From Phyllobates terribilis (Eukaryota), in assembly GCF_046119375.1 (NCBI RefSeq), contig NW_027362769.1, positions 359,228,001 to 359,292,000 on the forward strand: DNA of 64,000 nt, read 5' to 3'. The number at the start of each line of letters is the position of its first letter. Position 1 is the stretch's first letter. Positions 1 through 64,000 of the stretch are shown here, piece by piece. The notes below the pieces were generated by a model, which was given only the letters and a program-made list of their open reading frames with translations, searched no databases and was not told the DNA's origin. The position numbers were made by a program, and so were the translations under genes.

Positions 1-196
1 GTTATGTAGGTGAATGGAGTTCTCACAATAGCAACCGAATGTAATAACATGTGTGTGTTTGTTCACAAAATTAATATGCTACATTATTTTATTGATTTTA
101 CAAAGAAAAGCATGAGGTTAAAGGAGGCCACATTTACTTACCACCATGGAGCACTTAAAAAAACCAAACAAACAAAAAAAACCTCATACTCTTTAA

Positions 197-3100
197 CCGG
201 TTCCCGACCGCCCACTGTAGATAAACGTCGGCGCTTGCGGGCTCTGTGCAGTGCCGACGTTTAAAAACAGTGGGTGGTCTCGCAGTGCTCAGGACCCCCA
301 GGGTCCTGCAAGCACTGCGATTCCGGTGCAGAGCGTTAGCTCTGACAGGGTACATCATCGGGACCTGATTAGATCAGGTCCCAGTGATGTTAACCCTTTG
401 CTGTCTTCTATATGCTGTGATCTTTAGTGATCGCGGCATATAGGAGACAGCAGGAAGAGAGGGGGTCGTCCACTTACCTCCGAAGACCTCCGTTTCGTTT
501 GAGGACCTGGGGTTGCTATGGCAGCTGGAGGTCACATGACCGCCTCCAGCTCTGCCATATATGGTGTCCTTCCTGTCTGACTTCAGCCTGTATGTAGCTG
601 AAGTCAGACAGGAGACTCTGACTGAAACAGTCAGTGAAGATCTCATATAATGTAATATATGTGTATTACATTACATGAGATCAGTGATCAGAAAAATAAA
701 AATTAATGTCCCATACAGGGACTAAGTAAAAATGTAAAAAAAAGTAAAAAAAAAAGTTTTTAAACTATTAAAAAAAAAAAAACACAAAATAAATAAAAAT
801 AAATAAATAAAATATTAAACCAATAAATCCGTAAATTATTACAAAACCAAAAAAAGTACACATATTTGGTATCGACGCGTCCGAAACAACCCGAGCTATA
901 AAACTGTCACACTAATTAACTCCTTCTGTGCACACCGTAATAAAAATAAATAAAAAACGGAGCAAAAAAAATGCTTTTTCATCATATCGCCAAACAAAAA
1001 GTGGAAAAAAAATGCGATCAAAAAGCAGAATAGAAATAAAAATGGTACCACTGAAAACGTCATCTTGTTCCGCAAAAAAAAGCCGCCATACAGCTCCATC
1101 AGCCAAAAAATAAAAAAGTTATAGCGCTCAGAATAAAGCAATGCAAAAAAAATATTTTTTTTTCTATAAAATTGTTTTATTGTGTAAAAGCGCCAAAACA
1201 TAAAAAAATACAGTAAGTGTAGTATCGCTGTAAACGTACTGACCCGAAGAATAACGCTGCCTGATCACTTTTACCACACGCAGAACGGCATAAAAAAAAC
1301 TCAAAAAACAATTCCTGAAGTGTTTGTTTTTGTTAACTTTACCTCCCAAAAAACGGAATAGAAAGCGATCAAAAAATGTCACGTGCCCAAAAATGGTTCC
1401 AATAAAAATTTCAACTCGTCCCGCAAAAAACAAGCCGTCACATGACTCTATCGGCCGAAATATGGAAAAATTATAGCTCTCAAAATATGGTGATGCAAAA
1501 ACTAGATTTTGCAAAAAAAAGCGTATTTTAGTGTGTGACAGCTGTCAGTCATAAAAACCCGATATAAATCTGGTATCTCTGTAATCGCACCGACCCGAGA
1601 TATCACACTAGGAACGGCATAAAAAATAAATAAAACCAATTCTTCACCTGCTACTGATTTGTTTATTATGTCTCCCAAAGATCCCAGTAAGGCTCTGCTC
1701 ACATTTATCCTGTGCTCTGCGCTGAGCACTTACACCAGAGTTTCCGTGTAAATATCTGAAATACGTGATTCAGCCAGAACCCATGATGGAAGATTCCCTG
1801 TAATGAGGCAGATATAGGCCACTGTGGATGCCGTCTGGCCTGGGATCCCACGGTGTCATTTGTTTTAGGCGCGCATAAAAGTGCGGTTGGCCACAGTTTT
1901 GTGCACTTCTGAAAAAAAGGACACCGCTACACAGAGGCCAGACGGAGTCCAGAGTAACTCTGCTGCCTCATTACAGTGAATGGATCCTGCAGGGGTTTCA
2001 TCTGAATTACATCACTTGGAAAATTAGATGGAAACCCCGATGTAAGTGCTCAGCCTAGAGCGCCGGATAAATGTTACGTAAAATGTTCCCAATAAAAGCT
2101 TCAACTCAGTCCTCAAAAAAAGCTAGTCCCCACTCAGGTCCATCATCTGTTAAAAATATAAGGGACTTCCAAGTTACTGGTAGCAGAAAGGCTCTGGAAA
2201 AGCAAAATGGTCCTTGCCCCCCAAAAGAAATTCAGAAAATTTTGTGCTCCCAAATCCAAATGCCTATTCTACAATAATTTGTTCTCCAATTGTCAAATAG
2301 CGCTCCTTCCCACTCAAATCTCACCGTATGGCTAAGTGGTACGATACAGCCACATATGGGGTATTGACACTTTTAGAAGAAATTGTGTGACACATTTCGG
2401 CACCATTTTTACCCATTGCCCTGTGTGAAAATGTAAAATCTGAGGGTAAAACATTTTTTTGTGGTAAAAATATAATTATGCTTTTTTCACTGCCCAATGG
2501 TATAAATTAAAAAATTAAAAAATGCTCACTACTTCCCTAGATGAATTCCTTGAGAGGTGTAGTTTACAAAATGGGGTCACTTGTGGGGGTTTCTGCTGTT
2601 TTGGCATGTCAGCGACTCTTCAAATGTAGCATGGTGTCTGCTGCCTATCCCAGCCAACATAGCGCTTCTTTCTCTTCCGAACCCTGCCGTACACCAAAGC
2701 AGTGGTTTTTCCCCACATATGGGGTATCGGCGTACTCAGGAGAAATTGTACAACAAATTTCATGGTGCAATTTATCCTGTTACCCTTATGATAATGCAAA
2801 ATTAGCGAATGAAAAACATTTTTTATGGGAAAAATGTGAAAATTTTATTTTTACGGCTCAATATTATAAACTTCTGTGAAGCAGCTGGGGGTGCAAGGTG
2901 CTCACCACACATCTAGATAAGTTCCCTAAGGGGTCTAGTTTCCAAAATGGTGGCACTTGTGGGGGGTTTCCACTGTTTAGGCACATTAGGGGCTCCCCAA
3001 ATGTGACATGGCGTCCGCTAATTATTCAAACAAATTTTACATTCAAAAAGTCAAATGGCGCTCCTTCCCTTTCAAACCCTGCCATGCGCCCAAACAGTAA

Positions 3101-4239
3101 TTTGCCTCCACATATGGGGTATCGGCGTGTTCAGGAGAAATTGCATAACAAATTTCATGGTGCAATTTATCCTATTACCCTTATGATAATGCAAAATTAA
3201 GGGATGAAAAACGGTTTTGTGGGAAAAATATGAAAATTTTATTTTTACAGCTCAATATTATAAACTTCTGTGAAGCACCTTGGGGTTCAAGGTGCTCACC
3301 ACACATCTAGATAAGTTCCCTAAGGGGTCTAGTTTCCAAAATGGTGTCACTTGTGGGGGGGTTTCCACTGTTTAGGCACATCAGGAGCTCTCCAAACGCA
3401 ACATGGCGTCCGCTAATTATTCAGACAAATTTTACATTCAAAAAGTCTAATGGCGCTCCTTCCCTTCCGAACCCTGCCGTGCGCCCAAACAGTGGTTTTC
3501 CCTCACATATGGGGTATCAGCACGCTCAAGAGAAATTGCACAAAAAAATTTGGGGTCCATTTTTTCATGTTACCCCTGTGAAAATAAAAAAATTGGGTCT
3601 AAAGTAACATTTTTGTGAAAAAAGTTAAATGTTAATTTTTTTCTTCCACATTCCAAAAATTCCTGTGAAGCACCTGAAGGGTTAATAAAGTTCTTGAATG
3701 TGGTTTTGAGCACCTTGAGGGGTGCAGTTTTTAGAATGGTGTCACTTTTGGGTATTTTCTGTCATAAAGACCCCTCAAAGTGACTTCAAATATGATGTGG
3801 TCCCTAAAAAAATGTTTTTGTAAATTTTGTTGGAAAAATGAGAAATCGCTGGTCAACTTTTAACCCTTATAGCTCCCTAACAAAAAAAAATTTGGGTTCC
3901 AAAATTGTGCTGGTGTAAAGTAGACATGTGGGAAATGTTATTTATTAACTATTTTGTGTGACATATCTCTCTGATTTAAGGGCATGAAAATTCAAAGTTT
4001 GAAAATTGCAAAATTTTCAAAATTTTCGCCAAATTTCCGATTTTTTCACAAATAAACGCAAGTGATATCGAAGAAATTTTACCACTATCATGAAGTACAA
4101 TATGTCACGAAAAAACAATCTCAGAATCAGGGGAATACGTTGAAGCGTTCCAGGGTAATTACTTCATAAACTGGCAGTGGTCAGAATTGAAAAAATTGGC
4201 CTGGTCACGAAGGCAAAAACAGGCTCTGGCGCGAAGTGG
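197..4239 (+). mobile_element. Non-autonomous TTAA-specific DNA transposon (piggyBac-like), about 4.0 kb, in a COG7 intron
   Basis: Flanked by TTAA at 193-196 and 4240-4243. Imperfect TIRs: CCGGTTCCCGACC at the left end and CCACTTCGCGCC as reverse complement of the right end. Internal ~380-bp direct repeats start near 2570, 2943 and 3337. No transposase ORF. Homologous in reverse orientation to 9261-13210. Confidence 0.6.
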
Positions 4240-4507
4240 TTAACTGGACAGGAGCCGATCCGCCATACTCAGTGCTGTCCCACTCCCCATTGGTCTCCTG
4301 GTATGTTCAGTGGGAGGTCATGTGACCACTGCAGCCAATCAGCAGTCAAGTGATGCTTTCACTGGATGTTGATGCCAGGAGATCTCCAGGGAACACAACA
4401 CTGAGTAGAGAGAAATGATGGTGTTCTGGGAGGTGAGTTTCAATTCTTTTTATTCTTAAACCAACCTGGGATCACCAAGATTGCTAAATAATAAACAAGC
4501 ACTTTAA

Positions 4508-5052
4508 AGCACACCTGTCACCAGAATTGTGCTCAATAAACTTCATACACTGTCAGGTGGGTGACATTACACTGATTAAAATGATACCTTGGTTGATGAA
4601 ATCTGTCCTGTGGTTCTTGTGCAATCTTTACTTTCAGTTTGGAGATAATGATATGCTCGTGCACCGAGGTGGACTGTGGGGGGGGGGGGCGCTCTATCTG
4701 GTGCTCTACTTACATATTCATCTGTATGCTCTTATGACAGCTCACTGTGCCTTCACTGACCTGCCTCCTATTTTACCTAGCCCCACACTACTAGATGTAT
4801 TATGTAAAATAGAAGGCACAGTGAGCTGTCATAAGAGCATACAGATGAATATGTAAGCAGAGCACCAGATAGGACGCCCCCCACAGGCTGCCCCGGAGCA
4901 CGGGCATATCATAATCTCCGAACTGAACGTAAAGATTACAAAAGAACCACAGGATGGATTTCTTCAACCAAGGTATCATTTTATTTAGTGTAATGGCACC
5001 CACCTGACAGTGTATGTAGTTTACTGAGCACAATCCTGCTGACAGGTGCGCT
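4508..5052. mobile_element. Palindromic TTAA MITE (T2/Kolobok-like)
   Basis: TTAA flanks at 4504-4507 and 5053-5056. TIRs AGCACACCTGTCA / TGACAGGTGCGCT. The two halves are inverted homologues, since the ORFs 4527+ and 4800- translate to near-identical peptides. Confidence 0.7.
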
Positions 5053-5056
5053 TTAA

Positions 5057-5612
5057 AGGGGTTTTCCCACAAAAGAAAAGTTTATTTTAATCAATAGATC
5101 TTGGAATAATAATAATAATAATAATAATAATATGTTCCACAATTGGATGTGTTTAAAAAAAATTGTTCCTGTGCTGAAATAATCTTATAAATGTGTCCCT
5201 GCTGTGTCTCACTGTGCAGGAACATGGTCTGATCATACCACAGCTCCTGGGCAGGAGAGGAAGCAAAAGAGTATACAGACATTACAGCAGGGGATCACAG
5301 CTGATTATTTTTGTGAGGCAAAACATTTCTTGCCTGTTTTTAAACAATGTTTTACTTCAAAGAAATAATCAGTTGCAATCCTCTTCTGTAATATCTGTAT
5401 ACACTTTTGCTTCCCCTTGCACAACAGATGTGGTATGATCAGAACATGTTCCTGCACGGTCAGACACAGCCTTTACACAGTACACAGCAGGGGCACATTT
5501 ATAAGATTATCTCAGCACAGGAACATTTTACTTAAATATATTAAATTGTGGAAATTATCATCATTCCAAGATCTATTGATTAAAATGAACTTTTGTTTGT
5601 GGGAAAAACCCT
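5057..5612. mobile_element. T2-type MITE abutting the previous MITE
   Basis: TIRs AGGGGTTTTCCCACAAA / TTTGTGGGAAAAACCCT. Left TTAA is shared with the previous MITE; right flank is TTAG. Long inverted subterminal homology. Confidence 0.65.
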
Positions 5613-6247
5613 TTAGCAATGCTGTCCCCAGCATTCACATGCGTACACAAAATGTATCAGCTTGATCAGGACAAAAGCGCAAAGGGTGCTGGGAGTTATA
5701 ATGTCATAACAGCTGGAGAACTACAGGTTATACATCACTAAGATTGCACATAAGATGGCTGTCAGCCAAGAACAATATTTCCAGATGGACCTCCAAAAAC
5801 ATGCACGATCAGTTTAGCCAAGCATGCATGTGCTCTGTATGTGGAGAGGGAAATGCACTGCTGAGAGATATTGTTGGCAGCAGCTTGTCTCTAGGGAGAA
5901 AAAAAAGGATTGTATCTTCAACTTAAAAGTAATGTGTCATCAGATAATGACCTATTGTTTAAATCAGGTTTTCAAGTCAAATTTTTAAAAATGTTAGATA
6001 TTTATGGAAACCTGAAAAACATATTTATCTACACTCCTCAATATTGAAATTAAAATTCCAAGAAGGAAAGGGATGATTCCGTAATCCTTGGAAGTTGTTC
6101 AATGTGACAATGTGGCCCAAAGACTAAAAAACATTGTGCATCCCTGCATTAGATAGTTGACCTGTCCCTCTAAAATTGGTGGGTTTGGCTGACTTCACTC
6201 TAATGTGTACAGGAACATTTACACTGACAAGCTGGTGTCTTACACAC

Positions 6248-6413
6248 CTTCAACTGAGTTGTTGACCTCCTGGATGAAGAGCTGCAGTTTCATAACCAGG
6301 GTTGCAGCGTGTGCATCCACCTTCCCTGGAGCATCTTTCTGTACGGACTTAAAAGCAGCATTCACCCAATCCTTCACCTCAAAGTCATCGGCGAGGAACC
6401 TCGAGAAATCCAT
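6248..6413 (-). CDS. COG7: Conserved oligomeric Golgi complex subunit 7, first coding exon (rest of gene lies left of the window)
   Basis: Not in the ORF track. Manual translation gives [55 protein letters not shown]+G, matching the vertebrate COG7 N-terminus (human [21 protein letters not shown]...[21 protein letters not shown]). It ends at a phase-1 GT donor at the position homologous to the human exon 1 end. An upstream acceptor TTTTTCTCAG places the exon start at 6430. Confidence 0.95.
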
Positions 6414-6836
6414 CCTGCAGGGAAGGTCAGCTGAGAAAAATAGGAATGTTATTTACACAGTAAAATGCCTTAGGGACTTGGTAAAAATGGAAGGGAGCAT
6501 TCTAAAATAAGACAAGGAGGAATACGCACCTTCTGTGACCCCCTTTTGCTCCAAAGAAGGAGGCTCAGGTGGTCAGCTCCAGAACAGGAAAAGATGATGC
6601 CCCATTCCTCAGCCTCCTGACTGTTGAGGCCAGTGATGGACATTGCTGGAGTCAATGGGAAAAAAGCCTGCCTTATCTTACAAAATACTCAGTAAGTTGA
6701 CAACCCCTTAGGTTTTTTTTTAAATATTAGTGCAGATACCAGTGATCAAGGAGGGGAGGAAGCTCTCAGAATTGGTGGCAGTCATTCTATTGATAACACT
6801 ACACTTATCCCCTTCCTAGCCTGATATAGTAGTTAA

Positions 6837-7276
6837 AAGGTTATTCCCCTCCTCATACAAGGGAATTGTGTAAATACAAGCACTTTTGCAATTTGCTGCT
6901 TATTAATATTCTCAGATGTTCTTGAGATATTACCTCTTTTGTATACACCTTGTTGCCTTGGAGACCGACCACCGCTGCCAGACAACAGAACATGCGCTGT
7001 GCTCATAAGCCTTTATCTACTGAGCTGTTGACCACTGCTTTGAAGCTGGTCAGGATCCTGACAGAATACTGCTACCTCCATGTCTCATCCAGCTTCAGCA
7101 CAGCGCTTACAAACTAGACAGCAGCAGGGGTCGGTCTCCTAGGCAACGAGCTGTACACAAAAGAAAAAAGTGTTAATATCTCAAGAACGGCTGCAAAACA
7201 AAATAAACAGTAAATTGCAAAAGTGTTTGTTTTTCCAAGCTCTATCCGACAATATCCATCGATGAAGAATAACCCT
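6837..7276. mobile_element. T2-type palindromic MITE
   Basis: TTAA at 6833-6836, then AAGGTTATTC; right end GAATAACCCT. Internal inverted homologies such as CTTGAGATATTA/TAATATCTCAAG and GGAGACCGACC/GGTCGGTCTCC. Confidence 0.6.
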
Positions 7277-7939
7277 ATAACTAAGTGCAATGGCTTACGT
7301 TACCCTGCTGTCCTATTCTGCACCGATGGGATCCACTTTCATTACTGACACAAACTAATTGATGCGCACAAGAACTAATAGTGTGGAGGAGTAAATGTGA
7401 GGATTACAGCGTCGCTGCAATGTTCCTCTACTGTCCCATCTTCAGATAGAGCGAGAGACAAAACTGCATGTGAAACATTGGTCTCATGCCCAACAATTCA
7501 TTGATAGGGGCCATTCCAATAAATACGACCTGCGCAAAAAGGAAAGGCTGGAGAGCTCGTTCTCAGGGCTCCAGAGCAGCGATCTCAGGATTAGTGGGGG
7601 TCCAGACCCCCAGCGATAAGCAGGGTAGACCCTACCCTGTGCATATAGGGGATAACATGATTTTAGGGAGTTACCCTTTAATTAGAACAGGGCCAATGCA
7701 CGATATCCCCCAGGGCAGGTTAGTTATACTGTGGGCAGCTGCATCGGTCGGACACTGTATATGGGGGGCGAAAATGTATTCTGGACACTCAATGTCTTAT
7801 AAAGAGCACCCACAATACAAAGTATTGCACACCATGCATCGTTTTTTGTTATTCCAGGGACTTGTAGTCCTCCAAGAAGTGACAACATTCAAATAAGCAC
7901 ATTTATACAAAACAAACAGCGCCACATGCGGATACTTAC

Positions 7940-8025
7940 GAGAAAAGAAAGATGCCTAATCCAGACTGCCACTTTGCTTAATCCTTCGGTCTCTGTACAC
8001 ACTGCAGGCACTGCACTTCCGGGTT
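7940..8025 (-). other. COG7: Probable non-coding first exon of COG7
   Basis: Perfect minus-strand donor GTAAGT at 7939-7934, next to a CpG-rich promoter. The coding exon has an upstream acceptor, so a 5' UTR exon is required. The start site is approximate. Confidence 0.5.
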
Positions 8026-8090
8026 GGCCACGGGGGGGGGGAGGGGGGAACCATGGTGACACGACGCGTGACGTCCCTTCCGTTGTCCAT
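8010..8090. promoter_or_regulatory. CpG-rich housekeeping-type promoter (COG7)
   Basis: ETS/GABP motif CACTTCCGG at 8014-8022, a CRE-like GTGACGTC near 8068, a second CTTCCG, and local CpG enrichment. Confidence 0.55.
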
Positions 8091-8454
8091 TCAGTTTATG
8101 CATCCCTCGGAACTTATACCGCTGACATTCGTTCCGCTCTAGTTCTCACTGCTGTTTTTGGTTTAGTTCTCGCTTTACTGCTCGTGTCCTGCGGGTGTGA
8201 CCTGAGGAAAGCCCCTATATTTAGTGCAGAAACACGAGCCTTGTGGTGTGTTCACTCTGCTGTGTGGGGTGCAGAGGAGGACGTGTAGATACACACACAC
8301 TTTCCTTTGCATTTCTTGTCTATTTAATATTTTTTGGGATAATGTTCCATCCTATAATAGGATAAACATCTGAGGAATAACCAGAGTGTGTTATTTTTTT
8401 GTTTATTTCTGTAAGAGCAACACCTTTTCCATTTTTTGTTAAACTTTTTGCCAA

Positions 8455-8700
8455 TTAATAGATTTGTCACAGAACAAGTGGTGTGGCCATTTCTCCAAAA
8501 TGTCTCAGGAGACATTTGTTGCCATGACAACCACAGACCGCATGTTGCTCATGCTACTGCAAGCTGCCTGCGTGGCCTATATGTGCTCCGTGGGTGCAAT
8601 GTCTCTGACTTGTCTCACTTTGAGCACATCTGAAACGTCATTGGTTGAGAATGAAAAGCAGCTGCCAGCAGCAGATCTTGATGATTTGCCAAAGTGCATT
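8455..8700 (+). mobile_element. Degenerate Tc1/mariner transposase fragment
   Basis: Translates to ...VWPFLQNVSGDICCHDNHRPHVAH...SDLSHFEHI, resembling the Tc1 C-terminal motifs FQQDNARPH and SPDLSPIEH. Confidence 0.7.
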
Positions 8701-10089
8701 CAGCGGCAGAACTTTCCTCAGACAACCATTAATGACCTCAGTGATAGCAGCCGAGGCTGGAAGTGCCGGGATTTCTGCTCATACTCTTTAATGAATAAAT
8801 TGAGATGTTTTCAAAATTTTAAACCCTCACGCCACCCCCAATTTCCATTTCTGCATTTTCCTTTTTCTCTCTCCTTTTTCCCAGAGCCATAACTTTTTGT
8901 TTTAGTTTTCTGTCCCCATAGACATATGAGGGCTTGTTTATTTTTGGCAGGACGAGTTGTAGTTTTGAATGACATCATTCATTTTACTACATAATGTACT
9001 GAAAATGGGAAAAAAAATTCCAAATGGAAGAGAAATAGTGGAAAAAATGCAATTCTGACATTGTTATTTTTAAAATTGTTTTTACAGTGTATATTTTGTG
9101 GTAAAAATAACCTGGCAGCATGATTCTGCTCATCAGTACGATTACGGCGATACCAAAAATGTCCAGTTTTTGTTATAATTATTTTTCTTTTATTGCAGGA
9201 GATCGTTGGCTTCAGCTGGAATGGGCGTGATGGTAAGTAGAGTTTAATTTAGAACATTAACCCCTTAAGCCCCGAGGGTGGTTTGCACGTTAATGACCAG
9301 GCCAATTTTTTCAATTCTGACCACTGTCACTTTATGAGGTAATTACTCTGGAACGCTTCAACGGATCCCCCTGATTCTGAGATTGTTTTTTCGTGACATA
9401 TTGTACTTCATGATTGTGGAAAAATTTCTTCGATATCACTTGCGTTTATTTGTGAAAAAAACGGAAATTTGGCGAAAATTTTGAAATTTTCAAAATTTGA
9501 ATTTTTAAGCCCTGAAATCAGAGAGATATGTCACACAAAAGAGTTAATAAATAACATTTCCCACATGTCTACTTTACATCAGCACAATTTTGGAACCAAA
9601 ATTTTTTTTTGTTAGGGAGCTATAAGGGTTAAAAGTTGACCAGCGATTTCTCATTTTTCCAACAAAATTTACAAAACCATTTTTTTAGGGACCACATCAC
9701 ATTTGAAGTCACTTTGAGAGGTCTTTATGACAGAAAATACCCAAAAGTGACACCATTCTAAAAACTGCACTCCTCAAGGTGCTCAAAACCACATTCAAGA
9801 ACTTTATTAACCCTTCAGGTGCTTCACAGGAATTTTTTGAATGTGGAAGAAAAAAATGAACATTTAACTTTTTTCACAAAAATGTTACTTTAGACCCAAT
9901 TTTTTTTATTTTCACAGGGGTAACAAGAAAAAATGGACCCCAAAATTTGTTGTGCAATTTCCCCTGGGCACACAGATACCCAATATTTGGGGAAAAAACA
10001 CTGTTTGGGCGCACGGCAGGGCTCGGAAGGGAAGGAGCGCCATTTGACTTTTTGATTGTAAAATTTGCTTGAATAATTAGCGGACGCCA

Positions 10090-11640
10090 TGTTGTGTTTA
10101 GAGAGCCCCTGTGTGCCCAAACTTTGGAGCTCCCCCACAAGTGACCCCATTTTGGAAACTAGAGCCCCCAAGGCACCTTTCTAGATGCATAGTGAGCACT
10201 TGGAACCCCCAGGTGCTTCACAAATTGATTCGTAAAAATGAAAAAGTGAAAAAAAAAACACTTTTTCATTTTTGCGAATCAATTTGTGAAGCACCTGGGG
10301 CTTCCAAGTGCTCACTATGCATCTAGATAGGTGCCTTGGGGGGTCTAGTTTCCAAAATGGGGTCACTTGTGGGGGAGCTCCAATGTTTGGGCACACAGGG
10401 ACTCTCCAAATGCAACATGGTATCCGCTAACAAATTGAATGGAAAATCGGCTCAAATTGTTAGCGGACACCACGTTGCGTTTGGAGAGCCCCTCTGTGCC
10501 CAAACTTTGGAGCTCCCCCACAAGTGACCCCATTTTGGAAACTAGACCCCCCAAGGCACCTTTCTAGATGCATAGTGAGCACTTGGAACCCCCAGGTGCT
10601 TCACAAATTGATTCGTAAAAATGAAAAAGTGAAAAAAAAAACACTTTTTCATTTTTGCGAATCAATTTGTGAAGCACCTGGGGCTTCCAAGTGCTCACTA
10701 TGCATCTAGATAGGTGCCTTGGGGGGTCTAGTTTCCAAAATGGGGTCACTTGTGGGGGAGCTCCAATGTTTGGGCACACAGGGACTCTCCAAATGCAACA
10801 TGGTATCCGCTAACAAATTGAATGGAAAATCGGCTCAAATTGTTAGCGGACACCACGTTGCGTTTGGAGAGCCCCTCTGTGCCCAAACTTTGGAGCTCCC
10901 CCACAAGTGACCCCATTTTGGAAACTAGACCCCCCAAGGCACCTTTCGAGATGCATAGTGAGCACTTGGAACCCCCAGGTGCTTCACAAATTGATTCGTA
11001 AAAATGAAAAAGTGAAAAAAAAAACACTTTTTCATTTTTATGAATCAATTTGTGAAGCACCTGGGGTTCCAAGTGCTCACTATGAATCTAGATAGGTGCC
11101 TTGGGGGGTCTAGTTTCCAAAATGGGGTCACTTGTGGGGGAGCTCCAAAATTTGGGCACACAGGGGCTCTCCAAACGCAACATGGTGTCCGCTAACAATT
11201 TGAGCCGACAATTTGTTAGCGGATATCATGTTGCATTTGGAGAGTCCCTGTGTGCCCAAACATTGGAGCTCCCCCACAAGTGACCCCATTTTGGAAACTA
11301 GACCCCCCAAGGCACCTATCTAGATTCATAGTGAGCACTTGGAACCCCAGGTGCTTCACAAATTGATTCATAAAAATGAAAATGTGTTTTTTTTTTCACT
11401 TTTTCATTTTTACGAATCAATTTGTGAAGCACCTGGGGGTTCCAAGTGCTCACTATGCATCTAGATAGGTGCCTTGGGGGGTCTAGTTTCCAAAATGGGG
11501 TCAATTGTGGGGGAGCTCCAAAGTTTGGGCACACAGGGGCTCTCCAAACGCAACATGGCGTCCGCTAACAATTTGAGCCGATTTTCCATTCAATTCGTTA
11601 GCGGACACCATGTCGCGTTTGGAGAGCCCGTGATGTGCCT
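10090..11640. repeat. Alternating inverted (palindromic) array with a 383-bp period
   Basis: GTGACCCCATTTTGGAAAC recurs at 10141, 10524 and 10907. Each unit is a fold-back of ~190-bp arms, and near-identical ORFs appear on both strands. Confidence 0.9.
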
Positions 11641-11791
11641 AAACAGTGGAGCTCCCCCACAAGTGTCCCCATTTTGGAAACTATACCCCTCAAGGATTTT
11701 ATTAAGGTGTATAGTGAACATTTTGAACCCAGAGGTACGGCACAGAATTTGTTTACATTAGGTCATCATATTGAATAAGTTGTCATTATTC

Positions 11792-12086
11792 TTGAGCGCA
11801 AGTGCTCGCTACTTGAGTTTGCATCGGGTACTCAGGTATGCACCATGTACAGCGTGTGCTCGAGTGACATGCTCGAGTCCCTGCTCCGCATGTTTCACGG
11901 TTATTAGACACCCAAAAAAAAACATGCGGGGATCGCTCGTGCATGGCAGGCAATCCCCGTAAAGTTTTTTGGCCGCGAAGCATATGGGGCGGAGACTCGA
12001 GCATGTCACTCAAATACCCACGATACTCAATGCATACCAGAGCACCCGATGCAAACTCAAGTAGCGAGCACTTGCGCTCAACACTA
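11792..12086. mobile_element. hAT-type MITE nested in the 9261-13210 element
   Basis: Inverted ends TTGAGCGCAAGTGCTCGCTAC...GTAGCGAGCACTTGCGCTCAACACTA. The left tip is truncated. Confidence 0.6.
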
Positions 12087-12128
12087 GTCGCCATATCGTC
12101 ATCTTTTTTTCTTACTTTTGAAAAAAAT

Positions 12129-12207
12129 CCCAACCCCAGCCCTAACCCTAGCCCCAGCACAACCCTAGCCCCAAACCCAGCCCTAACCCTAGCCCAATCC
12201 TAACCCA
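12129..12207 (+). repeat. Degenerate CCCTAA/CCCCAG hexamer tract
   Basis: Sequence such as CCCTAACCCTAGCCCCAG, located inside a transposon. Confidence 0.7.
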
Positions 12208-14063
12208 AGAGTTTATTTTTGACGCCGTTCCTTGTGCGGTATAAATGATTAGACGACTTTATTCTTCAGGTCGGTGTGATTACAGCAATGCCAGAATCAT
12301 ATGGGGTTTTTATGACTGACAGCTGTCACACACTAAAAGACGCATTTTTTGTAAAATCTAGTTTTTGCATCGCCATATTTTGAGAGCTATAATTTTTCCA
12401 GATTTTGGCAGACAGTCATGTGACGGCTCGTTTTTTGCGGGATGACTTGACGTTGTTATTGGTGCCATTTTCAGGCACGTGACATTTTTTGATCGCTTTC
12501 TATTCCGATTTTTGGGAGGCAGAATAAACAAAAACCAACAATTCAGGAATTGTTTTTTTTTTTTTTTTATTCTGTTCCGCGTGTGGTAAAATTGATGAGG
12601 TAGCTTTATTCTTCGGGTCAGTACGTTTACAGCGGAACCACATTTGTATCATTTTTCTATGTTTTGGTGCTTATACACAATAAAAGCTGTTTTATAGAAA
12701 AAAATATTTTTTAGCATCGCTTTATTCTGAGAGCTATAACTTTTTTATTTTTCGGCTGATGGAGCTGTATGGCGGCTTGTTTTTTGCGGGACGAGATGAC
12801 GTTTTCAGCGGTACCATTTTTATTTATATGCGTCTATTTGATCGCGTGTTATTCCACTTTTTGTTTGGCGGTATGGTGATAAAGCATTGTTTTTTGCTTA
12901 GTTTTTTTTTGCTTCGTTAACTAGTGGGACAGTTTTATAGGTCAGGTTGTTCCGGACGCAGCGATACCAAATATGTGTACTTTTATTGACTTCGTTCGCA
13001 GCATCGCAGGGGTTAATGTGCTGGGAGCGGTGCAGGACCGCTCCCTGCACATAGTACCGGGTGTCAGCTGTGACAATCAGCTGACACCCGGCGGCGATCG
13101 CGCCCGCACAGCCTGTGTGCGCGCGCGATCGCGATGACGTACTAATACGGGTCTGGCCCTTAAGTCCCAGGGCACAGACGCGTATTAGTACTTCAGATGT
13201 TGTTAAGGGGTTAAAGAATTGTGTCTTTATTTCAATTAAAGGACTTTTTTCTGGGTGTTTGTGGTTTTTTTTAACTTTCACTATGGGGTTAGTAATGGGG
13301 GTATCTTATAGACGTCTCTCCATTACTAACCTGGGCTTGATGTCAGCTGGCATTATAAGCTGACGTGGGTATTACCCCCTTCCCAGGCTTCAAACATCTG
13401 CCCCAGCCGTCTGCTTAACCTCTGCTAGAGGCTAAAATTACGGGGAACAACACTCCAATTCTTTTTTTAATAAATCCTTTATTTTAACACTAAATGACAA
13501 GTACAGAAACCAACACTGTCACGGTACTTATTATATATGTGACTGACATGTTTCTATCTATCTATGTGTGATGCTCTATTCTTTCTGTTCAAAATTGTCG
13601 GGTACCGGTGTATGCCGCTGATGAATTGCCGGCCGACTTTTTTAAAGAGATGGGTGCATGAAAACAGTATTATTTTTTTTTTATAAATCCTTTATTTTAA
13701 CACTAAATAACAAGTACAATAACCAACACTGTCACTGTACTTGTTATATATGTGACTGACATGTTTCTATCTATCTAATCTATGTGTGATGCTCTATTCT
13801 TTCTGTTCTAAATTGTCGGGTACCGGTTTATGCCGCTGATGAATTGCCGGCTTTTCATGCTTCACTGTGAGCACTGTTCCCATCGATTTTGGCAATCACT
13901 ATAATTCCACAACCACCATGGCTCTAAATGCTCTAAATAGCACCAAACATGCAGGACGGGGACCCGAGCATCCGCCCCAGCATCTCGAAAGTACTCGGCG
14001 AGCTCCGAGCATCTCGAGTACTGAGATGCTCAGGCGAGTACCGAGCAGTGGCGAGCATGAATC

Positions 14064-14937
14064 AGGACTTTTCTCACCTTTGACTCGGCAAAAACTCTTA
14101 CTTTCGCTCTTATTCATTCTCGTCTTGACTATTGCAACGCTCTACTAATCGGTCTCCCTCTTACTAAACTCTCCCCTCTCCAATCCGTCCTGAACGCAGC
14201 AGCCAGGATCATATTCCTCGCCAACCGCTACTCAGATGCCTCTTCCCTGTGCCAGTCATTGCATTGGTTGCCCATCCAATATAGAGTTCGTTTTAAACTT
14301 ATCACGCTTACCCACAAAGCGCTCCATGCTTCAGTACCCCCCTACATCTCCTCCCTTGTCTCAGTCTACCACCCTACACGTGCCCTCCGTTCTGCAAATG
14401 ACTTGAAACTAAAATCCTCCATAATCCGAACTTCCCACTCCCGTCTCCAAGATTCCTCGCGTGCTGCGCCAATTCTCTGGAATGCACTACCCAGGACAGT
14501 TCGATTAATTCCCAATACCCACAGTTTCAAGCGAACCCTAAAAACACATTTCTTTAGACTGGCGTATCACCTAAACACACTCTGTCCATCCCAGCTTTCC
14601 CCCATATTAAAATCTTCTTCAACTTCGGGTTCAAACCAACCATGCACATAAAAGCCTCTGTCAGGACTGCACACATACTGGCTGGCGACCAGTCCATGTA
14701 TTATTATTTATCCTATTCAGTAAATCAAGGCTGCATTATACAATATATGTACTTTTTACCTTTTGTGTCTCCCCCACTTCCTCATAGACTGTAAGCTCGC
14801 GAGCAGGGCCCTCACTCCGTTCGATATGAGATATGCTTATTCTGTATTGTCTGTATAAGTCCCCCCTAAAATTTGTAAAGTGCTGCGGAATATGTTGGCG
14901 CTATAAAAATAAACTATTATTATTATATTATATTATT
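14064..14937 (+). mobile_element. L2 LINE 3' fragment inserted into a hAT MITE
   Basis: Encodes the L2 ORF2 C-terminus (HSRLDYCNALL, HWLPIQYRVRFK, PPYISSL). It has an L2-type 3' end (GACTGTAAGCTC...AATAAAC followed by an ATT-rich tail). The host MITE resumes with ATGCTCGCTCATCACTA at 14938-14953. Confidence 0.85.
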
Positions 14938-14993
14938 ATGCTCGCTCATCACTAGTGTTTACACTGTACCACTGTCACGTGTGAGGTGATCTG

Positions 14994-15600
14994 TAGTGAT
15001 GAGCGAGCACTAAAATGCTCGGGTGCTCGAAGCTCGAGTCGAGCAACGAGCCCAATGTAATTCTATGGGAAACTCGAGCATTTTTCTGGCGGTCCCCCCC
15101 GGAGGTCTGCAGAAGGTCAAAAATTGCCCAAATCGATGGGAACAGTGCTCAATTAAACGGCAGACAGGCAGGGTATATAGGAGGGTGCATGAAAAACATA
15201 GCAGGGCACTTGGAACACACTAGTGCCCTCCGATTTTCATGCACCCATCTCTTTAAAAAAGCCAGCCAGCAATTCATCAGCGGCATACACCGGTACCCGA
15301 CAATTTAGAGCAGAAAGAATAGAGCATGACACATAGATTAGATACATAGAAACATGTCAGTCACATGTATAATAAGTACAGTGACAGTGTTGGTTACTGT
15401 ACTTGTCAGTTAGTGTTAAAATAAAGGATTTATTAAAAAAAAAATTGGCGTGGGGTTCCCCGTAATTTTAGTCTCTAAGCAGACGGCTGGGGCAGATGTT
15501 TGAAGCCTGAGAAGGGGGTAATACCCACGGAGCTTCCCAGGCTACTAATATCAGCCCCCAGCTGAATACCTAGCCTTTACTAGCTATTAAAATGGGGGAC
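14994..15600 (+). mobile_element. hAT-family non-autonomous element (partial)
   Basis: Starts TAGTGATGAGCGAGCACTAAAATGCTCG, the same TIR as 51085. It is an inverted homologue of about 13370-13870. The right boundary is approximate. Confidence 0.6.
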
Positions 15601-15924
15601 CTACAGAAATCTAATTCTTACATCATCCTAATCAATCACCACTTGTAACCTGCGTCTTTATTAGTGAAAGGATTAGTGTGCGGTTATTACTTCGATGTGA
15701 GAATTGGAGAACCAGTGATTTGACTGATGATAGAGTAGACCCTGTACAGCTCCGTGTACTGGTGACATAGAAGAACAGTGACGACGGCGGCTCCTGCTGT
15801 AGAAGCCGCATGTAGACATGGTGTGACCCTGTGCCAGTATCCGCAGCCAGAAAAGAGTGTGAACAGAGACCCTGCCCCTCTTTTTGAGGGCGGGATTAAT
15901 GGGCGTTGGGATGATTTTGGGAAT

Positions 15925-16505
<581 letters not shown>

Positions 16506-16534
16506 ATCCGTCCTACACGTCTGACTATAACAAA

Positions 16535-16576
16535 GGCTCTTTTCAGAGCCACCAAATCCTCCATAATAACGAGCTG
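16535..16576 (+). terminator. Histone 3' stem-loop and downstream element (H3)
   Basis: GGCTCTTTTCAGAGCC at 16535-16550, then ACCAA, then an HDE-like AACGAGCTG. Confidence 0.95.
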
Positions 16577-17199
16577 ATCCCTCACATCTGCTTCATATTC
16601 TGCTAAGTGTTCACTTGTGCTCAGTAACATCAGGGGCGCTCAGTTCTCTGCTCAGTCTAATTGGTATCTGGGGGGATTATTCCCTTCATTTCTGTTATAA
16701 GGGTGTGTAGAAATGATCTGATGACTACACGAAGTACATTCTACTCATTCAACCACTTAATATTCGTATCCCCACTAGTTTTCGCACCGATCCTGCCGCA
16801 CATCCAATAATATCAGCTTTATATAATGTATTAGGAGCCTGGACTGTGTTTTGAAGGAATAAATGCGCAGATTTCTTGGTGTATATGATGCGATCATTAT
16901 AGGACGTCCATTATCCAGCGCTATCTCCTGTGAACACTCGCTGACTCCTATCAGCCGCACGGGTCTGATCCTGAAAACGCATCAGGATTAAGAGACTAAT
17001 ATCCTCTGCAGCTCTGTAGTAGGTTTATCTAGATAATATTAACCGACATTTTATAAAATCCCCGCCTCCTTCTTTCAAAGTTCTCTGTAAACTGCAGTAT
17101 CTCGTTTCTTTATATTCCCGGCACTCGGAATATTGCTGGTGTGATGGAGTCACCATTGTTAGAATCAGTTCTGCACTTTGTATTATAGAAAGCGGATAC

Positions 17200-17545
17200 T
17201 GTTCCCTCGATCCTGGAAATGATAGAAATTCCTGTATGGAACCAAGAGACCATTGATCGCTCAACACAAGCAAATTTCCTGATATCCGACCGTCCTGAAA
17301 CCACGTGATCCAGAAGGACAAAGAACAGAAAAAGCCATCAGCCCCTGAGCGGGAACTTCCTATTCGGTAACTATTAACATTAGCTCCTCCCCTTCCTCTG
17401 CTGATTGGCTGAACACAGGACGTTAGGGAGTTTGAATTTCCCGCTCCTTGTAGTTTCCGCAGCTTCTACATGTAATTGTGTTACTACTTCTGCTGTGAAG
17501 AGAAGTGTCCGGTCTATAGATAAACTCCACTGAGCACATTCATGT
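17200..17545 (-). promoter_or_regulatory. Repeated non-coding E2F/CCAAT module, copy 1
   Basis: Reverse-complement homologue of 18320-18462 and 22570-22880. Contains GCGGGAA sites in both orientations and a CCAAT box. Confidence 0.6.
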
Positions 17546-18319
17546 AGTCACCTTCCAGATCACAGTGTATTCTCCATTGGATATGGGACCACTGGAATGA
17601 GAATCAATCAGCTGCTCAGTGATTATGTTATTTATACGGTTCCTTTTTTATTTGCCCAATCTGAGCTGTTGTCTTTATCTTCTACAGGAAGATAACAAAT
17701 GTTCTCTAAGTGCAAATCCTCAAATGAAGAAACAAGTGATATCTGAGTTTTATGATCTTTGTCAATTACAATACAAGTGTTATTAGGAGAAAGTAAATAT
17801 TGTCATTTCTGATGAGCGGAAAATCCCAGTGGTGGCAAAATATTAAGTATCTGAGCAGTGCTGCTGACCGCGGCTTCCTCCCTGCACTGTCCTTAGAAGA
17901 GGCAATAATCCTGGCTGCCACAATCCTCCTCTGATCGTGTCCAGGCATGGTCACATGCTGCTGCTCCTGGCAAATCACCGCACCCCAAGAGCAATTCTAT
18001 CAGAAGTGACAAGCCCGTTTTGGAAACGTCACAGAGCTCAGTCAGGATCCTATAGATTAGTCACCGGGAGCAGCCAGAATGTCACATGTATTAATACATG
18101 TAGATTGTACAGAATGAAGCCATGGCAAGGGATGATGAGGGGAGTAGTAAGATGCGGAAATGACCATGGAGATGTGAATAGCATGGTAGGAATATGCTGG
18201 TATGATGGAAGTGGGGGTTAATCACTGTCAGTGCCGCTATCTGTATATTCAGCAGTGATCTGATGCTTCTACTCAGCTTCATCTCACTTGCAGGAGGTTG
18301 GTGTCGTGTCTGCCCTTTT

Positions 18320-18898
<579 letters not shown>

Positions 18899-18930
18899 TT
18901 GTATTCTCTGCTCCATCCTGACAACCCAAA

Positions 18931-18946
18931 GGCTCTTTTCAGAGCC
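18931..18946 (+). terminator. Histone 3' stem-loop (H4)
   Basis: GGCTCTTTTCAGAGCC preceded by CCAAA and followed by ACCAC. Confidence 0.95.
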
Positions 18947-19995
18947 ACCACATCTTCTAAGTGAGAGGCTACAATCTCCTGTTGCTGTGCCGGGAGCTGA
19001 TCTCTACTGTGCACTGGTGATCTCTGTATTCTGGCTGGTAGATCGCTCAGGTGTCCGGTTTGGGTGATGTGATGTGTCTTCTTATGGATCTATAACAAAT
19101 ATTACACACGGTGGATGCGGGGGAGTGGTGATACATATAGCTCTGTGCACACAGCTCATACCCTGCTGTGATGCGATTATTACAGAACAGAAATCCAAGT
19201 CTTGCCATGAGATGAATGTGTTGATTCTGCTACATGATATTTTTTCAGATCAGTGTAGGATGCAGCGAATATTCACTGCATGAGGCAGCTGGATAGATGG
19301 CCGCCCTGTGTACCCGGTATGTAGACTCCAATGTGATGACCGCGGATCTGTTTAGCCAATGAGTAGTAACCAGATATAGGGGTTTCCTCCTCCGTTTAAC
19401 TCCTTAGTGGCCGTGTGACTGCTGATCACACACATGCTTTACTCAAGCGGCTCCTTCCCCCACTACAGACCCGCAGCGCTCACATCAGGCTCCTGGTAGA
19501 ACATGAGACTTGTCTTAGTCTGTGGTGGGATCGGAACCGACACCACAGGGAATCCGCAAAGAATAATACGCGGGTGAGTGAGGAGCCTCCTGCACGTGTA
19601 GATGGAGCGGAGAAGCATCAGATCACTGCTGAATATACAGATAACGGCACTGATTGGAATTAACCCCCTCTCCCCCTACATGAGGATTGTGTGGAGCGCA
19701 GAAAACCCAAGCAAAGTAATCGTCCAATTTATAGGTTTTGTGGAATAAAAAACATAATGACTGGACTCCATGCTTAATCTTCCCCTACGGAAATATTTAC
19801 CAGTCATCCCTTGTACACTGCTGAATATACTAGATCACTGCACCATCACCACACCAGTAACATGTAGCAGGATCTACCTGTGCATTTAATGCTTCTACTC
19901 TATAGTAAACAATGTATCGTGTAGTTCTATCTGACGCTGCAGGCGATGGTTCTCTTATCCACCAGCGGTGCCGGCTCTGATGAGGAGGATGTGGT

Positions 19996-20011
19996 GGCTC
20001 TTAGAAGAGCC
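19996..20011 (-). terminator. Histone 3' stem-loop (H2A)
   Basis: Minus strand reads CCAAA-GGCTCTTCTAAGAGCC-ACCAC. Confidence 0.95.
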
Positions 20012-20045
20012 TTTGGTTGTTCGGACAGATGTGGAGGAGCGGCGC

Positions 20046-21151
<1,106 letters not shown>

Positions 21152-21185
21152 NNNNNTCCGTCTGCTGCTCCGCTATCACCCCAAA

Positions 21186-21201
21186 GGCTCTTCTAAGAGC
21201 C
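21186..21201 (+). terminator. Histone 3' stem-loop (H2B)
   Basis: CCAAA-GGCTCTTCTAAGAGCC-ACCAC. Confidence 0.95.
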
Positions 21202-21207
21202 ACCACC

Positions 21208-22335
21208 CCGTCTACATCGGAGCTGTGGCTGCTCCTGTGTCCTCTGCCGTCTACATCGGAGCTGTGGCTGCTCCTGTGTCCTCTGCCGTCTACATCGGAG
21301 CTGTGGCTGCTCCTGTGTCCTCTGCCGTCTACATCGGAGCGGTGGCTGCTCCTGTGTCCTCTCCCGTCTACATCGGAGCGGTGGCTGCTCCTGTGTCCTC
21401 TCCCGTCTACATCAGAGCTGTGGCTGCTCCTGTGTCCTCTCCCGTCTACATCAGGGCTGTGGCTGCTCCTGTGTCCTCTCCCGTCTCCATCAGAGCTGTG
21501 GCTGCTCCTGTGTCCTCTCCCGTCTCCATCAGAGCTGTGGCTGCTCCTGTGTCCTCTCCCGTCTCCATCAGGGCTGTGGCTGCTCCTGTGTCCTCTCCCG
21601 TCTACATCAGAGCTGTGGCTGCTCCTGTGTCCTCTCCCGTCTACATCAGAGCTGTGGCTGCTCCTGTGTCCTCTCCCGTCTACATCAGAGCTGTGGCTGC
21701 TCCTGTGTCCTCTCCCGTCTACATCAGAGCGGTGGCTGCTCCTGTGTCCTCTCCCGTCTACATCAGAGCGGTGGCTGCTCCTGTGTCCTCTGCCGTCTAC
21801 ATCAGAGCTGTGGCTGCTCCTGTGTCCTCTGCCGTCTCCATCAGAGCTGTGGCTGCTCCTGTGTCCTCTGCCGTCTCCATCAGAGCTGTGGCTGCTCCTG
21901 TGTCCTCTCCCGTCTACATCAGAGCTGTGGCTGCTCCTGTGTCCTCTCCCGTCTACATCAGGGCTGTGGCTGCTCCTGTGTCCTCTCCCGTCTACATCAG
22001 GGCTGTGGCTGCTCCTGTGTCCTCTGCCGTCTACATCAGAGCTGTGGCTGCTCCTGTGTCCTCTCCCGTCTACATCAGAGCTGTGGCTGCTCCTGTGTCC
22101 TCTCCCGTCTACATCAGAGCGGTGGCTGCTCCTGTGTCCTCTGCCGTCTACATCAGAGCTGTGGCTGCTCCTGTGTCCTCTCCCGTCTCCATCAGAGCTG
22201 TGGCTGCTCCTGTGTTCTCTCCCGTCTACATCAGAGCTGTGGCTGCTCCTGTGTCCTCTCCCGTCTACATCAGAGCTGTGGCTGCTCCTGTGTCCTCTCC
22301 CGTCTACATCAGAGCTGTGGCTGCTCCTGTGTTCT
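21208..22335 (+). repeat. 39-bp minisatellite, about 29 copies, whose unit contains the H2B histone downstream element
   Basis: Unit CCGTCTACATCAGAGCTGTGGCTGCTCCTGTGTCCTCTC. It begins 6 nt after the stem-loop. The paralogous H2B has a single copy at 50385-50423. Confidence 0.95.
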
Positions 22336-22569
22336 GTCTATTCACAGGGTAAATGGCAGGTGGCGCTAGTAGAGCTGATTAACTCTTTCCTAGACTGATA
22401 GTGAAACCTATGAATGAGTCCTTCACAGCTCTGATCCTTTCAGTAATCTTATGAGCGAGTTGTCCTGTGTTCAGTGGCTTTTTACTCCACCCCTTGCTCC
22501 CCAGATCTGATATTCCGGGGTCTCCTTCATCCTGTATAACATGATTCGGTTAGTTCATGTTTCTCCGAA

Positions 22570-22880
22570 TAACATGAGACATTTGTGTAGAATTTATCTA
22601 TAATTCCGGACACTTCTTTTCACAGCGGAAGAAATTACATCATTACATTTAGAAGTTGTGGAAACTACAATGAGCGGGAAATTCATAATCCGCAGAGGAA
22701 GAGGAGGAGCTAATGTTACCAATGGGTGAATTCCCGCTCAGTGCTTGATGGATTTTCTGTTCTTTGTCATCATATAACACGTGGTCCTATGTCGGGCCGA
22801 TATCGGGAACACCTGCATGTGTGCAGCGATTATTCCTCGTTTACATCACATACAGGAGTCTGTAGAGTTTCGGGATTAGG
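22570..22880 (+). promoter_or_regulatory. Repeated non-coding E2F module, copy 3 (orphan)
   Basis: GGAAACTACAATGAGCGGGAAATTCA...GGAGCTAATGTT...GAATTCCCGCTCAG...TTTTCTGTTCTTTGTC aligns with the reverse complement of 17200-17545. Confidence 0.6.
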
Positions 22881-23149
22881 GCAGCAGATCTTTTTCTTCA
22901 GTACATTGCATCACAATCACTGATCGGGGATTTATCCTACAAGAGACATTTCTAGAAAGATCAATTCTACTTTCCCATGCAGATCTCATTATGTCTCCCC
23001 GATCATCTCCTCAGCAGTTTTCCAGTAATCCATTTACAGATCAATTCTACAGCTAAAGGCAGGAGGTTTGTGACAGGACACGTACGATTGTGGATTGCAG
23101 ATTGCTGAGAGTTCATTGCTCAAAACATTACACTCTGCTGTCAGGAGCC

Positions 23150-23653
23150 TATAGGTCAGGCATGCAGTATAGGTCAGGCATGCAGTATAGGTCAGGCATG
23201 CAGTATAGGTCAGGCATGCAGTATAGGTCGGGCATGCAGTATAGGTCAGGCATGCAGTATAGGTCGGGCATGCAGTATAGGTCGGGCATGCAGTATAGGT
23301 CAGGCATGCAGTATAGGTCAGGCATGCAGTATAGGTCAGGCATGCAGTATAGGTCGGGCATGCAGTATAGGTCGGGCATGCAGTATAGGTCGGGCATGCA
23401 GTATAGGTCAGGCATGCAGTATAGGTCAGGCATGCAGTATAGGTCGGGCATGCAGTATAGGTCGGGCATGCAGTATAGGTCGGGCATGCAGTATAGGTCG
23501 GGCATGCAGTATAGGTCGGGCATGCAGTATAGGTCGGGCATGCAGTATAGGTCAGGCATGCAGTATAGGTCAGGCATGCAGTATAGGTCAGGCATGCAGT
23601 ATAGGTCAGGCATGCAGTATAGGTCAGGCATGCAGTATAGGTCAGGCATGCAG
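23150..23653 (+). repeat. 18-bp minisatellite, 28 copies
   Basis: Unit TATAGGTC(A/G)GGCATGCAG. Confidence 0.97.
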
Positions 23654-23744
23654 TTAGATCCTCAGTCATCACATCCTCCTCAGGAGATTCTTTCCTGCTC
23701 AGGTACTGATCGCTCTTCTGCTCTTTCTCTTGTCCTCTCCCTCT

Positions 23745-23960
23745 TTATCCACTGACACTGAACATGGGCCCCGTCTCCTCCCAACCGAGAGAAGCTCCGC
23801 ACTCCAGTTGTGCTTCCCTGCCCGGATAATGTCTATCGTACAGAAAGCGGATTGTACGATGTGGAGACGATCTGGAGCTGCTGAGACCCCAGAAGGGTAA
23901 CACAGGCGATGGTCTCCGCTGACTGCCACCTCCCTGACCTGTAATATAAGTACACCCCAC
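23745..23960 (-). pseudogene. Decayed orphan copy of the H1 promoter/upstream region
   Basis: The reverse complement matches 63060-63190 and 63445-63535, including GGGCAGGGAAGCACAA, the GC box and TCAGTGTCAG. The CCAAT box is lost and no H1 CDS follows. Confidence 0.75.
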
Positions 23961-24061
23961 TATTGTGCAAAAGGTGAACTACTGAGAGAAGACACAAAAT
24001 GAAGCGTCTACACATAGAGCACAGCTGTATATAGTGCACAGACTGCACAACAATTATATAC

Positions 24062-24958
24062 AGCAGTGTGTACAGTATATAGAGCAGTGTGTACAGTATA
24101 TAGAGCTGCCTGTACAGTATATAGAGCAGTGTGTACAGTATATAGAGCTGCCTGTACAGTATATAGAGCAGTGTGTATAGTATATAGAGCAGTGTGTACA
24201 GTATATAGAGCAGTGTGTACAGTATATAGAGCTGCCTGTACAGTATATAGAGCAGTGTGTGCAGTATATAGAGCAGAGTGTACAGTATATAGAGCAGTGT
24301 GTACAGTATATAGAGCTGCCTGTACAGTATATAGAGCAGTGTGTGCAGTATATAGAGCAGAGTGTACAGTATATAGAGCTGCCTGTACAGTATATAGAGC
24401 AGTGTGTATAATATATAGAGCCGCCTGTACAGTATATAGAGCAGTGTGTACAGTATATAGAGCAGCCTGTACATTATATAGAGCAGTGTGTACAGTATAT
24501 AGAGCAGTGTGTACAGTATATAGAGCAGTGTGTGCAGTATATAGAGCAGCCTGTACAGTATATAGAGCAGTGTGTACAGTATATAGAGCAGCCTGTACAG
24601 TATATAGAGCAGCGTGTGCAGTATATAGAGCAGTGTGTACAGTATATAGAGCAGCCTGTACATTATATAGAGCAGTGTGTACAGTATATAGAGCAGCGTG
24701 TACAGTATATAGAGCAGTGTGTACAGTATATAGAGCAGCGTGTACAGTATATAGAGCAGTGTGTACAGTATATAGAGCAGCATGTACAGTATATAGAGCA
24801 GCCTGTACAGTATATAGAGCAGTGTGTACAGTATATAGAGCAGTGTGTATAGTATATAGAGCAGCCTGTACAGTATATAGAGCAATGTGTATAATATATA
24901 GTGCCGCCTGTACAGTATATAGAGTAGCCTGTACAGTATATAGAGTAGCCTGTATAGT
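24062..24958 (+). repeat. 21-bp minisatellite (about 43 copies)
   Basis: Unit GTGTACAGTATATAGAGCAGT. It continues at 26990-27380 after an insertion and has an inverted paralogue at 62520-62845. Confidence 0.95.
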
Positions 24959-26989
24959 CAGGGGTGGATTAAGAGTAGCGCAGCCCCCCCCACACACACA
25001 CCTGATGTATCACATGTCACATGATCCCCTGTGATAGTTCACATGAAATTAATTGGGCACAATATTAATTATAATAATTTTTTTAGGCTGTTTGCCCACT
25101 ATGAGTTTTTTATGCGTTTCCGCCGCGGCAATTCCACTGCAGAAACACTTAAAAAACGCTTGGTAGAAGGCCTTCCATGTTCGCCAATGATAATCCGCAT
25201 GTGCACTGCACATGCTGCGGAAATTTCCGCTGCGGATTATCATTGCGGAAAAATCCGCAGCATTACCAATTATTTTGCGGAAGCGCGGCGTTTTCACCGC
25301 CATTGACTTGCAATGGAACGTATGGAATCCGCATCACTGCATTTGTACATGCAGAATCCATGCGTTTCAATGTGCAGATGGTAACCAGGTTTGGAGAAGA
25401 GGAGTCTCTCCGCACCCGGGTACCATAGAACCTGTAAAAAAAGAATAAAATAAAAAATAAATATTATACTTACCTTATGACGGCCCCCGGTGTCTTTATC
25501 CTATGCGTCCTGGCTTGCCGGCAGCTCGCGATGGTCTGAAAATGACCTGCCGTGACGTCATTTAGTCATGTGACGGGTCACACGACCGCTGACGTCGGCA
25601 GGCCATCAGAAGGTAAGTATATATTTTTTATTTTTTACCATTCTTTTACGTTCACACTATATAAATCCATGCTGGTTGCATGGATTTATATAGTGTAACC
25701 AAGTTGTCAAGCACTTTCCAAGTGATGCTAAAATCGCTTGGAAAGCGCTTGTCAACCCGCATGCAGAAATGCATGTGAAGAACGCTTCACTTCCGCTTGT
25801 CCCTGGCAGGAAAAACGCATGTACAATCCGCATGTTCAATCCGCACGCGTTTTTTCTGCCAGGGAGATACAGAAACGCTCAAAATATGAAGCACACGTAG
25901 CCATCTATACACAGCGCGAGGCCGCACGGTGCCATCTATACACAGCGGGAGGCCACAAGGTGCCATCTATACACAGCAGGAGGCCGCACGTAGCTATCTA
26001 TACACAGCAGGAGGCCGCACGGTGCCATCTATACACAGCAGGAGGCAGAACGGTGCCATCTATACACAGCGGGAGGCCGCACGTAGCCATCTATACACAG
26101 CGGGAGGCCACACGGTGCCATCTATACACAGCAGGAGGCCGCACGTAGCTATCTATACACAGCAGGAGGCCGCACGGTGCCATCTATACACAGCAGGAGG
26201 CAGAACGGTGCCATCTATACACAGCGGGAGGCCGCACGTAGCCATCTATACACAGCGGGAGGCCGCACATAGCCATCTATACACAGGAGGAGGCCGCACA
26301 TAGCCATCTATACACAGCGGGAGGCTGCACGTAGCCATCTATACACAGCGGGAGGCCGCACATAGCCATCTATACACAGCAGGAGGCCACACATAGCCAT
26401 CTATACACAGCAGGAGGCCGCACGGTGCCATTTATACTCAGCAGGAGTCCGCACGCAGTCACGCACACACAAACATATACAGACATATACATACATACAC
26501 GCATAAACACATTTGAAACACAAAAATACATATAAACAGACATCACTCAATGACATCTCTCTGAACACACACACACACACACACTCAATCACACACACAC
26601 ACACACACACTCACACACACTCACCATCCCCCGGCTCGGCTCCAGTCCTCCTGCTCCTCTCCGATGCAGCAGTGCAGGCCGGGAGCGCACTGCGTGACGT
26701 CACAGCTAGGAGACACGGCCGCGCACAGGGCCGTGTCTCCTAGCTGTGACGTGGCCGGACCAGCACAGGGAAGTTAACTGCTGCAGTGTTGGCGCGGCCG
26801 AATAAGAAGTAGCGGCCGTGCGCCGCTGCTGGGGAAGCGGTCCGGGGGCCCCCCCGCCACTGTCTGCCGTTATGTGCCGCGGCGCCGCACATATAATGAG
26901 GGCAATCTAGCCATAGACACCCCGGAGCCCCCCTGAGGAGCGGGGCCCCGGGCGGTAGCCCAGATTGCCCTCATTATAATCTGCCTATG
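24959..26989. mobile_element. Non-autonomous hAT-like element inserted in the 21-bp array
   Basis: Ends CAGGGGTGGATTA / TAATCTGCCTATG (imperfect TIR). 8-bp flanks TGTATAGT and TGTAAAGT match at 7/8. Confidence 0.65.
25895..26435 (+). repeat. 31-bp minisatellite (about 17 copies)
   Basis: Unit GCCATCTATACACAGCGGGAGGCCGCACGTA, located inside the hAT-like element. Confidence 0.9.
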
Positions 26990-27380
26990 TGTAAAGTATA
27001 TAGAGCAGCCTGTACAGTATATAGAGCAGTGTGTACAGTATATAGAGCAGTTTGCACAGTATATAGAGCAGTTTGTACAGTATATAGAGCAGCCTGTACA
27101 GTATGTACAGCAGTGTGTACAGTATATAGAGCAGTCTGTCCAGTATATAGAGCAGTGTGTACAGTATATAGAGCTGTCTGTACAGTATATAGAGCAGTGT
27201 GTACAGTATATAGAGCAGTTTGCACAGTATATATAGCTGCCTGTACAGTATATAGAGCAGTGTGTGCAGTATATAGAGCAGTGTGCACAGCATAAAGAGC
27301 TGCCTTTACAGTATATAGAGTAGTATGTACAGTATATAGAGCTGCCTGTACAGTATATAGAGCAGTCTGTACAGTATATA
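26990..27380 (+). repeat. Continuation of the 21-bp minisatellite
   Basis: Same unit as 24062-24958. Confidence 0.9.
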
Positions 27381-27955
27381 TGTAGCGCCCCAAGGGTTCG
27401 GTCGCTACAGAGGTATTGCATTTCACCCAGAGGTGCGATATCTCACTTCCAGGTAAGGATGGAGTGTGGCTCAGGACCCTAACACCCGCATGCACTACAC
27501 CACATTTCCGGGGGACAGGGCGACAATGCTCCCAAGTGTGAGCACAACTGCCCCTGTCCCTGGCTGGAATGGGGGGAGGGAACACCTAGAAAGGGGGAAC
27601 CCGGTAGTGTGTGGGTGTGGGAGAGTAGATCCTGGGTGCACTGATGAGAGAGGTATAAAAGGTGGGAGCCATCTTAGAGACAGTGCTCCGTCAGAGGGAA
27701 GAAGTGACAGAACAGGGCCTCTGTGGAGCTCTGCTCCGGAGGCGTGTCTAGCCTATGAGGCTCTGCCAGGACAGAGAGTAGAGAAGAGAGAGGAGAAGAC
27801 AGGGAGCAGGGGCTCTGTACGAGCTCTGCTCCACGGGCAGGCCAAGTCACAAGGCCTGGGCCTGGAGGAGAAGGAAGGAGAGGAGAGGAACGGAGGAGGC
27901 TCCAGGAGTGGACTGAAGGGACCCCAGGAGTGCGTACCTGGAGGATCCGTTGAAG
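27381..27955 (+). mobile_element. Truncated LTR, related to the solo LTR at 32249
   Basis: Starts TGTAGCGCCCC and aligns with 32249 onward (CAGAGGTA.TGCAT.TCACCCAGAGGTG...CAGGTAAGGATGGAGT). Confidence 0.7.
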
Positions 27956-28054
27956 CATTCCAGAGTAATTACCTCATAAAGTGACAGTGGTCAGAATTGT
28001 AAAAATTGGCCTGGTCATTAAGGCGCAAACCACCCTCGGAGGTAAAGGGGTTAA

Positions 28055-29900
28055 CATGAAAAATCCAACTGCCACAGGCGACTTAGAAGGTCTAATCTGA
28101 CCAGCAGCCAGGCTAGTCTGTATGTACTCCTCCAAGGCCTTTCTTTCAGGGATAGTCAGATTAAACAAGCGACTCTTGGGAAGAGTAGCTCCCAGAACAA
28201 ACTAAATGGCACAATCATAATCCCTATGAGGAGGTAAAACTTGTGTCTCCTCCTCCTAAAAAACCCTCCAAAAATCTTGAATAGGTACAGGTAATTCCCC
28301 TTTTTCCACAGCCGCAATGCGACCATTACAACATTTATGGTAAATTATTTAATACAACCAAGTCCAAAATTTCTTGGTGAGAGTCCATTGATAGTGAGAG
28401 GAAATGCAGCAACCTTGTGAGTAATACATTTCAAGGGAGTGTTATCAATAGCAATCACAGAAATAGGTGATGACAAAGGTTTGGATTTCAATTTATGTTT
28501 TTCCAAAAACCCTTTATCAATCACATTAAGTGTTGAACCACAATCCACAAATACCTGAAATTCAATCAAATTTTCCTGCAAAGTAGTACTCCCTGAAAGA
28601 AATACTCCTGCAGAGCGTAAACAAGCTATACGGGCGTACCTGACCTTTTTTTTTTTCTTTACTTAAACGAAGCTCACAATACTTAATCAAATGGTCAGCT
28701 TTACCACAATAAAGACACAATCCCTCGGCGAACCTCCGGTCTCTTTCCTGAGAGGGGAGAGACTTTGCCCCAACCTCCATCGTTTCTCCGCCGTCTGAGC
28801 AGATTTTCTGGGGGCTAGGACCTGGCATTATAGCAGTCTTTACCTCATTCTGCCTAAATCTCAGTCTCCTATCCACACAAACAGCTAATTGCATGGCATC
28901 CTGCAGAGTCTCAGGTGCGGGGAATGCAATTAGCAAATCCTTAACCCTTTCACTCAGACCAGCAAGAAATAGACATTTCAGAGCAGGATCATTCCATTTG
29001 ACATCTGAAGCCCATCTTCTAAAGTGTGTGCAATAATTTTCAACATCACCTGACCCCTGATTCAAACACCTGAGTTCTGTCTCAGCAGATGAGATTCGAT
29101 CAGGATCGTCATATAATAGACCCATAGCAGAAAAAAATTATTCTACAGACCTTAAGCATGGATCATTAGGTTGGAGAGAAAAGGCCCACCCCTGTGGTTC
29201 ATTGCGCAAAAGTGACATAATAAAACCAATGCGCTGTGATTCATTCCCAGAGGACCTTGGTCTCAAGCGAAAATATAACAAACAAGCATTTTTAAAGGAA
29301 AAAAAAATCTTGCTGTTTACCATTAAAAACATCAGGCAGTCCTACCTTGGGTTCCACAAAATGCGCTCCAGAACAGCTACTCACGTGTTGCTGGAGCTCG
29401 GCCACCTCCAGATACAATCCCTGCAAGCGTTGAGCCAAAACTTGGATGGAAGCCATACTGATCCCCGAATTTCTTTCCTTTAGTTTCTTTGGGCTGAACT
29501 TACTGTTATGATCTGCAACAAGCACTAAGGAAAGAAAGGGGAAAGCTATCCCTACAGTAAGACTAAGCTGAATCCCTACGATGTAACGGGCTGCCTGTTC
29601 TTTGTGAACAGACCCGCCTTAGTCCTCGGCTATTCTGAACGAAGACCAATAGAATAAGGGGAGGGGTCCCTAAAAGAACTAAGGACTGGAGCAAAAATGT
29701 TGCAGAGCACAAAAAGATAAACTGACCAAAGGTACTAGAGGTCCCAGAAGGACCAAGCGAACAGACAGGGAAAGGCACCGAAGCACCTCGCTAGCAAAAC
29801 AGTCAAACAACACTGAAGTCCAGCACAGCCAAAAGGGCGGAGCTGGAATATAAAGGCAGATGGTCACGTGACTGCAAAACACAAGATGGAAAAAACAAAC
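28055..29900 (-). mobile_element. Degenerate Ty3/Gypsy retrotransposon (partial LTR, gag, protease, start of RT)
   Basis: Frameshifted minus-strand ORFs. Gag carries a CCHC knuckle (CLYCGKADHLIKYC), the aspartic protease reads VFVDCGST, and the RT N-terminus reads [10 protein letters not shown]...[13 protein letters not shown]. An LTR end (TGTAAC on the plus strand) lies at 29582. Confidence 0.88.
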
Positions 29901-32248
29901 AGGAGGGTTCTAACAAATGATGAGCAAACGTGCTCACCACTACTCGGTACTCGCCGAGCATCACTGTGCTCGACATGCTCGCGAGTATTTCCGGGTTGCT
30001 GGGGCGGGAGCTCGGGTCACCTCCCTGCATGTTTGGCGCTATTTAGAGGGTCAAACAACATGCAGGGATTGCTTGCCACACACTGTAATGCCGTAGCCAT
30101 GTTGGTTGTGGCATTAAAGTGACTGACTGGCCGCATAGCGTCATCGGGTCTATTAAAGACCCGTTGACGCTATGCTTGTCACAGTCTACCCCGGAAACAG
30201 GCAGAGTAGGGAGAGCTGCTGCTTTCCCTACTCTGCCTGCTCAGCAGAAGTTCTAATTGCGCCCCCCCCCCCAAAAAAAAAAAAAAAGTAAATAATTGTC
30301 GTGGTAACAGAAGAGCAGATCTCACAACTTTCCAGCCATTACGTAGTAATTTTTCTCCTGCTGAAGTCCTAGATTCCTCTTTCATTGCCCCATAAAGTGT
30401 GATGCCAACAAAAGTGCCTCCAAAAACAGTATGGTACCCCCATGGGAATTCCTCCACATGCACAGTGTAATGACCCTACTGTACCCACCTCTACTCCCAG
30501 GGCAAAGTATGCTGACCCCAAAACTGTTTGATCCCCCAACTTTGACCCCCACACAGCCCTCCATGCAGTATAATGGGCCTATATACAGTATAATGGCCCC
30601 GCACAAACCTTCAGACTCCACAGAGTATAGTGCACTCGCCATGGTCCTCCACACAGTATAATGCACTCCCCACGGTCCTCCACACAGTATATTGCACTCC
30701 CCATGGTCCTGTATGCAGTAGAATGTAGCCCCCCATAGAGTAAAAATGCAGCCCCCACCATAGGGTAAAATGCAGCCCCAGTCCTCCAGTATTATCAGTA
30801 CGCACTGATTAAACATTCCCTCACTACCTTCAAGTCAACACTCACTGTAGCAAAACACACATATTTCTCATCTCTCATATCCTCCCTGTCTCACAACCCC
30901 AAACAACTATTCAACACCTTCAATTCTCTCCCTCATCCCCCAGTGTCTCCTCCCTCTCCTCTAATTTCAGCTGAAGACTTTGCCTCATTCTTCAAGCAGA
31001 AGATTGACACCATGAGAAAAAGCTTTTGCCTAATGTTCCCACAGCCAGAGCCGGACTGGAGTACCTGGGGCCCACCAGGAAAAAAAATCAATCTTGGGGC
31101 CCACCAGCACCATGCAGTTACCGTATATAAGAATAACATAAGTCCACAAACTCTTTCAAATTGATTCAACTTTATTAACCAATAAATAACCAATATAATG
31201 AATAAATAACACACTAAAGAAACACTCCTGGCAAAAGAGGAACACTGTTATCTTATTCACATGAGTGTGTGATAAAGTGCCATAACAGAACAATAACAAT
31301 AAATACTTTCAAGGTACATTCTCTTAAAGTATGAGTGCCACAAATTGAACCGGCATCTATCTAGCAACCCAGCAGCCAGCATCATTGTAGCAGCACCAAA
31401 CTTGGCCCACTGGGAAAACTTAAAGAATTCTGTAAGCATTTTGGAAGTTTATATTGCACGTTTTCCTCTCCTCTATAATACAGTACCATTCAATTGTTAG
31501 TGAAAGGCCCAAAACAACAAATAAACACACACTAACAGTCATTCAGCAGCAAAATTACAAAAATTTTTTTCAGAACAGAAGATGACATTACATGCGTATT
31601 AATAATGTATCATAGTCTAAGTTCCTTGAAATGTCATACTCAATGTTCAACAGAAGGAGTGACTCTAAAAGCTCCTGTCCAATCGAAGACCTCAGACGAT
31701 TTTTTACTATTTTCAGCTTTGAGAACACTCTTTCACATGAAACCTGGGTGCAAGCAAGTGTAAGAAGTGTCTTGTAAACTGCAAAAATGTTTGTGTAAGC
31801 AGCAGAATGTAAATTGCAGTCATATAAAAGTCTGTAGCAGCAGGAAAGACAGTTTTTTTGCGGGACAAGTTGTACTTTCAGATGCAATAATTTATTTTAC
31901 CATATAGTGTACAGGGAAATGGCAATAAAAGTTCCAAGTGCAGTAAAACTGCAAAAAAAGTGCAATTACACATTTGTTTATTGGGTTTTTTAGTCACCAT
32001 GTTCACTATATGGTAAAACCGACGTGACAGTGTCATGCCTCGGGTCAGTATGTGTTCGTAGTTACCAAACATGTATACCTTTACTGGTATCTAAGTGGTG
32101 AAAACAAATTCACAAGTTTGAAAAAAAAAATCACACTTTTCGCGCCATGTTCTGCAAACCGTATTGTTCTCATTTTTTTGGATCTGGGGCTGTGTGACAG
32201 CTTAATTTTTGTGTCTAGAGCTGACGTGCATCTCTGCTGCTGTGTAGT

Positions 32249-33292
32249 TGTGGCGCCCCTGCGGGTTCAGTCGCCACAGAGGTACTGCATCTCACCCAGA
32301 GGTGTGGTATCTCACTCTCAGGTAAGGATGGAGTACTGCCAGGGACCCTAACAGCTGCATCCAACACATTCCACTTCAGTGGGGGCAGGGCGAGATTGCT
32401 CCTAAAGGAGAGCACAGTCCCTGGTCCCTAGCTGAAGGGTGGAACTATGTAGTGGGTGTGGGTGGAGGACGTAGTTCAGGGAAGCACAGGAAACGAAGTG
32501 ATATAAAAGAGGGAACCATCTTGGGAAGTGAGTTCAGCCAGTCAGAGGATGAAAGTGAGGGGAGCAGAGGCTCTGCAGGAGTTCTGCTCTGGAGGCGGGC
32601 CTAGTGAGAGGCCCAGGACTGAGAGAGGCGAGGGAGCAGGAGAAAGGCTCCAGGAACAGAAGGGATCCCAGGGGTGCGGGCAGTGCTGGAGGCCACCCGT
32701 ACGCCCAAATCTGCCAGGCGGTGAAGGGATCGAGCCGCAGAGGGGACCTGCTCCTAAACTCGTGGAGAACTACAAGGCTCAGCTAGGAACCGGAAGCTGC
32801 TGTACTTGTAAGGTGCAGTGGCCACATCCACAATTATATCGCTGAGAAGGTGGCCAGAGAGGGTCCAGGGGACTGCAGGTCACCCGACAAGACCCGAGGC
32901 TACCGGATTGGGACACTGATTGCGAGGCGCAGGGCAGGAGGGCGAGAGCCAGTGCAGGAAGATGACAGAGGAAGGCACATAGAAAGGGGTCCTCTCAGGC
33001 ACAGCCTATAACATCTACACTGCCCTGGACCTAAGCTCTACCTTTGGAGAGCCACACCAGCTTTGCTGCACTAACATCAGCTCCAGAGGACCTGCTCCGC
33101 ATCGGCGGCTCCCTTTAGCCGCATACCACAGGTGGCATCACAAACTTTATATATAAACTATAATCCCCTGTAAATAATATTCCCCTTTTTACTGACTGCC
33201 CTGGGTCACGGACCGGGTTGCCGCCACTGTGACATCTCCCCTAGCAACGACCGGCCCGGCACCAAGTACCCCACGGCCCAGGGGGCGCGTCA
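32249..33292 (+). mobile_element. Solo LTR, 1044 bp
   Basis: TG...CA ends with short inverted termini (TGTGGCGCCCC / GGGGGCGCGTCA) and a 4-bp TSD TAGT. Confidence 0.85.
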
Positions 33293-34016
33293 TAGTAGTC
33301 ACACACAGGGAGAGGCTAAACATCCAAGTATTTAATATGTATTACAAATAAAGAAAGTTCCCATTCTTAATATCCGAAAAAACAAATGACTGACAAAAAT
33401 CCACTATACCTAGAGAAATACCACCACACCATGACCAGAACACATACCACTACATAGTGATCAAATACTACCAAGTACAAGGTATATATACTGCCACACC
33501 ATGAGAAGACCACATACTACCACCACATACATCCTGTCCGAATAATACCACAAACAAGGGATAAATACCGCCACGCCATGACCATAGCACATAATGGCAC
33601 CAGATAGTGACTGATAATGAAAATGTAAAAAAGCTCTGTATATAGAGTCAGTGTACAGATAATGTAGAGATTATCAGTGACATTATACACAGGAGCTCTG
33701 TGTATAGTGTGAGTGTAGAGGTAATACAGTGATCACCAGTGACATTATGCACAGGAGCTCTGTATATAGTGTCAGTGTGTGTGTATAGGTAATACAGTGA
33801 TCACCAGTGACATTACACACAGGACCTCTGTATATAGTGTCAGTGTGTGTGTATAGGTAATACACATACTCACCAGTGATATCTCCAGTTGAAGTTCTTT
33901 ATCTGCAGACCGATATATCACATCTTCTATGCAGGACTTATCTCTGCAGAAAATAACATAGTTAGATATAACTGATTACTTCCAGAGCCCAATCCACACT
34001 TTTCCCAAGATTTCTA

Positions 34017-35655
34017 TGTAACATCCCTGGCGGCGTGCTTGCATAGTGCACCACCTCCCACTATGCAAGACCGCAATCTTACCTGTCAGTCCAGCCTGCA
34101 AACCTTGCTCCAGTTCATGCTGTATGCATGTCTCTTGACTGACTGCTTAGGGCGGTGGCCCGGTTACTTCCTGATTCTTATAGCTGCTGTGGGCGCACCC
34201 CTAATGCGTCTCCAGCCTATTGCTGAGAGTCACTGGATATTTAAACCCCCTCCACCCAGAAGGAGGGGCCTGAGCAACACCTTCACTCAGTTTGTCTTTG
34301 CAACTGAATTGCCAGGTCCTGTCCTGTATCTTGTCTGTTTCCGCCACTCTGGGGGCTGCATACCCAGACCTGATATCTCTGACTTCTAGTCTGTTTCCGC
34401 CACTCTGGGGGCTGTATACCCAGGCCTGTTAACTGTGACTTCTAGTCTGTTTCCGCCACTCTGGGGGCTGTATACCCAGGCTCGTACTTGTATCTCATTG
34501 CAGTAGCAGTTCCTGTCTGAACTGTATCCTAGCCTGTTACCTGTTTGTCTCTATGTCCGTACCTTCCCTTTTCCTGCAGTATCTGAACCTGCACCTAACT
34601 CCTACTCGTTGTCTCTGTACTTCTGTTTGTGAGTTTTGTGTCCACTCGCTACTTCATAGTAAGTACCTTGTGTGTATCTGGTTCGGCTTGTCCCTTTTCC
34701 CTTCCTCCGTATCTTCTTCCATTTGTTCTAGCCATCTTCCTGTGCTTTCCAGTCTGTTCCATGTGAAGAGAGCCCTGTCCTCTCTGCCTGCACCTTCAGC
34801 CCTCTCTGCTCTGACTTGCTCACCGCGCCAGCAGTTTCTCTCTGCTCTGCCTTGTCCACCGCACCTGCGGTTTCGCTCTGCTCAGCCTTGTCCACCGCAA
34901 CTGCGGTTTCGCTCTGCTTTACCTCGTCGACCGCACCTGCGGTTTCGCTCTGCTCTGCCTTGTCCACCGCTCCGGCGGTTCCTCTCTGCTCTGCCTTGCC
35001 CACCGCACCTGCGGTTTTTGCTCCACTCTGCTTGCTCACCGCACCAGCTGTTCCTCTCTGCTCTGCCTTGTCCTCCGCTCCGGCGGTTTCGCCTTACTCT
35101 GCTTGACTACCCCATCTGCTGCTCTGAACCTGTCTCCCAGTCTGTACTGGACCCTATCCAGCCTGCGCTCCAACCTGCTAGTACCTCCCTGTCTGCACTC
35201 CAGCCGTGCTTGCCAGTGCCCACCTGTCTGCATACCAGCCGTGCTTGCCAGTGCCCACCTGTCTGCATACCAGCCGTACTTGCCAGTACCCACCTGTCTG
35301 CATACCAGCCGTACTTGCCAATACCCACCTGTCTGCATACCGGCCGTGCTTACCAGTATCCACCTGTCTGCATACCAGCCGTGCCTGCCAATACCCACCT
35401 GCCTGTATGCCAGTCTAACCTGCCTGTTCCTGCATTCCCCGGTGTGGGTCAACAACAGTGACCGGGTCTGACCTGGAGTAGCACCTGGTCCCTCTGCTAG
35501 GTTCCTCCTTGGTTCACAGAGTCGACTAAGCCGCCGTGCAACCTTGGTCGGATCGGGTTGATACTTAGTTATGCCCCTCCAGGCGCTCCTCGGTTCATGG
35601 TACAGTGGGATCACTAATCATGCTCTCGCCAGTCAGTCCAGGCGCGAGCGTAACA
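34017..35655 (+). mobile_element. Solo LTR, 1639 bp, with internal tandem repeats
   Basis: TGTAAC...GTAACA ends and a 5-bp TSD TTCTA (34012-34016, 35656-35660). Confidence 0.85.
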
Positions 35656-35986
35656 TTCTACACTGCATGAAATGACAAAAAAAAAAACATAGTGCCGCAC
35701 TACACAGTAACAGTGCTCCAGTGTCATTCTGTGCCTGCTCATCTCTGTCAGCAGACATATTTGTCTGATGGCAAAGATGTAGCAGAGCTGAAGACAAAGG
35801 ACCTATGGATTACGTTGGAGTGAGGATTTTTCTTTATTAAAGATGGAGTCCCTAAATGAGTTTTATTTTTAATAAAAAAAAAATTCTGTCTTTTTTTTTT
35901 CTGTTTACTAGAAATTCATTGTGGCTATGTCTAATTTGGCGTGACACCATGAATTTCGGGCTTAGTACCAGCTGATAATACAAAGC

Positions 35987-36663
35987 AATAGCAAAAAGAA
36001 CTACGGCACTCCATACATGAAAATATAAGAAATATTGTATCTAGACTAATGTCACTTTGAAAAATGAAGTTTTTTTGCGCATAATTTGGCCAATTTATGT
36101 GTGCCCATCAACCACGACAAGGTCACCTTCGTATGATGGGAAACTACGCTATGCTACCACTGGATATGCCACTCTTGGGCTGTAAGCCTGTATGGACAAT
36201 ATGTCTCTGCTTGGGCTTTTAACCTACAATGTATGGGCTGGTAGAGCTAGTTAAAACCACCTGTGACTGAATGGAAGGGACACATGGTCAGAAAAAAGGC
36301 TGTCAAACTTCTAATAGTGTGAACACGTACCTGCTGCAATGCTCCAGGAGCGGGATCCCAAAAATGATTAATAGAAAAAAGAGAGGGGTCGCTCACTGGT
36401 CTATTCGTGTGCTCTGAAGAAAAGAGTAATCTCAATAGCAAAAAGAACTTCGGCACTCCATACATGAAAATATAAGAAATATTGTATCTAGACTAATGTC
36501 ACTTTGAAAAATGAAGGTTTTTTGCGCATAATTTGGCCAATTTATGTGTGCCCATCAACCACGACAAGGTCACCTTCGTATGATGGGAAACTACGCTATG
36601 CTACCACTGGATATGCCACTCTTGGGCTGTAAGCCTGTATGGACAATATGTTTTTTCTTTTTT
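35987..36663. mobile_element. Insertion with 219-bp terminal direct repeats and a 15-16 bp TSD (possibly Penelope-like)
   Basis: 35986-36204 is nearly identical to 36433-36651. CTGATAATACAAAGC is duplicated at 35972-35986 and 36664-36678. Confidence 0.55.
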
Positions 36664-36934
36664 CTGATAATACAAAGCAGGCCTGGTAATAACCCTATTA
36701 TTACCCAGGGTGCCACTCACCACCAGGGCCGCTGGAAGAGCCGGGTAAATCACCTGGAAATGGTGCTATGATGAATGCACCATTTTCAGGGGTGGCTGCA
36801 GGCAGCGATTTTCAGCGTGGGGGCCAAGAACGCTTGGGCCTTACCATGCTGAAAATCCCAGCCCCCAGCTGCCTTGTTTTATCTGGCTGGTGATCAACAT
36901 ATGTCGGGAGCTGGGCAATGGGCATGATTATCAA

Positions 36935-39900
36935 ATAATATATACCTGACAGGAGCCCATAGATTCTGTTGGCTCCAATAATATATACCTTACAGGAGCC
37001 CATAGATTCTGCTGCCTCGAATAATATATACCTGACAGGAGCCCATAGATTCTGCTGCCTCCATTAATATATACCTGACAGGAGCCCATAGATTCTGCTG
37101 GCTCCAATAATATATACCTGACAGGAGCCCATAGATTCTGCTGCCTCCATTAATATATACCTGACAGGAGCCCATAGATTCTGCTGGCTCCAATAATATA
37201 TACCTGACAGGAGCCCATAGATTCTGCTGGCTCCAATAATATATACCTGACAGGAGCCCATACATTCTGCTGCCTCGAATAATATATACCTGACAGGAGC
37301 CCAAACATTCTGCTTCCTCGAATAATATATACCTGACAGGAGCCCATAGATTCTGCTACCTCCAATAATGTATACCTGACAGGAGCCCATGCATTCTCCT
37401 GCCTCCAATAATATATACCTGAAAGGAGCCCATAGATTCTGCTGCCTCCAATAATATATACCTGACAGGAGCCCATAGATTCTGCTGCCTCTAATAATAT
37501 ATACCTGACAGGAGCCCATACATTCTGCTGCCTCCAATAATATATACCTGACAGGAGCCCATAGGTTCTGCTCCCTCCAATAATATCGTTAACAATCCCG
37601 AAAAGTAGGAAGCATGGGAAGCATTTAAGGAAACCAGGATGAATGAACACAGAACTTAAACACATGCTAAAAAAGAAAGGAAGAAATGTTTATCATATGG
37701 AAAGAGGGAGGCATATCTATAGAAGATTATAATGCAGTCTGCAGATCCTGTAGGGCACGTATCAGGTTAGCTAAAGGTGACAATGAATTAAGGCTTGCAA
37801 GAGATGTCAAAAGCAATAAAAAAGGATTTTGGGGGTATGTCAAAAGTAAAAGAAAAGTCAAAGATGCTATAGGATTTTTACAGGATGAAAATGGTGAAAT
37901 GGTAAGAAAGGATGTTGAGAAGGCCGAACTTTTTAATTCCTATTTTGCATCTCTTTTCTCTCAGAAAGAAAATGTAACATTAACTGATCTTCACTGTCCT
38001 ATTAAAGGAAAAGAAGAATCCAAGTTATCTGTAAACAGAGAGATTGTGAAGGAATATTTAGCTAACATAAATGAGTTCAAGTCTCCAGGTCCAGACGAAT
38101 TACACCCCAGAGTACTGAAGGAGATCGTAGAAGAAATTTTAGATCCACTCTCCATAATCTTTGAAAATTCTTGGAGAACAGGAGAAGTCCCAGAAGACTG
38201 GAGAAGAGCAAATGTTGTTCCTATCTTCAAAAAAGGGAAGAAGGTGGACCCAGGGAACTATAGGCCGGTAAGTCTGACTTCTATACCAGGAAAGATCTTT
38301 GACAAATTATTAAACAATATGTATGTAAGTACCTGGATAAGAATGAAGTGATTAACCAGAGTCAGCATGGGTTTGTAACTAACAAGTCATGTCAGACTAA
38401 CATAATTTCCTTCTATGACAGAATCACTGACTGGGTGGATCAGGGAAATGCTGTAAATATAATATATCTTGACTTCAGCAAAGCATTTGACAAAGTATCT
38501 CACACCATCCTTATTCAAAAAATTACCAAGTATGGAATGGACAAGGCAACTATTAGGTGGATTCATAACTGGCTTAGTGATCGGACTCAAAGAGTGGTCG
38601 TAAATGGCTTCACATCCAGTTGGATGAATGTCTCAAGTGGGGTACCACAGGGTTCTGTCCTGGGACCTGTATTTATCAACATCTTTATCAATGATTTAGA
38701 TGAAGGAATTGAGGGTAAACTGATTAAATTTGCTGATGACACAAAGCTAGGAGGGATAGCTATTACTTGAGAAGAGAGAGAGAGGATTCAAAAAGACCTA
38801 AATAAACTGGAGCATTGGGCAGTAACTAACAGTATGGTTTTTAACAGGGAAAAATGCAAAGTACTATATCTGGGCAATAAAAAAGAAAAAAGCATATACA
38901 AAATGGGAGGAATAGAGCTAAGCAACAGTACATGTGAAAAAGACTTGGGTATACTAATAGATCATAGACTGAACATGAGTCAACAGTGTGATGCAGCAGC
39001 AAAAAAGTCAAATACAATTCTGGGATGTATTAACAGAAGCATACAGTCTAGATCACGTGAAGTCGTTATCGGACTTTACTTTTCTTTGGTCAGACCTCAT
39101 CTGGAATACTGCGTCCAGTTTTGGGCACCACATTTTAAAAAAGACATCGACAAACTGGAGCAAGTTCAGAGAAGAACGACCAGAATGATGACCGGTCTGC
39201 AAACCATGTCCTATGAGGAATGGTTACAGGATTTGGGAATGTTTAGCTTGCAAAAAAGAAGACTGAGAGGAGACTTAATAGCTGTCTACAAATATCTCAA
39301 GGGCTGTCACATTGTAGAAGGATCATCTTTATTCTCATTTGCACAAGGAAAGACTAGAAGCAATGGGATGAAACTGATTGGGAGGAGACACAGATTAGAT
39401 ATTCGAAAAAACTTTTTGACAGTGAGGGTGATCAATGAGTGGAACAGGCTGCCACGAGAGGTGGTGAGTTCCCCTTCAATGGACGTCTTCAAACAGAGGC
39501 TGGACAGATATCTGTCTGAGATGATTTAGCGAATCCTGCTTTGAGCAGGGGGTTGGACCAGATGACCCAGGAGGTCCCCTCCAACTCTACCATTCTATGA
39601 ATATATACCTGACAGGAGCCCATAGATTCTTCTGGCTCCAATAATATATACCTGACAAGAGCCCATAGATTCTGCTGGCTCCAATAATAAATACCTGACA
39701 GAAGCCCAAACATTCTGCAGGCTCCAATAATATATACCTGACAGGAGCCCATACATTCTCCTGCCTACAATAATATATACCTGACAGGAGCCCATAGATT
39801 CTCCTGCCTCCAATAATATATACTTGGTAGAAGCCCATACATTCTGCTGGCTCTAATAATATATACCTGACAGGAGCCCATAGATTCTGCTGCCTCCAAT

Positions 39901-42900
39901 AATATATACCTGATAGGAGCCCATACATTCTCCTGCCTCCAATAATATATACCTGACAGGAGCCCATAGATTCTGCTGCCTCCAATAATATATACCTGAC
40001 AGGAGACCACACATTCTCCTGCCTCCAATAATATATACCTGACAGGAGCCCATACATTCTGCTGCCTCCAATAATATATACCTGACAGGAGCCCATACAT
40101 TCTCCTGCCTCCAATAATATATACCTGACAGGAGCCCATAGATTCTGCTGCCTCCAATAATATATACCTGACAGGAGACCACACATTCTCCTGCCTCCAA
40201 TAATATATACCTGACAGGAGCCCATAGATTCTGCTGCTTCCAATAATATATACCTGGCAGGAGCCCATACATTCCCCTGCCTTCAATAATATATACCTGA
40301 AAGGAGTCCATAGATTCTCCTGCCTCCAATAATATATACCTGACAAGAGCCCATACATTCTGCTGCCTCCAATAATATATACCTGGTAGGAGCCCATACA
40401 TTCTCCTACCTCCAATAATATATACCTGACAGGAGCCCATAGATTCTGCTGCCTCCAAAATATATACCTGACAGGAGTCCATACATTCTCCTGCCTCCAA
40501 TAATATATACCTGACAGGAGCCCATACATTCTGCTGCCTCCAATAATATATACCTGACAGGAGTCCATACATTCTCCTGCCTCCAATAATATATACCTGA
40601 CAGGAGCCCATAGATTCTGCTGCCTCCAATAATATATACCTGACAGGAGCCCATACATTCTCCTGCCTCCAATAAAATATACCTGACAGGAGCCCATACA
40701 TTCTGCTGCCTCCAATAATATATACCTGACAGGAGTCCATACATTCCCCTGCCTCCAATAATATATACCTGACAGGAGCCCAAAGATTCTCCAGCCTCCA
40801 ATAATATATACCTGAAAGGAGTCCATACATTCTCCTGCCTCCAATAATATATACCTGACAGGAGCCCAAAGATTCTCCAGCCTCCAATAATATATACCTG
40901 ACAGGAGCCCATACATTCTCCTGCCTCCAATAATATATACCTAATATATACCTGACAGGAGCCCATAGATTCTGCTGCCTCCAATAATATATACCTGACA
41001 GGAGCCCATATACTCTGCTACCTCAAAAAATAAATACCTGACAGGAGCCTATAGATTCTGCTGCCTCCAATAATATATACCTGACAGGAGCCCAAACATT
41101 CTGCTGTCTCCAATAATATATACCTGACAGGAGCCCAAAGATTCTGCTGCCTCCAATAATATATACCTGACAGGAGCCCATACGTTCTCCTGCCTCCAAT
41201 ATTATATACCTGGTAGGAGCCAATACATTCTCCTGCCTCCAATAATATATACCTGACAATATACCGACAGGAGCCCATAGATTCTCCCGCCTCCAATAAT
41301 ATATACCTGGTAGGAGCCCATACATCTGCTGGCTACAATCATATAAACCTGATAGGAGCCCATAGATTCTTCTGCCTCCAATAATATATACCTTGTAGGA
41401 GCCCATGCATTCTCCTGCCTCCAATAATATATACCTGACAGGAGCCCATAGATTCTGCTGCATCCAATAATATATACCTGACAGGAGCCCATAGATTCTG
41501 CTGGCTCCAATAATATATACCTGACAGGAGCCCATAGATTCTGCTGCCTCCAATAATATATACCTGACAGGAGCCCATAGATTCTGCTGGCTCCAATAAT
41601 ATATACCTGACAGGAGCCCATAGATTCTGCTGCCTCCAATAATATATACCTGACAGGAGCCCATAGATTCTGCTGGCTCCAATAATATATACCTGACAGA
41701 AGCCCATAGATTCTGCTGCCTCCAATAAAATATACCTGACAGGAGCCCATAGATTCTCCTGCCTCCAATAATATATACCTGACAGGAGCCCATAGAATCT
41801 GCTGCCTCCTATAATATACACCTGGTAGGAGCCCATATATTCTGCTGGCTCCAATAATATATACCTGACAGGAGCCCATCGATTCTGCTGCCTCCAATAA
41901 TATATACCTGACAGGAGCCCATACACTCTGCTGCCTCCAATAATATATACCTGACAGGAGCCCATAAATTCTTCTGCCTCCAATAATTTATACCTGACAG
42001 GAGTCCATACATTCTCTTGCCTCCAATAATATATACCAGACAGGAGCCCATACATTCTCCTGCCTCCAATAATATATACCTGACAGGAGTCCATACATTC
42101 TGCTGCCTCCAATAATATATACCTGACGGGAGCCCATACATTCTGCTGCCTCCAATAATATATACCTGACAGGAGCCCATAGATTCTGCTGCCTCCAATA
42201 ATATATACCCGACAGGACCCATACATTCTGCTGCCTCCAATAATATATACCTGACAGGAGCCCATACATTCTCCTGCCTCCAATAATATATACCTGACAG
42301 GAGCCCATAGATTCTGCTGCCTCCAATAATATATATCTGACAGGATCCCATACATTCTACTGCCTCCAATAATATATACCTGACAAGTCTAATACATTCT
42401 TCTGCCTCCAATAATATATACGTGACAGGATCCCATACATTCTGCTGCCTCCAATAATATATACCTGACAGGAGCCCATAGATTCTGCTGCCTCCAATAA
42501 TATATACCCGACAGGACCCATACATTCTGCTGCCTCCAATAATATATACCTGACAGGAGCCCATAGAGTCTGCTGCCTCCAATAATATATACCTGACAGG
42601 ATCCCATACATTCTCTTGCCTCCAATAATATATACCTGACAGGAGCCCATACATTCTGCTGCCTCCAATAATATATACCTGACAGGATCCCATACATTCT
42701 CTTGCCTCCAATAATATATACCTGACAGTAGCCCATACATTCTGTTCCCTCCAATAATATATACCTGACAGGACCCATACATTTTGCTGCCTCCAATAAT
42801 ATATACCTGACAGGATCCCATACATTCTGCTGCCTCCAATAATATATACCTGACAGGAGCCCATAGATTCTGCTGCCTCCAATAATATATACCTGACAGG

Positions 42901-44550
42901 AGCCCATAGATTCTGCTGCCTCCAATAATATATATCTGACAGGATCCCATACATTCTACTGCCTCCAATAATATATACCTGACAGGAGCCCATAGAGTCT
43001 GCTGCCTCCAATAATATATACCTGACAGGAGCCCATAGATTCTGCTGCCTCCAATAATATATACCTGACAGGAGCCCATAGATTCTGCTGCCTCCAATAA
43101 TATATACCTGACAGGAGCCCATACATTCTGCTGCCTCCAATAATATATACCTGACAGAAGCCCATAGATTCTATTGCCTTCAATAATATATACCTGACAG
43201 GAGCCCATACATTCTCCTGCCTCCAATAATATATACCTGACAGGAGCCCATAGATTCTGCTGCCTCCAATAATATATACCTGACAGGAGCCCATAGATTC
43301 TGCTGCCTCCAATAATATATACTTGATAGGAGCCCATAGATTCTGCTGGCTCCAATAATATATACCTGACAGGAGCCCATAGATTCTGCTGCCTCCAATA
43401 ATATATACCTGACAGGAGCCCATACATTCTGCTGCCTCCAATAATATATACCTGACAGGAGCCCATAGATTCTGCTGCCTCCAATAATATATACCTGACA
43501 GGAGCCCATACATTCTGCTGCCTCCAATAATATATACCTGACAGAAGCCCATAGATTCTGCTGCCTCCAATAATATATACTTGATAGGAGCCCATAGATT
43601 CTGCTGGCTCCAATAATATATACCTGACAGGAGCCCATAGATTCTGCTGCCTCCAATAATATATACCTGACAGGAGCCCATACATTCTGCTGCCTCCAAT
43701 AATATATACCTGACAGGAGCCCATAGATTCTGCTGCCTCCAATAATATATACCTGACAGGAGCCCATACATTCTGCTGCCTCCAATAATATATACCTGAC
43801 AGGAGCCCATAGATTCTGCTGCCTCCAATAATATATACCTGACAGGAGCCCATACATTCTGCTGCCTCCAATAATATATACCTGACAGAAGCCCATAGAT
43901 TCTACTGCCTTCAATAATATATACCTGACAGGAGCCCATACATTCCCCTGCCTCCAATAATATATACCTGACAGGAGCCCATACATTCTGCTGCCTCCAA
44001 TAATATATACCTGACAGGAGCCCATACATTCTACTGCCTCCAATAATATATACCTGACAGGACCCATACATTTTGCTGCCTCCAATAATATTTACCTGAC
44101 AGAAGCCCATAGATTCGACTGCCATCAATAATATATACCTGACAGGAGCCCATACATTCCCCTGCCTCCAATAATATATACCTGACAGGAGCCCATAGAT
44201 TCTGCTGCCTCCAATAATATATACCTGACAGGAGCCCATAGATTCTGCTGCCTCCAATAATATATACTTGATAGGAGCCCATAGATTCTGCTGGCTCCAA
44301 TAATATATACCTGACAGGAGCCCATAGATTCTGCTGCCTCCAATAATGTATAGCTGACAGAAGCCCATAGATTCTACTGCCTTCAATAATATATACCTGA
44401 CAGGAGCCCATACATTCCCCTGCCTCCAATAATATATACCTGACAGGAGCCCATAGATTCTGATGCCTCCAATAATATATACCTGGTAGGAGCCCATACA
44501 TTCTCCTGCCTCCAATAATATATTCCTGGTAGGAGCCCATAGATTCTGCT
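36935..44550. repeat. 43-bp satellite, about 130 copies, interrupted by CR1
   Basis: Unit AATAATATATACCTGACAGGAGCCCATAGATTCTGCTGCCTCC. Confidence 0.97.
37587..39600 (+). mobile_element. 5'-truncated CR1 LINE (RT domain, frameshifted)
   Basis: ORF pieces 37686-38351, 38348-38770 and 38834-39529 carry [37 protein letters not shown] and FADD. The 3' end is the CR1-type ATTCTATG. Confidence 0.93.
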
Positions 44551-45337
44551 GCCGCTGCCTCGGGCGACGCCGCGTCCGACCTCCACAGTGCGCACAGGAA
44601 GCAGTCCTAGGGAGATAACGTCATCGCCCTGAGACTGACCTCCTGCGCACGGACCGGCAGTGTTGCACTGCGCATAGGAGGCAGAGGGTCACTGCCGTAG
44701 CAGGCAGAGGAGGGAGATCGCTCTCCCTGCTTTGACGTTGCAGAGGGCCCATCACTAATCATATCGGCAGTGCTGCCGATATGATTAGCGAACCAGGGGG
44801 GCAGGGTGTGGGGCTTGGGGGCGTCGCTATCGGGACTCGGGGCCCACCCGGGGTTTTCCCGATCCTCCGGTGGGCCAGTCCACCCTGCCTACAGCCTCTC
44901 CCCACATCTACTCAATCATCCTCCTCCATAACCACTTTCTCTACCATTACGGAAGATCAACTTTCCTATTTACTTTCCAAATCACACCTCACCACCTGTG
45001 AACTTGACCCAATCTCGTCCCACCTCATCCCAAACCTTACCACTATCTTCATCCCAACCTTAGCCCACCTTTTCAACTTGTCATCAACAACTGGCGTCTT
45101 TCCCTCATACTTCAAACATGCCTCGATCACACCCAACCTCAAAAAGCCCTCCCTTGACCTATCCTCTCTGACTAGCTATCGACCCATATCACTTGTCCCC
45201 TATGCCTCAAAACTACTGGAACAACACGTTCATTCTGAACTGTCCTCCCACCTCTCCTCCTGCTCCCTCTTCGACCACCTACAATCTGGTTTCCAATCGC
45301 ACAATTTTACTGAAACTGCACTGACTAAGGTCACCAA

Positions 45338-45766
45338 TGTTGTGGTGACCCTTCTTTGTTATTAGGGAGAACTTTGGAATAGACAGCAAAGGGTCTTCAC
45401 ATTGCCAGTGAGATTCAAATTAAAATACTTCATCGATGAAGGGAGAGAGACAAAATGCATGCGATATGCATTGTCAGCAGGTAGAGTCTTCTGTGTGGCA
45501 GCTAAGACTCACCACCTTTATTAGCTAGACAAAACGGAACTACAATTGTTACATACAACTGAACAGGAAACCAAAATAGACAATCAGTGATAACACACTT
45601 ACCTTGGCCCAACGTAAACCTTCTTGTCAGGGAATTCACAGGAAACCAGTATCTTAGTCAGAGATTCCATGATGCAAGTTTTAAGCAGAGGCTTCAGACT
45701 TAGCAAAAATATAAATTGTTTTCCTAAATAAATAATGAAGCTAGATATAAAATATTAACCATAACA
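45338..45766 (-). mobile_element. Solo LTR, 429 bp, inside L2
   Basis: Termini TGTTGTGGT / ACCATAACA, a 4-bp TSD CCAA, and AATAAA on the minus strand. Confidence 0.8.
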
Positions 45767-48246
45767 CCAATGGCCTACTAACAGCCAATCCAAGCTACAC
45801 TACTCTGTCCTCCTCCTCCTGGACCTGTCATCTGCCTTTGACACAGTGGACCATTCCCTCTTACTCCAGACTCTCTCATCTCTCGGCATCACAGACTTGG
45901 CCCTATCCTGGATCTCCTCATACCTAACAGACCGGACATTCAGTGTCTCCCACTCACACGCCACTTCCTCATCTCACCCTTTATCTGTCGGTGTCCCTCA
46001 AGGTTCAGTTCTAGAACCCTTACTCTTCTCCATCTACACCTTAGGCCTGGGACAGCTCATAGAGTCTCACGGCTTTCAGTATCACCTCTATGCCGACGAC
46101 ACAGAAATCTACCTCTCTGAACCCGATATCTCCTCCATACTAACCAAAATCCCACAATGTCTGTCCGCTATTTCATCCTTATTCTCTGCTAGATTTCTAA
46201 AACTTAACATGGACAAAACAGAATTCATCATCTTTCCCCATCTCAACCCCCCCAACTGAACTATCTATCAATGTCAATGGCTGTCCACTCTCCCCAGTCC
46301 CTCAAGCTCACTGCCTTGGGGTAACCCTGGACTCTAATCTCTCCTTCAAACCACATATCCAAGTCAGTTACACTTCCTGCCGACTCCAACTTAAAAATAT
46401 CTCTCAGATCCGCACATTCCTCAACCATGAATCTGCGAACACACTAGTGCATGCCCTCATCTCCTGCCTCGACTACTGCAACCTCCTGCTCTGTGGCCTC
46501 CCTTCCAACACTCTCGCACCCCTCCAATCTATCCTAAGCTCTGCTCCCCGACTAATCTACCTGTCCCCCTGCTATTCCACAGGCTCTCCTCTCTGTCAAT
46601 CTCTTCACTGGCTCTCCATTGCTCAGAGACTCCAGTTCAAAACCCTAACCATGGCATACAAAGCCATCCACAGTCTGTCTCCTCCATATATCTCTGACCT
46701 AGTCTCCCGGTACATACCCGCACGCAACCTCCGATCCTCACAACATCTCCTTCTCTACTCCTCTCTTATCTCCTCCTGTCTCAATCGCATACAAGATTTC
46801 TCCTGTGCATCCACCCTACTCTGGAACTGTCTACCCCAACATATCAGACTCTCGCCTACCATGGAAACCTTCAAAAGGAACCTGAACCCACCTCTTCCGA
46901 CAAGCCTACAACCTGCAGTAACCCTCGCTCCACCATACCACTCCACTACCAGCCCTACCCTCAACTACTGTATCCTCGCCAATCCCTTGTAGATTGTGAG
47001 CCCTCGTGGGCAGGGTCCTTGCTCCTCCTGTACCAGTCGCTGTCACGTTTTGTTCAAGATTATTGTAATTGTTTTTGCTATTTATTCCCCTTTTTTCACA
47101 TGTAATGCGCCATGGAATAAATGGCGCTATAATAAATAATAATATTAATTTTAAAATAAATAAAAAAATAAATACATACTTACCGCTCCTCATTCTCCGC
47201 TGCTTCCGTCTCTGCAGCACGTCTCTCTCATCACCTCAGCCGCTGCCAGCTCCACTCTCTGACACAGCGTGGTGCGTCATCATGCCGCTGCGTCAGACTA
47301 GGGAGGAGGAATGATCGGAGAGGGAGTGTCACATGACGCAGAGAAAAATAGTTTTACAACACAGGACCCAGCCTGCCTCTTCATCCTTCATATATGCAGA
47401 CATGCCTGCACACACACAGTACGCAGACATGCACACACACACACAGTACGCAGACATGCACACACACACACTCACAGTACGCAGACATGCACATACACAC
47501 ACAGTACGCAGTTATGCAAGCACACGGTAAGCATACATACACACACGTGCACATGGTACACAGATATGTACACATATAATAAGCAGACACGTGCATACAG
47601 GCATACGTACATATTTGAACACATTCTTTAAAACACATAAAACAGACATAAATATGTATACACAGTCATACACACACACACGTTAAAATTATTTTTATCA
47701 TGGGGTTTGGGGAAGCCGGCAACAAACCTCACTCACCTGCCTTGGTCTGTGTCCTGTCCAGCAACTCCTCAGGCATGAGTCAGTGCAGTGCTGCTAGCGT
47801 GTCACAGATATGACCCTGGACCATCAGGGGTCCCACTCGCCATCGGGCCCGGACCGCTTCCACGGCATCTGTGTAGGACTACTGGCGCTGCTTGATTGCC
47901 GTCACTTCGCCTGACATGGCCATGCACAGTGCACTGTGCGGCTGTGTCGGGTAGTAATGCTGTGGTGGGGCGATACACAAGCACAATTATAGGCGCAGTG
48001 TCGCCCCTGCCTTGTCATTACTAGCAGACACAGCCGCACAGTGCACTGCGCATAGCCTTGTCAGGTGAAGTGCCGGTAATCAAGCAGCGCCAGATTAAAT
48101 GAGTCCTCTGCAGCAAATCATACAGTGGAGCAAGGATCGTGTACACAGATAGATCTATATACCGTCTGGTACACAGGTGTCAGCAGACCCTAGTGTGGAC
48201 CATCGCCTGCTATCTGCGGTGCGGGCTCTTATGAGGAGGATGTGGT

Positions 48247-48262
48247 GGCTCTTAGAAGAGCC
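48247..48262 (-). terminator. Histone 3' stem-loop of pseudo-H2A
   Basis: GGCTCTTCTAAGAGCC on the minus strand. Confidence 0.9.
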
Positions 48263-48296
48263 TTTAGTTGTTCTGACAGATGTGGAGGAGCGGCGC

Positions 48297-50327
<2,031 letters not shown>

Positions 50328-50361
50328 TCTGCTTCGTCTGCTGCTCCGCCATCACCCCAAA

Positions 50362-50404
50362 GGCTCTTCTGAGAGCCACCACCGCGTCTACATCAGAGCT
50401 GTGG
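50362..50404 (+). terminator. Stem-loop and single HDE of pseudo-H2B
   Basis: GGCTCTTCTGAGAGCC at 50362-50377, then CATCAGAGCTGTGG at 50391-50404. Confidence 0.9.
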
Positions 50405-51084
50405 CTGCTTCTGTGTTCTCTCCCGTCTCCCCGAGTTGTCTGGCCACATAGCCCGGGTCTCTGTCTAATGACAGGGTAAATAGCAGGTGGCCTTTGTAGA
50501 AGTGAAGGCTAAGGGCTAACGAAGAAGATGGCGAAAAAACTGGGGCTGCTTTTGGGTTCTCCTTCACAGCTCAGCACTTTCACCAATGCCCTTGTGATTT
50601 CAGATGGAAGTTCAGTGACTTATTTAAGCCCTTGCTCCTCAGATCTGACTCCTTTTCGTCTCATTCCTATTTTAGGAATTGATTCGGTTTAGTTTCTCTA
50701 AATAATGAAATTACTTCACTGTTTTATGAAAGGTGATTACATGAGATTGTGGTCGGTGGAGTTTATTAGTGATGAGCAGCATGCTCACCACTATTCGTTA
50801 CGAGCTCGAGATGCTCGTTGCTGGCGAGTATTTTTTGAATGTTCGGGAGCTTGAATCGCGCCCCGCATGTTTGGCGCATAATATACAGCCAATTACCATG
50901 CAGGGGTTGCGTGACAGTCAATGTCATGTCATAGCCAAGTTGGTTGTGGCATTACAGTGACTGGCTGGTCGCACAGCGTCATCAGGTCTATATCAGAGGT
51001 CTATATCAGACCTGGCGCCGCCATGCTTGTCACAGTCACTCCGGAATCAGACAGTGTAGGGAGAGCTGCTGCTGAGCTAGGGAG

Positions 51085-54000
51085 TAGTGATGAGCGAGCA
51101 CTAAAATGCTCGAGTACTCGTTGCTCGGGTCGAGCAAATTGGAATACTCGGGTGCTTTACCCGAGTAATGAGCCCAATGTAATTCTATGGAAAACTCAAG
51201 CATTTTTCACGCGGCTCCCCCCGGTGGTTTGCAGAGGGCCTAAAAATTGGCCAAATCGAACAGTGCTCAAATGACATGGGAACAGCATGGGGAAGACCCC
51301 TGGAAGCATTTCTGACTCCCAGGTCACTGCTGTCAACAACGTTGTCAGAGTATTACGCCACTTTTACGGATTCACAATAGAACATACAAAAACAAAAGCA
51401 AAATGCATTTTCCTGGGAAATATATTAAGGAACATCCTTTCCAGGGTAATGACTTGTATATAAGGCAAAATAAATAACCAAAACCAAAAATACTCCTCCA
51501 CACCTTGGGCTATATTCAAACATAACATTTTTTATGCGTTTTTGCACTTTTGCATTGCTTTCAACAAAGACAAATGCATTCACTGGGAAATGTCATTTTA
51601 ACATTTTACAATCTTATCTGGCCATGTGGTGTGTGACACATCATCAGACACATGCATACAGTGCTGAAAAGACATGGGAACAGCATGGGGAAGACCTCTG
51701 GAACCATTTCTGACTCCCAGGTCACTGCCTAAAAGTGTGCCCATCATAAGTGATAAGATGCCTCCCGCCATGCTCCTGTCGTTGCAGACTTGCAACAATC
51801 ACCGTCCATGTCCTTGTCCCAGTGCAGTGTTCAGTTGTCCCTACCCCATTCCTTGGAATGCAAGCACAAGTATGCAGCCAGCCACCCACCCACCTACAGG
51901 CTGCAATACTATACTGCCAAATTTTTGACAGCTGCTTGCACTTGAAATGTGGCCTTTTAGGGTCGTGGAGGCGGATGCTTTTCATAACCTCATGCCGGCG
52001 TCAGCTGGGTGCTCATGCTTGGTCCCCAGCCACCACTATTTCTCCCGGTATCTTCTCCGCCTTCCACAAGCACGGGTCCCACAACATTACCCGTGCCCTC
52101 CCCAGTGCACTTACTGGTAAAGACTGCCTACCCACAAACACGTGGACAGGTGAATGTGGCCAGGGACGGTACGGAGCCAGTCCACAGCTTTTTTTGCTGA
52201 GAGTTGTATTTAGCTCGGTGAAAGTACTGGCATAGAGGGAAACCGTATCTACTCCGGCTGTCATTTCTCCGCCACTAGGTTCCGCCCATTGTCACACACG
52301 ACCATGCCTGGCTGTATTTTCAGTGGTGAGAGCCACAGATCAGGCTGCTGTGTTACAGCTTTCAACAACTCTGCAGCGCTGGGCGGTTTGTCAATTAAGC
52401 ATTAAGCATGTTATCTTCAGCACAGCCTGTTGCCACTTGGCCAGGGCAGTGCTGCAGTGCTGTCAGCTTGTGACTGATGTAGTCATTTCGGAGATGGAGG
52501 AGGAGGTGCAGGAGCTGAGCAATGTGATTACATTGAGGTTAAATTAGTGACGCTGTTATTTATACTAAAGAAAGATCCTATTGTTTGGTTTTTTTACGTT
52601 ATTTTTAAAGATAAATGCATTCACTGGGAAATGTCATTTTAACATTTTACAACCTTATCTGGCAATGTGGTGTGTGACACATCATCAGAAACATACTGTT
52701 TTATTTATGAAGGAGGGACTCTGAAAGTCATAAAGCCTATTTTTATAGGGACATCAGACGGCCCTTACTATTCTTAAAAGGCCAGCAGTTGGCCCTCGCT
52801 ATTGTTAGAGAGCCATCAGGCGGCTATGCGTTGTTGTTCCCATTATTAACAAGTGGGTCTCCTATACTGTTATTGCGTATCCAGTGACTGCAAGGGCTGC
52901 CAAAAATTTGGACGCAATCCAATACCCCTTTGAAGAGACATAGAGGAGGGTCTCAGTAAAAAAATGTTCCCATTATAAAGGAGCGGGTCTCCTATAGTGG
53001 TAATGCCCATGCTGTGACTGCAAGAGCTGCCAAAATTTGGGAAAAACCCCTCTAAGAATTTAAAGACACATAGAACAGGGCCACAGTAACGACACATTCC
53101 ATTTAGAAAGGAGACAGTCTGCTATACAGTTATAGGTTATGCAGTGAGTCCAATGGCTGACCAATTTTAGGAAAAACCCCACTAAGAATTTAAAGACACA
53201 TAGAGCAGGGCCACAGTAACAAGGTACGACATGTACCCATTAGGAAGGAGAGGGTCTGCTATACAGTTATAGGGTATGCAGTGAGTCCAACGGCTGACCA
53301 ATTTTAGGAAAAAACCCACTAAGAATTTAAAGACACATAGAGCAGGGCCACAGTAACGACAAATTCCCATTAGAAAGGAGAAAGTCTACCATAGTGTTGG
53401 CCTATGCAGTGAATGCAAGGGCTGCCAAAAATTTGGAGGCACTTCAATACCCCTTGGAAGAGACATGGAGGATGGCCTCATAAAAAAATGTTCCCATTAA
53501 AAAGGAGTGGGCCTCCTATACTTGTAATGCCCATGCACTAAGTGTATGAGCTGACAAACATTTAACCCTGGGGGGTATACATGAACATACTGTATAACTT
53601 TTTTTTTTATAGGCATCATAAACACCCTTTAAAAAAATTATGTGGGTGATGCATCATGGACCACGGTCACCCTGGTGATATGGTGGTGGAGGATGAGGAT
53701 GAGGAGAAGGACAAGAGCAAATAGCCAAAATCAGGAAGCGTATACCAATGTGTGGATGTGAAAAGGTGCATGGGAATACACCTCCCAAGAAAAGACACTG
53801 GATTTGAGTTTATGTTACGCTGCTATCATTCGGTGGTGTAGAGAAGTCTTGCCCAATCCATCCCTTGTTTATTTTTATAAGAGTCAACATGTCAGCATTT
53901 TCAGTTGACAGGCAGAAGCGCTTATCAGTTATAATTCCACCAGCGGCACTAAAAACCCGCTGTGATAAAACGCTGGCGGCAAGGCAGGCCAGGACCTCCA

Positions 54001-57000
54001 AGGCATAGAGAGCCAGTTCATTCCACGTATCCTGCTTGGATACCCAATAATTATAAGGCACAGCGGAATCACAGAGGACGTTGGTACGGTCGGCAAGGTA
54101 CTCCCTCAGCATCTTCCCAAACTTTGCACTCCTTGTGAGAGTACCCCGCACCTCAGGGCCTGTGCGATGGGAGGGTCTGAGAAAACGCTCCCAGAACTTT
54201 GACAGTGTTCCCTGGCCTCAGCTGGATTGGAGTTGTGTCTCTCTCGCCTGTACTCCTTGGTTATCCAACGAAGTGTGCCCTCTGCTGCCAGCGTTTTCAG
54301 ATGGGAATTTTTTTAATAGTTCCGCAACAAGGGCCTTCTGGTACTGCCCTATTTTTGTAGACCGCCTCAGGAATAAGAGATATAAAATTCTCCTTGTAGC
54401 GTGGGTCTAGAAGTATCACCAACCAGTAATGACTGTCACCCAAAATTTTGAGAACGCGAGGGTCATGGGAAAGGCAGCGTAACATAAACTCAGTCATGCT
54501 TGCCAGACTACTAACAGGCAAGACTTCCATGTCCTCACCAAGAGGATGACTGACCATGCTCTCCTCCTCCTCTCTGTCCTCTGGCCATCCACGCTGAACA
54601 GACTGTATGACAGCTGAGCAGGTAGTACCGTCTATAGTGCATGAAACTAGCTCCTGTCCTTCCTCCTCCTCCTCTTCCTCATTGTCACCCAATCCATGTT
54701 GGGATGAGATGAGGCTTGGCTGTGTGTAATCACCCTTTATGGTTCCTTGCTCCATCTCTTCGTGCTCCGCCTGCAATGCATCCCCTTTGATTGTGAGCAG
54801 AAAGAGTTTCAGAAGACAGAGAAATGGGGTGGTGACGCTAATTATGGCGTCATCGCCGCTCACCATCTTGGTGGCATCCTCAAAGTTTTGGAGAATGGTA
54901 CATATGTCTGACATCCATGTCCACTCCTGAGGTCTTATGTGTGTTGTCTGAACTGAATACCGATGGCCTTGTTGATGCTGGTACTCAACAGCTGCCCTTT
55001 TCTGCTCACAAATCCTTCCCAACATCTGCAATATAGAGTTCCAATGCGTGGGGACATCACACACCAGTCAGTGAGCCGGAAGCTGCAAATGCTGCTGAAG
55101 CATGATAAGGGCGGCAGAAGCTGTAGGTGACTTTCTAAAATGGGAACACAGGCAGCATACTTTGACAAGCAGATCAGGCAGCTCTGGGTAGGATTTGAGA
55201 AATCGCTGAACCAGGAGGTTCAGCACATGGGCCAGACATGGTACGTGTGTGAGTTCGCCTCACCTCAGAGCAGCAACCAGGTACCGGCCCATGTCACACA
55301 CGACCATGCCTGGCTGTAGGTTTAGCGGTGTGAGCCACAGAACTGCCTGCTCTTTCAGAGCTGTCCACAATTCTTCAGAATTGTGCGATTTTTCACCTAA
55401 GCATATTAGCTTCTACACAGCCTGTTACCGCTTGGCCGAGGCAGTGCTGCAGTGCTTCCAGGTTGTGATTGTGACTGATGTGGTAATTTCGGAGATGGAG
55501 GCTGAGGTGCATTAGCTGTAGACTGTGGGGGCAACCCTGATTAATCTAGGACCCGCGATCCTTGGCGTCGGGAGGACTTGTTCCGTCCCAAGGTCCGACT
55601 GGGTCCCGGCTTCCACTATGTAAACCCAGTGTGCTGTCAGCGAGATGTACCATCCCTGCCCACAAGCACTTGTCCATGTGTCCGTGGTTTGGTGGACTTT
55701 CCTGGTAACTGCGTTGTTGAGGGCACGGCTTTTGGATTACACAAGCACGTTTTGGGATACTTGCTTGTGTAATGCGGGGACGGCACACCAGGAGAAATAG
55801 TGGCAGCTGGGGACCGAGTACCGAGGAACGGTCGCCGCCATCAGGTTGAGGAATGCTTCCGTCTCAACGAGCCTAAAAGACAACATTTCTAGCGCAAGCA
55901 GTCGCGAAATGTGGGACAATACACAAGCACGTGTCCCAAAACATTAGCCGTGCCCTAAACAACGTAGTTACCGGGAAAGTCCACATAACCACGGACACAT
56001 GGACAAGTGCTTGTGGGCAGGGACGGTACATCTCGCTGACGGCACACTGAGTTAACATAGTGGAAGTCGGGAGCCAGTCGGACATTCGGACACAACACGT
56101 CCTCCCAACACCAAGGATTGCGGGCCCTAAGTCAATCAGAGTTGCCCCCACAGTCTACAGCTCCTGCACCTCATCCTCCTCAGCCTCCTCCTCCTCCATC
56201 TTAGAAATGACCACATCAGTCACAAGCTGGAAGCACTGCAGCATTGCCTCGGCCAAGCGGCAACAGGCTGTGCTAAAGCTAATATGCTTAGGTGACAAAC
56301 CGCACAATGCTGAAGAGTTGCGGACAGCTCTGAAAGAGCAGGCCGATCAGTGGCTCACACCGTTGAACCTACAGCCAATCATGGTCGTGAATGAAAATGG
56401 CCGGAACCTAGTGGCGGCTCACACACATATCATGCCTGGCCCATGTGCTTAACCTCGTGGTTCAGCAGTTTCTCAAATCCTACCTGGAGCTGCCGGATCT
56501 GCTTGTTAAAGTACACCATCTGTGTATGCATTTTAGAAAGTCACCTACAGCTTCCACCGCCCTTGCCGTGCTTCAGCAGTGTTTGCAGCTTCTGGTTCCC
56601 AGATTGGTGTGTGATGTCCCCACGCATTGGAACTCTACACTGCAGATGTTGGGAAGGATTTGTGAGCAGAAAAGGGCAGTTGTTGAGTACCAGCATCATC
56701 AAGGCCGTCGGTATGAAGTTCAGACTCCACACATAAGACCTCAGGAGTGGACATGGATGTCAGACATATGTACCATCCTCCAAAACTTTGAGGACTCCAC
56801 CAAGATGGTGAGCGCCGATGATGCCATAATTAACGTCACCATCCCGCTTCTCTGTCTTCTCTCACAATCAGAGAGGATGCATTGCAGGCGGAGCACGATG
56901 AGATGGATCAAGGAACCATATAGGGTGATTATACACAGCCCAGCCTCATCTCATCCCAATGTGGACTGGGTGGCAATAAGGGAGAGGAGGAGGAGGAAGA

Positions 57001-59354
57001 ACAGGAGCTAGTTTTATGAGCTATAGATGGTACTACCAACACAACTGTCATACCGTCTGTTCAGCTTGGATGGCCTGAGGACAGAGAGGAGGAGGAGGAT
57101 AGCTTGGTCAGTTGTCGTCTTGGAGAGGACACGGAAGTCTTGCCTGTTATCAGTATGGCACACATGGCTGAGTTTATGTTACGCTGCCTTTCCCGTGACC
57201 CTCAGGTTCTCAAAATTTTAGGTGAAAGTCATTACTGGTTGGTGACACTTCTAGACCCACGCTACAAGGAGAACTTTATATCTCTTATTCCTGAGGCGGA
57301 CAGGTCTACTAAAATGGGGCTGTACCAGAAGGCCCTTGTTGCGGAACTATTTTAAAAATTCCCATCTGAAACCGCTTGCGGCAGAGGTCACAGTTCGTTG
57401 GACAACCAAGGAATACAGGCGAGAGAGACACAACTTCAATCCAGCAGAGACCAGGGAATACTGTCAATGTTCTGGGAGAATTTTCACAGCCCCTCCCATC
57501 GCACAGGCCCTGAGGCGTGGGGTACTGTCACAAGGAGTGCAAAGTTTGGGAAGATGCTGAGGGAGTACCTTGCCGACCGTACCAACGTCCTCCGTGATTC
57601 CTCTGTGCCTTTTAATTATTGGGTATTCAAGCTGGATACGTAGAATGAACTGGCTCTCTATGCCTTGGAGGTCCTGGGCTACCCTGCCGCTAGCATTTTA
57701 TCAGAGCGGGTTTTTAGTGCCGCTGGTGGAATTATAACTGATAAGCGCATCCGCCTGTCAACTGAAAATGCTGCTGCTTTGTCTTAGCGGGTTTTTAGTT
57801 CTGCCGGTGGAATTATAACCGAAACTGAAAATGTTGACATGCTGACTCTTATAAAAATGAACATGGGCTGGATTGGGCCCGACTTCTCAACAACGCCGGA
57901 TGATAGCAGCGTAACATAAACTCAAATCCAGTGTCTTTTTTGGGAATTGTATTCCCATGCACCTTTTCACACCCACACATGGTTATATGCCTTCTGATTT
58001 TGGCTATTTGCTCTTGTCCTCCTCCTTCTCCTCATCCTCATCCTCCACCACCATATCACCAGGGTGACAGTGGTCCGCTATGCAACACCCACATAATTTT
58101 TGTTAAAGGGTGTTTATGATGCCCGTAAATTTTTTTTATGCAGTATGTTCATGTATACCCCCCAGGAGTAAATGTTTGTCATCCCATACACTTAGTTCAT
58201 GGGCATTACAAGTATAAGAGACTAGCTCCTTTCTAATTGGAACATTTTTTTTATGAGGCCCTCCTCCACGTCTCCTTCCAAAGGCATTGGAGTGCCTCCC
58301 AATTTTTGGCAACTCTTGCATTTACTGCATAGGCAAACACAATGGGAGACTCACTTCCTAATAATGGGAACATTGTTTTCAGGAGGCCCTCCTCTACATC
58401 TCTACCAAGGGGCGTTGTAGTAGGTCCAAATTTTTGGCAGCCCTTGCTTTCACTGCATAGGCTAACAGTATGGGAGACCCACTTCCTAATAATGGGAACA
58501 TTGTTTTCAGGAGGCCCTCCTCTAAGTCACTTCAAAGGGGTATTGGGGTGGGTCCAAATTTTCAAAGGGGTATTGGGGTGCGTCCACATTTTGGGCAGCC
58601 CTGCCACTCACTGCATATGCAATAACAGTATAGGAGATCCACTCTTTAGAAATGGGAACAGCAAAGCATAGCCGGCTGATATCTCTCTAAGAATAGTGAG
58701 GGCCGACTTCTGGCCCTTTAAGAATAGTAAAGGTCGCCTGATGGCCCTATAAAAATAGGCTTTGTGACTTTCAGAGTCCCTCCTTCATAAATTAAACAGG
58801 ATGTGTCTGATCATGTCTCACACACCACATGGCCAGATATGGTTGTAAAATGTTAAAATGACATTTCCCAATGAATGCATTTGTCATGTTTGAAAGCAAT
58901 GCAAAAGTGCAATAACGCATGAAAAACGCTACGTGTGATCATAGCCCAAGGTGTGGAGGAGTATTTTTGGTTTTGGTTATTTATTTTGCCTTATATACAA
59001 GTCATTACCCTGGAAAGGATGTTCCTTAATATATTTCCCAGGAAAATGCATTTTGGTTTCGTTTTTGTATGTTTTATTGTGAGTCCGTAAAAGTGGCGTA
59101 ATACCTCTGACAACGTTGTTGACACCAGTGACCTGGGAGTCCGAAATGCTGTTCCTATAACATTTGAACACTGTTCCCATCGATGTGGGCAATTTTTAGG
59201 CCCTCTGCAGACTTGCGGGGGGAGCCGCCTGAAAAATGCTCGAGTTTCCCATAGACTTACATTGTGCTCGTTGCTCGGGTCGAGCACCCAAGTATTCCAA
59301 TGTGCTCGACCCGAACAACGAGCAGCCGAGCATTTTAGTGCTCGCCCATCACTA
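51085..59354. mobile_element. Fold-back hAT element made of two head-to-head defective transposase 3' halves
   Basis: 28-bp TIRs match at 27/28. Transposase remnants lie at about 53770-55915(-) and 55916-57920(+), with the motifs TTDTWTS, CDVPTHWNS and hATC (YWVSK...ERVFSAAGGIITDKR). No TSD was found. Confidence 0.85.
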
Positions 59355-61784
59355 GTGAGCTGTTATTAATAGGCTGGGAAGATTCAAGGATAGTGAGCCC
59401 TTCCCGGCATAATAACACCAGACCCCAGCTGTCTGCTTTCCCTAAGCTGATTAAGAAAAATGAGGGGGACACCACGCCATTTTTTCTTTCTTTACTAGTT
59501 AAATACATGTACAGTGAGCTACACACGCACTGCGCTAATTATATATCTCACTGACTTCTTTCTATCTATTCTATGCATATATCTATTCTATCTATTCTAT
59601 TCTGACGGGTCACACTGTGCATATACACTCATGGTCTGTGTGACGATTTTTTTCTCGCACCCACTGCTTTGCATTGCTGAGTCTCGTCCGATATATGCGG
59701 CCACTCGCAGCATGCTGAGATTTTTTCTCAGTCCGATTCGAGCTGAGAAAAAAATCACAGATGAACACAATCATTCAATAACATTAGTGAGAGTGCAATC
59801 CAATTTTTTATTGGATTGCACTCGTCCGATTTAAATGCAGATGACTATGAGCCCTTTGGGTTCGCTCACATCTATGTGTAAATCCGGCGATTCCAATGTG
59901 AGAAAAAAAAATTGCATTGCACTTGCACCAATGTGATTCAATAAGGCAGTGTTCATCTGTGAGATTTTTTCGTCAGGTGGAAATGGGTTGAGTAAAAAAA
60001 TTGCAGCATGCGAACGCCTGAGACTCACCAATGCAAGTCAATGAGTACGAAAAAAAAAACGGACGGCACACGGACCATGCGTACTCCGTCCTTTTTTTCT
60101 CGCACACATCTCAGTAAAGACAGGAAATGTCATCAGCCAAGTACAATAAATCCACAGCAAAACCCTTAGAATAGATAGATAGATATCCTGTAGATATTTA
60201 ATGTCACAACCCCCTTACATATAATAAAGTAGCACTCTTTAGTGCCCTTCATATGATACTAAAGGGTGGCTATGCTTATTTAACCTATTTAATAAAAAAT
60301 AGTCTAAAAAAAATGACGTGGGGCCTCCCTATTTTTAATAACCAGCCAAGTGACAGCAGACAGCTGTTGGTAAGGGGACAATTTCCATGCACCTTTCCAG
60401 CCTATTAATATCAGCCCCCAGCTGTCTTCTTTGCCTCTGCTGGTTGTTAAAAATGGGGTAAACCTAAAAAAATGAGGTGGGGTCCCCCTATTTTTAATAA
60501 CCAGCTAAGGCAAAGCACACATCTGGGGGCTGATATTAATAGGCTGGGAAGGGTCCATGGATATTGGAGCTGGCTGTGGAGATAATATGAGGGAGCTGGC
60601 TGTGGGGACATTGAGGGGCTGAATGTATTGGTATTGCTGTGCAGAGACCTTGTCTCTGCGCGGCAATACATTTCAATTAAATATGTGTCCAATGCGCTGA
60701 CGTCGGCGGACCCCTGGACCTCGCCGCGATCATCAAGGGGTCTAGAGTGCATGTAGGCCGCATGTACAAAAAGGACATCAAGGAACGGAGGACAGGTGTG
60801 AACAAGCTTTTTGTTTGTCTTTTATGTGTATGTGAACAACAGTACAATAGGGGACATTACTACAATATAGGGACAAGAATGGGGTATTACTACAAGATGA
60901 AGACGAGGATGAGCACATTATTGCAAGAAGGTGACCAGGATGGGGCATTACTACAAGAAGGTTGTACTATCCATTGCCGGCGCCCTCGCATAGTTCCCCT
61001 GCACTCTTCATGAGGGACGCTGACAAACTCACTGCCCTGGTTACGGTAGCATCCTCACGCTCCTCTCCCCACTTCTCCTGAGAACAGTACACTGCTCCCA
61101 TGCTCTTAAAGGGGCAGCATGCGCACCTGCAAAGATTCTCCCAGCCCAGGCATCTTGTATAAAAGGCACTCTCCCCAATAAGGAGGTGCCTGAGCAACCC
61201 CTACAGTTACTTTGTGTTTGTGTGTGTTCAACTGTATGTTGACAGGTATATACTGTACACATAGCTTCCAACCGTCCTGTTTTTGGCGGGACTGTCCCGC
61301 TTTGAGGGCTCAGTCCCGCTTCCCGTCACGGCTCAGCTGTTCTCCCGGCTGTGGAGGGTGGTGTTGCGGTGGTGGAGCAGCGGGCACAGGTAGTAGACAG
61401 CAGCCACAACTACCACGTGTGCCCCATGCTAAACATAATGAATATTCACTCTTCTTCATGCCCATGGGAGTGGAGAGGAGTGAATATCCATTCTCTTTAG
61501 TAGCGGTCACAGAGGATCGCAGAGTCGCAGCAGGAGCTGCTCTCGTGCTGAAAGTGCGCACTATTAAGGAGAGTGACTATTCACTCCTCTCCACGCTCAT
61601 AGTCCCGGCGTGGAGAGGAGTGAATATCCCCGCAACTCACCTTGGCATCTAATAGAGCATGGCAGTGATGTCATGCGCTGCTCAGATACTGAGATCAGCT
61701 ACTGACACACAGGACACAGTGCTGGAGCAGAGGGGAGGAAGGAAGGCGTGTAGAAGTGTTTATTTTTTTCATGTGTGCAGTGAT

Positions 61785-62400
61785 GGGGGGCCATGCACAC
61801 TAGGATAGTGGGGCCATACATACCAGGATAAGGGGTTAGGGGGCCATGCACACCAGGATTGGGGATGAGGGGGCCATGAACACCAGGAATGGGGATGAGG
61901 GGGCTATGCATACCAGGATTGAGGAAGAGGGGTACACACTTACCAGGATTGGGGAGGAGGGGCTCATGCATACCAGGATTGGGGAGGAGGGGGCCATGCA
62001 TACCAGGATGGGAAGGAGGGGACCATGCATACCAGGATTGGGGATAAGGGGGCCATGTATATCAGAATTGGGGAGGAGGGGGCCATGCCTACTAGGATTG
62101 GGGAAGAGGGGGCCATGCATACCAGGATTGGGAGGAGGGGGCCATGCATACCAGGATTGGGAGGAGGGGGCCATGCATACCAGGATGGGGGTGATGGGGC
62201 CATGCATACCATGAATGGGGATAAGTGTGCCATGCATACCAGGATGGGGATAAGTGGGCCAAGCATACCAGGATTGGGAGGAGGGGGCCATGCATACCAG
62301 GATTGGGGAGGAGGGGGCCATGTATACCAGGATGGGGATGGGGGGGCATGCATACCAGGAATGGGGATTAGTGGGCCATCCATACCAGGAATGGGGATGA
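61785..62400 (+). repeat. G-rich 29-30 bp minisatellite (about 21 copies)
   Basis: Unit GGGGCCATGCATACCAGGATTGGGGAGGAG. Confidence 0.9.
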
Positions 62401-62519
62401 GGGCCGTCTGCTGAATGCCCCTCATTACCAGCTCCCCTTTGACAACTCCTCCTACCAGGGGAGAAAGAAATCCGTAAATGGGCGTGTATTGGTGTGTGGC
62501 CAAAATTTGCCTGCTCTTT

Positions 62520-62845
62520 ATACTTTAAATGCTGCTCTATATACTGTACACACTGCTCTATATACTGTAAACGCTGCTCTATATACTGTACACACTGCAC
62601 TATACTGCTCTATATACTGTACATACTGCTCTATATACTGTCTGTAAACACTGAACTATATACTGTACACACTGCTCTATATACTGTACACACAGAACTA
62701 TATACTGTACAGACTTCTCTATATACTGTACATACTGCTCTATATACTGTATACACTGCTCTATATACTGTACACACTGCTCTATATACTGTACAGACTG
62801 TTCTATATACTGTACACACTGAACTATATACTGTACACGTTGCTC
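62520..62845 (-). repeat. 21-bp minisatellite, inverted paralogue of 24062-24958
   Basis: Unit ACTGCTCTATATACTGTACAC. Confidence 0.92.
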
Positions 62846-63444
62846 TATTATCTGGGACATCTATAAGGCTGCTGATCTGGGCTGTACACATGTTGTGTTA
62901 GGGATGAGTCGCATTGTGAAGCTGGCGCCTTATCAGAGCTCTTCACTCCATTAACTGCCGCAGCGTCACAGCTTCACACAGGGTCAGACACGATATTACA
63001 CAGGTGATTGCAATCAGCCCCCTATGTGGATACGTGTTCACCCCCCAATACTCTGCACATTCGGGGTGTACTTATATTACAGGTCAGGGAGGTGGCAGTC
63101 AGCGGAGGCCATCGCCTGTGTTACCCTTCTGGGCTCTCAGCAGCTCCAGGTCGTCCCCACATCGTACAATCCGCTTCCTGTACGATGGATATTGTAGTAA
63201 AGATCCCTGTGATGGTGACAAGAGCCGGGAATAGGAGGAACGAGCTCCCGCAGCAGTTTTATCTCCCCGGATACACAGTGATGCGCAGATCGGGAGGACG
63301 GCGGCGATGATCCCGGGACCTCCTCTCGGCTCTTTCCCGGCATCTCTGCTGGTGACGGCTACAAACGGTCAGTGGAGATGATGGAGAAGAGGAAGCGACG
63401 GAGAAAGCGCGCTCTGCTGTCCGGTGTTAGACGGTAAAGGGCTT

Positions 63445-63600
63445 TTATCCCGGGCAGGGAAGCACAAGGGGAGAGCGGAGCTTCACTCGGGCTCAGCAGG
63501 GAGGAGGCGGGGCCTGTGCTCAGTGTCAGCCAATAGATGCTCAGGACGGTGCAGATCAGCAGCCAATCAGTGCGCAGTAAGCCTGTACATATAACAGGCG
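63445..63600 (+). promoter_or_regulatory. H1 promoter
   Basis: AAGCACA at 63460-63466 (a variant of the H1 AAACACA box), a GC box near 63504, CCAAT at 63530 and 63563, and TATAA at 63590. Confidence 0.8.
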
Positions 63601-63665
63601 CCTCCAGCTCCGGCCTCAGTGTTTTCCTATCAGGAGATATTTGTGTTCTAGTTCCGCAGCACACG

Positions 63666-64000
63666 ATGGCCGAGACCGCACCAGCCGCCGCTCCCCCTCC
63701 CGCAGAACCGGCCGCCAAATCCAAGAAACAGCCGAAGAAATCCGCCGCCGGGGGCGCCAAGAAAAGCAAGAAACCCTCCGGTCCCAGCGTCGCCGATCTG
63801 ATCGTGAAAGCCGTGTCCGCCTCTAAGGAGCGCAGTGGGGTGTCTCTGGCCGCCCTGAAGAAGGCTCTGTCTGCCGGAGGATACGATGTAGAGAAGAACA
63901 ACAGCCGCCTGAAGCTGGCCGTCAAGGCTCTGGTCACCAAGGGCGCCCTCCTCCAGGTGCAGGGCAGCGGCGCCTCCGGGTCCTTCAAGCTAAACAAGAA
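63666..64000 (+). CDS. H1: Linker histone H1 (somatic type), truncated by the window end
   Basis: Not in the ORF track. Translates to [25 protein letters not shown]...[72 protein letters not shown], covering the winged-helix globular domain. Confidence 0.97.

What the first reader, a model, noticed from the sequence alone, without database searches (positions are those of the whole stretch)
21186..22335. The U7-snRNP binding site (HDE) of H2B is amplified into a 29-copy tandem array
Seen: the 39-bp array starts right after the H2B stem-loop, and most units carry CAGAGCTGTGG. The paralogue has this element once (50391-50404), between two CGTCT pentamers exactly 39 bp apart (50385 and 50424), which defines the unit and points to a slippage origin. 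Known: the 5' end of vertebrate U7 snRNA (GUUACAGCUCUUUU) pairs with the HDE consensus AAAGAGCUGU; here AGAGCTGT pairs perfectly and the following GG can wobble-pair. Inference: nascent or read-through H2B RNA would display up to about 29 U7 sites downstream of a single SLBP site. This could act as a U7/FLASH-Lsm11 sponge or histone-locus-body scaffold, alter processing efficiency, or give CPSF73 entry points for degrading the downstream product. The functional first unit is a weaker G variant (CGGAGCTGT). I know of no described HDE minisatellite.
Basis: partly seen in the sequence, partly recalled or inferred. Interest (0 to 1): 0.85.

Follow-up and report, generated by a model that had tools for sequence, protein, structure and literature searches.

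The report
Minisatellite grown from H2B processing signal
Right behind an apparently intact frog histone H2B gene, the short signal that docks the U7 RNA-cutting particle has been copied 29 times in a row, most likely as ordinary repeat growth rather than a working device.

Summary
A gap-free array of 29 units of 39 bp (21209-22339) starts 7 nt after the H2B 3' stem-loop. Each unit carries the gene's own histone downstream element (HDE). With mammalian U7, 24 units are predicted to pair without an internal mismatch and 5 have one internal mismatch.

The slippage origin fits. A second H2A-H2B pair in the window, which has decayed, has one unit between two CGTCT repeats 39 bp apart. Both of its repeat variants recur as unit starts in the array.

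No test supports the proposed function (U7 sponge, histone-locus-body scaffold, altered processing):
- 24% of the window is tandem repeat, with 11 minisatellites.
- Three of the six variable columns lie in the 8-nt HDE core.
- Units 2-29 have no stem-loop, and published work shows that even a 21-bp U7 duplex does not hold U7 snRNP without SLBP.
- The RNA evidence is inconclusive, and this species' U7 was not available.

My verdict is a near-neutral minisatellite whose first unit is the working HDE (about 0.6). A fail-safe role in processing or termination is not excluded (about 0.2).

The scan flagged the same thing at ten or more other places in this genome, behind H2B and H1. Two follow-ups of H1-derived satellites also judged them neutral. 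I found no published description.

The parts
20682..20704 (+). H2B promoter core: octamer ATTTGCAT (20682-20689) and TATAAATA (20697-20704)
   Evidence: Read directly from the sequence. Assigning these motifs to an H2B-type promoter rests on general knowledge, not on a test here.
20771..21151 (+). H2B coding region. 20872-21156 is masked as N and was not read.
   Evidence: The ATG and 33 N-terminal residues are visible. The distance from the ATG to the 3' UTR equals that of the paralogue (offset 29176 at both ends), so the length fits 126 codons plus a stop. Whether the masked part is intact cannot be checked.
21186..21201 (+). H2B 3' stem-loop (6-bp stem, loop TCTA). ACCAC at 21202-21206 holds the expected cleavage site.
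   Evidence: Rfam RF00032, 30.3 bits, below the gathering score of 34.
21219..21228 (+). HDE of unit 1 (GGAGCTGTGG), the presumed working U7 site. Its GAGC starts 18 nt after the stem.
   Evidence: It lies at the same position as the (A/G)GAGC cores of the other five histone genes. Predicted duplex with mouse U7 is -18.8 kcal/mol.
21209..22339 (+). Minisatellite of 29 units of 39 bp. Each unit holds the sequence just after the cleavage site, the HDE and a 19-nt pyrimidine-rich spacer.
   Evidence: Unit junctions are present in independent DNA runs.
22340..23149 (+). Unique spacer between the H2B array and the next (18-bp) minisatellite. No AATAAA or ATTAAA on the + strand up to 24000.
   Evidence: Runs guessed to be RNA hold one contig from 22303 to beyond 22900 at depth about 24, with strand unknown.
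20046..20438 (-). H2A gene, divergent partner of H2B, intact 130-aa reading frame. Its stem-loop is at 19996-20011.
   Evidence: The identical protein is encoded in four large NCBI assemblies.
49947..50327 (+). Paralogous H2B copy, which looks decayed (50047-50181 masked).
   Evidence: Six replacements in the last 47 residues compared with solved Xenopus and human H2B, and R to L in the N-terminal tail. Its partner H2A is split by about 920 bp of inserted sequence.
50362..50428 (+). Paralogue 3' signal: stem-loop 50362-50377, a single 39-bp unit 50385-50423 (HDE 50395-50404), and a second CGTCT at 50424-50428.
   Evidence: The unit differs from the array consensus at 2 of 39 positions.

Best explanation
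This is a near-neutral minisatellite that grew out of the H2B 3' flank. The starting state resembled the paralogue: one 39-bp segment, holding the sequence just after the cleavage site plus the HDE, bounded by two CGTCT direct repeats. Replication slippage or unequal exchange between those repeats duplicated the segment, and ordinary minisatellite turnover then took it to 29 copies. This happened in a histone-cluster spacer where a quarter of the DNA is tandem repeat. Unit 1 sits at the normal distance from the stem-loop and serves as the gene's HDE. Units 2-29 lie downstream of the cleavage site and are passengers. They would appear only in short-lived read-through RNA, where they could at most bind U7 weakly because no SLBP-bound stem-loop sits beside them. 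Shown here: the anatomy, the identity of the element by position and complementarity, the one-unit paralogue, and the repeat-rich setting. Inferred: the slippage route, neutrality, and the suggestion that S-phase transcription-replication conflict or polymerase pausing at histone 3' ends favours repeat birth there.
For: The array is in perfect register with no indels and 97% identity. The paralogue has one unit between CGTCT repeats 39 bp apart. Its two repeat versions, CGTCTAC and CGTCTCC, both occur as unit starts in the array (23 and 6 units). Units are more alike (97%) than the two gene copies are (92-96%), so growth or homogenisation is younger than the gene duplication. 24% of the window lies in 24 tandem arrays, 11 of them minisatellites with 7-115 copies. 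Three of the six variable columns lie in the 8-nt HDE core, and 5 of 29 units carry a T-to-G change that puts a mismatch in the middle of the duplex (-14.1 against -18.8 kcal/mol). This shows no sign of purifying selection on pairing. Frog minisatellites that grow out of part of an existing element through recombination are documented (PMC10794172). A strong U7 duplex without SLBP does not hold U7 snRNP (PMC5435866).
Against: The array's left edge lies within about 3 nt of the expected cleavage site. At about one minisatellite per 5.8 kb, a start within a given 10-nt stretch has a chance near 0.002. Scan notes (unchecked by me) report that H1 genes of the same genome also carry arrays of cleavage site plus HDE, so pure chance is a poor account of the position. 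The array sits on the apparently intact gene and the single unit on the decayed copy. Two of the three core variants (A to G opposite U) keep pairing as G-U wobbles. With one array and six variable columns, the selection test has almost no power.
Confidence: 0.6

Rival explanations
1. Fail-safe processing or termination device. Read-through RNA that escaped cleavage at the stem-loop displays further strong U7 sites. U7 snRNP bound there cuts or degrades the RNA through CPSF73 and helps stop polymerase before the next gene of a densely packed, highly repeated cluster.
For: Every unit is predicted to pair with mammalian U7 at -14.1 to -18.8 kcal/mol, more strongly than the working HDEs of H3, H4 and H2A in this window. 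Only 19 of 24,847 background 39-mers (0.08%) reach -18.8, and no other minisatellite here is stronger than -12.4. Mammalian U7 snRNP can cleave without SLBP at lower efficiency (PMC5435866). The 5'-3' exonuclease activity of CPSF73 is proposed to drive termination on histone genes (PMC7491329). There is no poly(A) signal for 1.7 kb downstream. The array is on the intact gene, not on the decayed copy. Scan notes report recurrence behind H1.
Against: Internal units have no stem-loop, and a 21-bp duplex alone does not hold U7 snRNP. The position about 13 nt upstream of each internal HDE, where the U7 ruler would place a cut, lies in CTCTCC and has no A (the ruler distance and the preference for A are from general knowledge). 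Core variation is not depleted. No strand-resolved RNA evidence exists.
Confidence: 0.2
2. U7 sponge or histone-locus-body scaffold. Nascent RNA from hundreds of such arrays concentrates or titrates U7 snRNP, FLASH and Lsm11 at the histone loci.
For: Predicted U7 complementarity of all units. DNA word depth of the flank is about 185-265 in runs of about 2 billion letters, which suggests hundreds of cluster copies (inference). Amphibian oocyte 'spheres' are histone locus bodies that contain U7 snRNP and attach at histone loci (PMC12046345).
Against: No evidence that the array RNA accumulates. U7 snRNP is not stably held by base pairing alone. The downstream cleavage product is normally degraded quickly. 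This species' U7 sequence is unknown.
Confidence: 0.08
3. Assembly artefact: the array, or its length, comes from misassembly of a highly repeated histone cluster.
For: The cluster is highly multicopy, which makes locus-specific assembly hard. Copy number cannot be confirmed from short contigs.
Against: DNA runs from two separate studies contain exact unit-to-unit junctions, including the G-variant junction of units 1-2, and the junction from the last unit into the flank. The array has an ordered internal pattern of variants.
Confidence: 0.03

Closest known systems
Histone downstream element (HDE) of vertebrate replication-dependent histone genes
   Same: Unit 1 has a purine-containing core complementary to the 5' end of U7, at the usual distance after the stem-loop and cleavage site, like the other five histone genes in the window.
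   Different: A normal histone gene has one HDE. Here it is followed by 28 further copies with no stem-loop of their own. I found no described case of this.
Frog minisatellites that expand from a piece of an existing element, such as the 52-bp 3' tail of SINE/tRNA-V (PMC10794172)
   Same: A short segment of a pre-existing functional or mobile sequence is amplified in tandem in a repeat-rich region. Those authors attribute it to recombination and illegitimate exchange.
   Different: The seed here is a cis-acting RNA-processing signal of a host gene, and the first copy is presumably still in use.
Satellite DNA next to amphibian histone clusters that is transcribed by read-through on lampbrush loops (newt satellites; PMC2114352 and the account of Gall's work in PMC12046345)
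   Same: Tandem repeats lie downstream of amphibian genes and can be transcribed by read-through in oocytes.
   Different: Those satellites are unrelated in sequence to the histone 3' signal. Read-through across this array has not been shown.
H1-derived 36-37-bp satellites and other H2B and H1 HDE arrays noted by this scan in the same genome
   Same: The same kind of object: tandem copies of the sequence just after the cleavage site plus the HDE.
   Different: The unit differs (39 bp, H2B-derived) and the array is modest (1.1 kb against up to 43 kb). This window also offers a one-unit paralogue for comparison. Those notes were not checked here.

Membership tests
Histone downstream element (U7 snRNP binding site) | Lies a short fixed distance downstream of the histone stem-loop and cleavage site | tested here: met
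   For unit 1 only: GAGC starts 18 nt after the stem, as in H2A (18), with H3 at 20 and H4 at 16-18. Units 2-29 have no stem-loop upstream, so for them the feature is not met.
Histone downstream element (U7 snRNP binding site) | Complementary to the 5' end of the organism's U7 snRNA | tested here: inconclusive
   Tested against mouse and human U7 (sequence from PMC7026596): a predicted 14-bp duplex of -18.8 kcal/mol in 20 units, -17.9 in 4 and -14.1 in 5. This species' own U7 was not available.
Histone downstream element (U7 snRNP binding site) | Required for, and directs, 3' cleavage of the pre-mRNA | not testable with these tools
   This needs processing assays or 3'-end mapping.
Histone 3' UTR stem-loop (Rfam RF00032) | Match at or above the family's curated gathering score | tested here: not met
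   30.3 bits against a gathering score of 34, E 4.5e-6. The 6-bp stem, 4-nt loop with U at loop positions 1 and 3, and ACC tail are all present. The shortfall comes from the loop (UCUA) and the flank. The neighbouring H2A scores the same (30.4 bits).
Minisatellite | Head-to-tail tandem array of a 10-100-bp unit | tested here: met
   39 bp x 28.9 copies, 97% identity, no indels.
Minisatellite | Copy number varies between loci or individuals | tested here: inconclusive
   The paralogue has one unit. DNA runs show other array-to-flank junctions and other unit variants elsewhere in the genome. Scan notes report 22, 62 and about 180 units at other H2B loci (unchecked). Variation between individuals was not measurable from contigs.
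RNA sponge or decoy for a small RNP | An RNA that carries many binding sites accumulates and is bound by the factor | tested here: inconclusive
   Runs guessed to be RNA hold short array contigs at low depth and a contig across the downstream spacer at depth about 24. Strand, RNA origin and continuity with H2B are unknown.

The most novel reading that the evidence does not exclude
HDE arrays behind H2B (and, by the scan's notes, H1) are not accidents. In this frog's highly amplified histone clusters they would be kept, or arise repeatedly, because tandem U7 sites in nascent read-through RNA raise the local concentration of U7 snRNP. That would give back-up cleavage and CPSF73-driven termination, and possibly anchor the oocyte histone locus bodies ('spheres') to the loci.
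Probability: 0.2. Interest if true: 0.75.

Novelty: new variant of a known kind. Interest (0 to 1): 0.4.

Why it matters
If the array is neutral, it is a clear example of a minisatellite seeded by a functional RNA-processing signal, with the pre-expansion state preserved 29 kb away. That makes it useful for studying how minisatellites are born, and it warns against reading function into repeated motifs. If the copies do matter, the genome provides a ready series of histone genes with 1, 22, 29, 62 and more U7 sites. That series would make three questions directly testable: how U7 snRNP is recruited without SLBP, how polymerase terminates on histone genes, and what tethers histone locus bodies to their loci in amphibian oocytes.

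Tried and rejected
- A degenerate second unit after the paralogue's single unit: the alignment score was reached by 450 of 2000 shuffles, so I dropped the idea.
- A stable RNA structure in the array: each unit has a small hairpin that pairs the HDE's GAGC with GCUC downstream, but the folds are not better than shuffles (z = -0.84 for three units; -1.59 for the stem-loop plus unit 1).
- A coding reading: the 558-aa ORF 20676-22352 exists only because 39 is a multiple of 3 and the unit has no stop codon in any forward frame. It is not in the H2B frame.
- This species' or a Xenopus U7 sequence: none was found in the held papers or the scan's notes, so mammalian U7 was used.
- Fetching other H2A-H2B pairs to compare H2B 3' flanks: the window's H2A protein is encoded in four large NCBI assemblies, but no DNA was served.
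Contigs that resemble human DNA are filtered out, so zero depth over the H2B 3' UTR proves nothing.
- My first search of solved structures used the wrong reading frame; I repeated it in frame.
- The read-laying output printed a short loose end next to the masked stretch. I did not use it and did not fill any N.

Full report
**What is there.** The window holds a histone cluster:
- H3 at 16095-16505 (+)
- H4 at 18587-18898 (+)
- H2A at 20046-20438 (-)
- H2B at 20771-21151 (+)

All four have 3' stem-loops. Most of the H2B coding region (20872-21156) is masked, and I did not read it. The H2B promoter motifs, start codon, 33 N-terminal residues and 3' UTR are visible. The distance from the ATG to the 3' UTR is identical to that of the paralogue, so the gene has the length of an intact H2B.

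The H2B stem-loop is at 21186-21201. ACCAC follows, and the array begins at 21207-21209. It has a 39-bp period, 28.9 copies, 97% identity and no indels. That gives 29 units in perfect register, ending at 22332-22339.

**Is the repeated element the HDE?** Downstream of all six stem-loops in the window there is an (A/G)GAGC core starting 16-20 nt after the stem. In H2B unit 1 it starts at 18 nt, as in H2A. Human and mouse U7 begin ..GUGUUACAGCUCUUUUAG (PMC7026596). The unit's AGAGCTGT is the exact complement of ACAGCUCU.

| Target | Predicted duplex with the mouse U7 5' end (kcal/mol) |
|---|---|
| 20 array units | -18.8 |
| 4 units (AGGGCTGT; one G-U wobble) | -17.9 |
| 5 units (GCGGT; internal mismatch) | -14.1 |
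| HDEs of H3, H4 and H2A in this window | -9.4 to -11.6 |

Only 0.08% of background 39-mers reach -18.8, and no other minisatellite in the window is stronger than -12.4. The G variant of unit 1 is not predicted to be weaker. So "the H2B HDE amplified" is a fair structural description. The caveat is that this frog's own U7 could not be obtained.

**Origin.** A second H2A-H2B pair lies at 48.2-50.4 kb and is 92-96% identical to the first. It is decayed:
- Its H2A is split by about 920 bp of inserted sequence and has Arg-to-Cys changes.
- Its H2B has six replacements in the last 47 residues compared with solved Xenopus and human H2B.

Behind its stem-loop there is exactly one unit (2 of 39 differences from the array consensus). 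The unit is bounded by CGTCTAC and CGTCTCC, 39 bp apart. Both versions occur as unit starts in the array (23 and 6 units). This is what unequal exchange or slippage between the two repeats would produce. Units are more alike than the two gene copies are, so growth or homogenisation came after the duplication. A collapse of an older array in the paralogue cannot be excluded.

**Setting.** 24% of the window is tandem repeat. There are 11 minisatellites with 7-115 copies, most of them in the histone-cluster spacers. Frog minisatellites that expand from a fragment of an existing element through recombination are documented (PMC10794172).

DNA runs from two studies hold exact unit junctions and the junction from the last unit into the flank. 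They also show other array ends and another H2B 3' end elsewhere in the genome. The flank's word depth is about 185-265 in runs of about 2 billion letters, which suggests hundreds of cluster copies (the copy number is my inference).

**Tests of function.**
- *Variation within the array.* Six unit columns vary, and three of them lie in the 8-nt core (Fisher p = 0.09, towards enrichment). Five units have a disruptive T-to-G change. This gives no sign of selection on pairing. Two core variants are wobble-compatible A-to-G changes, which is a weak hint the other way. With a single array the test has little power.
- *Missing stem-loop.* Units 2-29 have none. [quoted passage not shown] Mammalian U7 snRNP can still cleave without SLBP at lower efficiency (PMC5435866).
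- *Fate of the downstream RNA.* The downstream cleavage product is normally degraded 5'-3' by CPSF73, which may also drive termination (PMC7491329).
- *RNA evidence.* Runs guessed to be RNA hold a contig from the last unit across the spacer to beyond 22900 at depth about 24, plus short array contigs. Strand, true RNA origin and linkage to H2B are all unknown.
- *Structure.* The unit's small hairpin is not significant.

**What remains odd.** The array starts within about 3 nt of the expected cleavage site. At the local density of minisatellites, the chance of that is about 0.002 per gene. The scan's notes say that H1 genes of this genome carry similar arrays, and that other H2B loci carry 22, 62 and about 180 units (I did not check these). 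One H1 gene starts at 63667 in this window and runs off its end.

Shared descent within an amplified cluster explains the H2B recurrences. It does not explain the parallel between H2B and H1. A mutational bias at histone 3' ends, which are transcribed in S phase, is possible, and so is selection. I cannot separate the two.

**Verdict.**

| Reading | Confidence |
|---|---|
| Near-neutral minisatellite seeded by the H2B 3' signal, with unit 1 as the working HDE | 0.6 |
| Back-up processing or termination role | 0.2 |
| U7 sponge or histone-locus-body scaffold | 0.08 |
| Assembly artefact | 0.03 |

Amphibian oocyte histone locus bodies contain U7 snRNP and sit at histone loci (PMC12046345). That keeps the scaffold idea testable, but nothing here supports it. 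Searches of the held literature found no description of tandem HDE arrays. The scan itself has flagged the phenomenon many times in this genome, and two follow-ups of H1-derived satellites also judged them neutral.

Noticed in passing
window 48216-50327: The second H2A-H2B pair is decayed. Its H2A is interrupted by about 920 bp that itself contains 46-bp and 103-bp tandem repeats (48676-49057). Its H2B has CpG-type replacements at otherwise invariant residues, and one of the two CCAAT boxes upstream of H2B reads CCAAA.
   Followed up: partly
window 63667-64000 (+): A histone H1 gene starts at 63667 ([12 protein letters not shown]...) and runs off the window's end. According to a scan note its 3' end, just beyond the window, is also followed by a tandem HDE array.
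   Followed up: no
window 19996-20011, 21186-21201, 48247-48262, 50362-50377: The H2A and H2B stem-loops have loops UCUA or UCUG, where H3 and H4 have UUUC. They score about 30 bits, below the Rfam gathering score of 34, so a scan at the gathering threshold misses them.
   Followed up: partly
window 23150-27380, 36934-44553 and 62511-62848: The spacers are packed with minisatellites. There is an 18-mer x 28, and 21-mer arrays at 24055-24945 and 26990-27380 with an inverted relative at 62511-62848. A 43-mer x 115 (39600-44553) has a related block at 36934-37586. In total 24% of the window is tandem repeat.
   Followed up: partly
window 22303-22900 and beyond: Four small runs from one study, guessed to be RNA, hold a contig of about 800 nt that covers the whole unique spacer between the H2B array and the 18-bp array, at depth about 24. 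This could be read-through or spacer transcription, or it could be DNA from a cluster with hundreds of copies.
   Followed up: partly
window 20676-22352 (+): A 558-aa ORF runs through the array (repeating PVYIRAVAAPVSS). It is an artefact of a 39-bp unit with no stop codon in any forward frame.
   Followed up: yes
window 21202 (other genomic copies, from DNA run X10): At least one other H2B-type 3' end in the genome continues after the stem-loop with a different flank that has its own CAAGAGCTGC core and no 39-bp unit. Other arrays end on a different flank (TTGTTCACAGCCCGGG...).
   Followed up: no
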